A stretch of 64,000 bases of DNA from Bacteroidia bacterium (GCA_044353855.1 JBILBF010000001.1:642233-706232); one strand, 5' to 3'. Shown: positions 1 to 64,000, counted from the first letter of the stretch. Numbers and translations are program-made. The notes: generated by a model not told the origin, from the letters alone.

Positions 1-462
1 TCTACCAATCTTATCGAAAACCAAGCGTTTAAAAAATTCAGAATTGGTATTGCTGTAGCCGATTGGAATACAGAAATTACGCATGCACTGTTAAATGGTG
101 CTATCGATTTTTTAAAAGAAAAAGGAGTTAAGGACAAAAATATACATGTAAAATTTGTCCCTGGATCATTTGAATTACCTCTTGCAGCTTCTTGGTTGGC
201 CAAACGTAAAGATATAGATTCAGTCATTACTTTAGGGTGTGTAATACAAGGTGATACCCGCCATTTTGATTTTATATGCGATGCTTGTGCTCATGGAGTT
301 ATGCAAGTAGGATTGGAAACCAACAAGCCTATCGTATTTGGTGTACTTACAACTGATAACCAAAAACAAGCTCAAGAAAGAGCTGGAGGTAAACATGGTA
401 ACAAAGGAATAGAAGCAGCCGAAACGGCTTTAAAAATGTTATTGGTAAAAGAGCAGATTTAA
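1..462 (+). CDS. ribH: 6,7-dimethyl-8-ribityllumazine synthase (riboflavin synthase beta subunit), 5' partial at window edge
   Basis: Frame 1 translates from nt 1 without a stop (STNLIENQAFKKFRIGIAVADWNTEITHALLNGAIDFLKEKGV...VITLGCVIQGDTRHFDF...GNKGIEAAETALKML), which is recognisable lumazine synthase sequence; stop at 462. Confidence 0.9.
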   Translation, partial: STNLIENQAFKKFRIGIAVADWNTEITHALLNGAIDFLKEKGVKDKNIHVKFVPGSFELPLAASWLAKRKDIDSVITLGCVIQGDTRHFDFICDACAHGVMQVGLETNKPIVFGVLTTDNQKQAQERAGGKHGNKGIEAAETALKMLLVKEQI

Positions 463-513
463 CCAAAGGATTAATATTAAGTTAACCTTAGTTGGGTTAT
501 TATTGTAATCTGA

Positions 514-1995
514 TTGCTACGTATATTCATGCAAAAATTATTATTTTTATGTACTGTTTTATGGGTGTTGTTATACTCGTGTAAAAAGGAGTTTGATGGC
601 GAGCGCAATAACCAAAATGCACCCGAAACATTCACGTTGGTTGATTCTATTATAAGAGATTCAAACAATTTACTTTCAACCACAGTTAAAGCGAGTTGGT
701 GGGGTGTTTCCAAATCTGGTTTTATTTCAGGATACGAGGTATCAACTGACAACCAACTAACATGGCAATTTACCAAAGCACAAGATGGAACCTTTTTATT
801 AAACCTCCCTTTAGGATTTGCTAAAGGCAATTTACCTATTTTTGTTAGAGCTATTGATAATATTGGACAAACAGATCCAACTCCTGCCGTAATGGTTTTT
901 CCGGTAAAAAATACCGCCCCTACCATTGTGTTTGATTATTTAACAGGTCGTAAAACAATAACTTATCCAGCCTTTAGGTACTATTGGATAACGACTGATT
1001 TAGATGGGCCACAAGATATTGAAAGTATCGAAATAGTATTAAATGACACCAATAAAACACCATTGGTGATGCCCAGCAATACAATAGCAGCAAGTTTTGT
1101 CGCGCTAAATAACAATGGTGTTTTTGACACGTCATGTTGGGTGTACCAAAATACGCGTTCGGTTCCTTTTGCCGAAAAACTACATGGTATTCAATTCAAC
1201 AAGCTCAATTATATTTTTATCCGTTCGGTAGATAGGGTGGGAGCAAAATCTGCTTGGGTACGCGATTCAATTACCATAAAAAAACCTAAATCGGATTTGT
1301 TGTTGGTGAATGATTATAGTACCAAAGGACCTGTTCAAAAATTTTACACTACACAAGTATCTAACTTAGGACCTGCATACAGTAATTTTGACTCCTTATT
1401 GTTGCTTACCGATTTGCCTGCTGATGTTTTTACAATCATCAAAACATTGGACTTTTATAAACGGATTGTTTGGTATAGCGATAATCCTACAAGTACTTTA
1501 GGGTTGGCTCAGTTGGTTACGCAAAACTTTTTTTTACAAGGTGGTCGAATGTTGATGACTTGCGAAATTCCAAATGATTTTCCGTATAACTCCGATTTGC
1601 TCAATTTTACACCTGTGCAAGAATTAGCGCTGCCTCCATCGGGTACAATATTGCGAATGAATAAAGACGAAATAATGTATCCTTATACTCCCGCAAACGG
1701 TTGGCCTACTTTAAAAGCTGAAGCTATTCTATCGAGTGCACGTCCATTTATAACATTTAGTCAGCCTTCTGGTGCTTTTACTTACGATTCAACCTGCAAA
1801 GCAAACATTTTAGCACAAAATACTCAAGGTACAACAGCATGGACGGGTCCTTCAAATGTACTCAGCAAAAGAGTAAAAGTTAATACCGGAAAGCCTGATT
1901 TGTTGTTCTTAACCTTACCCTTACATCGGTTAAATGGGAACAATAATATGGATTCTTTTTTTAGGCAGGCACTTATAACAGAGTTAGCATTTTAA
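514..1995 (+). CDS. hypothetical secreted lipoprotein (493 aa)
   Basis: N-terminal signal peptide ending in lipobox-like LLYSCKK; no recognisable catalytic motifs; stop overlaps purN start (TAATG). Confidence 0.6.
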   Translation: MLRIFMQKLLFLCTVLWVLLYSCKKEFDGERNNQNAPETFTLVDSIIRDSNNLLSTTVKASWWGVSKSGFISGYEVSTDNQLTWQFTKAQDGTFLLNLPLGFAKGNLPIFVRAIDNIGQTDPTPAVMVFPVKNTAPTIVFDYLTGRKTITYPAFRYYWITTDLDGPQDIESIEIVLNDTNKTPLVMPSNTIAASFVALNNNGVFDTSCWVYQNTRSVPFAEKLHGIQFNKLNYIFIRSVDRVGAKSAWVRDSITIKKPKSDLLLVNDYSTKGPVQKFYTTQVSNLGPAYSNFDSLLLLTDLPADVFTIIKTLDFYKRIVWYSDNPTSTLGLAQLVTQNFFLQGGRMLMTCEIPNDFPYNSDLLNFTPVQELALPPSGTILRMNKDEIMYPYTPANGWPTLKAEAILSSARPFITFSQPSGAFTYDSTCKANILAQNTQGTTAWTGPSNVLSKRVKVNTGKPDLLFLTLPLHRLNGNNNMDSFFRQALITELAF

Positions 1996-2564
1996 TGAAA
2001 AAAATACTACTGTTTGCATCGGGAAGTGGGAGCAATGCAGATAATATTTGCCATTATTTTAACAATAATGCCAATGTAAAAGTGGTCGCTTTGTGTTGCA
2101 ATAATCCCCAAGCAGGTGTGATTGCTAAAATGGAAAAATGGCAAGTACCCGTTCTGTTAACTAGCCGAGCACAATTAAATGATGCCAGTTATTTTTTACC
2201 GCTTATTCAACAATACAAACCAGATATTATTGTACTTGCAGGTTTTTTAGTATTGGTACCTCCTTATTTGGTCAAAGAGTTTCCCAATCGTATTATCAAT
2301 ATTCATCCAGCATTACTACCAAAATATGGAGGAAAAGGTATGTATGGACATTTTGTGCACGAAGCCGTTCTTGCTCAAAACGAAACCGAACATGGCATTA
2401 CAATTCATTTGGTAAATGAAAAATTTGATGATGGTGCACACTTGTTTCAACAGTCATTTGAAGTTACACCTCTGGATAACTTGGAATCATTATCGATGAA
2501 AATTTCACTGCTCGAAATGACTCATTACCCAAAAGTGATAGATGAGTATTTGGAGCATAATTAA
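1995..2564 (+). CDS. purN: phosphoribosylglycinamide formyltransferase
   Basis: GAR transformylase signature region IINIHPALLPKYGGKGMYGHFVHEAV and N-terminal ILLFASGSGSN; ~190 aa as typical. Confidence 0.9.
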   Translation: MKKILLFASGSGSNADNICHYFNNNANVKVVALCCNNPQAGVIAKMEKWQVPVLLTSRAQLNDASYFLPLIQQYKPDIIVLAGFLVLVPPYLVKEFPNRIINIHPALLPKYGGKGMYGHFVHEAVLAQNETEHGITIHLVNEKFDDGAHLFQQSFEVTPLDNLESLSMKISLLEMTHYPKVIDEYLEHN

Positions 2565-3058
2565 GTAGACTTAATTTTTTTCTCGATAAGTGAGGTTGAA
2601 AAACCCGGAATAAAATCGATGGTTTGTACGCTGCCACCTTTTGCTGTTACAATATCATAACCCACAATATTCTCAGCAGTATAGTCGCTACCTTTTACCA
2701 AAATATCAGGTTGCACCATATTAATAAGTTCATAGGGTGTTTGTTCCTCAAATAATATTACTGCATCTACAAACTCAAAAGAAGCTAAAATTAGCATACG
2801 CGAAAACTCATCTTGTATCGGGCGATGTGGTCCTTTTAGTTCACTTACCGAGGCATCGGTATTAACGCCAATAATCAACCTGTCGCCTAGGTCGCGAGCT
2901 TTGGCTAAATAATCTACATGCCCACGGTGAATAAGGTCGAATACACCATTGGTAAATACTATTTTTTCACCACCGTCATTCCACTGTACAATTTTTTGCA
3001 TCAACATATCTGGAGTTGTACATATTTTATTTTGAATGAATTCGGTATGAGTTTGCAT
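2561..3058 (-). CDS. cytidylyltransferase-like nucleotidyltransferase (RfaE domain II / D-beta-D-heptose 1-phosphate adenylyltransferase-like)
   Basis: FTNGVFDLIHRGHVDYLAKARDLGDRLIIGVNTD matches the HxGH nucleotidyltransferase motif of the RfaE domain II / glycerol-3-P cytidylyltransferase family; 165 aa. Confidence 0.7.
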   Translation of the reverse strand: MQTHTEFIQNKICTTPDMLMQKIVQWNDGGEKIVFTNGVFDLIHRGHVDYLAKARDLGDRLIIGVNTDASVSELKGPHRPIQDEFSRMLILASFEFVDAVILFEEQTPYELINMVQPDILVKGSDYTAENIVGYDIVTAKGGSVQTIDFIPGFSTSLIEKKIKST

Positions 3059-3139
3059 ATATATCAGATATTATAATGTGCAAAATACGGATAAGTTTTT
3101 AAGATAATGAAGGATACCATTTAGAAGGGAATAATTAAT

Positions 3140-3466
3140 ATCGAATTTCGAAATAAAAGAGGAAATATGAATGAAAAAGAAAGACTAAATAAGAGAATGA
3201 AGATTATTGGATTGAAGAAATAATTAATTTCGAAATTCGAGATTAAATATTCATAACCCCCAAAGAAAATATTTTCTATTGAATGATCAGATTTAGAAAA
3301 GGGATTGTTTTCTAAATTTTAAAAATTAAATATTATTTCGAAATTCGAGATTAAATATTCATAACCCCAAAAGAAAATATTTTCTATTGAATTATCAGAC
3401 TTAGAAAAAGGGATTTTATTCTAAGTTTAAAAATTAAATATTCGAATTCGACATTCGAATTTTGAG
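3140..3466. repeat. AT-rich intergenic tandem repeat: two full 108-bp units (3227-3334, 3335-3442) plus partial flanking copies, rich in TTCGAAATTCGA / CGAATTCG palindromic cores
   Basis: Direct reading: atttcgaaattcgagattaaatattcataacccc(c)aaagaaaatattttctattgaat... repeats with period 108; each unit holds a 8-10 bp hairpin (3291-3317 and 3399-3426). Confidence 0.85.
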
Positions 3467-3469
3467 TAT

Positions 3470-4456
3470 CTATTTTTTCTGTTGTTGAGCTAACACCAAT
3501 AACGAACAAACGCCACCAATAGCTAAGAGTAAAATCATTTGTACACCATGCACAATGGTTGCGTATGCAATGCCATCTGCTTGCGCTACACCAAATAACA
3601 ATAAGGATTGCATCACAGCAAAATGGTAAGTTCCTGCACCTGCTCCTGGAGCCGGAATAATCATACCTATAGAGCCAATTACAAATACGGTTAGGCAATC
3701 CATAAAACTAAGGTGTGCAGTTGCTTGCATGGCAAATAAGCAGAAATACATCATCAATACATAACAAATCCAAATACCAATAGATAATAATAAAAATAAT
3801 AATGGATTGTTGATTTTACGGATACTCAAAAGGCCCTCGGCAAAGCCTTTACATACAACTACTATTTTTTGAAGTAAGGGATGAGCAATAATTTTTTTAC
3901 GCATTATCAATAGCAATGTTCCGAGTAGTAAAAAAAATCCTATTACTACATATTTCAGGGTGTGATCAGCCGAAGAGGGATTACTATTAATTATATTATT
4001 CAGAACAAAATTACGAAGCAATTCAAACTGTATCAAAAAAACCACAAATAATAATAGTAGTAAAATAACAACATCAAATACACGTTCGGTAACAACGGTG
4101 CCCAGTGATTTATTAACAGGTATATCATTTGTTTTAAGCAAAGAAGCGCAGCGAGAAACTTCACCCGCTCTGGGTATAATATAGTTCATCATGTACCCAA
4201 TCATTACTGCATAAAAGCTGTTTTTTGCCGAAACGGTGTACCCCAAAGCTTTGTATAACATATTAGCCCTATATGCTCGTATATAATGGCTAATAACAGA
4301 AACCGACATGCCGGCTGCAATCCACCAATAATTGGTATGCTTAAATTTGAGCATCAAATCAGCCCAATCGGTTCCTTTAAAAACAATATATAAAAACAGA
4401 ACACCAATCAGTCCAATTATTGTGTATTGAATAACCGATTTTAGCTTTGCGCTCAA
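3470..4456 (-). CDS. integral membrane protein, lysylphosphatidylglycerol-synthase-TM-like / flippase-like (UPF0104) family
   Basis: 328 aa with ~8 predicted TM helices; N-terminal region resembles LPG_synthase_TM family proteins; 4-bp overlap with panD suggests an operon. Confidence 0.55.
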
Positions 4457-4803
4457 AAGTTTAGTTTGTTGTTTTGGTCAGGATAAATGGCAATTGGTTG
4501 GTGTTTTTTGGCCACCTCAAATTCCATTGAACAGTAGGAAATGATAATTAAATGATCACCAACAAATCCTTTGCGGGCAGCTGGACCATTGAGACAAATA
4601 ACGCCTGAGTTGCGTTCTCCTTTGATAATGTATGTTTCCAAGCGCTCTCCGTTATTCACGTTTACCACTTGTACTTTTTCATTTTCAATCATATTTGCAG
4701 CTTCCATTAATGCTTCATCAATGGTAATACTGCCCACATAATGAAGCTCCGTTTGGGTAAGCTTTACTCTGTGTATTTTGGATTTTAAAACTTCTATATT
4801 CAT
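4453..4803 (-). CDS. panD: aspartate 1-decarboxylase
   Basis: [90 protein letters not shown] is canonical PanD including the GS self-cleavage site; start set at the internal ATG (4803) rather than the ORF-track start 4863. Confidence 0.9.
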
Positions 4804-4897
4804 AAAAAGCGAGGCAAATGTATGGCAAAATTTTAGAATCACCCGATTTGTAAAGGCAAACATGCTAAAAATCCAGTAAAACTACCATATTGCATCT

Positions 4898-5875
4898 ATG
4901 AAATTAATACTTGCGCTTGAACCTCAATTGGCTAACAAAAAGATAACCTATAACGACACGTTATTATTACTAGGTTCTTGTTTTTCCGATAATATGGGTG
5001 CTTTGTTACATGATGCCAAGTTTAATGTTTTGTTTAATCCTACTGGAATTGTATTTGATCCATTAAGTATAGCTCAACATTTAAGCGATTATGTAACGGG
5101 TAAACAATATCAACCTAATGATCTTTTTCAGCACAATGAGTTGTGGCATAGTTGGCTTCATCATTCGCAGTTCTCTGCTCCTTCGCAAACACAAACTTTT
5201 ACAGCTATTAATGAGTCTATTTGTATTAGCCAACAACACCTGCAATCAGCATCGCATCTTTTTATTACCTTAGGGACAGCTTTTTCGTATTCTTTAAAAA
5301 GTGATGATAAAGCAGTGGCCAATTGTCATAAAGCACCCAAAGAATGGTTTGCAAAAAGATTGTTATCTATCGATGAAATGGTTCAGGTTTTAAAACAAAG
5401 TATTGATCAAGTAAAAAACGTAAATCCACCAATAGAAGTTGTTTTTACTGTAAGTCCTGTTAAGCATTTGCGCGATGGTATTATAGAAAATGTACACAGC
5501 AAAGCAAGGTTATTGGAAGTGGTGCATCAACTTCAAGCGCAACAATATTGCACTTATTTTCCTGCATATGAGCTAGTAACAGAAGTGTTACGTGATTACC
5601 GTTTTTATAAAAGTGATATGGCTCACCCAAATGAACAATCGATACAAATTGTATTCGACCATCTTTGTGAAACGTTTTTAACTGCTGAGTCAGCAAAACT
5701 AGTAGAAAGTGTAATGCATATTATAATGGCTAAAAAGCATAAACCAATACATGTTGATTCAACTACACATCAACAATTTTTACGTTTATTTTTGGATAAA
5801 ACAATGGGTATGCAACAACAATTGCCACAGTTAAATTGGGAACAAGAAATAAATTATTTTAGTAACAGGATATAA
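4898..5875 (+). CDS. GSCFA family protein
   Basis: N-terminal LLLGSCFSDNMG motif and overall length typical of the GSCFA domain family. Confidence 0.7.
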   Translation: MKLILALEPQLANKKITYNDTLLLLGSCFSDNMGALLHDAKFNVLFNPTGIVFDPLSIAQHLSDYVTGKQYQPNDLFQHNELWHSWLHHSQFSAPSQTQTFTAINESICISQQHLQSASHLFITLGTAFSYSLKSDDKAVANCHKAPKEWFAKRLLSIDEMVQVLKQSIDQVKNVNPPIEVVFTVSPVKHLRDGIIENVHSKARLLEVVHQLQAQQYCTYFPAYELVTEVLRDYRFYKSDMAHPNEQSIQIVFDHLCETFLTAESAKLVESVMHIIMAKKHKPIHVDSTTHQQFLRLFLDKTMGMQQQLPQLNWEQEINYFSNRI

Positions 5876-6501
5876 ATACTGTTCAAATATCTCGCTAATT
5901 TCCGTAATTAAAATTGCCTCATATTGTTGCGCTTTTCATCCATCCATTTATTTTTTCCTCCAGGTTTATAAGAGTTGCGCGCTTTTTTAGGTTCTTTATA
6001 TCGAGAATGTTTGCAGCTAGCAAAAAGGATAAAAATGGAAATGAAAAGAAGCGTTTTTATGGTGTTGGTAAACATGTTGGATTAAACTTTTGAAAACTCA
6101 ATTAACTAAAAAAAGCAAAAACCACCTAATTGGGGTAACAATTATTTTATATTGATAGTAAGATTAAGGGTAAAATGGCTTTTAAATTTTTAATGATCAA
6201 AGCTCACACGAATATTTTTTCGAAACTTTCAAGCGAATGTGTCGTCTGGGTGACTAACAACGGCTAGCCAATAAATAAAACAGATATAAATAAGTAAATA
6301 GGTTATAAAAGCGGAGCAAAAAGTATTGTATTGTTAAATATGGAGCAGTCACGGACGTTAAGTGCTAACCAACGTTTGCGGAGAGCGAGGGATTATTCCA
6401 TGATCCCATTATGGGGAGGCTAAAATCAAAGCCAGCTCGTAACCTCGCTTTTTTTAATGACTTCGCTTACATGCGCTCCTGCGTCACACTGATGCTAAGC
6501 C

Positions 6502-6536
6502 ATTAAAAAAGCCCATTAGCTTTGCTATGGGCTTTG
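6502..6536 (-). terminator. rho-independent terminator downstream of tRNA-Ser (minus strand)
   Basis: Perfect 9-bp stem aaagcccat/atgggcttt (6508-6535) followed on the minus strand by a TTTTTT run. Confidence 0.6.
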
Positions 6537-6541
6537 ACTTG

Positions 6542-6628
6542 CGGAGAGCGAGGGATTCGAACCCTCGATACCTGTTACAGTATACACGCTTTCCAAGCGA
6601 GCTCGTTCGGCCACTCTGACAGCTCTCC
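6542..6628 (-). tRNA. tRNA-Ser (anticodon GGA), type II with long variable arm
   Basis: Reverse complement reads GGAGAGC...TTGGAAA (anticodon loop, GGA)...long variable arm...GGGTTCGAATCCCTCGCTCTCCG; 87 nt; acceptor stem pairs 7/7; CCA not encoded. Confidence 0.85.
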
Positions 6629-6636
6629 GAAAATTA

Positions 6637-7386
6637 CTAGGCTTTTACAGCTTCAACCAATACTGCAATAAGTGAAGGGTCATTTTCAATTGCATTTCCT
6701 ACCACTACAATATCGGCACCAGCATTACAAGCCGCTTTCACGGCTTCTGGTGTGCGCATACCTCCACCTACAAATAAAGGAATTGTAATATTGTTTTTGA
6801 CTTCTCTAATCAGTTTCTCGGGTATAGGATTTTTGGCTCCGCTACCTGCATCCATATAAATAAATTTGAGTCCTAACATTTCGCCTGCCATTGCTGTGCA
6901 AGCTGCAATACTACTTTTATCTGAAGGTATTGGAGTGGTATTGCTCATATAACTAACCGAAGTAATATTTCCACCATCAATTAGCATATATCCAGTAGGC
7001 AAAATTTCGAGACCTGATTTTTTTAAAGTGGGTGCTGCAAGAACATGTTTGCCGATGAGCATCTCAGGATTTCGCCCAGAAATGAGGGACAAAAGTAAAA
7101 TGGCATCAGCTTGTTCATCAATTTGCATGGTATTTCCAGGAAAAAGTACAACAGGTATTGCAGTGTGTTGCTTGATTATAGTGATAGCGCGTTCGAAGTA
7201 ACCATTGGTAATAAGGCTGCCACCCACAAGTATCAAATCTACTTTGGCTGCAGTGCACATTTTACAGGTGTTTACCAACATAGCTTCATCTATGATGCTA
7301 TCGGGGTCTATCAATACAGCAAGTTGCTTTATGCCTTTGGCAGTGTTTGCAAGTAACTGGGTTAGTATCAAATTTTTCACACTCAA
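6637..7386 (-). CDS. geranylgeranylglyceryl phosphate synthase family protein (PcrB/GGGPS homolog; (S)-3-O-prenylglyceryl phosphate synthase)
   Basis: TIM-barrel GGGPS motifs: DPDS near N-terminus, VGGSL, IYMDAGSGA, LFVGGGMRTPE, ADIVVVGNAIE. Confidence 0.75.
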   Translation of the reverse strand: MSVKNLILTQLLANTAKGIKQLAVLIDPDSIIDEAMLVNTCKMCTAAKVDLILVGGSLITNGYFERAITIIKQHTAIPVVLFPGNTMQIDEQADAILLLSLISGRNPEMLIGKHVLAAPTLKKSGLEILPTGYMLIDGGNITSVSYMSNTTPIPSDKSSIAACTAMAGEMLGLKFIYMDAGSGAKNPIPEKLIREVKNNITIPLFVGGGMRTPEAVKAACNAGADIVVVGNAIENDPSLIAVLVEAVKA

Positions 7387-7656
7387 ATTGTATTATAAAA
7401 AGGACAAAAGCTTGATAATGAATTTATTTTTTTGCTTGTAAATACTAGGCAAATAAAAGACTTTTTGTGAATAAATCATGTTATGCACATATTAAGGCAT
7501 CAGAAAAACAAGGGGAAATGCTGTGGATGAAATAATGATGTGGAAAAGGCAGTTTGATAGAACGGTTTTCAGGAAGCAATTTTGGATAGAACCCCTCTTA
7601 AGGTTTTATAGCTTTAACAAAAAATACGATTAACTGAATTATTTAAAGCCTACTAT

Positions 7657-10600
7657 ATGAGCAATACCACCACCCAAAAAAAGGAACAAAAAGGCCTTCG
7701 TTTCAATCGCTTTTTTACCCAAGATGGAGTAAGTCCATTTGATTTGTATGAATACGATTCGCGTACTTCTGTCATTAAAAATCCCAATGGCGAAAAAGTG
7801 TTCGAACTTACCAATGTAGAAGTTCCCAAATCATGGAGTCAAGTTGCAACAGATGTGTTGGCCCAAAAATATTTTCGTAGAGCAGGTGTCCCATTAGCAG
7901 ATGGAAGTATAGGTGGTGAACATTCGATTAAACAAGTTGCACATCGTATGGCCAATTGTTGGATGTCATGGGGTGAAAAGTATCATTATTTTGATAGCAA
8001 AAAAGATGCTCAAATTTTTTACGATGAAATGGTATACATGATCATCGGTCAGTATGCTGCACCCAATTCACCTCAATGGTTTAATACCGGTTTGCATAGC
8101 TCATATGGCATTACTGGTAAACCACAAGGGCATTATTTTGTGAATCCTAAAACGAATAAATTGGAGCGTTCTACTTCGGCATACGAACGTCCACAACCAC
8201 ATGCTTGTTTTATTTTATCGGTTGATGATGATTTGGTCAATGAAGGCGGTATTATGGATTTGTGGGTTCGCGAGGCACGTATTTTTAAATATGGTTCGGG
8301 TGTAGGCACAAATTATTCAAAGTTGCGCGGAGCTTCCGAAAAACTATCGGGAGGTGGAACATCATCAGGTTTAATGAGTTTCCTAAAAATTGGTGACCGT
8401 GCTGCAGGTGCTATAAAAAGTGGTGGTACAACCAGGCGTGCGGCCAAAATGGTTTGTTTGGATTTAGATCATCCCGAAATTGTAGAATTTATAAATTGGA
8501 AAAAAAACGAAGAGAAAAAAGTAGCTGCATTGATTGCTGCTGGTTATCCAAGCGATTATGAAGGTGAAGCCTATGCAACCGTTGCCGGTCAAAATTCCAA
8601 TAACTCTATTCGTATTCCAAACGAATTTTTTACTGCCTTGGAACAAGACACGGATTGGAATTTAACTGCTCGCAGCAATGGCCAAACAATTAAATCCATC
8701 CCCGCTAAACAATTGTGGGATATGATAGGCGATGCAGCATGGGCTTGTGCCGATCCGGGTGTGCAATATGATACCACCATTAACGAATGGCATACTTGCC
8801 CCGAAGGTGGACGAATCAATGCATCCAACCCTTGTTCGGAATATATGTTTTTGGATAACACAGCTTGTAATTTAGCGTCATTAAACTTAATGCGTTTTTT
8901 TAATGCCGCTACCTGCCAGTATGATGTAAAAGGTATTGAACATGCTTCGCGTTTGTGGACAGTTGTATTGGAAATATCTGTATTAATGGCTCAATTTCCA
9001 TCCAAAGAAGTTGCACAATTATCATACGAATACCGCACCTTAGGGTTGGGTTATGCAAATTTAGGAACGGCATTAATGGTTGCTGGAATACCATACGACT
9101 CCTCAAAAGCATTTGCAATCGGTGGAGCAATTACCGCTATCTTAACTGGAACAGCGTATAAAACTTCGGCAGAAATGGCTAAGTATTTAGGAGCATTTCC
9201 TAAATACAAAGAGAATAAAAAACACATGTTGCGCGTAATGAAAAATCACCGTTATGCTGCCTACAATACTCCCGATTTATATGAAGGTTTAGCTATTCGT
9301 CCCGCAGGTATTGATACTAAAAATTGTCCTGATTATTTGTTAAGTGCAGCATGTACATCATGGGACATGGCCGTGCAAATGGGCGAAAAATATGGCTATC
9401 GCAATGCACAAACAACAGTTATAGCTCCTACAGGTACTATTGGTTTGGTAATGGATTGTGATACAACCGGTATTGAACCAGATTTTGCTTTGGTAAAATT
9501 CAAAAAATTATCGGGAGGGGGTTATTTTAAAATTATTAACCAATCGGTTCCAGCTGCACTAAAAAACTTAGGATATTCCCCATTACAAATAGATGCAATT
9601 ATCAAACATGCAACCGGTCATACTTCGTTAACAGGTGCTCCATTTATCAATCCTGAATCGTTATTATTTAGAGGATTTACTGTAGAAGAAATTGCAAAAT
9701 TAGACAAAGCAGCTGCAGGTGCATTTGAAATTGGTTTTGCCTTTAACCAATGGACAGTAGGTGAAGAATGTTTGCAACGGTTAGGATTCACCGCTGCCGA
9801 ATACAATAGTCCTAAATTTAATTTACTGCGCAAATTGGGTTACACCAAAACAGAAATTGATGCAGCAAATATTTATGTATGTGGAGCAATGACAGTGGAA
9901 GGTGCAGCTGACTTAAAAGACGAACATTTGGCAGTATTTGATTGTGCCAATAAATGTGGAACAACAGGCGAGCGGTATATTGCAGCATCAGGCCATATTC
10001 GTATGATGGCAGCAGCTCAACCGTTTTTAAGTGGTGCTATTTCCAAAACCATTAACCTGCCAAATGAGGCAACTGTGGATGAAATAAAAGAGTGCTACCA
10101 TTTAAGTTGGAGCATGGGCTTAAAAGCAAACGCATTGTACCGGGATGGGTGCAAATTATCGCAACCACTAAGCAATAAAAGTGATGTGGTGGATGATGAA
10201 GACATGCAAGAAGTTGTGGAATCGGTATTGGGCGAATCGGCTCATAAATCATTGGGCGAATTAACTCCTGATCAAGTATTGGAAGCTGCAACGGCTATTT
10301 TAAATAAATCGAGTGATACAGAGTTTAAACGAAAATTAGCGCGCATTGTAGAGCGTAAACAATTACCTGGCAAACGTGCTGGTTTTACCCAAAAAGCAAC
10401 TGTTGGCGGACAAACCATTTTTGTGCGCACAGGTGAATATGAAGATGGAACATTGGGCGAAATATTTGTGGATTTACACAAAGAAGGAGCAACCTTACGT
10501 TCGTTGATGAACTGCTTTTCTATTGCAGTATCATTAGGCTTGCAATACGGAGTTCCATTGGAAGAGTACGTTGATAAATTTACGTTCACCCGTTTTGAAC

Positions 10601-11034
10601 CTGCAGGTATGGTTACTGGGCATGATAATATTAAAAGTGCAACTTCCATAATTGACTATATGTTCCGCATGTTGGGATTTGAATATTTGGGCAGAGAAGA
10701 TTTTATACAAATTGCTCCCAATGAAGTGCAACGTGCAAACCTTGCAATGAATAAACCACATGTAACCATTGCACCCAAAACGATATATCCAGCAGAAGTA
10801 AATCCATTGTTGAATGAAGTTGAAACAACTGCACCCATCGGTTTTATGAAACCACAAACAACAGTGGAAACCATACAAGCCCCGATGGCCGAAATCGTTC
10901 AGCCAGACCAAACACAAGCCTATTTAAAAAGTTTTGGCGATAGCCCATCCTGCCCAAGTTGTGGTAGTTTAACTATTCGCAGTGGCGCATGCTACAAATG
11001 CATGAACTGTGGAACACAAACGGGGTGTTCGTAA
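7657..11034 (+). CDS. nrdJ: adenosylcobalamin-dependent ribonucleoside-diphosphate reductase (class II RNR)
   Basis: 1125 aa; active-site region [21 protein letters not shown]; C-terminal Cys4 zinc ribbon CPSCGS...CYKCMNCG typical of long NrdJ. Confidence 0.9.
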
Positions 11035-11195
11035 AAAGTCGTTGTCTTCGACTCCGCTCAGACAACATCAGAATTTGTAAATCCCTCATTGAATAAAATT
11101 CAGTGGGGGATTTTGGGTTTAAATGAATCTTGTATGATAAAATTCTATGAATAATATTAGGCGTTTCACTAGTAGAAAACTTATTGAGCTTTGGA

Positions 11196-11290
11196 GAATG
11201 TAGTAAAAGTGCATAAACGCAAAAAGCCATTCGGTCCCGATAGCTATCGGGAGGCGTTTTCTTTTTTTGCTCCCTTCATTGATAAAAGAT
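11196..11290. repeat. degenerate remnant of the GIY-YIG/tRNA-Asn junction (first ~8 codons of a GIY-YIG gene + hairpin interrupted by the 18-bp palindrome + tRNA 3'-end-like TTTGCTCCC)
   Basis: gtaaaagtgcataaacgcaaaaagccattcgg at 11203-11234 matches 13452-13483 (start of the intact GIY-YIG gene and its upstream hairpin); palindrome TCCCGATAGCTATCGGGA at 11235-11252; tttgctccc at 11269-11277. Confidence 0.6.
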
Positions 11291-11380
11291 GCAGCCAAAA
11301 TGAGTTAATGATGTATGGAATTATTAGGAAATTAGAAGTTTGATTTTTTATTGACTTAATCAGATTCAAGAAGAAGTTGG

Positions 11381-11644
11381 TTATAGCTTATGTTTACTTT
11401 TCTTTTCCTGCATCTTAATAAACATTTCAAACTCAATTATCAAGTCGCTCAACTTAAATTCAAATGCATCTGCAAGATTTTTAACCCAATAAAGTGTAGG
11501 TGTAATTAAACCACGTTCAAGTCGAGATATATTTTGAAAATTATTGCTCATTAAATCGGCTAAATCAGATTGGGACATGCCTTTTTTAGACCTTTTATAT
11601 CTAACAAAATCACCGAACAAAATGTTGTAGCCTCTTTTTTCCAT
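11381..11644 (-). CDS. XRE-family helix-turn-helix transcriptional regulator (87 aa)
   Basis: KKGMSQSDLADLMSNNFQNISRLERGLITPTLYWVKNLADAF is a classic Cro/C1-type HTH. Confidence 0.7.
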   Translation of the reverse strand: MEKRGYNILFGDFVRYKRSKKGMSQSDLADLMSNNFQNISRLERGLITPTLYWVKNLADAFEFKLSDLIIEFEMFIKMQEKKSKHKL

Positions 11645-11754
11645 TTAAGCCAAACAATTTGTGATAATAGACAACTTGTATACTAACCATATGTGGTTAT
11701 TTTTGTGATGAACATTACATTGATGTTCATCAACCAATTTAAAATAGTATTAAA

Positions 11755-12822
11755 ATGAAAAAAGTAATTTACATAACAATTGCAATTCTAGGATTTGCAA
11801 ATTTTACAATGGCACAAGTGCCAAGCTATGTGCCATCAGATAGTTTAAAAGGATGGTGGGGATTTAATGGTAATGCGAATGACCAAAGCGGTAATGGAAA
11901 TAATGGAACCGTGAATGGTGCTACATTAACAAGTGATAGGTTTGGAAATTCTAATAATTCTTATGGATTCAACGGTTCAAATAATTTTATTTCTTATAAT
12001 AACATTGCAAACCTCCCTATTAAGAACTCTTCGCGAACAATTTCATTATGGTTTCTTTTAACTCCTACTTCAGGATATAACGATGGATATTCACTAATTT
12101 CTTATGGAAGTAAGAATGTTAATGGTGGGTTGAATGATATTTTTATAAAAGCAGATCCTGCTTTGATCGAATTTAATGCACATAGTTGTTATACCGATAA
12201 TAATCCTGGAACAATTAATTCATTTTCAAGCACTTGGCATCATCTAATAGTAAAATACGATAGTGTTAGCATTGATAGTATAGATATTCGTTTTGATAAT
12301 TTAAAAATTGCATCAACTAATCATAACATAAATCAATTAAAAAGACTATTTACCGATAGTTCAGAAATGTTAATTGGTAAATCTGTAATTTCATATGCTA
12401 CTGAATTTTATTTTAATGGTAAAATTGACGACATCGGTATTTGGAATCGTGCTTTAACTGAACAAGAAATCACAAATCTATATAATGGTAATATTTGTTT
12501 TCAGAATATTAGCGTAACTGATACATTAGTTATAAATGTTAACCGTACTGGTTATAATCCTGTAACTTATAGTAACACTTTAAAGGTGTATCCAAACCCT
12601 ACAAAAGACCGCATCACTATTGATAATGGTGACATATCAAAAATGTCAGGATATTCAATAAAAATATTCAATTCATTAGGTCAACAAAAATTCCAATCAG
12701 CCATTAACCAACAACAATTTACAATTGATATTACACAATGGGGTGGCAATGGTTTATACTTCTTAAATTTACTTGATGCATCAGGAAATATTATTGATGT
12801 AAGAAAGATTTTATTGAATTAA
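11755..12822 (+). CDS. secreted LamG/concanavalin-A-like lectin domain protein with T9SS (Por) C-terminal sorting domain
   Basis: Signal peptide; LamG-like core (WHHLIVKYD...GKIDDIGIWNRALTEQEI); C-terminal KVYPNPTKDRITID...GLYFLNLLDASGNIIDVRKILLN is a T9SS CTD. Confidence 0.75.
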   Translation: MKKVIYITIAILGFANFTMAQVPSYVPSDSLKGWWGFNGNANDQSGNGNNGTVNGATLTSDRFGNSNNSYGFNGSNNFISYNNIANLPIKNSSRTISLWFLLTPTSGYNDGYSLISYGSKNVNGGLNDIFIKADPALIEFNAHSCYTDNNPGTINSFSSTWHHLIVKYDSVSIDSIDIRFDNLKIASTNHNINQLKRLFTDSSEMLIGKSVISYATEFYFNGKIDDIGIWNRALTEQEITNLYNGNICFQNISVTDTLVINVNRTGYNPVTYSNTLKVYPNPTKDRITIDNGDISKMSGYSIKIFNSLGQQKFQSAINQQQFTIDITQWGGNGLYFLNLLDASGNIIDVRKILLN

Positions 12823-12875
12823 TAAGCGTCTAATTTTTAATCATTAAATCAAAATAAACTAGCATTTTATTTGAA

Positions 12876-12906
12876 AAAGGAGAGTCAAATGGCTCTCCTT
12901 TTTTTG
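12876..12906 (+). terminator. rho-independent terminator of the LamG/T9SS gene
   Basis: aggagag tcaaatgg ctctcct stem-loop followed by TTTTTTT. Confidence 0.7.
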
Positions 12907-12993
12907 TTAATGTTAAAATATGCAACCACTTCTGGGGCTTGCTGTAAAAAGAAAAAGGTGACAGAAACGTTGCCTTGTTTAGTTGTGCTCCCT

Positions 12994-13011
12994 TCCCGAT
13001 AGAAATCGGGA
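12994..13011. repeat. imperfect copy of the 18-bp palindrome (TCCCGATAGAAATCGGGA)
   Basis: Differs from the perfect palindrome at 2 central positions; lies in the repeat-rich stretch preceded by GTGCTCCC. Confidence 0.6.
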
Positions 13012-13097
13012 CTGGGCTCCCCGATTGTGCAGCTCTATGCTCGTTCCTCACACAGCCGCAGCATCGGGATAAACTTCTCGCCCTCAAAATTTATTCA

Positions 13098-13130
13098 AAA
13101 AAAAAGACCGCAGACTGCGGCCTTTTTTTA
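13098..13130. terminator. bidirectional hairpin terminator (A-run / GACCGCAGACTGCGGCC / T-run); on the minus strand it directly follows the pseudo-tRNA-Asn 3' end
   Basis: aaaaaaaaagaccgcagactgcggccttttttt; position is consistent with being the original terminator of the split ancestral tRNA-Asn. Confidence 0.6.
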
Positions 13131-13135
13131 ATTTG

Positions 13136-13187
13136 CTCCCTGACCTGCCCCGATAGCTATCGGGGGAACCAGGGACCTATTGATTAA
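13136..13187 (-). pseudogene. tRNA-Asn pseudo-fragment: 3' half (anticodon loop to 3' end) with the 18-bp palindrome replacing the T-loop
   Basis: aatttgctccctgacctg + ccccgatagctatcgggg + aaccagggacct + attgattaa aligns with the intact tRNA-Asn at 13502-13548 except for the palindrome insertion and 1 mismatch. Confidence 0.75.
13148..13165. repeat. 18-bp perfect palindrome CCCCGATAGCTATCGGGG (variant of TCCCGATAGCTATCGGGA)
   Basis: Self-complementary; replaces the T-loop of the 3' pseudo-half. Confidence 0.8.
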
Positions 13188-13467
13188 GAGTTATAATTTT
13201 GTGAACCAGTTCAGGATACTGAATCAATGATTCAATAAACCGTTTACTCTTCATTCGTTTAATATGCATTTCAACTTTCAAGGCATGACTTCTATTTTCG
13301 CAAGGGATAATAAGCACTATTTCCCATGGAATTCCTGCTTTTGTCGAATTTGTGTTGAGTTCAGAACTGTTGTGGTACAAAAGACGTGCGTCAACATCCG
13401 TTGTTTCACCAGTATAATATCGATTGCGTTTAGTAGAATATAAAATATAGCAAAAGTGCATAAACAA
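13177..13467 (-). CDS. GIY-YIG nuclease family protein (COG2827/UPF0213-like, 96 aa)
   Basis: FCYILYS...RYYTGETTDVDARLLYHN...IPWEIVLIIPCE matches the GIY / YIG / Arg / Glu core of small GIY-YIG (URI) proteins; last three codons and the stop are encoded by the tRNA-derived fragment; start is immediately 3' of a hairpin+T-run. Confidence 0.8.
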   Translation of the reverse strand: MFMHFCYILYSTKRNRYYTGETTDVDARLLYHNSSELNTNSTKAGIPWEIVLIIPCENRSHALKVEMHIKRMKSKRFIESLIQYPELVHKIITLNQ

Positions 13468-13507
13468 AAAAAGCCATTCGGACAGAATGGCTTTTGCATT
13501 TAATTTG

Positions 13508-13581
13508 CTCCCTGACCTGGACTCGAACCAGGGACCTAGTGATTAACAGTCACTCGCTCTAACCAGCTGAGCTATCAAGGA
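13508..13581 (-). tRNA. tRNA-Asn (anticodon GUU), intact
   Basis: Reverse complement TCCTTGATAGCTCAGCTGGTTAGAGCGAGTGACTGTTAATCACTAGGTCCCTGGTTCGAGTCCAGGTCAGGGAG: 7-bp acceptor stem, D-arm, anticodon stem AGTGA/TCACT with loop CTGTTAA, T-arm CTGGTTCGAGTCCAG; 74 nt. Confidence 0.9.
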
Positions 13582-13612
13582 ATATTTTCCGATTTCAAGT
13601 TGTCAAAGCTTG

Positions 13613-13663
13613 TTGTTACTTGCTCTAACCTCCCGATAGCTATCGGGAGAGCTATCAAGGAAT
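13613..13663 (-). pseudogene. tRNA-Asn pseudo-fragment: 5' half (positions ~1-32) with the 18-bp palindrome replacing the D-loop; retains the native 5' flank
   Basis: gttacttgctctaacc + tcccgatagctatcggga + gagctatcaaggaat(tttcc) aligns with the intact tRNA 5' half at 13548-13590, including the upstream flank ttttcc. Confidence 0.75.
13631..13648. repeat. 18-bp perfect palindrome TCCCGATAGCTATCGGGA
   Basis: Self-complementary; identical to the copy at 11235-11252. Confidence 0.8.
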
Positions 13664-13745
13664 TTTCCTTTAAGGGGATGCAATGATAGGATTTGAAATT
13701 TAAATACGCAATATTTGCCACGAAAAAATTTAAAATAAAATTAGC

Positions 13746-14663
13746 ATGAGTTTATTAGTCGTTGGTAGCGTGGCATTTGACGCCATAGAAACACCTTTTG
13801 GAAAAACAGATAAAATTGTAGGAGGAGCAGCTTCGTACATTTCATTAGCAACTTCTTACTTTACAAATACCACCAAATTGGTTGCTGTAGTAGGGGATGA
13901 TTTTCCGCAATCTTTTGTTGAAACCCTAAACAAAAGAGGTGTAAACACGGAAGGATTGCAAGTAAAACAAGGAGAGAAATCATTTTTTTGGAGTGGTAAA
14001 TACCACACAGATATGAATTCGCGTGATACACTGGTTACCGAATTAAATGTTTTAGGCGATTTTGATCCTATCATTCCTGTATCCTACCAAGATTGTGAAT
14101 ACTTGATGTTGGGAAATTTAACTCCTGCCGTTCAACAAACAGTAATCAACCGGTTAACCAAACGCCCAAAACTAATTGTAATGGATACCATGAATTTTTG
14201 GATGGAAATAGCCATGGATGATTTGAAAAAAACCATTGCGATGGTGGATGTTTTAACAATTAATGATGAAGAAGCGCGTCAACTTTCTGGGGAATATTCA
14301 TTGGTAAAAGCTGCAGCCAAAATTATGTCAATGGGTCCAGCCTATTTAATTATTAAAAAAGGAGAAAACGGAGCATTGTTGTTTCATGGTAAAGAAGTGT
14401 TTTTTGCACCAGCATTACCATTAGAAGAAGTATTTGATCCAACAGGAGCAGGCGATACATTCGCTGGTGGTTTTATTGGATACCTTGCCAAAACGGATGA
14501 TATATCATTTGAAAACATGAAAAATGCCATCATTTATGGATCAGCAATGGCTTCGTTTTGTGTTGAGAAATTTGGTACCGAGCGAATCCTAGATTTGAAA
14601 GCGGATGAATTGAAAGCTCGAATAGCACAATTCCAGCAACTCGTGAAGTTTACAATTGACTAA
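13746..14663 (+). CDS. PfkB-family carbohydrate/nucleoside kinase
   Basis: C-terminal DPTGAGDTFAGGFIGYLA is the ribokinase/PfkB anion-hole motif; 305 aa. Confidence 0.8.
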   Translation: MSLLVVGSVAFDAIETPFGKTDKIVGGAASYISLATSYFTNTTKLVAVVGDDFPQSFVETLNKRGVNTEGLQVKQGEKSFFWSGKYHTDMNSRDTLVTELNVLGDFDPIIPVSYQDCEYLMLGNLTPAVQQTVINRLTKRPKLIVMDTMNFWMEIAMDDLKKTIAMVDVLTINDEEARQLSGEYSLVKAAAKIMSMGPAYLIIKKGENGALLFHGKEVFFAPALPLEEVFDPTGAGDTFAGGFIGYLAKTDDISFENMKNAIIYGSAMASFCVEKFGTERILDLKADELKARIAQFQQLVKFTID

Positions 14664-14732
14664 TTTAACCATTTGTTAAAACAACCTCAATTGTTACATT
14701 TGCCGCACTCACAATTAAAGAAATAGCATATT

Positions 14733-16004
14733 ATGTCACAAAACACAGCAACACATAGCAATGATAATCCATTTGAATCGATGATGTCTCGTTTCGATGA
14801 AGCAGCTCGTATTATTGGTTTAGATGAAGGTTCATATAATGTATTAAAATCGCCACAAAAAGCGGTTATTGTTTCTATTCCAGTAACAATGGATAATGGT
14901 ACCGTTCAAGTTTTTGAAGGCTTTCGTGTTGTACACAATGCTAACTTAGGTCCATCAAAAGGAGGAATTCGTTATTCAATGGATGTAAATTTGGACGAAG
15001 TAAAAGCATTGGCTGCATGGATGACTTGGAAATGTGCTGTTGTTGGTATTCCATACGGAGGTGGCAAAGGAGGTATCAAATGCGATCCACGTAAAATGAG
15101 CAAAGGTGAATTAGAAAGAATGACACGAGGATACACCGATTTAATGGTTGATGTTTTTGGTCCAGATAAAGATATTCCCGCACCAGATATGGGAACAGGT
15201 CAACAAGAAATGGCTTGGATAATGGATGAGTATTCTAAATTAGTAGGTTATTCATCTCCAGCAGTTGTAACTGGCAAGCCATTGGTTTTAGGAGGTTCAT
15301 TAGGCCGTGTTGAAGCTACCGGTCGTGGTGTAATGGTTTCAACCCGCTCAGCATTATCTAAATTGGGCATTAGCCCTATTGGATGTACTTGTGCTGTTCA
15401 AGGGTTTGGTAACGTAGGTTCTATTTCTGCCAAATTACTGCAAATGCAAGGAATGAAAGTGCTTGCAATTAGCGATGTTACTGGTGGGTATTTTAATGCT
15501 GAAGGAATTGATATTGAAGCAGCAATTGCTTTCCGCGATGGAAATAATGGAACCTTAGAAGGCTTCAAAGCAGAAAGAATTAGCAACGAAGAGTTATTAG
15601 AGCTTGATGTTACGGTATTAGTTCCAGCTGCAATGGAAAATCAAATTACAGTTGACAATGCTGATAAGATAAAAGCAAAATTAATAGTTGAAGGAGCAAA
15701 CGGACCAACTGTTGCTGGTGCAGACACAATTTTGAACAAAAAAGGAATTATGGTAGTGCCTGATATTTTGGCAAATGCGGGTGGTGTTACTGTTTCATAT
15801 TTCGAGTGGGTACAAAATCGTCTGGGTTATTTTTGGACAGAAGAGCGCGTATACCGCAGAGCCGATCGTGTAATGAAAACTGCTTTTGAATCAGTTTATG
15901 CAGCTTCTTTAAAATATAATATTAGCATGCGTATTGCAGCCTACGTTGTATCTATTGCTAAAGTTGCCGAAGTTGAAAAACTACGTGGCAAGTTTGGGGT
16001 ATAA
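14733..16004 (+). CDS. gdhA: glutamate dehydrogenase (Glu/Leu/Phe/Val dehydrogenase family)
   Basis: GIPYGGGKGGIKCDP catalytic lysine motif; Rossmann GFGNVG; 423 aa. Confidence 0.9.
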   Translation: MSQNTATHSNDNPFESMMSRFDEAARIIGLDEGSYNVLKSPQKAVIVSIPVTMDNGTVQVFEGFRVVHNANLGPSKGGIRYSMDVNLDEVKALAAWMTWKCAVVGIPYGGGKGGIKCDPRKMSKGELERMTRGYTDLMVDVFGPDKDIPAPDMGTGQQEMAWIMDEYSKLVGYSSPAVVTGKPLVLGGSLGRVEATGRGVMVSTRSALSKLGISPIGCTCAVQGFGNVGSISAKLLQMQGMKVLAISDVTGGYFNAEGIDIEAAIAFRDGNNGTLEGFKAERISNEELLELDVTVLVPAAMENQITVDNADKIKAKLIVEGANGPTVAGADTILNKKGIMVVPDILANAGGVTVSYFEWVQNRLGYFWTEERVYRRADRVMKTAFESVYAASLKYNISMRIAAYVVSIAKVAEVEKLRGKFGV

Positions 16005-16080
16005 TTGATTCATATTTAATTGCCACTTATTCGCTCAAACTGCATTTATGGTTTAAACCAATGCTTCAAGATCTGAGTTA

Positions 16081-16773
16081 ATGAGTGGCGATATTTTTTA
16101 CTATTTAATATACAAAATAATGCTACACAGAGAGGGTAAAGTCACTATAATGTTAACCTTGGTTTTCTTGTTTGTACTCAATGGTACAATTGGATATTTT
16201 TTCCCCGAAACAGTGTGGTTGCAAAATATTTTTATAGCTTTATCTATTGTATTTTTAATCATTATTCTTCAGTTTTTTCGCAATCCCTCAATTAAGCCAA
16301 CACTGGGAGATAATTTAGTTATCTCTCCTGCTGATGGAAAAGTTGTTGTTATTGAAGAAGTAATGGAGACCGAGTTTTTTAATGAAAAACGTATTCAGGT
16401 TTCCGTATTTATGTCGCCCTTTAATGTGCATGTAAACCGCAATCCAGTAGGTGGAGTTGTAAAATACTTTAAATACCATAAAGGTAAATATTTGGTAGCT
16501 TGGCATCCTAAATCAAGTACCGAAAACGAACGCACAACAACCGTAATTGAAACACCAAACAAAGTACAAATTTTGTTTCGTCAAATTGCTGGAGCCTTGG
16601 CTAAGCGTATTGTATGGTATGTAAAAGAAGGGCAATCCGTGCAACAAGCTGGCGAAATGGGGTTTATTAAATTTGGATCACGTGTTGATATATATTTGCC
16701 CCTACATACCAATATAAAAGTAGAACTTAATCAGGTTGTTAAAGGAGGCCGAACTATTTTAGCAGAGTTATAA
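16081..16773 (+). CDS. psd: phosphatidylserine decarboxylase proenzyme (true start probably the internal ATG at 16120)
   Basis: N-terminal TM segments; C-terminal FGSRVD (pyruvoyl-forming cleavage-site region); length typical of Bacteroidota Psd. Confidence 0.8.
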   Translation: MSGDIFYYLIYKIMLHREGKVTIMLTLVFLFVLNGTIGYFFPETVWLQNIFIALSIVFLIIILQFFRNPSIKPTLGDNLVISPADGKVVVIEEVMETEFFNEKRIQVSVFMSPFNVHVNRNPVGGVVKYFKYHKGKYLVAWHPKSSTENERTTTVIETPNKVQILFRQIAGALAKRIVWYVKEGQSVQQAGEMGFIKFGSRVDIYLPLHTNIKVELNQVVKGGRTILAEL

Positions 16774-16833
16774 GTTATACTTTTATTAACAAAATACTGT
16801 TATATTTGAGTTATCAATTTAAATAAAAATACC

Positions 16834-17106
16834 ATGAAAAAATTATTCGTATTGTCGGTATGTATCGTGTTAAGTGCAGTTGCTTTTGCTCAAACACCAA
16901 CCAAAAAAGATGCTCCCAAAGCAGCTACATCATTAACGGTATCACAACCAGCTGCAACTGATGCAGAAGTTTCGAGTGTGGTTTTAGATACTAAAAAGGC
17001 TGCTAAAAAAGAATGCAGCGTTGAAGAGAAAAAAGCTTGCGGAACAAAGTCAGGCAAAAAATCATGCTGCAGCAGTGCAGATAGTAAAAAAGAAGAAAAC
17101 AAATAA
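16834..17106 (+). CDS. small secreted Lys/Ala-rich protein with Cys-rich C-terminus (hypothetical)
   Basis: Signal peptide MKKLFVLSVCIVLSAVAFA; C-terminal KKECSVEEKKACGTKSGKKSCCSS; followed by a terminator. Confidence 0.5.
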   Translation: MKKLFVLSVCIVLSAVAFAQTPTKKDAPKAATSLTVSQPAATDAEVSSVVLDTKKAAKKECSVEEKKACGTKSGKKSCCSSADSKKEENK

Positions 17107-17121
17107 TAGTGTTTTCGTTTT

Positions 17122-17161
17122 TAAAAAAAAGCCATCACGCAATGCGGAATGGCTTTTTTTA
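17122..17161. terminator. bidirectional terminator between convergent genes
   Basis: aaaaaaaa gccat cacgcaatgcggaat ggc ttttttt. Confidence 0.65.
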
Positions 17162-17177
17162 TGCTCATTATTGTTGA

Positions 17178-19217
17178 TTAGCTTTGTAGCGGTAAGCTAA
17201 AAAAGAAAGATGTTCCGTTGTCTTTTTGGCTTTCTGCCCAAATTGTTCCTCCATTTCTTTCTATAAAGTCTTTGCAAAGCATTAATCCGAGGCCAGTTCC
17301 TTTTTCGTTTGCAGTACCTTTGGTGCTCGGGTGTTCATGTTGGTTAAATAATTTGGCTAAATTTTCTGTGCTTATACCTACTCCGTTGTCTTTTATTTCT
17401 ACAATACATTTCTGCTCTGTTATTGATGCCAATAATGAAATTGAACCACTTTCAGGTGTGAACTTTATTGCGTTTGAAATCAAATTTCGCAATACTAAGT
17501 TTATCATATCAATATCGGCAAATGCAGTTATGTTTTCGTCTACAGAATTAACCAGGGAAATGTTTTTTTGATGTGCCGCTGAGTTTAATAAATTGATGTT
17601 TTCTTGTGAGAGTGAATGGATATTTAGTTTTTGACGGTGAATGGTTACTCCTTTGATTTGCGCAGATGCCCATATCAATAAATTTTCTAATAAATCAATC
17701 GTGTTTTCTACAGAACTGGAAATCTGTTTGGTAATCTCTGAAGTATCTATGGGGACATACTCTTTATTACTCACTAAATCAAAATAGAGCTTCATTGTGG
17801 TCAAATTGTTTCGTAAATCATGTGATATGATAGAAAAGAAACGATCCTTGACACTATTCAGTTGATCTAGTTTTTCTTTTTGCTCCATAATCGAAGCGTT
17901 TTTATCAATTAATTCAATCTGCTGCTTTCGCAAGTTTTTGGCTATACGCCTGTTTTGAATTGTAAAAGCTATAAGAAAAATAAATAGGACTCCTAAAACA
18001 ATAGAAGCTATTGTAAATAGATTGGTAACAGCTTTTTCTTTGGTAAGTTCTATTTCATTTATTTGTTGTTCTTTATGCAGCAATTCTATTTGTTGTTGTT
18101 TTTTTTCTGATTCATATACAAGGAGTTGATCTGTTAGTTTTTTCAAACTGCTGTCGTTAAAAATGGAGTCTTTTAACTCTTTGCTTAACGTACTAAAAGT
18201 AGTTGCTTTTTCATTTTCTTGGGTAAGTTTATAAACTATAGCTAAACCTTGATAAGCCTCTTCCAATTCAATTTTTGAATCTATATTTTTGGAGAGTTGA
18301 ATCGCTTTTTGATAAGATTGAATCGCTTTATCATAAAGCCGAATGGAAACAAAAGTTGCACCCATGGCATTGTAGTTAGATACCATAATGGGCAGTGCTT
18401 TAATTTGTTCGCTCATAAACAATGAACGCTTAAAGTAGTTTATAGCTTTTTCAGAATGACCATCAAGTTGTTCAATTGTTCCTAATTGATACAAGGTTGA
18501 TGCAATGCCTGGATTGTTATTAAATTCAGTATATAAGGCTAATGATTTCAAGAAATAAGTTTTTGCTTTTTGAGGTTCCTGTTGTCGCAAGTAACTATTG
18601 CCAATATTGTCGTATCCAACAAGTGCTCTAAATTTATCGGATGATTCTTCGTATAAGCTGATTGCTTTTAAATTGTATTCAATTGATTTGGAGAAATTAT
18701 TTTGACGGGCATAAATGCTTCCAAGAGCGTTAAATACATTAACCATTCCCACTTTGTCTTTTAATTCTTCATAATACCTCAAAGCCTTTAAATAGTTTTC
18801 GGAAGAAAGCGGTAAGTTTCCTTGTGAGAAATAAATACCCGCAAGAGCTGCAGTTACATCTGCAATATTTTTGGTGTTTTTTAAATTTACATAATAACCT
18901 AATGCTTCTGTGTAATGCTCTTTTGCAGTGGTTATGCCCATTCTAAACTCAATTGCAGCAAGTGTTTGTAAAGCTTTAGCATGTGATGCATCATCTTTTA
19001 ATTCGGTTGCATACTGTATAGCTTGGTTTAAATACTGAATGGCAAGCTGTGGATTGTTGTTTCGATTTAGCTGTGCAATAATTTGCAATGCAACTAATTT
19101 ATCTGCGTCAGCTCCAGTACTAATGATTTGTTGTAAACTATCTGAATTGATTTGCTGAGCGAATAGTTGTACACTAAAAATAACTGAAATACATAAATGA
19201 TAAATTACCTTTTTCAA
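17178..19217 (-). CDS. sensor histidine kinase with periplasmic/N-terminal TPR repeats
   Basis: Signal peptide; ~8 TPR-like repeats; TM helix; HisKA (FFSIISHDLRNNL) and HATPase_c (GTGLGLMLCKDFIERNGG) motifs. Confidence 0.8.
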   Translation of the reverse strand: MKKVIYHLCISVIFSVQLFAQQINSDSLQQIISTGADADKLVALQIIAQLNRNNNPQLAIQYLNQAIQYATELKDDASHAKALQTLAAIEFRMGITTAKEHYTEALGYYVNLKNTKNIADVTAALAGIYFSQGNLPLSSENYLKALRYYEELKDKVGMVNVFNALGSIYARQNNFSKSIEYNLKAISLYEESSDKFRALVGYDNIGNSYLRQQEPQKAKTYFLKSLALYTEFNNNPGIASTLYQLGTIEQLDGHSEKAINYFKRSLFMSEQIKALPIMVSNYNAMGATFVSIRLYDKAIQSYQKAIQLSKNIDSKIELEEAYQGLAIVYKLTQENEKATTFSTLSKELKDSIFNDSSLKKLTDQLLVYESEKKQQQIELLHKEQQINEIELTKEKAVTNLFTIASIVLGVLFIFLIAFTIQNRRIAKNLRKQQIELIDKNASIMEQKEKLDQLNSVKDRFFSIISHDLRNNLTTMKLYFDLVSNKEYVPIDTSEITKQISSSVENTIDLLENLLIWASAQIKGVTIHRQKLNIHSLSQENINLLNSAAHQKNISLVNSVDENITAFADIDMINLVLRNLISNAIKFTPESGSISLLASITEQKCIVEIKDNGVGISTENLAKLFNQHEHPSTKGTANEKGTGLGLMLCKDFIERNGGTIWAESQKDNGTSFFFSLPLQS

Positions 19218-19927
19218 CTGGTTACATTTTCTGCTAATTTAAATCCACTTCCATGAATATTCACTATTTCAACTGTAGTATCTTCTTTAAGGAGTTTTCT
19301 TAGCTTATTAATATATACATCTAAATTACGTGCTGTGTAAAAATCATCTCGTCCCCATACACTCAGCAATATTGCATTTCGGCTTATTAAATTGTTTTTG
19401 TTTACAATAAAAAGTTTAAGCAACTCTGCCTCTGTTGTACTAATTCTTTTTTCATTTCCAAACTGTTTAAGGATGTGAAGGGTATAGTCTACTTCGGTAT
19501 ACCCTGCAACTAAAATTTCATCCTTTGAAGCAATTCCTGGTTGTGCGAGTTGTGTTCTTTTAATGATTGCTTTGATTCGTGCAATGAGCTCTTGAGTACT
19601 AAAAGGTTTAGTGATGTATTCATCTCCCCCAATTTCAAACCCTTTTAACTTATCTTCTTCTGCTGAGTTTGCAGTTAAAAAAATAATGGGTACATGTTTA
19701 TTCGTTAGTCTAATTTCTGCAGCAAGTTCAAATCCGTTTTTTTTCGGCATGTTTACATCAAAAATACATAAATCAAAACGCTCTGTTTTAAAAGTTTCAA
19801 GTCCCTCAACACCATCTTTACATAATTTGATTGTAAATCCAGCCAATCGCAAATTCTCTTTTAATAAGATACCTAAACTGCTTTCATCTTCAACAAGTAA
19901 TAAATGAGGGAATACTTCCTTTTGCAT
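19214..19927 (-). CDS. two-component response regulator, OmpR/winged-helix family
   Basis: Receiver domain (LLVEDE...D in CIFDVNMPKKNG...K) plus C-terminal trans_reg_C (VDVYINKLRKLL); 4-bp overlap with the kinase gene. Confidence 0.85.
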   Translation of the reverse strand: MQKEVFPHLLLVEDESSLGILLKENLRLAGFTIKLCKDGVEGLETFKTERFDLCIFDVNMPKKNGFELAAEIRLTNKHVPIIFLTANSAEEDKLKGFEIGGDEYITKPFSTQELIARIKAIIKRTQLAQPGIASKDEILVAGYTEVDYTLHILKQFGNEKRISTTEAELLKLFIVNKNNLISRNAILLSVWGRDDFYTARNLDVYINKLRKLLKEDTTVEIVNIHGSGFKLAENVTS

Positions 19928-20118
19928 AAGCTGATGTTGGTTTTGAACAAATGTATAGCATTCATATTTCTTCTTAAAATATTTATAACAGAAGCTTCTT
20001 AATATATTCTAAATTAATCTTCATTATTTAGTTTCTATTGATATTAAGACGTTGGTTAATGTTTTCTTAAAAATGAAATTATTGAATTTTAGAATCAAAA
20101 TGAACATACTTCACTACA

Positions 20119-20985
20119 TTGCTTAAACTTATGTTATACCAAAATACACTCAAACTTCTTCGAATTCCCTTTTCGATTTTTTTGATGCCTGTTTTTTTAT
20201 TTGCATTAAGCCAAACACAACCTATTAATTGGATGCACGCAAGTTTACTTTTTATCGTGCTACATATCTTTATTTATCCATCAAGCAATGCTTATAATAG
20301 TTATATGGATAAAGATGAAACGAGTATTGGTGGACTCGAATTTCCACCACAAGCCACTAAACAACTTTTTTATGCGAGTATATTAATGGATAGTATAGGG
20401 CTTATTATTACTGCTTATATTAGCCTTCATGCAGTTGTCTGTATTGGACTATATATTTTAGCTTCTCGCTTATATAGTTATCGTGGTATAAGGTTAAAAC
20501 AGTTTCCTGTTGTAGGTTTTTTAACGGTTGTTTTTTTCCAAGGTTTTTTTACTTTTTATTTTTGTCAAACCAATATAGGTATTGGCAATATAAATTGGAT
20601 TGCAGCTATTGCGGCTTCTTTTCTTATTGCAGGAGTGTATCCGCTTACACAAATATACCAACATGTAGCTGATGCAAAAGATGGTGTCCAAACCATTAGT
20701 ATGCTGCTTGGGTATAAAGGTACATTCCTTTTTACAGTTGCCATGTTTACAATTGCCAATGCACTATTGTTTTATTGTTTTGCCATACAACATAATGAAC
20801 ATCATTTTTGGATATTAAGCGGATTGTTGTTTCCTACCATTGTATATTTTTTGTATTGGATGAATATCGTATGGAAAGATGAAACACAAGCAAATTTTAA
20901 AAACACTATGCGAATGAATTTGATAGCCTCAAGTACTATGAATTGCTGTTTTCTAATATTATTATTTCTGAATCTACATACATGA
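20119..20985 (+). CDS. UbiA-family aromatic prenyltransferase (membrane)
   Basis: 8-9 TM helices; Asp-rich motif NAYNSYMDKDETSIGG (NxxxDxxxD); 288 aa. Confidence 0.75.
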   Translation: MLKLMLYQNTLKLLRIPFSIFLMPVFLFALSQTQPINWMHASLLFIVLHIFIYPSSNAYNSYMDKDETSIGGLEFPPQATKQLFYASILMDSIGLIITAYISLHAVVCIGLYILASRLYSYRGIRLKQFPVVGFLTVVFFQGFFTFYFCQTNIGIGNINWIAAIAASFLIAGVYPLTQIYQHVADAKDGVQTISMLLGYKGTFLFTVAMFTIANALLFYCFAIQHNEHHFWILSGLLFPTIVYFLYWMNIVWKDETQANFKNTMRMNLIASSTMNCCFLILLFLNLHT

Positions 20986-22073
20986 GCAAACTTATATCAA
21001 TTGGCACGGCAACGCCCGAATTTGAAATCAACCAAATGGATATACATGCCTTTATGGATGTAATTTATGATGGAACAATAGAAGAAAAACGTAGGCTAAA
21101 ATTATTGTACGAGCGAAGTGGAATAAACAAACGATTTTCTGTAATACCTGATTATGACACTCAATTAAAAGAGCGGACGTTATATGCTCAAACTAAAAAC
21201 TTAGAACCGTTTCCTTCTATAGAATTGCGTATGGCTAAATACCAGCAAAAAGCTGCTCCATTAGCAGTAAATGCTAGCCATCAGGCTTTCCAAAACAGTT
21301 CGTTTTTGCCTCAACAAGTTACACATTTAATTACAGTTTCGTGTACAGGGATGTCGGCACCAGGGTTGGATTTGGAGGTAATGGAGTTATTAAACCTGCC
21401 AAATTATACCGAGCGTACTTCTGTCAATTTTATGGGGTGCTATGCTGCTGTTCATGCACTTAAACAAGCAGATGCTATTTGCAACAGTAGACCAAATGCA
21501 TGTGTGCTTATTGTATGTGTAGAGTTGTGTACACTGCATTTCCAAAAAACCAAAGATTATGATAATTTAACCGCTAATGCTATTTTTGGTGATGGCGCTG
21601 CTGCATGTATTGTGGTTAGTGATGAATTGGATACTCATTCTCAATCTGCTTCTATTCAATCTTTTTATAGCGAAGTACATGCTAGTGGAAAACAAGACAT
21701 GGCATGGCAAGTGTCATCTACTGGTTTTTTGATGACGTTGAGCGCTTATATTCCACAGTTAATTGAAAGCAATATTGACCAGCTTTTACAACATGCATTA
21801 GGTAAATATGGTATTTCCCAAAATGAAATTGCGGGTTGGGCAATTCATCCAGGTGGTCGTAAAATTGTGGAAGTAATAGCATCAAAATTGCAACTAAAAC
21901 AAGATGATGTGAAACACTCTTACCAAGTATTACATGATTATGGTAACATGTCATCACCAACAATTTTATTTGTGTTAAAACAAATGTTAGAAGACAATAC
22001 ACTAAAGGGTAATATTTTTGGTGCAGCATTTGGTCCGGGTTTAACCATGGAAACATTTTTAATTCACAAGTAA
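20982..22073 (+). CDS. type III polyketide synthase (chalcone/stilbene synthase family)
   Basis: Catalytic Cys in NFMGCYAAVHAL, His/Asn regions, C-terminal GAAFGPGLTME; start at internal ATG 20982 gives a 4-bp ATGA overlap with the UbiA gene. Confidence 0.9.
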   Translation: MSKLISIGTATPEFEINQMDIHAFMDVIYDGTIEEKRRLKLLYERSGINKRFSVIPDYDTQLKERTLYAQTKNLEPFPSIELRMAKYQQKAAPLAVNASHQAFQNSSFLPQQVTHLITVSCTGMSAPGLDLEVMELLNLPNYTERTSVNFMGCYAAVHALKQADAICNSRPNACVLIVCVELCTLHFQKTKDYDNLTANAIFGDGAAACIVVSDELDTHSQSASIQSFYSEVHASGKQDMAWQVSSTGFLMTLSAYIPQLIESNIDQLLQHALGKYGISQNEIAGWAIHPGGRKIVEVIASKLQLKQDDVKHSYQVLHDYGNMSSPTILFVLKQMLEDNTLKGNIFGAAFGPGLTMETFLIHK

Positions 22074-22099
22074 TTTATGTTGATTTAGCACCTATTAAT

Positions 22100-22795
22100 A
22101 TGTTTACTAACAGATCAACTCTAACAGAATTATTAGATGCAGATAGTATTCCACAACAAGATTTGTTTCGCAATTTACATGAGTTGGATGTTATCAATAG
22201 ATTACTTGGCGGACATGCTGTTACCCTAAAAGCAATCAAAAGCTTAAATCTAAAACAAGATAAAGTGTACCATGTCTTAGATATTGGAAGTGGAGGAGGT
22301 GACACATTAAAAGCCATTGCAAAGTGGGGTAGAAAAAATGGAATTCAATTAGCGTTAACTGGGGTAGATTTAAAATCGGATTGTATCCAATACGCTCAAT
22401 CTTTTTGTAAAGAGTATCCTGAAATCACATTTATTCAAAGCGACTATCGTCAAATACCCAATTTACAGTTAACATTTGATATTATTATTTCTGCTCTTTT
22501 TTGCCATCATTTATCAGATGATGAAATACAGGATTTATGTTTGTGGGGGAGTAAACATGCTAACAATGCTTTTATTATAAACGATCTTCATAGGCATCCA
22601 CTAGCTTATTATAGTATTGCATGTCTCACCCAAATTTTTTCACATTCATATCTTGTCAAAAATGATGCAAAGTTATCGGTATTGCGTGGGTTTAAAAAAA
22701 GTGACCTAACTAAACTAATTAATTTTTTATCCACTCAAAAAATCACCCTAAAATGGATGTGGGCATTCAGGTGGTTATTGGTAATTCGAAAATGA
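22100..22795 (+). CDS. SAM-dependent methyltransferase
   Basis: Class I MTase motif I VLDIGSGGGDTL; 231 aa. Confidence 0.8.
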   Translation: MFTNRSTLTELLDADSIPQQDLFRNLHELDVINRLLGGHAVTLKAIKSLNLKQDKVYHVLDIGSGGGDTLKAIAKWGRKNGIQLALTGVDLKSDCIQYAQSFCKEYPEITFIQSDYRQIPNLQLTFDIIISALFCHHLSDDEIQDLCLWGSKHANNAFIINDLHRHPLAYYSIACLTQIFSHSYLVKNDAKLSVLRGFKKSDLTKLINFLSTQKITLKWMWAFRWLLVIRK

Positions 22796-23919
22796 GTACT
22801 TCACAACCATACGATGTAGCCATTATTGGTGGCGGACTTGCAGGCTTAACCTTTGCCATTCAAATGCGCAAAGTAGGCTTACATGTTTTACTATGTGAAA
22901 AAGAAACCTATCCTTTTCATAAAGTATGTGGAGAATACATTAGCATGGAAAGTTGGGATTTTTTGGAGCGTTTAGGTGTGCCATTATCCAACATGAATTT
23001 GCCACGTATTACCAACTTAACTATTTCTGCTCCCAATGGCAATACATTATCACACAAGCTTAATTTGGGTGGATTTGGGATTAGCCGCTACACGTTGGAT
23101 TATAAACTCTTTACCATTGCCAAAAAGTTGGGTGTTGATATAAAGGAAGGGTGCACTGTAAATGATGTTCATCATCAGCAATTGCATACCAATGCAGGAA
23201 ATTTTTCGGCAAACATAATTGTGGGTAGCTGGGGCAAACGTTCTAAAATGGATGCAAGTTTGATGCGTAATTTTTTACAACCGCATAATAGGAAGTTAAA
23301 TAATTATGTAGGTGTAAAATACCATATTGAAGCTGATTTACCAGAAAATGTAATTGAGTTACATAATTTTAAAAATGGCTATTGTGGCATTTCCAAAATT
23401 GAAGATAACAAATACTGCATATGCTATTTGGTGAGTGGGCAAGAATTAAAATTAGCACACGGAAATATTCAACAATTACAAGAAAATGTGCTGATGAAAA
23501 ACCCATACCTGCAAAAATATTTTTCACAGTTTCCATCCTTATATGCCAAACCATTAACCATTTCACAAATTAGTTTTGAGCCTAAAACATTAACCGAACA
23601 AGGCATCATTATGGCAGGTGATGCTGCAGGATTAATAACACCACTTTGTGGTAATGGAATGAGTATGGCTATGCATGCATCTTATTTATTAGCACAACAA
23701 CTTATAGCTTATTTTGATGGTAACCAATCGAAAGAAATGCTCATTAAAAATTACAGTAATGATTGGCAACAGCATTTTTCAAGTAGGTTAAAAACTGGAC
23801 GTTTTATTCAATCATTATTTGGTAATCCTTTCCTTACCAATATTGCTATTCCTTTGCTTAAGCCATTCCCATTTGTAATAAATGCTTTGGTAAAAAGCAC
23901 CCATGGCAAACCTTTTTAG
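22792..23919 (+). CDS. FAD-dependent monooxygenase / geranylgeranyl-reductase-family oxidoreductase
   Basis: Dinucleotide-binding YDVAIIGGGLAGL and GD motif GDAAGLITPLCGNGMSMAM; ATGA overlap with the methyltransferase stop. Confidence 0.8.
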   Translation: MSTSQPYDVAIIGGGLAGLTFAIQMRKVGLHVLLCEKETYPFHKVCGEYISMESWDFLERLGVPLSNMNLPRITNLTISAPNGNTLSHKLNLGGFGISRYTLDYKLFTIAKKLGVDIKEGCTVNDVHHQQLHTNAGNFSANIIVGSWGKRSKMDASLMRNFLQPHNRKLNNYVGVKYHIEADLPENVIELHNFKNGYCGISKIEDNKYCICYLVSGQELKLAHGNIQQLQENVLMKNPYLQKYFSQFPSLYAKPLTISQISFEPKTLTEQGIIMAGDAAGLITPLCGNGMSMAMHASYLLAQQLIAYFDGNQSKEMLIKNYSNDWQQHFSSRLKTGRFIQSLFGNPFLTNIAIPLLKPFPFVINALVKSTHGKPF

Positions 23920-23939
23920 TCTATTCGTGTTTTGTATAC

Positions 23940-24626
23940 ATGAAACATTATGTAATAGTTGGAGCCAGCAGTGGCATTGGATTTGAACTTGCCAAACAAT
24001 TGAGCCCTAGTCATAAAATAACAGCATTAGCTCGAACAGAAAAGGAATTAGGCAGCCTTAATAACACTTCTTTTTACAGCTGTGATATTGCTGAAGAAAC
24101 CCCAACGTTTCCGTCAATAGAAATCCCAATTGATGGCTTAATTTATTGTCCGGGTACCATCAATCTAAAGCCTTTTAGAGGGATTAAAAACGAAGATTAC
24201 CTTCACGAGTGGAACATTAATTTTTTAGGTGCGGTAAAAACAATTCGCAACTATTTACCTCAATTACAACAAGGCCAAAATCCAAGTATTGTATTGTTTA
24301 GTACCATTGCTGTTCAACTCGGAATGCCATTTCATGCCAGTATTAGCGCTGCTAAAGGAGCTGTTGAAGGGTTAACCAAAAGTTTAGCAGCTGAGTTTGC
24401 CCCCAAAATTAGGGTAAACGCAATTGCTCCATCGCTTACCAATACACCTTTGGCTGATAAGCTATTGAATAACGAAGCTAAATTATCAGCAGCAGCCGAA
24501 AGGCATCCATTAAAAACAATCGGGCAACCAAATGATATTGCAGACGCTGTTCTTTATGTATTAAACGCAAATTGGGTTACAGGCCAAATTATTCATGTTG
24601 ATGGGGGCATGAGTGCTATTAAATAA
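23940..24626 (+). CDS. short-chain dehydrogenase/reductase (SDR)
   Basis: IVGASSGIGFELA cofactor-binding motif; S...YxxxK (SISAAKGAVEG) catalytic region. Confidence 0.85.
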   Translation: MKHYVIVGASSGIGFELAKQLSPSHKITALARTEKELGSLNNTSFYSCDIAEETPTFPSIEIPIDGLIYCPGTINLKPFRGIKNEDYLHEWNINFLGAVKTIRNYLPQLQQGQNPSIVLFSTIAVQLGMPFHASISAAKGAVEGLTKSLAAEFAPKIRVNAIAPSLTNTPLADKLLNNEAKLSAAAERHPLKTIGQPNDIADAVLYVLNANWVTGQIIHVDGGMSAIK

Positions 24627-25155
24627 TTACAGTGATTCTTACATAAATAAAAACAATAGTTACTTTAAATGGAAAAAAGGGTTTTACGCCTCAATTTCCA
24701 TCAATTTACCAATCTCCAAATGTAAAACCAATCAAAGTAAAAATGGATTTGCGTTTTGTTGAGAAACAGCATATAAAATGCAATAGAATAATATTGACAG
24801 TTTAAGAATATATAAAAATCATATTGGAAAATAATTCGTATTTGAATGTCCATAACATGCTACTGTTAAATCAAAGCAAAAGCACAGGTGTAAATGGTTT
24901 GGAATCATATAATGCTTTAATTAAAAAGAAGGAACTACCCAATGTAAAGGGTATTTAATATCTGGTATAATTAGTCCAATTGCGCTCAATTGTTCACAGG
25001 TATAATTTTAGCTGTCTATTTTTGTGTTATGCTGTTAAGGCCTTGTATCTTGTATATCTTAGGTTATTGTAACGCGATATTAGATTTCAAATCCTCAATA
25101 TCCACCGCTTTCTTCGGGGTAGTCTATTTCGTAAGATGAAGTATTCGGTTTAGTT

Positions 25156-26319
25156 TTGGTGTTGATGATACTCACACATAAATACGAACCATCAATACTC
25201 ATTGACGAAATGCATTGGCAGCAATGTCGAATGTATGATGAATTGGTTAAAATTTTTGAGTTTATAGACTTACCCGAAAACATAAAAGTTATTGAGCAAC
25301 AAAATAGTGCCATTTTAAGAGCCTACTATGCAAATGCAATAACCCATAATATCATTGATATTAAAACGGTAAAGTATATTGTTAAAGGCAATATAAAACC
25401 TAAAGGCATAAACGAACGTGCAGTTGAACAATTTATAAAAGCAGAACGTTATCTCGATTCAATAGTAAACGAGTCATTAAGTATTTCGATAGTATATCAA
25501 CTTCAAAAAATTCTAATTTTAGATTTATACAACAACCGAGAGGATGTTAATTTATTTTCAGCAAATTCTGTTCGTCCAATAGAAAAGCTTAGTGCAACAG
25601 CTGAGATGGAATTGGAATCATTATTTGAGTTTATAAATACTGATAATGAATTTCACCCTATCAACCAATCTTGGATTTTACATTTTAGGTTATTAAATAC
25701 CCGTTTGTTTTCTGAAGGAACTACAAAAATTGCATCTTTACTTCAATATTTTTGGCTTAAGAAAAAAGGAATGGATGCTTTTGGTATGCTAAGTATAGAG
25801 CATGAGTTATATGTAAACAAAAATGAATATCAAGGTTTTTGGGATGATCAACTCCCGGAATATGTAAACGATATTCAACAACAGTTTAATTTTGGAATGG
25901 AATTGTTTGGCACGCAACTAGATCGAATCAAACAATTATTACGTTCCTATTTTAGAAAACAGGTGGATTTTGAGAAGCTCAACCCCCGTCAAAAAAATAT
26001 CATGAATTATGTTTTTGAGCGTGGATATCGATTAAAAGAAATGGATGATTCCGTTTTAAATAAAAGACAAAAATTAATTATGTATATCATTCAACATAGA
26101 GGATTTATTTCTACTAAAGACTTGGTGAATGAGTTTGAATGTAATCGGAAAACCATACAGCGAGATTTTGTTTCGTTAACCGATAATAATTTGGTAAAAA
26201 TAATTGGAAAAGGTGCAGGTTTACGTTATGCTGTAAACCTAACGGAAAGAAAGTATCAGCATTTAGATAAATACCAATCTCCTTTGGTTGTTGATGATCC
26301 GATTGAAATTGAATTATAA
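25156..26319 (+). CDS. hypothetical protein with tandem C-terminal winged-helix (DeoR-like) DNA-binding domains; possible degenerate Fic-family architecture
   Basis: Two C-terminal wHTH-like segments (RQKNIMNYVFERGYRLKEM; RQKLIMYIIQHRGFISTKDLVNEFECNRKTIQRDF); the central HP...R region lacks the HPFxxGNGR Fic motif. Confidence 0.55.
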   Translation: MVLMILTHKYEPSILIDEMHWQQCRMYDELVKIFEFIDLPENIKVIEQQNSAILRAYYANAITHNIIDIKTVKYIVKGNIKPKGINERAVEQFIKAERYLDSIVNESLSISIVYQLQKILILDLYNNREDVNLFSANSVRPIEKLSATAEMELESLFEFINTDNEFHPINQSWILHFRLLNTRLFSEGTTKIASLLQYFWLKKKGMDAFGMLSIEHELYVNKNEYQGFWDDQLPEYVNDIQQQFNFGMELFGTQLDRIKQLLRSYFRKQVDFEKLNPRQKNIMNYVFERGYRLKEMDDSVLNKRQKLIMYIIQHRGFISTKDLVNEFECNRKTIQRDFVSLTDNNLVKIIGKGAGLRYAVNLTERKYQHLDKYQSPLVVDDPIEIEL

Positions 26320-26321
26320 CC

Positions 26322-26358
26322 AAAAAAAAGGTCCCACTATACGGTGGGACTTTTTTTA
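26322..26358. terminator. bidirectional terminator between convergent genes
   Basis: aaaaaaaag gtcccac tatac ggtgggac tttttttat. Confidence 0.7.
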
Positions 26359-26577
26359 TAGTTCGTCTTCGTTGTAAAAATAATCCTCATTGGTCGGGTA
26401 GTCCGGCCAAATTTCTTCAATACTTTCAAATGGTTCACCATCATCTTCCAATTCTTGTAAGTTCTCAATTACCTCTAAAGGAGCTCCCGAACGTATTGCG
26501 TAGTCTATCAGCTCATCTTTAATTGCGGGCCAAGGTGCGTCATCTAAATGTGATGCTAATTCTAATGTCCAGTACAT
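26356..26577 (-). CDS. small acidic DUF2795-like protein (73 aa)
   Basis: Conserved small Bacteroidota protein pattern (MYWTLELASHLDDAPWPAIKDELIDYAIRSGAP...). Confidence 0.55.
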   Translation of the reverse strand: MYWTLELASHLDDAPWPAIKDELIDYAIRSGAPLEVIENLQELEDDGEPFESIEEIWPDYPTNEDYFYNEDEL

Positions 26578-26662
26578 AGTATTATCTGTTTAATTTAATG
26601 CGAATATAAAATTTTGAAGTTACTGCGAAAGTAATTTTTTGAATAATTAATTCCTGCCAAAT

Positions 26663-27757
26663 TTATTTGCTTAAATCTATCATTTTCAGCGTTTCAGCTT
26701 TATTTATTTTGCCTGTAGGGGTATAGCTAAAGGAGGGAAAAGTATAATATAACTTTGGAATCTCATGTTTAGCTAGTTTTTGAGCCAACTTCAAAATAAG
26801 TCCTTTTTGTTGCGAGGGATCCCAATTTGTTGATTCAATAAGGGCTATTACTTTTTGTCCGTATAACATATCATCTATCCCGCAAATAAAAACATTGGTT
26901 ATGGTATCTGATAATACAGAACGAATGGCCTCTTCAATTTTGCCAGGAAATATTTTTAACCCACCTGAATTGATTATATCATCGGCTCTTCCCAAAACAA
27001 TAAACGATGTATCATCTATTAGCTCGACTACATCATTTGTTTGCAACCAACTATTATTTGTGGAAACACTTTTAATAGCAAGGCAATGTCGATCATCTGT
27101 TCGAATATTTACACCTTTTAGTAAGGTGAAATAATCCTCTTTGCCAATTTGTTTGAGTGCTATATGGCTAACCGTTTCGGTCATTCCATAAGTATGAAAA
27201 ACTTTGGTGTTCAACTTACCTAAAGCGGCTTCTAGCTTTTTATCAATGGTAGTTCCGCCTATAAGTATCCGACTAAATTTAGTGAGTTTTTGGGTTTCAT
27301 TGGCTTCATTTTTAATTATTGAAAAAACCTGTAATGGAGCAAACGATGCAAAAGTGTATGGGTGATTGATTTGTATGTTTTGTAACGGATTACTACCTGG
27401 TTCTTGTAATGTAATAGTAGCACCTAATATCAAACCGCGTACAAGCAACATTGCCCCCCCAATAAACTGTGTGTTCATGCAAAGTAAAATATGTTCATCA
27501 GCAGTAAGCAATAATGTTTCTATTGTGCTTTTTGCACTCGCTTCTAATTGTTCACGGTATAGTATTGTTTTTTTCGGAATACCTGTTGATCCCGATGTAT
27601 GAAAAACAAATTGTTGTTGGTTATTTAGCCATTGTTGTGCAAGCTTAAACGAAAAGGTATGCATAGCTTCGTCATCACTTAACAGAGCTGCTCCATCATG
27701 CTTTATTGCATTAAATGAATAGCTTTTGTTATTTACGATTATTGAAGACATGTTCAA
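26663..27757 (-). CDS. menE: AMP-binding enzyme, probably O-succinylbenzoate--CoA ligase (short MenE type)
   Basis: AMP-binding motif HTSGSTGIPK, YGMTE, and GRADDIINSGG; the 364-aa length is typical of Bacteroidota MenE. Confidence 0.65.
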   Translation of the reverse strand: MNMSSIIVNNKSYSFNAIKHDGAALLSDDEAMHTFSFKLAQQWLNNQQQFVFHTSGSTGIPKKTILYREQLEASAKSTIETLLLTADEHILLCMNTQFIGGAMLLVRGLILGATITLQEPGSNPLQNIQINHPYTFASFAPLQVFSIIKNEANETQKLTKFSRILIGGTTIDKKLEAALGKLNTKVFHTYGMTETVSHIALKQIGKEDYFTLLKGVNIRTDDRHCLAIKSVSTNNSWLQTNDVVELIDDTSFIVLGRADDIINSGGLKIFPGKIEEAIRSVLSDTITNVFICGIDDMLYGQKVIALIESTNWDPSQQKGLILKLAQKLAKHEIPKLYYTFPSFSYTPTGKINKAETLKMIDLSK

Positions 27758-27834
27758 TTCTATTTAAATTATTGGCTAAGCCATTTTAACAAAAAATGGA
27801 ACAACCAATCACCATATAAACTCATTACAATCAA

Positions 27835-28479
27835 CTAAAAAGTATAACGAACATACTTGATCGTTCGTCCTTTTGCGGAAAATTTATTTTCGTAATATGT
27901 TCGGATTTCCCGTAAATGAGGATGTGAATCTTGGTTTCCATGCACATCCCAATTTACCTCTTGTGTTGTAATATTTACCTCTTTTAAAACCTCAAGCGAA
28001 TATTCAAACAAAGGAGTATCGTCTGTTTTAAAATTAACTACACCACCTGGTTTTAAAATTTGTTTGTATAAATTTAAAAATCCTGGGCTTGTTAGCCTAT
28101 GCTTAATATGTCTTTCTCTGGGAAAAGGGTCAGGAAATGTAATCCATATTTCGTCTACTTCGTCTACTTCAAATACTGTTGTAATATTGTTTATAATCAT
28201 TCGGATAAAACCCGCATTGGTAATGCCTTGCTCTTTAGCTGTGAGTGCCCCACGCCACATTCTATTGCTTTTAATATCAATACCCAAAAAATTTTTTTCA
28301 GGATATTGCGTGCTCAATGCAACTGTATACTCTCCTTTACCACATCCCAATTCTAATACCAAGGGGTGATTATTTTTGAACACCTCTTGTTTCCATTTCC
28401 CCTTTAAATCATAAGGAAAATCAAAGGTTTTATCAAACTCTTTAAACTCTGCAAATTGCTGTAATTTTCTTTTAGCCAT
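27835..28479 (-). CDS. trmB: tRNA (guanine46-N7)-methyltransferase
   Basis: VLELGCGKGEYTVAL SAM motif and TrmB-typical core; 214 aa. Confidence 0.9.
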   Translation of the reverse strand: MAKRKLQQFAEFKEFDKTFDFPYDLKGKWKQEVFKNNHPLVLELGCGKGEYTVALSTQYPEKNFLGIDIKSNRMWRGALTAKEQGITNAGFIRMIINNITTVFEVDEVDEIWITFPDPFPRERHIKHRLTSPGFLNLYKQILKPGGVVNFKTDDTPLFEYSLEVLKEVNITTQEVNWDVHGNQDSHPHLREIRTYYENKFSAKGRTIKYVRYTF

Positions 28480-28501
28480 AATACGGGCACAATGATAGCG
28501 G

Positions 28502-30637
28502 TTATCTTTTTACTGATAATACCTCAAACAAAAAATTATACTCAAACGCAACTTCTTTTAATGCAGCAAATCTTCCGGATGCACCTCCATGACCAGCTTC
28601 CATATTTGTTTTGAAAAGGAGCAGGTTATTGTCAGTTTTCATTGTTCGCAATTTAGCAACCCATTTGGCAGGTTCCCAATATTGCACTTGTGAATCATGC
28701 AACCCTGAAGTGACCAACATTGTTGGATACGCTTGTGGTTTTACTTGGTCGTAGGGCGAATACGACAACATATAATCATAATATTTTTTTTGATTGGGAT
28801 TTCCCCATTCATCATATTCATATGTTGTGAGTGGAATGCTACTATCCATCATGGTTGTAATTACATCCACAAACGGAACATCAGCAATAATAACACTATA
28901 TAAATCGGGCTGCATATTGCTAATAGCTCCCATCAAAAGCCCGCCAGCACTAACTCCCGAAGCAACCAGTTTAGATGCTGAGGTATATTTTTGTTCAATC
29001 AAAAATTGAGAACAAGCAATAAAATCTGTAAAGGTGTTTTTCTTTTTCAGGAGTTTCCCATCTTCATACCAAAATCTTCCCATTTCTTGTCCACCACGTA
29101 CATGGCAAATGGCAAATACAAAACCCCTATCCAATAAACTCAGTCGTGCTGAGCTAAAATAAGCATCCATGCTTGAACCATAACTTCCATAAGCATATTG
29201 GTATAAAGGTGCCGAACCATCATGGTTAAAACCTTTACGGTACACTAATGAGATGGGAACTTTTACCCCATCGGATGCTGTTGCATACACGCGTTCGCTT
29301 ACATAATTATTTTTATCAAATGCCCCACCCATCACTTGTTGTTCTTTTAATAATGATTTAGTATGTGAGTTCATTTCATAATCATAAGTGCTCATGGGCG
29401 TTGTGAGCGATGAATAACGGTAACGAATAACATCAGTGTCGTACTCAGGATTGTATGACGTGTATGCTGTATAAGTTGGCTCACCAAAATTCAGGTAATG
29501 TTCCTCGTTTGTGTTTCTATTTATAAAACGCATGTTCAACAATCCTTCATTTCGTTCTTCAACTACTAAATAGTTTTTGAAAATATCTACGCCTTCAAGG
29601 AACACATCATTGCGGTGTGCAATCACTTCTTTCCAATCATTTTTTGATTGATTAAATGGCGTGGTTGTTTGCATTAACCTAAAATTTTTTGCTTTCCAAT
29701 TGGTTACCATAAAAAAGTTTACTCCATCGTGCGTAAGTGAATATTCATGATTCTCTTCACGCGGCAAGAATGGTTGAAATTCGCTATTAGGTTTATCAGC
29801 ATCTAGCAATAAAATTTCTGTGCTCAACGTGCTATTAGCAATAATCTCTAAATACTTTTTGGATTTTGTTTTGCCAATGGATAATGAAAACTCTTCATCT
29901 ATTTCTTCATAAACCAACACATCTTTAGTTTGTGGAGTTCCCAAGATATGCTTGAATATTTTACGTTCCTGCAAGGTTTCAATATCCTTATCTACGTAAA
30001 ATATTGTTCTATTATCGTTTGCCCAAACAGCTTCTCCTGTTGTGTTTTCGAGCACTTCATCAAAATCTTTTCCGGTTGTTAAATCCCTAAATCGCATCTG
30101 GTACAAACGCCTGCTCACCAAATCTTCACTGTAAGCCAACAAGTTATTATCGTTGCTAATTTCCAATGAACCTAAATCGTAGTATGAATGACCTTTTGCG
30201 CGTTCGTTTTCATCCATTAAGAGTTCTTCTTTAGCATCTAAATTACCTTGCTTTCTGTAATTGATTGCATAGTCTTTTCCTTGTTCGTATTTGTTGTAAT
30301 AAAAGTAATCACCATCTTTATACGGAACGGATTCGTCATTTTCTTTCACACGAGCTTTAAGTTCATTAAACAAAGCGTCTTCGGCCTCTTTCGAATCTTT
30401 TAATACAGCTGCACAATAATCATTCTCTGCATTGAGGTAGGCAATCACTTCAGGGTTTTCTCTTTCCTTCAGCCAAAAATAATTATCGGTTCTCGTATGG
30501 CCATGTTCATTAAAGGTATGTGGCTTAATGTTGGCAACTGGAGGTGTTGGTTTATTCATATTTGGTTGGCAAGCGGTAAATGTAACCAAACTCACTATAA
30601 TCGATTGACATAAATTTTTAATGACCCATTTATTCAT
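28502..30637 (-). CDS. ptrB: S9-family prolyl oligopeptidase / oligopeptidase B (protease II), lipoprotein
   Basis: Beta-propeller N-domain plus alpha/beta hydrolase domain with nucleophile motif GVSAGGLLMG; lipobox TFTAC. Confidence 0.85.
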   Translation of the reverse strand: MNKWVIKNLCQSIIVSLVTFTACQPNMNKPTPPVANIKPHTFNEHGHTRTDNYFWLKERENPEVIAYLNAENDYCAAVLKDSKEAEDALFNELKARVKENDESVPYKDGDYFYYNKYEQGKDYAINYRKQGNLDAKEELLMDENERAKGHSYYDLGSLEISNDNNLLAYSEDLVSRRLYQMRFRDLTTGKDFDEVLENTTGEAVWANDNRTIFYVDKDIETLQERKIFKHILGTPQTKDVLVYEEIDEEFSLSIGKTKSKKYLEIIANSTLSTEILLLDADKPNSEFQPFLPREENHEYSLTHDGVNFFMVTNWKAKNFRLMQTTTPFNQSKNDWKEVIAHRNDVFLEGVDIFKNYLVVEERNEGLLNMRFINRNTNEEHYLNFGEPTYTAYTSYNPEYDTDVIRYRYSSLTTPMSTYDYEMNSHTKSLLKEQQVMGGAFDKNNYVSERVYATASDGVKVPISLVYRKGFNHDGSAPLYQYAYGSYGSSMDAYFSSARLSLLDRGFVFAICHVRGGQEMGRFWYEDGKLLKKKNTFTDFIACSQFLIEQKYTSASKLVASGVSAGGLLMGAISNMQPDLYSVIIADVPFVDVITTMMDSSIPLTTYEYDEWGNPNQKKYYDYMLSYSPYDQVKPQAYPTMLVTSGLHDSQVQYWEPAKWVAKLRTMKTDNNLLLFKTNMEAGHGGASGRFAALKEVAFEYNFLFEVLSVKR

Positions 30638-30696
30638 TGGGCAATATTATACGCTTTGATGAGTTGGCAAAATAAAATTTGTTGAGTGGCAAACTA

Positions 30697-31209
30697 TCAT
30701 CTTTTCTTCCAAATAGGAACATTGCTACAAGCTTCGCCATACATAATGCTTTTAACATAAGGAGAAAGTTTATGGGTAATCTCAACGTAAGCACTTATTG
30801 GAACTGGCACATCACTGCATCCTTTTATGATAACTCGTGTATCGCTAAAAGAAGCATAATCTACTTTAGCTAAAGCATCTTGATACAAAATGGTTTCAAG
30901 TGCAGTTAAATCACCAAATACATATCGATTGGCAAAAGGTTCAATATTCACGGCTAAAAGCATATAAGCCCAAGTGGGGATAATGGCATCTGTTGAACAC
31001 ATAAATGCTATATTCTTACTTGTGTATTGTTGCCAATCATGATTTTTAATGTGCTCCCGAAAGTCTTTCTCTTTGAGAATCATTTCCCGAAAAAGCCAAT
31101 CTTTTATATCCAATAAAACACGTTCGCCTTTATGAAAGTAATCTTCCAAATTCAAGGTAATCAATCCACTATTGGCAATTTTATTTTCTATTGGTTCAAT
31201 GTTTTCCAT
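30697..31209 (-). CDS. conserved hypothetical protein (possibly DUF2480 family)
   Basis: 170-aa ORF with no recognisable motifs; good coding periodicity; in operon position downstream of glyQS. Confidence 0.5.
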   Translation of the reverse strand: MENIEPIENKIANSGLITLNLEDYFHKGERVLLDIKDWLFREMILKEKDFREHIKNHDWQQYTSKNIAFMCSTDAIIPTWAYMLLAVNIEPFANRYVFGDLTALETILYQDALAKVDYASFSDTRVIIKGCSDVPVPISAYVEITHKLSPYVKSIMYGEACSNVPIWKKR

Positions 31210-31340
31210 ATTGTATTATTTCCAGCAGATTTCGCTTATAACACTGATTGTCTCATGTTTTCTAACAGTTTGATAAACACATACTAATTGATTTTGTTCC
31301 ATCCAGAACATCTTTCTGCCAGAATCTAATTGTAACTGTG

Positions 31341-32807
31341 TTACGCTAGCAACTTTTTCCAACTGATTTCCTCCGATAAAATTTCCCTTATCTTTTCTAT
31401 CGATATGCGTTCTTGTTTCATAGTATCACGATAGCGAATAGTGACAGTTTGGTTCTCTAAACTTTCATGATCAATGGTAATGCAAAAAGGCGTTCCCAAA
31501 GCATCTTGCCTGCGGTAGCGTTTTCCAATTGCATCTTTTTCTTCATAAAAACAAGTGTAATCTAATTTTAAATCATTCATTAATTGACGAGCTACTTCAG
31601 GTAATCCATCTTTTTTGGTTAGCGGAAATATGGCTATTTTAAAAGGAGCTAAAATGGGTGGTAATGAAAGTACAACTCTTGTGTCTTTTCCATCTTCACC
31701 TACAATTTCTTCTTTATAACTGGCACATAATACGGCCAAAAACAATCGGTCTAAACCAATCGATGTTTCAATTACATACGGAATATAATTTCCATATGGT
31801 TTTCCATTTTCATCTAAATCTGCATCAAAGTATTGCAGTTTTTTTCCAGAAAGTTCTTGATGATTCTTTAAATCAAAATCAGTGCGAGAATGGATACCTT
31901 CCATTTCTTTAAAACCAAAAGGGTAATTAAACTCAATATCAACAGCAGCATCGGCATAATGTGCAAGTTTTACATGGTCATGAAAACGGTAATTTGAATC
32001 GCCTAACCCTAATTTTTTATGCCAAATTAATCGTGCTTCTTTCCAATATTCATACCATTTTTTTTGTGTGCCTGGACGAATAAAAAACTGCATTTCCATT
32101 TGTTCAAACTCTCTCATTCGCATAATAAACTGACGAGCTATAATTTCGTTGCGAAAGGCCTTGCCAGTTTGTGCTATACCAAACGGAATTTTCATTCTGC
32201 CTGATTTTTGTACGTTTAAAAAATTAACAAAAATTCCTTGTGCTGTTTCAGGTCGAAGATAAATTTTATCCGCATCTTCGGCCATTGCTCCCATTTCGGT
32301 ACTAAACATTAAATTAAATTGACGAACGTCTGTCCAGTTGCGTGTGCCACTTATTGGACAAGCAATATCATGTTGTTCAATTAATGTTTTAAGTTGAATA
32401 AGGTTATTGTCAACTAATGCTTTATCTAATGCTGTTTGTAGTTCTTCGGCTTTGGTAGTTTTGCCATCTTTTTCATACCGTGTAATTTTATCTTCCAGCA
32501 ATTGATCTGCACGATATCTTTTTTTACTGTCTTTGTTGTCAATCATGGGATCGCTGAAACCATCTATATGCCCACTTGCTTTCCATGTTTTAGGATGCAT
32601 AAAAATAGCCGCATCTAATCCAACAATGTTTTCATGCATTTGCACCATAGCTTTCCACCAATACTGGCGTAAGTTATTTTTAAGTTCAACTCCGTTTTGT
32701 CCATAATCATAAACAGCCCCCAAGCCATCATAAATTTCACTAGATGGAAAAACAAAACCATACTCTTTGGAATGGCTCACTACTTTTTTAAAAATTTCTT
32801 CACTCAT
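31341..32807 (-). CDS. glyQS: glycine--tRNA ligase (homodimeric class II type)
   Basis: N-terminal KEYGFVFPSSEIYDGLGAVYDYGQNGVELKNN, class II motifs and anticodon-binding C-terminus; 488 aa. Confidence 0.9.
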   Translation of the reverse strand: MSEEIFKKVVSHSKEYGFVFPSSEIYDGLGAVYDYGQNGVELKNNLRQYWWKAMVQMHENIVGLDAAIFMHPKTWKASGHIDGFSDPMIDNKDSKKRYRADQLLEDKITRYEKDGKTTKAEELQTALDKALVDNNLIQLKTLIEQHDIACPISGTRNWTDVRQFNLMFSTEMGAMAEDADKIYLRPETAQGIFVNFLNVQKSGRMKIPFGIAQTGKAFRNEIIARQFIMRMREFEQMEMQFFIRPGTQKKWYEYWKEARLIWHKKLGLGDSNYRFHDHVKLAHYADAAVDIEFNYPFGFKEMEGIHSRTDFDLKNHQELSGKKLQYFDADLDENGKPYGNYIPYVIETSIGLDRLFLAVLCASYKEEIVGEDGKDTRVVLSLPPILAPFKIAIFPLTKKDGLPEVARQLMNDLKLDYTCFYEEKDAIGKRYRRQDALGTPFCITIDHESLENQTVTIRYRDTMKQERISIEKIREILSEEISWKKLLA

Positions 32808-33059
32808 ATCTTTCGCGAATATAAAAATATTTGTAGTGATTAAGGAATTAGTTGGTTCTGTATGGAGGATATATTTGCTGTTAGACTAAATTAATAATTA
32901 GAAAAATTGAAAACCAACACGAAATATATTTTAAAGTGTTTAATATCTATACGTTACATTTATGAGTGTTTCCATGCGTTTATTGAATATAACCTTATTC
33001 ACTCTTCATGCATAACTTGTTTTGATTTTAGCTAAGGATTGTGTTTAACTTGCAGTTGT

Positions 33060-34355
33060 TTGATACTTATTTATAGCCTACATATTGACTCCCCTCGATT
33101 GCAGTATATTTTGCATGAGCTTTTTACACGTAGATTAGGTGTTGTGTATTCCTTAACGGGTGATCTTAATTCCTTTAAAAACCATGTTGGCCCTAAGATT
33201 AATTATAGTCATCAATCAATTGATGATTGTTTGCATATAAAGCCACATGAGTTGTTGTTTGACCAAAACATTAGTATTTATAATGTGAATGTAAATCATA
33301 ACAATGAATGGGATACATTCATTTGGGAGCAAAATGGAGATGTTCCATTTGAATTGTTTGCAGCTTCTTTTTATTTATTGAGCCGATATGAAGAATATTT
33401 ACCTCATAAAGTGGATGAACATAATCGATTTGACCATGAACAAAGTTTGGCTGTACAGTATGGATTTATTGAAACACCCTTGATCGATAAATGGGCAATT
33501 AAACTGAAGATTTTGTTAGAAAATAAATTTGGCCCTATTCCATCTCAACCGCCTTCATATCAATTTATCTCAACTTTTGATATTGATACAGCTTATTTAT
33601 ATAAAGGTCTTGAGTATGGTAAACAACTTAAGAAAACGATTAAATCTGCAAGTTTAATGCGCTTTGGAAAGCTTGCTGAACAATTGCAGGTTATGAATAA
33701 TAAGATTGACGATCCCTATGATACCTATGATTATATCCAACATATAGCAAAGCAAACACCTATTTTGTATTTTGTTCACTGTGGTGGAGATTCTGAATAT
33801 GATGAATCTATTTCTTTAGAAACGATAGAAATGCAACATCTTTTGGCGAATCTTTCTAAACAATCTGCTATCGGTATTCATCCTTCTTATAATTCATTTA
33901 ACAATAGCGAAATTATATCCACTGAAAAGCAAAAACTAGAAAAAGTGTTGTCTAAAAAGATTACCCAAAGCAGGCAACATTTTTTACGTTTTCAGTTACC
34001 ACAAACAATGAAATTACTTATTGAATGTGGTATTACAGAGGACTATTCTATGGCTTATAGCGGTGTTTCAGGCTTCAGAGCATCAACAGCTCATCCTTTT
34101 TTATTTTTTGATTTAGAACAAAATGTATGCACATCACTTTTATTATACCCAACTACAATAATGGATGTTACTCTTCGACATAATATGAATCTTACCATCT
34201 CATCAGCAATAAACAAAGCTGAGCAATTAATTCAAGAAGTGAAGCAAGTAAATGGATTATTTATTAATCTTTGGCATAACAGTAGCTTTAGTCATACCGA
34301 TGAATGGTATGATTGGCGCGAAGTGTTTGAGAAAATATATATTTTAGGCAGATGA
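33060..34355 (+). CDS. hypothetical protein, possibly polysaccharide-deacetylase-like (start probably TTG at 33060)
   Basis: 431-aa ORF conserved-looking throughout; 4-bp overlap with the downstream FemAB/GNAT-like gene; family assignment tentative. Confidence 0.5.
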   Translation: MILIYSLHIDSPRLQYILHELFTRRLGVVYSLTGDLNSFKNHVGPKINYSHQSIDDCLHIKPHELLFDQNISIYNVNVNHNNEWDTFIWEQNGDVPFELFAASFYLLSRYEEYLPHKVDEHNRFDHEQSLAVQYGFIETPLIDKWAIKLKILLENKFGPIPSQPPSYQFISTFDIDTAYLYKGLEYGKQLKKTIKSASLMRFGKLAEQLQVMNNKIDDPYDTYDYIQHIAKQTPILYFVHCGGDSEYDESISLETIEMQHLLANLSKQSAIGIHPSYNSFNNSEIISTEKQKLEKVLSKKITQSRQHFLRFQLPQTMKLLIECGITEDYSMAYSGVSGFRASTAHPFLFFDLEQNVCTSLLLYPTTIMDVTLRHNMNLTISSAINKAEQLIQEVKQVNGLFINLWHNSSFSHTDEWYDWREVFEKIYILGR

Positions 34356-35260
34356 TAAAGTATGTAACACACCATGAAATTGATAAAACGAAGTGGGATA
34401 TATGTATTGAACAATCAGCTAATAGTTTGGTCTATGGATATAGCTGGTATTTAGATATTGTTGCCCCTCAATGGCATGCTTTAATACTTAATAACTATGA
34501 AGCAGTAATGCCACTTACAGCTAATCGCAAACTATTTATAAATTACCTGTATCAGCCTTTTTTTACCCAACAACTAGGGGTGTTTTATACGCCCTTTTTT
34601 ACACAAGACTTGATTCATGATTTTATCGATGCAATTCCTAGTAAATATAAATTTATTGATATAAATATTAATGATCAAAACGAAATAGAAAGTACAAAGT
34701 ATAACATTAAAAAACGTAAGAATTTTGTACTAGACTTAAATTATACTTATGATCATTTACATAAACATTTTGATGATCATTGTAAACGAAATATTAAAAA
34801 AGCAAAAAAAGAAACCTATTCAATCCAAGTATTAGATCCTGCTTTAGCAGTTGCATTTTACCAAAAGCATAAGGCACAAAATACAGCAAATATACTAGTC
34901 AAAGATTATCAAAATCTGTTACAGCTATTGCTTAAGGCAAACGAAAAAAAATTCTTGCTGAGTCGAGGTGTTTTTACAGAAAATAATGAGCTAATTGCTG
35001 TAAGTGTTTTCATTATGCAACGCGGACGGATCATCTATCTATTGGGAGGTGCAAATGAAATTGGGAGGGAAAGGAGAGCTATGTATCGGTTGTTTGACGA
35101 TTTGATTCATCAGTTTAGTTGTCACGCCTTCATTTTGGATTTTGAGGGTTCCGAAATACAAGGCATTGCTCGCTTTTTTAAAGGATTTGGAGCAAAAAAG
35201 CAACCCTATTTTAAATTACAAATAAACAGACTACCTTGGTTTATGAAATGGCTCAAATGA
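34352..35260 (+). CDS. GNAT-fold acyltransferase, FemAB-like family
   Basis: N-terminal HEIDKTKWDICIEQSANSLVYGYSWYLDIVAPQWHALILNNYEAVMPL pattern typical of Bacteroidota FemAB-like GNAT proteins. Confidence 0.6.
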   Translation: MIKYVTHHEIDKTKWDICIEQSANSLVYGYSWYLDIVAPQWHALILNNYEAVMPLTANRKLFINYLYQPFFTQQLGVFYTPFFTQDLIHDFIDAIPSKYKFIDININDQNEIESTKYNIKKRKNFVLDLNYTYDHLHKHFDDHCKRNIKKAKKETYSIQVLDPALAVAFYQKHKAQNTANILVKDYQNLLQLLLKANEKKFLLSRGVFTENNELIAVSVFIMQRGRIIYLLGGANEIGRERRAMYRLFDDLIHQFSCHAFILDFEGSEIQGIARFFKGFGAKKQPYFKLQINRLPWFMKWLK

Positions 35261-35265
35261 TAAGA

Positions 35266-35296
35266 AATAAATTTTTATTTCTTATCATTTGAGCCA
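35266..35296 (+). terminator. terminator hairpin (13-bp perfect stem gataagaaataaa/tttatttcttatc)
   Basis: Direct reading; AT-rich stem immediately after the stop codon. Confidence 0.55.
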
Positions 35297-35367
35297 TCTT
35301 GCCAATGCTCTTATCCTAATAATATAATATTAACTTAGGGAATCATTTAGTTGAATTAATAGAAATC

Positions 35368-36240
35368 ATGAAAATCGCAGCCATAGATATTGGATCAAAT
35401 GCTATACGTCTTCAAATAGCTAGAGTAACAAATGAAATTGGAGAAGAACCTTTTAAAAAAGTTGAATTTGTACGCATTCCCATTCGACTTGGTGATGATG
35501 CATTTACAGATGGAAAAATAAGCAAAGAAAAACGTGAAATTTTTTATAAAGCCATTCATTCATTTGCTTTGTTAATGGATGTGTATGAGGTTGAAAGTTA
35601 TATGGCATGTGCAACCTCTGCTCTACGAGAAGCTAAAAATGGAAACAGGATCGTTGAAAGAGTTTTTGAAAAATCGGGATTAAAAATTGAAATCATTAAC
35701 GGTAAACGTGAATCAGAATTAATTTTAAAATCAATTAAACAACATTTAGAACCTGGTAAAAGTTATTTAACCATTGACGTTGGTGGAGGGAGTACTGAAA
35801 TGACAGTAATCAAAAATAAAAAAGCATATGATTCTGTTTCATTTGATGTAGGAACAATTAGATTATTAGATAATGCTGTAAAGAAAAATACGTGGGACCA
35901 AATTGAAGCTTATGTTAAAGGACATGTTAAAGATTTTAAAAATGCCGAAGCAATAGCTACCAGTGGCACTATAAATAAGATTGCAATGATTATCAATCCT
36001 TCAACCGATCCACATATCACTACAGATCAATTAGATTATTTTTACAAGGATGTTAAAAAACTAAGTATGATTGAACGAATTGAGAAATATAAATTAAATC
36101 CTGATAGAGCGGATGTAATTGCACCATCAGCAAGTATTTATCTTAAAATATTAGGTTGGGGAAATATTGATAAAATGCATGCACCTAGTGCTGGACTTAA
36201 AGATGGTATTTTATATGAGCTTCTTGAAAAAATTAAATAG
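35368..36240 (+). CDS. ppx: Ppx/GppA-family phosphatase (exopolyphosphatase / guanosine pentaphosphatase N-domain)
   Basis: MKIAAIDIGSNAIRLQIARV actin-like ATPase motif and DVGGGSTE. Confidence 0.8.
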   Translation: MKIAAIDIGSNAIRLQIARVTNEIGEEPFKKVEFVRIPIRLGDDAFTDGKISKEKREIFYKAIHSFALLMDVYEVESYMACATSALREAKNGNRIVERVFEKSGLKIEIINGKRESELILKSIKQHLEPGKSYLTIDVGGGSTEMTVIKNKKAYDSVSFDVGTIRLLDNAVKKNTWDQIEAYVKGHVKDFKNAEAIATSGTINKIAMIINPSTDPHITTDQLDYFYKDVKKLSMIERIEKYKLNPDRADVIAPSASIYLKILGWGNIDKMHAPSAGLKDGILYELLEKIK

Positions 36241-36984
36241 ATGCGATACGTTATTCAATTAGCTTATAAAGGAACAAACTACCATGGCTGGCAAAAACAA
36301 CATAATGCAGTGAGTGTGCAAAGTATATTGGACGAAAAAATTTCTTTATTACAAGGTGAAAATATTGAAACGCTTGGTTGCGGTCGAACAGATACAGGGG
36401 TTCATGCTAAAAATTTTTACGCACATTTTGATTCAACAAAAATAATAACCCCCGATATTTTTGTTCACAAAATCAATCAACTATTACCCAACGATATTGT
36501 AGTTTTTGAAGTATTACATGTTGCTGATGATTTTAATGCTCGTTTTGATGCGGTAAGCAGAACATATGAATATTGGATTATTCAAAAGCAAAATCCTTTT
36601 TTAATTGGACTCTCATTATATCAATATAGGCCATTAGATATTGAACGAATGAACATCGCTGCAGAATCATTAATTGGGACTAAAAACTTTGAATGTTTTA
36701 GTAGAGTTCAAACACAGGTAAATAATTTTATATGTACTATTGAATATGCTCAATGGACAATTGAAGATGACAAATTAATTTTTACCATTAGAGCCAATCG
36801 TTTTTTGCGAAGTATGGTTCGAGCAATCGTTGGAAGTTTACTTGAAATTGGTAAAGGCAAACTTCCTACAACTAATATTCAGTATATTATCGATAGTAAA
36901 AAAAGAAGTGAAGCAGGCCAATCAGCTCCTGCAAAAGGGTTATATCTAACTCAAATTGAATACCCCAACCTGCCTCTTAAATAA
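36241..36984 (+). CDS. truA: tRNA pseudouridine(38-40) synthase
   Basis: LGCGRTDTGVHA catalytic Asp motif; 247 aa. Confidence 0.9.
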   Translation: MRYVIQLAYKGTNYHGWQKQHNAVSVQSILDEKISLLQGENIETLGCGRTDTGVHAKNFYAHFDSTKIITPDIFVHKINQLLPNDIVVFEVLHVADDFNARFDAVSRTYEYWIIQKQNPFLIGLSLYQYRPLDIERMNIAAESLIGTKNFECFSRVQTQVNNFICTIEYAQWTIEDDKLIFTIRANRFLRSMVRAIVGSLLEIGKGKLPTTNIQYIIDSKKRSEAGQSAPAKGLYLTQIEYPNLPLK

Positions 36985-37002
36985 TTTACATGTAATCAAC
37001 TT

Positions 37003-38778
37003 ATGTCGGGAAGCATTCAGCCAAAAAACACAACAGGATCAGCGTTTAAATTGAGTTTGCTTAGGCGTGTATATGCTCTAGCTAAACCTTATCGAACCAA
37101 ACTGTTTACGGCTATTGCACTAACCTTATGTATGTCGTTTTTAGGCCCATTCCGTCCATTTCTTATTCAATACACGCTTGATAATAATGTTGCCAAAGGG
37201 GATATGAAAGGGCTTGTATCAATGAGTATACTTATTTTTGGTTTGTTGTTATTACAGTCTTTGTTTCAAGTATGGAGTACTATTTTCACCAATTTTTTAG
37301 GTCAAAGTGTTATCAAAGATTTACGTATTCAAGTGTATACATACCTTACAGGTTTAAAGTTGAAATTTTATGATAAAACACCTGTTGGAACGTTGGTTAC
37401 CCGTTCGATCTCTGATATTGAAACGATTGCTGATGTTTTTAGTGAAGGGCTTATCAATATCACAGGGGATTTGTTGCAGATTGTATTCATTCTAATATTA
37501 ATGTTTTATACCGATTGGCGTTTAACCTTAATTAGTTTATCTGTATTGCCAGTTCTTTTATACGCTGGTTATTTGTTTAAAGAAGCGGTACGTAAATCTT
37601 TTGAAGCTGTTAGAAATGAAGTTGCCAGACTCAATACATTTGTACAAGAGCATATTCAAGGAATGCAAATTGTACAACTATTTAATAGAGAAGAAAAAGA
37701 GTTAGATAGCTTTAAAGAAATAAATCGTACTCATAGAGATGCTAATATTCGTTCCGTATTTTATTATTCTGTATTTTTTCCTATAGTAGAAATGGTTGCT
37801 GCGGTTTCAACTGCTTTGATTCTTTGGTATGGAGCTAAAGAAGTTATTTGGGAAACTACTACCATAGGTATATTAATTGCATTTATCATGTATGTAAATT
37901 TGTTTTTTAGACCTATACGTCAGTTAGCGGATAGATTCAATACTCTGCAAATGGGCATGGTTTCGGCCGAAAGGATCTTTAAATTAATTGATACTGAACA
38001 AAATTTAGAACCAAGTGGAACAAATCCTTTGGATGATATTATTGGCACTATTGAATTTAAAAATGTATGGTTTGGATATGCCAAAGATGAATATGTTCTG
38101 AAAAATATTAATATCAAAGTAGATGAAGGTAAAATTATAGCTCTTGTAGGCGCCACTGGAGCTGGAAAATCTTCTATTATCAATTTAATTAGTCGGTTTT
38201 ATGAAATCGATAAAGGGACTATTTATGTTGATGGATTAGATTTATACACTTTGAACATAAAAGATGTTCGCAAACATATATCCGTTGTATTGCAAGATGT
38301 TTTTTTATTTAGTGGTAGTGTCATGCAAAACATTAAACTATTTAATCAAAGTTGTTCGGATGAGCAAGTAATAGCTACTGCTAAACTTTTAGGAGCACAT
38401 TCATTTATTTCAGCTTTGCCTAATGGATATAATCAAGAGGTGCATGAACGAGGTGCTACTTTATCTGTTGGCCAACGTCAGCTTATATCATTTGTTAGAG
38501 CAATGGTTAATAACCCCAAAGTGCTTATTTTGGATGAAGCAACTTCATCTGTTGATAATGAAACAGAAGAGCTGATACAACAAGCTATTGGTAAAATGAT
38601 GAAAGGCAGAACATCAATTGTGATTGCACATAGGCTTTCAACTATTCAATATGCAAATGAAATTGTGGTGCTTGATAAAGGTGAAATAGTAGAACGGGGA
38701 ACCCATGCTCAACTCATATCTTTAAATAAGGTTTATAAACAACTATATGAATTGCAGTTTGCCGAATCGATAGGTTAA
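37003..38778 (+). CDS. ABC transporter ATP-binding/permease fusion (MsbA-like exporter)
   Basis: 6 TM helices + NBD with Walker A GATGAGKSS, signature LSVGQRQ, Walker B ILILDEATS. Confidence 0.85.
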   Translation: MSGSIQPKNTTGSAFKLSLLRRVYALAKPYRTKLFTAIALTLCMSFLGPFRPFLIQYTLDNNVAKGDMKGLVSMSILIFGLLLLQSLFQVWSTIFTNFLGQSVIKDLRIQVYTYLTGLKLKFYDKTPVGTLVTRSISDIETIADVFSEGLINITGDLLQIVFILILMFYTDWRLTLISLSVLPVLLYAGYLFKEAVRKSFEAVRNEVARLNTFVQEHIQGMQIVQLFNREEKELDSFKEINRTHRDANIRSVFYYSVFFPIVEMVAAVSTALILWYGAKEVIWETTTIGILIAFIMYVNLFFRPIRQLADRFNTLQMGMVSAERIFKLIDTEQNLEPSGTNPLDDIIGTIEFKNVWFGYAKDEYVLKNINIKVDEGKIIALVGATGAGKSSIINLISRFYEIDKGTIYVDGLDLYTLNIKDVRKHISVVLQDVFLFSGSVMQNIKLFNQSCSDEQVIATAKLLGAHSFISALPNGYNQEVHERGATLSVGQRQLISFVRAMVNNPKVLILDEATSSVDNETEELIQQAIGKMMKGRTSIVIAHRLSTIQYANEIVVLDKGEIVERGTHAQLISLNKVYKQLYELQFAESIG

Positions 38779-38785
38779 TAATATA

Positions 38786-40087
38786 TTGCCTATTACTATG
38801 TTACGTATACTGCTTTTTTGTTTTGTAAATATATCTATTGTTACTGCCCAAAATAGGATAATGATAGATAGCTTAACTCATGTTTTAAAAACTGAAAAAA
38901 AGGATACTTCAAAAATTAATATATACAACTTACTCGCCTGGGAATACCACAATTCTAATATTACGCTTACTGATAGTTTTGCTTCATTGGCTATAACATT
39001 TGGGGAGAAAGAAAAATTTTGTAAAGGCTCAGGAAACGGGTATTTAAATAAATCATTTGTTTATAGAAATGCGGGTAATTATCCAGCAGCACTTCAAGCT
39101 TGTAGGTGGGCCCTTGTTCAGTTTTTAAAATGTGGATATAAGTTGGGTTATGCCTCCGCTTACAATAATATTGCGAGTATTCATTACTTGATGAGTAACC
39201 ACAGCACTGCCCAATTTTATTATTACCAATCTCTTAAAATATCGGAGTCGTTAGGAGATGAAAAAGGTACAGCTAGAACATTAAATAATATTGGTGTCGT
39301 ATTTATGGAACAACGTCAATATGATAAAGCATTAATTTATTTTAATAAAGCATATGCAATACTACAATCTCAAAATGACGATCAAGGCATGGCAGACTGT
39401 CTTAATAATATAGGCAGCATTTATCAATTCAAAAATGATACAAAACAGGCTGTAGAAAGTTATCAAAAATGTGCCGAAATAAATGCCATAGTTGGTGATA
39501 AAAAAGACGAATCGAGTGCAATCCATAATATAGGACTAGTATATTATGATCAACATGATTTTAAAAATGCTCTTACCTATTTTCATATATCATTAAGGCT
39601 TGATGAACAGTTAGGGAATATTCCTTCTATTATCCTTACTTATAATAGCATTGCAAATTGTTATATTAAATTATCGATGTATCATGCCGCGTTTAAGTAT
39701 GCAAATGAGGCTCTTCAATTAGCCTTAGGATTTAATATGAAAACTGAAATAATGAATGCTTATGAGTTATTATATAAAATTGAACAACAAAAAGGCAATT
39801 TCAAAAAAGCATTATCTTTTCATGAATTGTATAAGGCTTATAATGACTCCATTTACAATATAGAGACCAATGACAAAGTTGCTGAACTTGAAACTCAGTA
39901 TTTACAGGAGAAACAAGAAAAACAATCTCTGTTGAATACAAAAGAACAAGAAATTAACCTCATTCATTCTCAAGAAAAAGAACATGCTGTTACACAATAT
40001 ATTTTTATAATAGGGCTGGTGCTTATCATTTTTGTATCGTTGATTTATATTGTTTTTTTCTTGATAAGAAAGGTGAAATCATCTTGA
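38786..40087 (+). CDS. TPR-repeat protein with C-terminal transmembrane anchor
   Basis: Signal peptide; multiple TPR repeats (NNIASIHY..., LNNIGVVFMEQRQYDKAL...); coiled-coil; C-terminal TM IFIIGLVLIIFVSLIYIVFF. Confidence 0.65.
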   Translation: MPITMLRILLFCFVNISIVTAQNRIMIDSLTHVLKTEKKDTSKINIYNLLAWEYHNSNITLTDSFASLAITFGEKEKFCKGSGNGYLNKSFVYRNAGNYPAALQACRWALVQFLKCGYKLGYASAYNNIASIHYLMSNHSTAQFYYYQSLKISESLGDEKGTARTLNNIGVVFMEQRQYDKALIYFNKAYAILQSQNDDQGMADCLNNIGSIYQFKNDTKQAVESYQKCAEINAIVGDKKDESSAIHNIGLVYYDQHDFKNALTYFHISLRLDEQLGNIPSIILTYNSIANCYIKLSMYHAAFKYANEALQLALGFNMKTEIMNAYELLYKIEQQKGNFKKALSFHELYKAYNDSIYNIETNDKVAELETQYLQEKQEKQSLLNTKEQEINLIHSQEKEHAVTQYIFIIGLVLIIFVSLIYIVFFLIRKVKSS

Positions 40088-40170
40088 TTTTCAGTTAAAT
40101 AAAACGCAATTGTAATTTGCGTAAAAAAGCGCATATTTGCCCCACTTAAAAGCACAAATAGTAACAATTC

Positions 40171-41055
40171 ATGGCAGTATTAGTAGACAAAAATTCTAAA
40201 GTAATTGTGCAAGGTTTTACGGGAAGCGAAGGTAGCTTTCATGCACAACAAATGATTGAATATGGAACAAACCTAGTTGGTGGTGTAACACCAGGCAAAG
40301 GTGGCCAAACTCATTTAGACAAACCTGTATTTAACACAGTTAAAGAAGCAGTAGATAAAGCTGGAGCAAATACCTCCATTATTTTTGTGCCTCCTCCATT
40401 TGCAGCTGATGCAATTATGGAAGCAGCTGATGCTGGTATTAAAGTTATTGTCTGTATAACGGAAGGCATTCCAGTAAAAGATATGATTGATGCCAAAGAA
40501 TACATTAAAGGAAAAGAATGCACGTTAATTGGACCAAATTGTCCGGGTGTTATTACTCCTGGTCAAGCAAAGGTTGGTATCATGCCTGGTTTTGTTTTCA
40601 AGCAAGGTCGTATTGGTATTGTATCTAAGTCAGGTACTTTAACCTACGAAGCGGCAGATCAAATTGTGAAAGCTGGAATGGGAATTAGCACAGCCATTGG
40701 TATTGGAGGAGATCCTATTATTGGAACACCAACCAAAGGTGCAGTTGAATTATTAATGAACGACCCCGAAACGGATGCTATTGTTATGATTGGTGAAATA
40801 GGAGGAAACTATGAAGCTGATGCAGCACGTTGGATTAAAGAAACTGGAAACAAAAAGCCTGTAGTAGGATTTATAGCTGGACAAACTGCTCCTCCAGGTC
40901 GTAGAATGGGTCATGCTGGTGCAATTGTTGGAGGTCATGATGATACTGCTGCTGCTAAAATGGCTATTATGCGCGAGTGTGGTTTACATGTTGTCGAATC
41001 ACCAGCAGAGATTGGTTCTAAAATGTTGGAAGTATTAAGCGCAAAAGGAATATAA
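40171..41055 (+). CDS. sucD: succinate--CoA ligase [ADP-forming] subunit alpha
   Basis: [17 protein letters not shown], phospho-His region MGHAGAIV; 294 aa. Confidence 0.9.
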
Positions 41056-41078
41056 ATTTAATAATACGAATATAAATT

Positions 41079-41114
41079 AAGGCGTCTTACTATTTTAGTT
41101 GGACGCCTTTTTTA
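41079..41114. terminator. terminator between convergent sucD and downstream minus-strand gene
   Basis: ggcgtc ...loop... gacgcc followed by TTTTTT. Confidence 0.6.
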
Positions 41115-41552
41115 TTAGTCAAGAATGATATTTAAAGGTTGTCTGATTAAACTAATTTTTACTTCATTCAGAATTTCGGGAAAAAACGCTTCAATATTAA
41201 AATCAGATAATAAAACTGTAAAATCAAATGTGAGCAATGGAGGTTGATTATTTCCAGCTGAATTATTTTTTTGAAAAATACTATAGTTAGCAGGAGTAAG
41301 TATCCTAATACCATTTATTTTAGTGCTGCCATTTATCTTATGAGGGATATCAGTACGTTGATTGGATAACTCTTTACCTGGTTCTATTTGTAAATTACCC
41401 CTGTAAATTAATTTTTCATTATGCTCCTTTAGCTCGTTTGCCAATCCAATATTCTCTGTAGTAAAACTTCTTATTTTTACTTTAAGTATGAGTTCACCTG
41501 ATTGCATATTAATTTCAACAGTCGCTTCTTTTGAATGAACTGATATTGGCAA
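41115..41552 (-). CDS. hypothetical protein, probable lipoprotein (annotated TTG start; upstream in-frame extension has signal-peptide-like sequence but no ATG)
   Basis: Frame stays open to 41669 (…SLFFLLLLYSINIDCVAQ…), which suggests an unusual start codon; no motifs. Confidence 0.45.
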   Translation of the reverse strand: MPISVHSKEATVEINMQSGELILKVKIRSFTTENIGLANELKEHNEKLIYRGNLQIEPGKELSNQRTDIPHKINGSTKINGIRILTPANYSIFQKNNSAGNNQPPLLTFDFTVLLSDFNIEAFFPEILNEVKISLIRQPLNIILD

Positions 41553-41664
41553 AGAATCCTTTCCAACAGCATGAAATGTAACAGTACAATTTCGATAGGT
41601 TTGTGCTACACAGTCAATATTTATAGAGTATAAAAGGAGTAAAAAAAATAAGCTAATAGCTGTT

Positions 41665-42852
41665 TCAATTTAATACCCTTTTTAAGTCATTTAACAAATC
41701 ATCAATATCCTCAACACCTACACTAAGGCGCAATAAATTATCTACTACACCTGCAGCTTCTCGCTCAGCTTTGGGAATGCTAGCATGTGTCATAGTTGCC
41801 GGATGGTTTATTAAACTCTCAACTCCACCTAATGATTCTGCTAATGTAAACACTTCAAAAGATGAAGCAAATGTAAAAGTGTCTTCAATGGTTGCATTTT
41901 TGAGAACAATAGAAATCATTCCACCGAAATCACGCATTTGTTGTTTTGCAATTTCGTGATTAGGGTGATCAGTAAAACCTGGCCAGTATACTTTTTCAAT
42001 TTTGGGATGTGTTTTCAAAAATTCAGCAATGACTCTACCGTTTGCACAATGCGCTTTCATTCGCAAATGCAATGTTTTTATGCCGCGTAATGCTAAAAAT
42101 GAATCCATTGGTCCTGGTGTAGCTCCACAAGAGTTATGGATAAAAGCCAATTGTTCGTATAAAGAATCATCACTAGTAAGCAAAGCACCCATCACTAAAT
42201 CACTATGCCCACCTATGTATTTGGTAACACTATGCATCACAATATCAGCACCCAAATCCAAAGGGTTTTGCAAGTATGGCGAAGCAAACGTATTATCAAC
42301 AGCATAAATTAATTTGTGTTGTTTAGCTATTACTCCGCATGCGTGAATATCAATTATCTGCATTGTTGGATTGGTTGGGGTTTCAATCCAAAGTAATTTG
42401 GTTTTATCGTTTACATATGAGCTAATATTTGCTGGATTGCTTAAATCAATAAAATGAAATTTGATTCCATAATTAGCAAAAACCTTTGTAAACATCCGAT
42501 AGGTTCCACCATATAAATCATTGCCTGTAATAACTTCATCACCTGGTCTTAACATTTTGATTACAGCATCAGTTGCACCCATTCCACTGCTAAAGGCCAA
42601 TCCATATGTTGCGTTTTCTAAAGCAGCTAAGCAGGCTTCTAATGCACTACGTGTTGGGTTTTTGCCACGAGCATATGCATATCCTTTGTGTTTACCCGGG
42701 CTTTCTTGCGCATAGGTTGACGTTTGGTAAATTGGAGTCATTACAGCGCCAGTTGTTGGATCAGGTTGTTGGCCTGCATGTATGGCTTTGGTTCCAAAAC
42801 CTAGTTTTGATGTATCTTTCATGTTTAAAACAATCTCAATTTCAGTTGGCAA
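41665..42852 (-). CDS. PLP-dependent Cys/Met metabolism enzyme (cystathionine gamma-synthase / gamma-lyase family); probable start at MKDTS (42822)
   Basis: GTKAIHAG...MTPIYQTSTY and the PLP-lysine region of the CGS/CBL/MGL family. Confidence 0.85.
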   Translation of the reverse strand: MPTEIEIVLNMKDTSKLGFGTKAIHAGQQPDPTTGAVMTPIYQTSTYAQESPGKHKGYAYARGKNPTRSALEACLAALENATYGLAFSSGMGATDAVIKMLRPGDEVITGNDLYGGTYRMFTKVFANYGIKFHFIDLSNPANISSYVNDKTKLLWIETPTNPTMQIIDIHACGVIAKQHKLIYAVDNTFASPYLQNPLDLGADIVMHSVTKYIGGHSDLVMGALLTSDDSLYEQLAFIHNSCGATPGPMDSFLALRGIKTLHLRMKAHCANGRVIAEFLKTHPKIEKVYWPGFTDHPNHEIAKQQMRDFGGMISIVLKNATIEDTFTFASSFEVFTLAESLGGVESLINHPATMTHASIPKAEREAAGVVDNLLRLSVGVEDIDDLLNDLKRVLN

Positions 42853-42955
42853 ATCTAAGATTTATATTGAGTTATATACTGTTAGAAATTTATCAACAAT
42901 TGATTTGCTACTTTCGAAAATAGAATTACTTTTAACCTCATAATTAGAAGCTATT

Positions 42956-43321
42956 ATGCCAACTCAATTTATTAAAAAAATGAACAAAACCGAAGCTGGT
43001 TTTCATCTCCTTACATTATTGTCTCTTGCAGATGGTCATATTCATGCTGAAGAAGCAACTGTTATTTTAGATTTTTTGAACGACCATTTTAAAGATAATA
43101 TAGATTTAATAAAGGAGCAAGCATTTCTGCGTGCATTACCAATAGCAGAATACGAAAATCATTTTACAGAAACAGCAGAACATTTTTATTCGTTAAGCAA
43201 TGAAGATGAAAGGCACACGATTACTCATTTTGCTATGGAGGTAGTAATGGCCGATGATGCATTAGGTAATCATGAAAATACATTAATTACTAAATTATAC
43301 GACTGTTGGGCAATTGAATAG
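42956..43321 (+). CDS. TerB-like domain protein (hypothetical, 121 aa)
   Basis: Helical bundle pattern LLTLLSLADGHIHAEEATVILDFL...FAMEVVMADDALGNHENTLITKL resembles the TerB/DjlA-N fold. Confidence 0.5.
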   Translation: MPTQFIKKMNKTEAGFHLLTLLSLADGHIHAEEATVILDFLNDHFKDNIDLIKEQAFLRALPIAEYENHFTETAEHFYSLSNEDERHTITHFAMEVVMADDALGNHENTLITKLYDCWAIE

Positions 43322-43379
43322 TAGAAAGAGTTACCTATACTCGTTCAAACATTACATTAGTCACTTTTTACATTTATAA

Positions 43380-44210
43380 ATGGAAGCTTATTTTGAGTTT
43401 ACGATACGTTGCAATAATGATTTAAGAGAACAGCTTATTGCAGAGTTTGCAGATGAAGAATATGAAGGGTTTATTGAAACTGAAACGGGATTTTCTGCCT
43501 ATATTATTGCATCCGCGTTTAAGCGAGATATTTTTGAACAAGTATTGTTAAAATATGAAATAGATCCTAATTCAGTTGCTCAAAGTCATATTGAACAACA
43601 AAATTGGAATGCACAATGGGAAGCAGGATATGAACCCATTATTATTGAAAACAATGTCATTGTCAAAGCACCTTTTCATCAAATTGATAAAAAATATCCA
43701 TACGAATTATGGATTCAGCCTAAAAACACTTTTGGTACTGGACACCATGAAACAACTCAATTGATGTTGCGTTTGATGTTGCAGGTAAACATGAAAGATA
43801 AAAAGGTTTTTGATTATGGAAGTGGTACAGGTGTTTTAGCCATCATGGCCAGTAAAATGGATGCCTCATCTATTTTTGCTATAGATATTGATGATTGGAG
43901 TGCTGAAAATATTTTTGAAAACACCCAACTGAATAGTATTGAAAATATACAATTTGAACAAGGAGATTTAAACAGCGTAAAGCCTCAAAAATTTGACGTA
44001 ATTCTAGCCAATATTAATAAAAATATATTGCTATTTAGTTTTGCGCAATTAGCACCACTTACCGCCAACAATGGAACGTTACTTATTAGTGGATTTTATG
44101 AAAACGACCTGAACGATTTAAAAGCATCGGCTTTTATTTCAGGGTTTATATTTCAAGATTATATAACACTTAATAATTGGTGTGCAGCAACTTTTAAAAA
44201 TCAACAATAG
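43380..44210 (+). CDS. prmA: ribosomal protein L11 methyltransferase
   Basis: VFDYGSGTGVLAI SAM motif with PrmA-type N-terminal domain. Confidence 0.85.
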   Translation: MEAYFEFTIRCNNDLREQLIAEFADEEYEGFIETETGFSAYIIASAFKRDIFEQVLLKYEIDPNSVAQSHIEQQNWNAQWEAGYEPIIIENNVIVKAPFHQIDKKYPYELWIQPKNTFGTGHHETTQLMLRLMLQVNMKDKKVFDYGSGTGVLAIMASKMDASSIFAIDIDDWSAENIFENTQLNSIENIQFEQGDLNSVKPQKFDVILANINKNILLFSFAQLAPLTANNGTLLISGFYENDLNDLKASAFISGFIFQDYITLNNWCAATFKNQQ

Positions 44211-44298
44211 TTAGTGTATACTTTTTTGTGGGTGTTATTAATATAGTAAAAAAACTCCTATCACCATAATATCATAACCAACAATAACCTTAAAACAT

Positions 44299-45492
44299 AT
44301 GTACGGAAAACTCAAACAACATCTTCAAAACGAATTAACAGATATTGAATCCGCTGGTTTATATAAAAACGAACGCATTATAGCTTCTGAACAAGGTGCA
44401 GAAATAACACTTACATCTGGTGAAAAAGTGTTAAATTTTTGTGCTAATAATTATTTAGGCCTTTCTTCACATCCCAGGGTTAAAGAGGCTGCAAAAAAAG
44501 CAATAGATTCACATGGTTTCGGAATGAGTTCAGTTAGGTTTATCTGTGGAACTCAAGATATTCATAAGGAATTGGAAAAAACCATTGCTACATTTTATGG
44601 AACAGAAGATACCATATTGTATGCAGCAGCTTTTGATGCAAATGGAGGGATTTTTGAACCATTGTTTCAAGAAGCGGATGCGATTATAAGTGATTCATTA
44701 AACCATGCTAGTATTATTGATGGTGTGCGACTTTGCAAAGCGCAGCGATACCGTTACAATAATAATGATATGGCCGATTTGGAAACGCAATTGGTAGCTG
44801 CTACTGAAAAAGGTGCAAGGTTTAAAATTATTGTTACTGATGGTGTGTTTAGCATGGATGGTTATGTTGCCCAAATGGATAAAATTTGTGATTTGGCCGA
44901 TAAGTATGATGCATTGGTTATGACCGATGAATGCCACAGTGCTGGGTTTATTGGAAAAACAGGTAGAGGAGTTCCAGAGTATTGTAATGTAATGGATCGA
45001 GTAGATATTATTACGGGAACTTTAGGTAAAGCATTAGGTGGAGCAATGGGCGGATATACTACCGGTCGCAAAGAAGTTATTGAATTGTTACGACAACGTT
45101 CTCGCCCATATTTATTCTCTAATTCTTTAGCACCTTCAATTGTTGGTGCTAGTATTGAGGTGTTTAAATTATTAAATGAAAGCACTGCTTTGCGCGATAC
45201 GTTGGAGAAAAATGTTAATCAGTTTAAAGCGGGAATGCAAGCTGCAGGTTTTGATTTACGTGGTGGTGCTTCAGCAATCGTACCCGTAATGTTGTATGAT
45301 GCAAAATTAGCACAAACCTTTGCACATAAATTGTTAGCAGAAGGAATTTATGTAATCGGATTTTTTTATCCAGTTGTTCCAAAAGATTTAGCACGTATTA
45401 GGGTTCAACTTTCTGCTGCTCACGAACCTGCACATATTGATAAAGCAATTGCGGCTTTTATTAAGATTGGTAAAGAGTTAAATGTAATTTAA
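44299..45492 (+). CDS. kbl: glycine C-acetyltransferase (2-amino-3-ketobutyrate CoA ligase)
   Basis: Alpha-oxoamine synthase family; PLP-Lys region TGTLGKALGGAMGG; 397 aa. Confidence 0.9.
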   Translation: MYGKLKQHLQNELTDIESAGLYKNERIIASEQGAEITLTSGEKVLNFCANNYLGLSSHPRVKEAAKKAIDSHGFGMSSVRFICGTQDIHKELEKTIATFYGTEDTILYAAAFDANGGIFEPLFQEADAIISDSLNHASIIDGVRLCKAQRYRYNNNDMADLETQLVAATEKGARFKIIVTDGVFSMDGYVAQMDKICDLADKYDALVMTDECHSAGFIGKTGRGVPEYCNVMDRVDIITGTLGKALGGAMGGYTTGRKEVIELLRQRSRPYLFSNSLAPSIVGASIEVFKLLNESTALRDTLEKNVNQFKAGMQAAGFDLRGGASAIVPVMLYDAKLAQTFAHKLLAEGIYVIGFFYPVVPKDLARIRVQLSAAHEPAHIDKAIAAFIKIGKELNVI

Positions 45493-45685
45493 TAGCATAT
45501 GATTAACATCAGATTAATCATTAACATGTATTTATATTGTTTATAATCAACAAACTACGTTAGTTTAATTTTCTTATTTAACATTCAATTAACGTCTAAT
45601 TGATATTGAATTAACTTAACATTAATGTTTGGTTAACTGTTGACAAGCATTCGAAAGATACTTTTGTCGTACTATAATTTCACAC

Positions 45686-48598
45686 ATGAAAACAGTTCGA
45701 CTTAAGTATCTTTTTTTGTTATTAATCAGTACAATAGCTTTTGCAATTAATGCACAAACAGGTCGTATTGGAGGTAAAATAATTGACAAAAAAACAGGAG
45801 AAGAATTAATTGGCGTATCTGTTCAAATTGAAGGCACAAGTATTGGTGCTGTAACCGATTATGAAGGAAAGTTTGTGATCAATAATATTCAGCCAGGCAC
45901 CTATAATTTATTGGTTACATACATATCGTATTCAAAAAAGAATATAAAAGCGGTAGAGGTTAAAGCAAAAGAAACTACAACAATCAATTCTTCATTAGAA
46001 GAATCTTCTAACGATTTAAATGAGGTAGTTATACAAGCTGAGTTTAAAAAAGAATCAGCAAATGCGTTACTTATTCAGCAAAAAAATGCCGTTTCAGTTT
46101 CGAGTGGTGTTTCTGCCGATTTAATTAAAAAAACACCAGATAGAACTACTGCAGATGTAGTCAAACGGATTAGTGGTGCATCGGTTCAGGATGGAAAATT
46201 CGCCATTGTACGTGGATTAACGGATAGATATAATTCTGCTTTTATCAATGGCGCTCCAATGCCAAGCACCGAAAGTGATCGTAAAGCATTTTCGTTGGAT
46301 TTAATTCCTGCAGCAGTAATTGATAATATGATGATTCAAAAAACAGCTACTCCTGATATGCCTGGTGATTTTGCTGGTGGATTTATTGGAATCAATACAA
46401 AAGATATTCCTGAAGAAAGTAGTTTTTTTGTGGGAATGAGCGGTCAATACCATTCTATTACTACATTTAAAGAAGGTATACAAGGGCCAAAAAGTAAAAC
46501 GGATTGGTTAGCTTATGATGGCGGAACACGCACTATCCCTTCTGATGTAATGAGCACTGAAGAATCTACTAACAATAACTCGTTTGCCAATAATATTAAT
46601 GACACCAAAAAATTCAACAACGATTATTCATTTAAAACGGTAAACTCTTTTCGCCCAAATATAAGTTTTCAATTGGGAGGTTCTAAGCGTTTTCAAGTTG
46701 GCGAAAAAGACCAATTAGGTATTATTGGAACTGCTTATTATAATAATAGTTTTAAAGCAACACCATTAACTACAGCATCTCCACGCCAAATTGGTGTAAA
46801 TCAAACAGAAGTTAATCAAAATGATAGCGATGGGTTGTTTTACACTATTGCTAATTACAGACAAACGGTTGCAATAGGAGGTATTTTTAATATTTCCTAT
46901 AAACTTGGAAACAACAGTAAGTTTACGTTCAAAAATTTATACACCCGTAATGCAGAAGACCAAACAATAAATAGAACAGGTTACGGAACGGATCCTAACA
47001 ATCCTCAATTGGCTCAACAATATGATGATTACATTTTCTCTTACCAATCAAGTAGCATGTATTCTACCCAACTTTCAGGCGAACATTTAATTCCATCAGC
47101 AAAAATTAAAGTAAAATATATTGGTAGCTTTAATAATATCCATAGAGAGATGCCTGACTTTAGAAGATTGATGTACCAAAGCAATAAAAATAATGCAATT
47201 GACGCCAATACTGGTTTAGCTATTGATTCAGCTTACAGCAAACCGGTAGCTTCTATTTTGCCCAATGCGCGTACATTTACTCCTTTAAATTCTGGCCGTT
47301 TTTCTTCAATTTTGGACGAACAAAGTTGCCACGCAGGGTATGATGTAGCTATTCCGTTTAAGTTGTTTAAAAAATCGGAAGTAAAAGTTGGAGGTTACCA
47401 CCAAATAAGAACTCGCGCATTTAATGCTAGAACTTTTATGTACAGCATTGATGATAATAATAAAGACCAAGGTAGATTGGATAGTTTGCAAAATGTAAGT
47501 TCGGGTCAAATTTTCAACAATCAAAATATTGATTCGGCTACTTATTTTCAGAAAGAAACAACCCAAGGATCAGACCAATATGATGCAAGCTCAAAATTGC
47601 ATGCAGGATATGTAATGTTGGATAATAAAATTACCAGTAGACTGAGATTAATTTGGGGCGCTCGTGTTGAAAGTTATAACCAAAAAATAAGTTCTGAAGC
47701 TCAAGGTGCACAGCAAAAAGTTGATACTACCGTGGTGGATATTTTACCTTCAGTGAATGTGGTATATGAACTAACAGATAAAATTAATGTTAGAGCAAGT
47801 TTTGCCAAAACGGTTTCTCGTCCTGAGTTTCGTGAGTTTGCTCAACTTGCCTTTTACGAAGTAAATGCTAATGCGATTATTACTGGAAATCCATTTTTGA
47901 TTCGGACCCAAATTTATAATTATGATTTAAAGTTTGAATGGTATCCTAGTGCAGGGCAAACATTTTCTGTCAATCCTTTTTACAAATATTTTGTCAATCC
48001 AATTGAAAATACGGTAAACCCATTACAAGGAGGACTAAGAGGTTTTGGTTATCAGAATGCACCTTCAGCTCAAAGTTTAGGAGTAGAGTTTGAAGCACGT
48101 TTTAATATTGGTGCTTTGATAAAAGCGGAACAACGTTCATTATGGAACAGAATAGGTGTTTTTTCTAACCTAGCGTTAATTAATTCAACTGTTAAACTAG
48201 CCGATCCAATTGCTGGTCAACAAGATGTTGTGAATAGTCGTCCGCTTCAAGGTCAATCACCTTATGTATTTAATGCAGGGTTAAACTATAATAATATTGA
48301 AAAGGGATTTGATGTAAGTGTAAATGCAAATAGAGTTGGAAGAAGAATTGCTTATGTAGCCAACAACAATCGTTTTATGATTTGGGAAAATCCACGTACC
48401 GTAGTTGATATGAGTGTGTCAAAAACGTTTAAGAAAAAACTGCAAATGAAATTTATTGTAGGTGATTTATTGGCTCAAGACCTTGTTTTTTACCAAGACC
48501 TAAACAAAAATGGCAAGTATGAAAACGGACAAGATGTTGGGTTTAATGTTTGGAGAAACGGTTTTACCACAACGTTGAGTTTTACGTATAACTTTTAA
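45686..48598 (+). CDS. TonB-dependent outer-membrane receptor with N-terminal CarboxypepD_reg domain
   Basis: Signal peptide; GRIGGKIIDKKTGEELIGVSVQIEGT (carboxypeptidase-regulatory-like); plug region; C-terminal SFTYNF terminal Phe. Confidence 0.85.
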   Translation: MKTVRLKYLFLLLISTIAFAINAQTGRIGGKIIDKKTGEELIGVSVQIEGTSIGAVTDYEGKFVINNIQPGTYNLLVTYISYSKKNIKAVEVKAKETTTINSSLEESSNDLNEVVIQAEFKKESANALLIQQKNAVSVSSGVSADLIKKTPDRTTADVVKRISGASVQDGKFAIVRGLTDRYNSAFINGAPMPSTESDRKAFSLDLIPAAVIDNMMIQKTATPDMPGDFAGGFIGINTKDIPEESSFFVGMSGQYHSITTFKEGIQGPKSKTDWLAYDGGTRTIPSDVMSTEESTNNNSFANNINDTKKFNNDYSFKTVNSFRPNISFQLGGSKRFQVGEKDQLGIIGTAYYNNSFKATPLTTASPRQIGVNQTEVNQNDSDGLFYTIANYRQTVAIGGIFNISYKLGNNSKFTFKNLYTRNAEDQTINRTGYGTDPNNPQLAQQYDDYIFSYQSSSMYSTQLSGEHLIPSAKIKVKYIGSFNNIHREMPDFRRLMYQSNKNNAIDANTGLAIDSAYSKPVASILPNARTFTPLNSGRFSSILDEQSCHAGYDVAIPFKLFKKSEVKVGGYHQIRTRAFNARTFMYSIDDNNKDQGRLDSLQNVSSGQIFNNQNIDSATYFQKETTQGSDQYDASSKLHAGYVMLDNKITSRLRLIWGARVESYNQKISSEAQGAQQKVDTTVVDILPSVNVVYELTDKINVRASFAKTVSRPEFREFAQLAFYEVNANAIITGNPFLIRTQIYNYDLKFEWYPSAGQTFSVNPFYKYFVNPIENTVNPLQGGLRGFGYQNAPSAQSLGVEFEARFNIGALIKAEQRSLWNRIGVFSNLALINSTVKLADPIAGQQDVVNSRPLQGQSPYVFNAGLNYNNIEKGFDVSVNANRVGRRIAYVANNNRFMIWENPRTVVDMSVSKTFKKKLQMKFIVGDLLAQDLVFYQDLNKNGKYENGQDVGFNVWRNGFTTTLSFTYNF

Positions 48599-48615
48599 TA
48601 AAAATAGATATTAAA

Positions 48616-48646
48616 AAGTCTCGGGGATGAGCCGAGACTTTTTTTA
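48616..48646 (+). terminator. rho-independent terminator after the TBDR
   Basis: gtctcgg ggatgag ccgagac + TTTTTTT. Confidence 0.75.
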
Positions 48647-48751
48647 TGCCTAAAATTTTGGTACATAACATTAGTTTAATAATGCATTTACACAAGGTTC
48701 ATGTTACCGTAACATTATCATGAAGCACCTCGGTTAAACTTGTGGCATTAA

Positions 48752-58436: not shown

Positions 58437-59588
58437 CTATGCCTGCAATACAATTCTAAACGTAGTTCCCTTGTTAACTTCCGAATGTTTCACAAATATT
58501 TTACCACGGTGGTAATCTTCTATAATACGTTTGGCTAAAGATAGGCCAAGCCCCCAACCTCTTTTTTTGGTGGTATATCCAGGCTTAAATACTGTTTTAA
58601 GTTTGGAAGGAGGTATTCCTTTTCCTGAATCTGTTATATCTATTAATACCGAGTCGCCTTGTGCTTGGGTTCGCATGGTAATACTGCCTTCTCCTGTCAT
58701 AGCATCAATAGCATTTTTGCAAATATTTTCAACTACCCATTCAAATAAAGGCACATTCATTTGTGCAGTTAGTTCGTCTTCATTTTTGACCAATAAAAAT
58801 TGAACACGTTGTGAAGTACGAAGTTGTAAATAGTTGATGCTGTCTTGTAAAATTTCGTCAACAATTTCCGTTTCCAATTTGGGTGCTGATCCTATTTTTG
58901 AAAATCGCTCGGTAATCAATTCCAATCGTTTTACATCTTTTTCTAGCTCTAATAAATATTCTTCTTGATCTACTTTTTCTGTTTCGCGTATCAAATTTAT
59001 CCAACCCATCAGGGATGAAATGGGTGTTCCCAATTGGTGAGCTGTTTCTTTGCTCATACCCACCCATACTTGATTTTGCTCGGCTCTGCGCGAAGAACTA
59101 AATGCTAAATAAGCAACCAAAATAAAAATACCAATAATACTAAGTTGGTAGTAAGGATATTGTTTGAGTTGGGTTAGAATAATAGAGTTGCGGTAATATA
59201 AATAATTGTAACGTTTGTTCACCTCGTCATATAAAATAGGAATGGGTTCTTTGTTTTCAATCATATTGGCTAGTTGAGTACGCAAATAAACAGTATCGTT
59301 TGAGCGGGTCGAATCTAAATTTCGGTGAGCGATTATTTCACCTTTATCATCCACTAAAATAACTGGGATGGACTCATTGTCTTTAATGATGTCAAGTAAA
59401 AAAGTAAAATCGCCTTCTGCCTTTACCAGTTGTTTGGTGGCATTAGCCCATAACACTACTTTTTTTTCTTCCTCTTTAGCTAGCTTTTGTACCAGCTTTT
59501 GGGTATACCATAGCGAATACATACCAATGCCAATGGCAATGATAAAGAGGATTCGCTTCCACCATATTTTTTGTTCGTACAATCGCAT
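58437..59588 (-). CDS. sensor histidine kinase (membrane, orphan)
   Basis: Two N-terminal TM helices; HisKA H-box (ETAHQLGTPISSLMGW); HATPase_c (GWGLGLSLAKRIIEDYHRGKI). Confidence 0.8.
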   Translation of the reverse strand: MRLYEQKIWWKRILFIIAIGIGMYSLWYTQKLVQKLAKEEEKKVVLWANATKQLVKAEGDFTFLLDIIKDNESIPVILVDDKGEIIAHRNLDSTRSNDTVYLRTQLANMIENKEPIPILYDEVNKRYNYLYYRNSIILTQLKQYPYYQLSIIGIFILVAYLAFSSSRRAEQNQVWVGMSKETAHQLGTPISSLMGWINLIRETEKVDQEEYLLELEKDVKRLELITERFSKIGSAPKLETEIVDEILQDSINYLQLRTSQRVQFLLVKNEDELTAQMNVPLFEWVVENICKNAIDAMTGEGSITMRTQAQGDSVLIDITDSGKGIPPSKLKTVFKPGYTTKKRGWGLGLSLAKRIIEDYHRGKIFVKHSEVNKGTTFRIVLQA

Positions 59589-59608
59589 ATTGCTCGAATA
59601 TATAGATA

Positions 59609-60370
59609 TTGCAACAATTATTGAATAACGCTGTTATGCTAGCAATTATTGAGCACCTACAAATAAAACGAACTGTTGACTTTAGCAAACCGCTAGATAT
59701 ATCGATTCCAATGCACTCGGGGACAAACAATCCCAATGCGTTTGGCATTCAGCCACCTGAGTTTAAACCTTTTGAAGCGGGTGGATTTGTAGGCTCTGTG
59801 GCACAAGGAGGAAGTGTAAATTGCAAAAATTTATTTTTGAATGCACATGGTAATGGCACCCATACCGAATGTGTAGGTCATATTAGCAAAGAAAAAATAA
59901 CCATTAACCAAACGCTCTCTCAGTTTTTTGCCATTGCACAAGTTATTACCCTTGAACCACAACACAACATATTAAGCCAAGCACAAGTTGAGCAGTTGTT
60001 GGATGCTAACACGGAAGCACTTATCATTCGCACATTGCCTAATGATGAAAGGAAATTAACCCGCAATTATTCGGGTAATAATCCTGCTTGTTTAACGGCT
60101 GACCTGTGCAAACTATTGGCACACAAAAACATTAAACATTTACTCATTGATTTGCCTTCGGTAGATCCTGAAGAAGATGGAGGCGCATTATCGGCTCACC
60201 ATGCTTTTTGGAACTATCCAGCAAATCCACGTTTGGATGCTACCATTACTGAAATGGTATTTGTACCCAACCAGATAACTGATGGCATGTATTTACTCAA
60301 TTTACAGATAGCATCATTGGAAACTGATGCAAGCCCAAGTAAGCCTGTATTGTATGCATTTTTACCATAA
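59609..60370 (+). CDS. cyclase-family protein (kynurenine formamidase-like)
   Basis: HGNGTHTECVGH resembles the HxGTHxDxPxH metal-binding motif of the cyclase/arylformamidase family; start may be a downstream ATG. Confidence 0.65.
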   Translation: MQQLLNNAVMLAIIEHLQIKRTVDFSKPLDISIPMHSGTNNPNAFGIQPPEFKPFEAGGFVGSVAQGGSVNCKNLFLNAHGNGTHTECVGHISKEKITINQTLSQFFAIAQVITLEPQHNILSQAQVEQLLDANTEALIIRTLPNDERKLTRNYSGNNPACLTADLCKLLAHKNIKHLLIDLPSVDPEEDGGALSAHHAFWNYPANPRLDATITEMVFVPNQITDGMYLLNLQIASLETDASPSKPVLYAFLP

Positions 60371-60402
60371 TTTTTAAACAACAGGAAACCTAAACACACA
60401 AT

Positions 60403-61470
60403 ATGACTGAATATACAGAAGAGGTAGACGACACCGAAGAATCGACAGAGCAAGATTTATTTGAACACCATCGTATTGTAACGGATAAGGGACAAGCTTT
60501 ACTGCGCATCGATAAATTTTTGATGCACAAAATGCAAAATGCAAGCCGCAGTAAAATACAAAATGCAGCTGATACAGGGTGTATTTTGGTAAACGATAAA
60601 GCGGTAAAATCGAGTTATAAAGTAAAGCCCTTTGATATTATTTCGGTTGTTTTTCCGCATCCACCTAAAGATAATGATACCATTGTTGCCGAAGAAATTC
60701 CGTTGGATATTATATACGAAGATGAGGATGTATTGATTGTAAATAAACCTGCTGGTATGGTAGTGCACCCAGGATACAATAATGTTACAGGTACATTGGT
60801 AAATGCTTTGGCATGGCATTTAAAAGATACCTCGTTTGCCAAGGATGGAAATATTCGTCCGGGATTGGTTCACCGCATTGATAAAGATACAACTGGTTTA
60901 TTGGTTGTTGCCAAAAATGAATTTGCGATGACACATTTAGCCAAACAGTTTTTTCACCATACCATTAAGCGTTCATATATTGCTTTGGCTTGGGCCGATT
61001 TTGAAGAAGAAGAAGGCACAGTAACAGGTTATATTGGCAGAAGCACCCGCGATAGAAAAGTGTTTACCATGTATGAGGATGAAACTGAAGGGAAGTGGAG
61101 TGTTACTCATTACAAAGTATTGGAGCGGATGAATTATGTAACCTTATTAGAGTGCAAGTTAGAAACAGGCCGTACACATCAAATTAGGGTTCACATGAAA
61201 CACATAGGGCATTCCTTATTTTCGGATAGTACATATGGTGGCGATCGTATTTTAAAAGGTACCACTTTTACCAAATACAAGCAATTTGTAGATAACTGTT
61301 TTCGCATTATGCCAAGGCAAGCATTGCACGCCCGTTCCTTAGGATTTGTACACCCAGTTACAGGTAAAGAGTTGTTTTTTGAAGCGCCATTACCTGCCGA
61401 TTTTACAGGCGTACTCGAAAAATGGAGAGGATACAGCAAACATGTAATTGAAAAAAATGAAGCAGAATAG
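60403..61470 (+). CDS. rluD: RluA-family 23S rRNA pseudouridine synthase (RluD-like) with S4 domain
   Basis: S4 RNA-binding domain; catalytic HRIDKDTTGLLVVAKN. Confidence 0.85.
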   Translation: MTEYTEEVDDTEESTEQDLFEHHRIVTDKGQALLRIDKFLMHKMQNASRSKIQNAADTGCILVNDKAVKSSYKVKPFDIISVVFPHPPKDNDTIVAEEIPLDIIYEDEDVLIVNKPAGMVVHPGYNNVTGTLVNALAWHLKDTSFAKDGNIRPGLVHRIDKDTTGLLVVAKNEFAMTHLAKQFFHHTIKRSYIALAWADFEEEEGTVTGYIGRSTRDRKVFTMYEDETEGKWSVTHYKVLERMNYVTLLECKLETGRTHQIRVHMKHIGHSLFSDSTYGGDRILKGTTFTKYKQFVDNCFRIMPRQALHARSLGFVHPVTGKELFFEAPLPADFTGVLEKWRGYSKHVIEKNEAE

Positions 61471-61495
61471 TTAGGGTAAAAATAATTAGAGTAAA

Positions 61496-61526
61496 GGGTT
61501 GTAGCCAAAAGCTACAACCCTTTTTG
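61496..61526 (+). terminator. rho-independent terminator after rluD
   Basis: gggttgtagc caaaa gctacaaccc + TTTTT. Confidence 0.75.
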
Positions 61527-62332
61527 TGTATACTTGTACCATGGATGCAAAACAAATATGCTTACAAGCAGGTGAGTTAGCCAAGCAAGTAGGATTATTT
61601 ATTAAAACAGAAGCTAAAAATTTTAGTGCAGATAAAGTTGAAGAAAAAAGTTTTAACCAATTGGTTTCATACGTAGATAAAACTGCCGAAGAAAAATTGG
61701 TGAAAGGCTTATCTGCTATTTTTCCAGAAGCAGGTTTTATAACCGAAGAAGCAACCATTGCTGTGGAGCAAAAAGAATATATGTGGGTAATAGATCCGTT
61801 GGATGGTACCACCAATTTTATTCACGGTATACCCGTTTACAGTGTGAGCATTGGGTTGCTACAACACCATAAACCCATTATGGGCATTGTGTACGAAATA
61901 AACCGCGATGAATTATTTTATGCATGGGAAGGCAGTAAAGCCTATTTAAATGGAACCGAAATTTCGGTAAAACAAAATGCAGATTTATCCAAATCATTAT
62001 TGGCCACAGGTTTTCCGTATTACGATTTTGATGGCATGAAAGGATACTTAAATGCATTGCAGTATTTTATGAAAAACACACAGGGTATGCGCAGGTTGGG
62101 AAGTGCTGCCGTTGATTTAGCTTACGTGGCTTGTGGCCGGTTTGATGGTTATTTTGAATACGGTTTAAGCCCCTGGGATGTTGCAGGTGGCGTATTTATT
62201 GTGCAACAAGCGGGTGGTGTAGTTAGCGATTTTAAAGGAGGTGATGATTGTATTTTTGGCAAAGCCATTGTCGCATCATCCAAAGCGTTGTATCCCAGTT
62301 TTTTTGAAGTGGTGCACAAAGAGTTTGCTTAA
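61526..62332 (+). CDS. suhB: inositol monophosphatase family protein
   Basis: WVIDPLDGTTNFIHG and metal-binding Asp/Glu motifs of IMPase; start may be the downstream ATG (MDAKQ). Confidence 0.85.
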   Translation: MYTCTMDAKQICLQAGELAKQVGLFIKTEAKNFSADKVEEKSFNQLVSYVDKTAEEKLVKGLSAIFPEAGFITEEATIAVEQKEYMWVIDPLDGTTNFIHGIPVYSVSIGLLQHHKPIMGIVYEINRDELFYAWEGSKAYLNGTEISVKQNADLSKSLLATGFPYYDFDGMKGYLNALQYFMKNTQGMRRLGSAAVDLAYVACGRFDGYFEYGLSPWDVAGGVFIVQQAGGVVSDFKGGDDCIFGKAIVASSKALYPSFFEVVHKEFA

Positions 62333-62790
62333 AAAAGTTCGCGTACATTAATACCAAACAATGCAGATAAGCCATACAAGGCAAGTGTCCATCCCAAAAA
62401 GGAAAAAAACATATACCGTTTGATGCGCCATTTGTTTTCTTCTAAAGCTGCAGCCATAATCGTTCCAATAGGAACGGATAATAACAGTGGTGTTAAAAAG
62501 GCTATTCCATACAACTCATACTTGATGATAATTTTGACGATCCATCGTTTGGTATTGTTTATTTTAATGCCTCCTTGTTTGGGCTTTGCTGGAAAAAACT
62601 TGCGGTAAATAGTTACAAGTAATTCCCATAAATATAAATAAACCACAACACCCAACATTCCTCCTCCTACTGTGCATATCAGTGTTTCCCAAAATCCCAA
62701 TTCGGTAGTTATTGCTCCAATTACCCCAAATATATATTTAACGGAACTGGTAAGGGCAACACCAATATACTGTGCAATGTGTTCGTTCAT
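62329..62790 (-). CDS. hypothetical integral membrane protein (153 aa, 4 TM)
   Basis: Hydrophobic segments throughout; no motifs; 3' ends overlap suhB by 4 bp (convergent). Confidence 0.5.
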   Translation of the reverse strand: MNEHIAQYIGVALTSSVKYIFGVIGAITTELGFWETLICTVGGGMLGVVVYLYLWELLVTIYRKFFPAKPKQGGIKINNTKRWIVKIIIKYELYGIAFLTPLLLSVPIGTIMAAALEENKWRIKRYMFFSFLGWTLALYGLSALFGINVRELF

Positions 62791-62820
62791 GAGACGGTAA
62801 ATATAGGTAAGTATGTTGAG

Positions 62821-64000
62821 CTATTGTTGCAGAAGTTGATTGTAGTGTTGTATTGCCTCTAATGCTTTAAGTACTGTTTTATCGTTGCTGTTTGTTACTG
62901 TATAATAACCATTGTCTCTCCACAATTGTCGAGCAATTAGTGCTTTGAGTTGGCGGCTTATAAATTCTTTCGTTTGTTTGTTATCAGTTGCACTTGCTTT
63001 AACTCCTTTAGCAGTTGCATAGGTAACAAATTGCGTAAACACATCATCATTAAAACGGTTATTAAAAGCAATTACATCTGTATATTTTTTTAACGCCAAT
63101 CGGTGTACATCAACATACGAATAACAAAACTGATTGAGTAATCCTGCAGATAATACTTCGGTTGTATACTTGTTTCGGTAAGAGGTATCAATAGGCACAA
63201 AAATATCGGGCATAATACCTCCTTTGCTATACACAATACGGCCATTTGCAGTTTTATAAATGGTGCTATCTTTGTGTTTAAATTTGGTGGCATCTTCTAA
63301 TTCTCCTCCCTCAAGTCGGCCGTAAATCTCTTCTTCATAAGCATCGTATCCAATATCATAGGGCTTTTGAATGCTGCGCCCCGAAGGTGTGTAATACCTT
63401 GCTATGGTAAGCCTAATAGCTGATCCATCTTTGAGTTCAAAAGGTTCTTGTACCAATCCTTTTCCAAATGATCTTCTGCCAATTAAAATACCTCTATCCC
63501 AATCTTGTATGGCACCAGAAACTATTTCGCTAGCTGATGCAGAACCCTCATCTATGAGTACAATTAACTTCCCTTTTTCAAATAGACCTTTTCGTTCTGC
63601 GGTGTATTCGTTTTTGGGTTGTGTACGTCCTTGCGTGTACACAATCATTTTATGGTTATCCAACAACTCATCACTTATTTCAGTTGCAGCAGTGAGGTAT
63701 CCTCCAGGGTTTCCTCTTAGGTCTATTACCAAATGTTGCATACCTCGTAGTTTAAGTTGGTTTATGGCGGCCACAAATTCTTCGTGGGTATTGGCTGCAA
63801 ATCGGCTAATTTTTATATAACCAGTTTCCTCATTCAGCATCATGTTTACATCTACACTGTGAATGGGAATGGTATTGCGTGTAATGGTGTAGGGAATTTG
63901 TTGGTTGGCATCGGCACGGTAAATAAGCACTTGAACTTTGGAATCTTTTGGGCCACGCAGTAATTTAAATACGTTTTCATTTTTGATTCCAATACCCGCT
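62821..64000 (-). CDS. S41-family C-terminal processing peptidase (tail-specific protease), 5' partial: frame remains open to the window edge
   Basis: LIDLRGNPGGYLTAATEISD (S41 core) and catalytic Ser/Lys region; upstream of the annotated GTG at 63930 the frame continues (…AGIGIKNENVFKLLRGPKDSKVQV…), a PDZ-like region, with no stop before nt 64000. Confidence 0.85.
   Translation of the reverse strand, partial: AGIGIKNENVFKLLRGPKDSKVQVLIYRADANQQIPYTITRNTIPIHSVDVNMMLNEETGYIKISRFAANTHEEFVAAINQLKLRGMQHLVIDLRGNPGGYLTAATEISDELLDNHKMIVYTQGRTQPKNEYTAERKGLFEKGKLIVLIDEGSASASEIVSGAIQDWDRGILIGRRSFGKGLVQEPFELKDGSAIRLTIARYYTPSGRSIQKPYDIGYDAYEEEIYGRLEGGELEDATKFKHKDSTIYKTANGRIVYSKGGIMPDIFVPIDTSYRNKYTTEVLSAGLLNQFCYSYVDVHRLALKKYTDVIAFNNRFNDDVFTQFVTYATAKGVKASATDNKQTKEFISRQLKALIARQLWRDNGYYTVTNSNDKTVLKALEAIQHYNQLLQQ

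Follow-up and report, generated by a model that had tools for sequence, protein, structure and literature searches.

A conserved type III polyketide synthase operon with a UbiA-family enzyme in Bacteroidota, probably for a tailored phenolic lipid

By analogy, the closest known system to the operon described here appears to be agq of Actinoplanes missouriensis, which an earlier note on this DNA, made from the sequence alone, did not bring in. The agqABCD genes, in work attributed to Awakawa et al. 2011 (ChemBioChem 12:439), reportedly encode a route from an alkylresorcinol, through hydroxylation, methylation, and O-prenylation, to alkyl-O-dihydrogeranyl-methoxyhydroquinones. As cited in PMC10896814, PMC4044012, and PMC7587189, agq combines a type III polyketide synthase (PKS) that makes alkylresorcinols with an oxygenase, a methyltransferase, and a UbiA-like enzyme, bound to the membrane, that O-prenylates a PKS-derived phenol. 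The operon here has these four enzyme classes in common with agq, a likeness of class in which the role of the FAD oxygenase is assumed; agq comes from another phylum, has another gene order, and has no known short-chain dehydrogenase/reductase (SDR). The losA locus of Micromonospora endolithica would also be agq-like: beside the type III PKS LosA, which makes alkylresorcinols, it has UbiA, methyltransferase, and flavoprotein-type genes. The flavoprotein there is annotated as acyl-CoA-dehydrogenase type, whereas the one here has a PHBH/GGR fold.

The same PKS, methyltransferase, and FAD-protein families as here are found in hidABC (hierridin B/C, Cyanobium) and in mtr-fdo-t3pks of Planctomycetota. 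In the planctomycete operon, whose PKS makes alkylresorcinols, each of the three proteins shares 48-55% identity with its cyanobacterial Hid counterpart; the role given to HidB/Fdo is itself presumed and, for planctomycete Fdo, does not come from experiment (PMC10896814), a point against the reading proposed below. Compared with the enzymes here, the PKS is only about 30% identical, and fragments of the methyltransferase and the FAD protein reach only about 25-30%. The order here, PKS, methyltransferase, FAD, agrees with hidC>hidA>hidB, one of two known hid orders. However, hid clusters normally carry no prenyltransferase (there is one cyanobacterial exception), while UbiA is integral to the cassette here.

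The srsABC genes of Streptomyces griseus and pkqABC of Mycobacterium smegmatis likewise run in the order PKS, methyltransferase, flavoprotein, and follow an alkylresorcinol-to-quinone logic, but have no UbiA gene. SrsB-type methyltransferases are membrane proteins resembling ICMT/PEMT, unlike the soluble methyltransferase here. In plants, cannabinoids, hop bitter acids, and daurichromenic acid arise when a type III PKS product, an alkylresorcylic acid or an acylphloroglucinol, is prenylated by a membrane enzyme of the UbiA superfamily; those pathways are eukaryotic, unclustered or loosely clustered, and use other PKS and prenyltransferase clades. In our view, the logic of the operon is that of agq, built with tailoring enzymes of the hierridin type. 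Pathways of this kind are known in actinomycetes and cyanobacteria, and the operon here is a variant of them that is so far uncharacterised.

Operon layout and conservation

The window, that is, the whole stretch of DNA that was analysed, is 64,000 nucleotides long and comes from a Bacteroidia bacterium. The features of the locus are as follows.

17178..19217, minus strand: histidine kinase; Pfam domains are TPR repeats, HisKA, and HATPase_c
19214..19927, minus strand: OmpR-type response regulator, Response_reg and Trans_reg_C (Pfam)
19928..20130, no strand: divergent intergenic region, presumed promoter site
20131..20985, plus strand: UbiA-superfamily integral membrane prenyltransferase (predicted), 284 aa; its ORF opens at TTG 20119
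20982..22073, plus strand: type III polyketide synthase, 363 aa, Chal_sti_synt_N and _C
22100..22795, plus strand: class I SAM-dependent methyltransferase, 231 aa, PRK06202-like, Methyltransf_25/31/11
22792..23919, plus strand: FAD-binding flavoprotein, 375 aa; alternative start ATG 22753
23940..24626, plus strand: SDR, 228 aa, adh_short_C2 (E 4e-37)

The five co-directional genes reported earlier at 20119-24626 were found as plus-strand ORFs in exactly those places, and Pfam agrees with their labels (UbiA, Chal_sti_synt_N/_C, Methyltransf_25, FAD_binding_3, adh_short_C2). The same note had counted three consecutive ATGA junctions; there are just two, at 20982 (UbiA/PKS) and 22792 (methyltransferase/FAD), and they are not consecutive. 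The PKS/methyltransferase and FAD/SDR junctions are gaps of 26 and 20 nt. The overlap at 22792 is contingent on the choice of FAD start, which in public gene calls is ATG 22753. For UbiA, ATG 20131 is the likelier start: it gives the same length, 284 aa, as P0241, the closest homologue (95% identical), and invariant residues lie upstream of the later Met codons. Tight co-directional packing, the two overlaps, and retention of the partners in relatives all bear out the reading as one operon-like unit. Its GC content (0.335-0.341) is that of the flanks.

A genome scan with the PKS gave at least 600 stretches, with 598 confirmed PKS relatives, and the 80 best-matching species-representative genomes among them were taken for synteny. 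UbiA, PKS, methyltransferase, and FAD genes lay on the same strand and in the same order at 75 of these 80 best loci, or 75 of the 78 informative ones (Bacteroidota), an arrangement far above chance. Of the five others, two are cut at contig ends, two have no methyltransferase gene, and one has UbiA inverted and no FAD gene. UbiA itself is in the same place at 77 of the 80. The four-gene cassette is conserved across soil and freshwater Bacteroidota, so that the conservation of partners, on which the earlier note had let its reading depend, is found for these four genes. It is not found for the SDR, which that note had included in the cluster; present at only two of the 80 loci (L001 and L002, the nearest relatives), it is a lineage-specific add-on outside the conserved core. 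In Chitinophagaceae, the cassette lies among housekeeping genes in conserved synteny.

Polyketide synthase and prenyltransferase

The PKS matches Pfam Chal_sti_synt_N and _C at 95.9 and 97.1 bits (cut-off 27). Its top PDB matches are 7cb3, 4b0n, PKS18, and Steely1 (146-162 bits), and every one of the 60 listed is a type III PKS. Among NCBIfam models, DpgA scores 173 bits versus 75 for FabH. Grouping with KAS III, raised earlier as the alternative, is thus not what these matches give; the enzyme is CHS-like. Of the core proposed before, the CHS-like PKS, the SAM methyltransferase, and a flavoprotein stand, while "FAD monooxygenase" names a role that is unproven.

Cys153 (NFMGC), His289 (WAIHPGG), and Asn322 (YGNMSS) align with the triad of PKS18 and Steely1; the triad is invariant in an alignment of 18 sequences, and over 81 homologues its conservation is at least 90%. 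Trp242, also at least 90% conserved among homologues, aligns to a Trp in Steely1, whereas the pyrone synthase PKS18 has Leu. Experimentally verified alkylresorcinol synthases of planctomycetes carry this Trp too, as read by eye, and the PKS here shares its ELCTLHF motif with them and with Steely1. In Azotobacter, Trp281 is critical and is conserved in alkylresorcinol-type enzymes (PMC9927152). We infer that Trp242 is equivalent to ArsB Trp281, which would favour aldol over lactone closure. Some homologues carry the JGI name "alkylresorcinol/alkylpyrone synthase." Identity to verified alkylresorcinol synthases is about 30% and other type III PKSs are equally near, which speaks against the phenolic-lipid reading. 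From its residues and motifs, the PKS is probably resorcinol-forming.

The UbiA protein scores 49.9 bits against Pfam PF01040 (cut-off 34.2). Its AlphaFold model (pLDDT 93.2) is all-helical, and Foldseek places it at TM 0.72 to 4tq3, the A. fulgidus UbiA homologue, and 0.70-0.71 to 4od4/4od5. The first conserved motif, N60-S-Y-M-D64-x-D66 (N-x3-D-x-D), is non-canonical compared with NDxxDxxxD, and the second, Y180-Q-H-x-x-D185-x-x-D188, has two Asp only, the canonical form being DxxxD; this shortage of Asp is a point against prenylation. Conservation extends to the basic residues R125 and K127. Taken together, the modelled fold and the diphosphate-binding residues appear to be conserved, in favour of prenyl transfer.

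In hhalign, the UbiA profile matched E. coli MenA (probability 82%, E 1e-5) and gave no match to E. coli UbiA. Identity as MenA was rejected at 19.8 bits for the NCBIfam MenA equivalog (cut-off 555). At E<=1e-3, the protein recovered 713 cluster representatives among 1.84 billion; the clade appears to be small, well separated, and nearer MenA than UbiA. JGI names for homologues of the tailoring enzymes include "DHNA octaprenyltransferase" and "menaquinone-9 beta-reductase."

A natural UbiA-PKS fusion occurs in Dyadobacter sp. 32 (WP_149244224.1), with methyltransferase and FAD genes downstream; the fusion has six members of 652 aa, from separate assemblies. Distant members of the clade (35-41% identity) belong to other operons, where their partners are a type III PKS, a methyltransferase that scores above the NCBIfam UbiG equivalog cut-off, and a small His-rich membrane protein. 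Counting these sister operons, the clade is paired with type III PKSs in two further gene arrangements. The fusion speaks for a functional link between UbiA and the PKS, as do the distant operons with a UbiG-like methyltransferase; two high-GC clade members that adjoin no PKS count against it.

Tailoring enzymes

The methyltransferase matches NCBIfam PRK06202 (E 1.2e-43) at 149 bits, under the cut-off of 243, followed by UbiG and UbiE. Pfam gave no ICMT or PEMT domain; it is a soluble Rossmann-fold protein of the Methyltransf_25/11 type. The HMM of its family aligned in collinear fashion, over the full length, to G. maris mtr, an error-containing sequence from a scanned supplement; the matches (E 2.5e-10 and 3e-7) spread across two of its reading frames. 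The FAD family HMM matched G. maris fdo at E 5.7e-6, with weaker collinear pieces. Because the methyltransferase is a class I Rossmann protein collinear with Mtr, the tailoring pair is best described as hierridin-like: the methyltransferase groups by type with HidA and planctomycete Mtr, and the FAD protein is of the HidB/Fdo type.

The FAD protein has a PHBH/GGR/halogenase fold and falls below every curated family cut-off, the best NCBIfam model being the geranylgeranyl-reductase TIGR02032 (99.3 bits versus 158.8). Fold searches did not separate halogenase, hydroxylase, and reductase; the closest fold is that of halogenases. W147-G148 stands in place of the usual DG motif. A GGYGWxFP-type motif is typical of geranylgeranyl reductases, and the segment at that place reads NGYCGISK. 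There is also a conserved KVCGE, which we take to resemble the GGR Cys motif. Elsewhere in Bacteroidota, homologues of 56% identity adjoin sdhB and dapB, far from any PKS gene, which counts against the phenolic-lipid reading. The protein is most likely a ring hydroxylase, with a prenyl reductase as the less likely alternative.

The SDR has Ile in place of the canonical catalytic Tyr (FHASISAAK) in the window, in L001, and in L002, and its closest PDB relative, 3un1, likewise has no such Tyr. With the Ser-Tyr-Lys set incomplete, assignment as a classical SDR was set aside.

Proposed pathway, competing readings, and regulation

On sequence and precedent, we consider it fairly probable that the genes are co-transcribed as an operon and serve to make a polyketide phenol that is tailored and associated with the membrane. 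The product is most likely a methylated, oxidised, and prenylated phenolic lipid. The type III PKS would condense an acyl-CoA or acyl-ACP starter, most likely fatty acyl, with malonyl-CoA, and aldol closure would give an alkylresorcinol or a resorcylic acid. The class I SAM methyltransferase might then methylate the ring, on O or C, and the FAD flavoprotein would most likely hydroxylate it to the hydroquinone/quinone level or, alternatively, saturate a prenyl double bond. One can envision the UbiA-family membrane enzyme using a prenyl diphosphate to place an isoprenoid chain on the phenol, on O or C. The atypical SDR may add a redox step in this lineage only. We infer all these steps, with the substrate, product, step order, and regulation, from homology and precedent. 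The earlier likening to phenolic lipids of the Srs/Ars type holds in that an alkylresorcinol-derived lipid is the best reading, and its suggestion of additional prenylation holds too, but the methyltransferase and FAD protein match the hierridin/planctomycete type, not Srs.

The main competitor, which we regard as rather unlikely, is an isoprenoid quinol or quinone: the PKS would use a short starter to form a small aromatic ring, a long polyprenyl tail would be added by the MenA-like enzyme, and the methyltransferase and FAD protein would finish a redox carrier or antioxidant. We hold it just as doubtful that the product is a membrane electron carrier or antioxidant and not a secreted secondary metabolite. 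Such a route draws on the fact that the nearest named relatives of every tailoring enzyme belong to quinone biosynthesis: MenA for the UbiA profile together with the JGI names, UbiG/UbiE as next best for the methyltransferase, and the UbiG cut-off passed in sister operons. The housekeeping synteny in Chitinophagaceae, a base composition equal to the flanks, and the acceptance of polyketide quinones as electron carriers in actinobacteria are also in its favour. However, all of these matches are to broad superfamilies and, in the window, lie below curated cut-offs; the organism has a menE-like gene, implying ordinary menaquinone synthesis; no polyprenyl diphosphate synthase is linked; and the PKS motifs resemble those of long-chain alkylresorcinol synthases. 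That the cassette and the sister operons, with UbiA clade, PKS, UbiG-like methyltransferase, and His-rich protein, together form an unrecognised isoprenoid quinol route is a tentative idea that we likewise think rather unlikely. If true, a type III PKS, and not chorismate, would be the source of the aromatic head group of a quinol, and many aerobic Bacteroidota would have a second membrane redox lipid or antioxidant beside menaquinone.

It is improbable that the pathway is plainly of the hierridin/Srs type, its product an alkylresorcinol or alkylquinone that is methylated and hydroxylated but not prenylated, with UbiA acting on another substrate or being a mere neighbour. The hid gene order, the match of both tailoring families to planctomycete hid-like enzymes, the degenerate Asp-rich motifs of UbiA, and the clade members without a PKS all fit such a pathway, but the UbiA/PKS overlap, the constancy of UbiA at 77 of the 80 loci, the Dyadobacter fusion, and the UbiA/PKS pairing in two other architectures do not. 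Very improbable is a halogenated phenolic polyketide, comparable to DIF-1 or chlorinated hierridin C, with the FAD protein as a flavin-dependent halogenase on the resorcinol ring; the nearest folds are halogenases, the WxWxIP halogenase motif was not found in the protein, and its conserved Ile73 presumably occupies the CndH Lys76 position (manual alignment, approximate). A KAS III (FabH-type) condensing enzyme beside unrelated neighbours, or a chance cluster, could appeal to secondary Pfam matches to ACP_syn_III domains. These are weak (33-37 bits versus 96-97 for the CHS domains), the FabH models score far under their cut-offs (TIGR00747, 66 bits versus 292; PRK09352, 75 versus 249), and the gene order is kept in 75 genomes; family scores and synteny thus refute this explanation.

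Returning to the preferred phenolic-lipid reading, expression is probably controlled by the two-component system, whose pair of genes overlaps by 4 nt and is transcribed divergently from the operon. Among the best 80 loci, the pair takes this position only in L001 and L002; a kinase homologue is also so placed in metagenomic contigs of the same organism. In the intergenic region, a sigma-70-like match at 20067-20095 was weak and no better than chance, and 19928..20130 held no match to a Bacteroidota-type -33/-7 promoter. By alignment, the block TAATGTTTTCTTAAAAAT (about 20057-20074) in this region is common to L001 and partly to L002.

Layout and conservation of the operon

The operon occupies 20119-24626 of the window and consists of five co-directional genes, as the earlier note had read from the sequence alone.

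20119-20985, + strand: UbiA-family prenyltransferase (UbiA); likelier start, ATG at 20131
20982-22073, + strand: type III polyketide synthase (PKS)
22100-22795, + strand: SAM methyltransferase (MT)
22792-23919, + strand: FAD protein; alternative start at 22753
23940-24626, + strand: SDR

That description stands save for one detail: of the three consecutive ATGA junctions reported, we count two, UbiA/PKS and MT/FAD, which are not adjacent. Gaps of 26 nt and 20 nt separate PKS from MT and FAD from SDR. GC content is about 34% across the whole window, and the operon is like its flanks in composition. The predicted UbiA protein most likely starts at ATG 20131 and has 284 aa, since a 95%-identical homologue (P0241) also has 284 aa and since R11, F14, and S15, which are invariant (284-aa numbering), come before the later Met codons that one public gene call takes as the start. 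For the FAD gene, there are two candidate starts, 22753 and 22792.

A genome scan with one genome per species returned at least 600 matching stretches, 598 of those 600 confirmed as PKS relatives, and the ORFs of the best 80 of these loci were searched with the window's proteins. All 80 are from Bacteroidota, chiefly Chitinophagaceae, with Sphingobacteriales, Cytophagales, and one Lewinellaceae metagenome-assembled genome also represented. UbiA, PKS, MT, and FAD genes lie on one strand, in the window's order, in 75 of the 80; two of the remaining five are cut by contig ends, two have no MT, and one has an inverted UbiA and no FAD gene. In the MT-less variants among L014, L040, and L046, the PKS gene is followed directly by FAD; in the UbiA-inverted variant, no FAD gene lies nearby. 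No acyl-AMP ligase, acyl carrier protein, polyprenyl synthase, or transporter gene is conserved across the 80 best loci. In Chitinophagaceae, the flanks are housekeeping genes with synteny at the family level, and the cassette looks vertically inherited.

Conservation of the operon's partners in relatives thus holds for the first four genes and fails for the last. Of the best 80 loci, just those of the two closest relatives (PKS identity 66% and 58%) have the SDR gene, the two-component pair, and the Fic/HTH gene around the cassette, and therefore the conserved unit is four genes, the SDR being a lineage-specific addition. The SDR is itself atypical; in its FHASISAAK motif, Ile replaces the catalytic Tyr, both in the window and in the two relatives (L001 and L002), and the closest solved relative, 3un1, likewise has no Tyr.

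Two genes upstream run divergently from the operon and encode a response regulator of OmpR type and a histidine kinase that contains TPR repeats. Downstream, at 25156-26319, a 387-aa protein has DeoR/HTH_11 as its C-terminal domain and matches Fic weakly; of the best 80 of at least 600 loci, only those of the two closest relatives have it. Ahead of the UbiA start, the block TAATGTTTTCTTAAAAAT (about 20057-20074) is conserved in L001 and partly in L002 and could be a promoter element or regulator-binding site. Promoter and terminator scans gave matches no more numerous than chance, with none to the Bacteroidota -33/-7 promoter upstream of the operon.

The polyketide synthase and the UbiA-family protein

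The earlier note had allowed that the synthase might prove to be a KAS III enzyme. Family scores rule this out: both CHS domains score 96 to 97 bits, FabH models fall well under their cut-offs, and the enzyme is a CHS-like type III PKS. The 60 PDB matches listed consist of type III PKSs only; at the top stand 7cb3, the Ectocarpus enzyme 4b0n, Mycobacterium tuberculosis PKS18, and Dictyostelium Steely1. There is no THN synthase among these 60, which disfavors a THN/RppA type, and a DpgA type was rejected because the score, 173 bits, falls short of the cut-off, 425. When the enzyme is aligned with PKS18 and Steely1, its catalytic residues prove to be Cys153, His289, and Asn322, all kept in the homologues; Cys121, also considered as the nucleophile, aligns with CHS Thr132.

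Two active-site features point to the kind of ring that may be formed. The segment ELCTLHF resembles EVCSLHF of Steely1 and ELCSLH- of the planctomycete enzymes. At the position of Trp242, PKS18, a pyrone synthase, has Leu, whereas Steely1 and the planctomycete alkylresorcinol synthases have Trp. The planctomycete enzymes yielded C15 and C17 alkylresorcinols in Corynebacterium (PMC10896814), and Trp at Azotobacter position 281 is conserved among alkylresorcinol-type enzymes (PMC9927152). We infer that Trp242 is its equivalent, from the alignment with PKS18 and Steely1. With the verified planctomycete synthases, the PKS shares only about 30% identity overall; it therefore forms its own clade, and resorcinol formation, as predicted from these motifs, is a probability rather than a finding.

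The prenyltransferase is assigned to the UbiA family by Pfam, and its structure model (pLDDT 93) superposes on archaeal UbiA homologues with a TM score of 0.72. Its conserved residues (N60, D64, D66, R125, K127, Y180, D185, and D188 in 288-aa numbering) would be enough for a diphosphate/Mg site, with fewer Asp than in the canonical motifs. A phmmer search of 1.84 billion cluster representatives returned 713 proteins at E<=1e-3 and 209 at E<=1e-30; judged by sequence similarity, the clade is small and isolated. Its profile aligns with Escherichia coli MenA (probability 82%, 220 columns) and gives no alignment with E. coli UbiA; the window's protein fails the MenA equivalog model widely.

The case for a link between prenyltransferase and PKS goes beyond the overlap of their genes, a pairing that is conserved across the best 80 loci. 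P0363 (L091, 6001-7959), a homologue of 652 aa, is a natural UbiA-PKS fusion, after which come MT and FAD genes. It corresponds to WP_149244224.1 of Dyadobacter sp. 32, and since there are six 652-aa members from separate assemblies, the fusion is not an assembly artefact. Distant members of the UbiA clade (35 to 41% identity) occur in other operons, again with a type III PKS.

L089 and L090: PKS, 170-aa protein, MT, UbiA with an extra C-terminal domain
L093: PKS, 148-aa protein, MT, UbiA, then an NnrU/DUF1295/ICMT-like membrane protein
L092: PKS, then immediately a UbiA extended at its N terminus

Among these distant members, four of six informative contexts are PKS-linked (one too-short contig was left out). 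We rejected the view that the clade is exclusively PKS-linked, given two high-GC members that stand alone. In clade members of about 500 aa (P0420 at L089, 6001-7500; P0434; P0493), the C terminus has an additional domain of about 210 aa that matches nothing in Pfam.

At 150 and 135 bits, the MTs of these sister operons exceed the cut-off of the NCBIfam UbiG equivalog (103 bits). Between PKS and the UbiG-like MT, in operons that have no FAD gene, is a His-rich membrane protein of 148 to 170 aa (L089, 4758-5270; L093, 1767-2213) with the motifs DEFxFHR, GHPxDT, KDExIH, and LHP; it matches nothing in Pfam or NCBIfam. The two copies compared directly are 40.7% identical (E 1e-32), and by eye the N-terminal extension of the UbiA in L092 (P0464, 870-2168) looks like a further homologue, here fused to UbiA. 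One can speculate that it is a membrane hydroxylase in place of the flavoprotein.

The tailoring pair: methyltransferase and FAD protein

The MT belongs to the soluble class I enzymes; in NCBIfam it matches PRK06202 best (E 1e-43, below cut-off), and UbiG and UbiE come next. The Srs methyltransferase of the Streptomyces griseus alkylquinone pathway is ICMT-like; no ICMT or PEMT domain was matched in the window's operon proteins. We built profile HMMs from the window's proteins together with their homologues, 79 sequences for MT and 74 for FAD. They were collinear with mtr and fdo of the planctomycete Gimesia maris, as weak matches spread over three frames of DNA taken from the scanned supplement of PMC10896814, in which scanning frameshifts split matches over reading frames. 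With tblastn, this error-containing DNA of experimentally studied tailoring enzymes gave fragments only. All three proteins of the planctomycete operon are 48 to 55% identical to their counterparts in the cyanobacterial hierridin (Hid) cluster (PMC10896814). Together, the collinearity and this similarity point to an MT-FAD pair of hierridin type, not Srs type. In this respect the earlier interpretation needs revision: its prenylated polyketide operon is supported, and its Srs-type tailoring is not.

For the FAD protein, we lean slightly toward a ring hydroxylase by analogy with HidB, although the hydroxylase role of HidB is itself only a proposal. The chief alternative is reduction of a prenyl or alkenyl group. 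The protein has GxGxxG and GDAAG motifs, and its best family is the geranylgeranyl-reductase superfamily, at 99 bits (cut-off 159); UbiH-type hydroxylases score around 40. A conserved KVCGE resembles the reductase Cys motif; the reductase segment GGYGWxFP is absent, and WG stands where class A monooxygenases have their DG motif. A halogenase role, raised by fold matches, was set aside, as WxWxIP is absent; an approximate manual alignment finds no halogenase catalytic Lys.

Homologues of the FAD protein with 56% identity (L081, 5065-6198; L083, 7001-8131) lie between sdhA/sdhB plus CHU_C and dapB/lepB in Bacteroidota, with no PKS nearby. One record of this type is labelled Methylacidiphilales; its gene neighbors look like those of Bacteroidota.

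Precedents, product, and neighboring genes

To our knowledge, work on bacterial UbiA-family enzymes dedicated to polyketide phenols is so far limited to the one from the Actinoplanes missouriensis agq cluster. By enzyme class, this cluster is the closest precedent. Its products are named in the title of Awakawa et al. (2011), as given in citing sources, as alkyl-O-dihydrogeranyl-methoxyhydroquinones. The window's operon repeats the agq logic as described (PKS, oxygenase, MT, and UbiA-like prenyltransferase) but differs in phylum, in gene order, in its hierridin-type MT and FAD protein, and in its extra atypical SDR; it is best described as an agq-like pathway from hid-like parts. In Micromonospora endolithica, the gene for the alkylresorcinol synthase LosA adjoins genes for a methyltransferase, a prenyltransferase of the UbiA family, and a protein of acyl-CoA-dehydrogenase type. 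Few kinds of biosynthetic cluster are predicted in Bacteroidota as often as the type III PKS kind, which accounts for about 11% of clusters in Flavobacteriaceae in one survey (PMC10734526). Standard cluster-mining tools would flag this cassette, which is common in genomes. No characterized Bacteroidota cassette or type III PKS cluster turned up in the literature searched; zobelliphol is cited as a dialkylresorcinol in passages that tie no type III PKS to it.

The earlier interpretation is partly supported and can be narrowed to a probable pathway to a prenylated, methylated, and probably hydroxylated resorcinolic lipid, as predicted from the four core genes. At least 598 matching stretches and apparent vertical inheritance argue that the product is probably a membrane lipid of physiological relevance, not an antibiotic of sporadic occurrence. 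Could it be a polyketide-headed isoprenoid quinol with a redox role in the membrane? All the tailoring enzymes have affinities to quinone pathways and the inheritance is housekeeping-like, both of which favor such a molecule, but the alkylresorcinol-like PKS motifs and the absence of polyprenyl synthase linkage count against it, and we consider it unlikely. Knowledge of the product would give a function to at least several hundred genes. It would also test whether bacteria commonly have UbiA-family enzymes devoted to polyketide phenols, and show whether cassette-bearing bacteria carry a polyketide-derived quinol. The Dyadobacter fusion offers a handle on product transfer from a soluble PKS to a membrane prenyltransferase.

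Elsewhere in the window, 2 kb downstream of the operon on the opposite strand and outside the conserved cassette, a 364-aa AMP-binding protein is encoded at 26663-27757 (- strand). It matches models of o-succinylbenzoate-CoA ligase (MenE) best, in each case below cut-off (TIGR01923, 146 bits; cut-off, 330), which suggests ordinary menaquinone synthesis in this organism. Genes for tRNA-Ser(GGA) and tRNA-Asn(GUU) lie at 6541-6628 and 13507-13581 (- strand). A ribonucleotide reductase has been called on public contigs of this organism, and the 1125-aa ORF at 7657-11034, with Ribonuc_red_2_N, Ribonuc_red_lgC, and TSCPD domains, probably encodes it.
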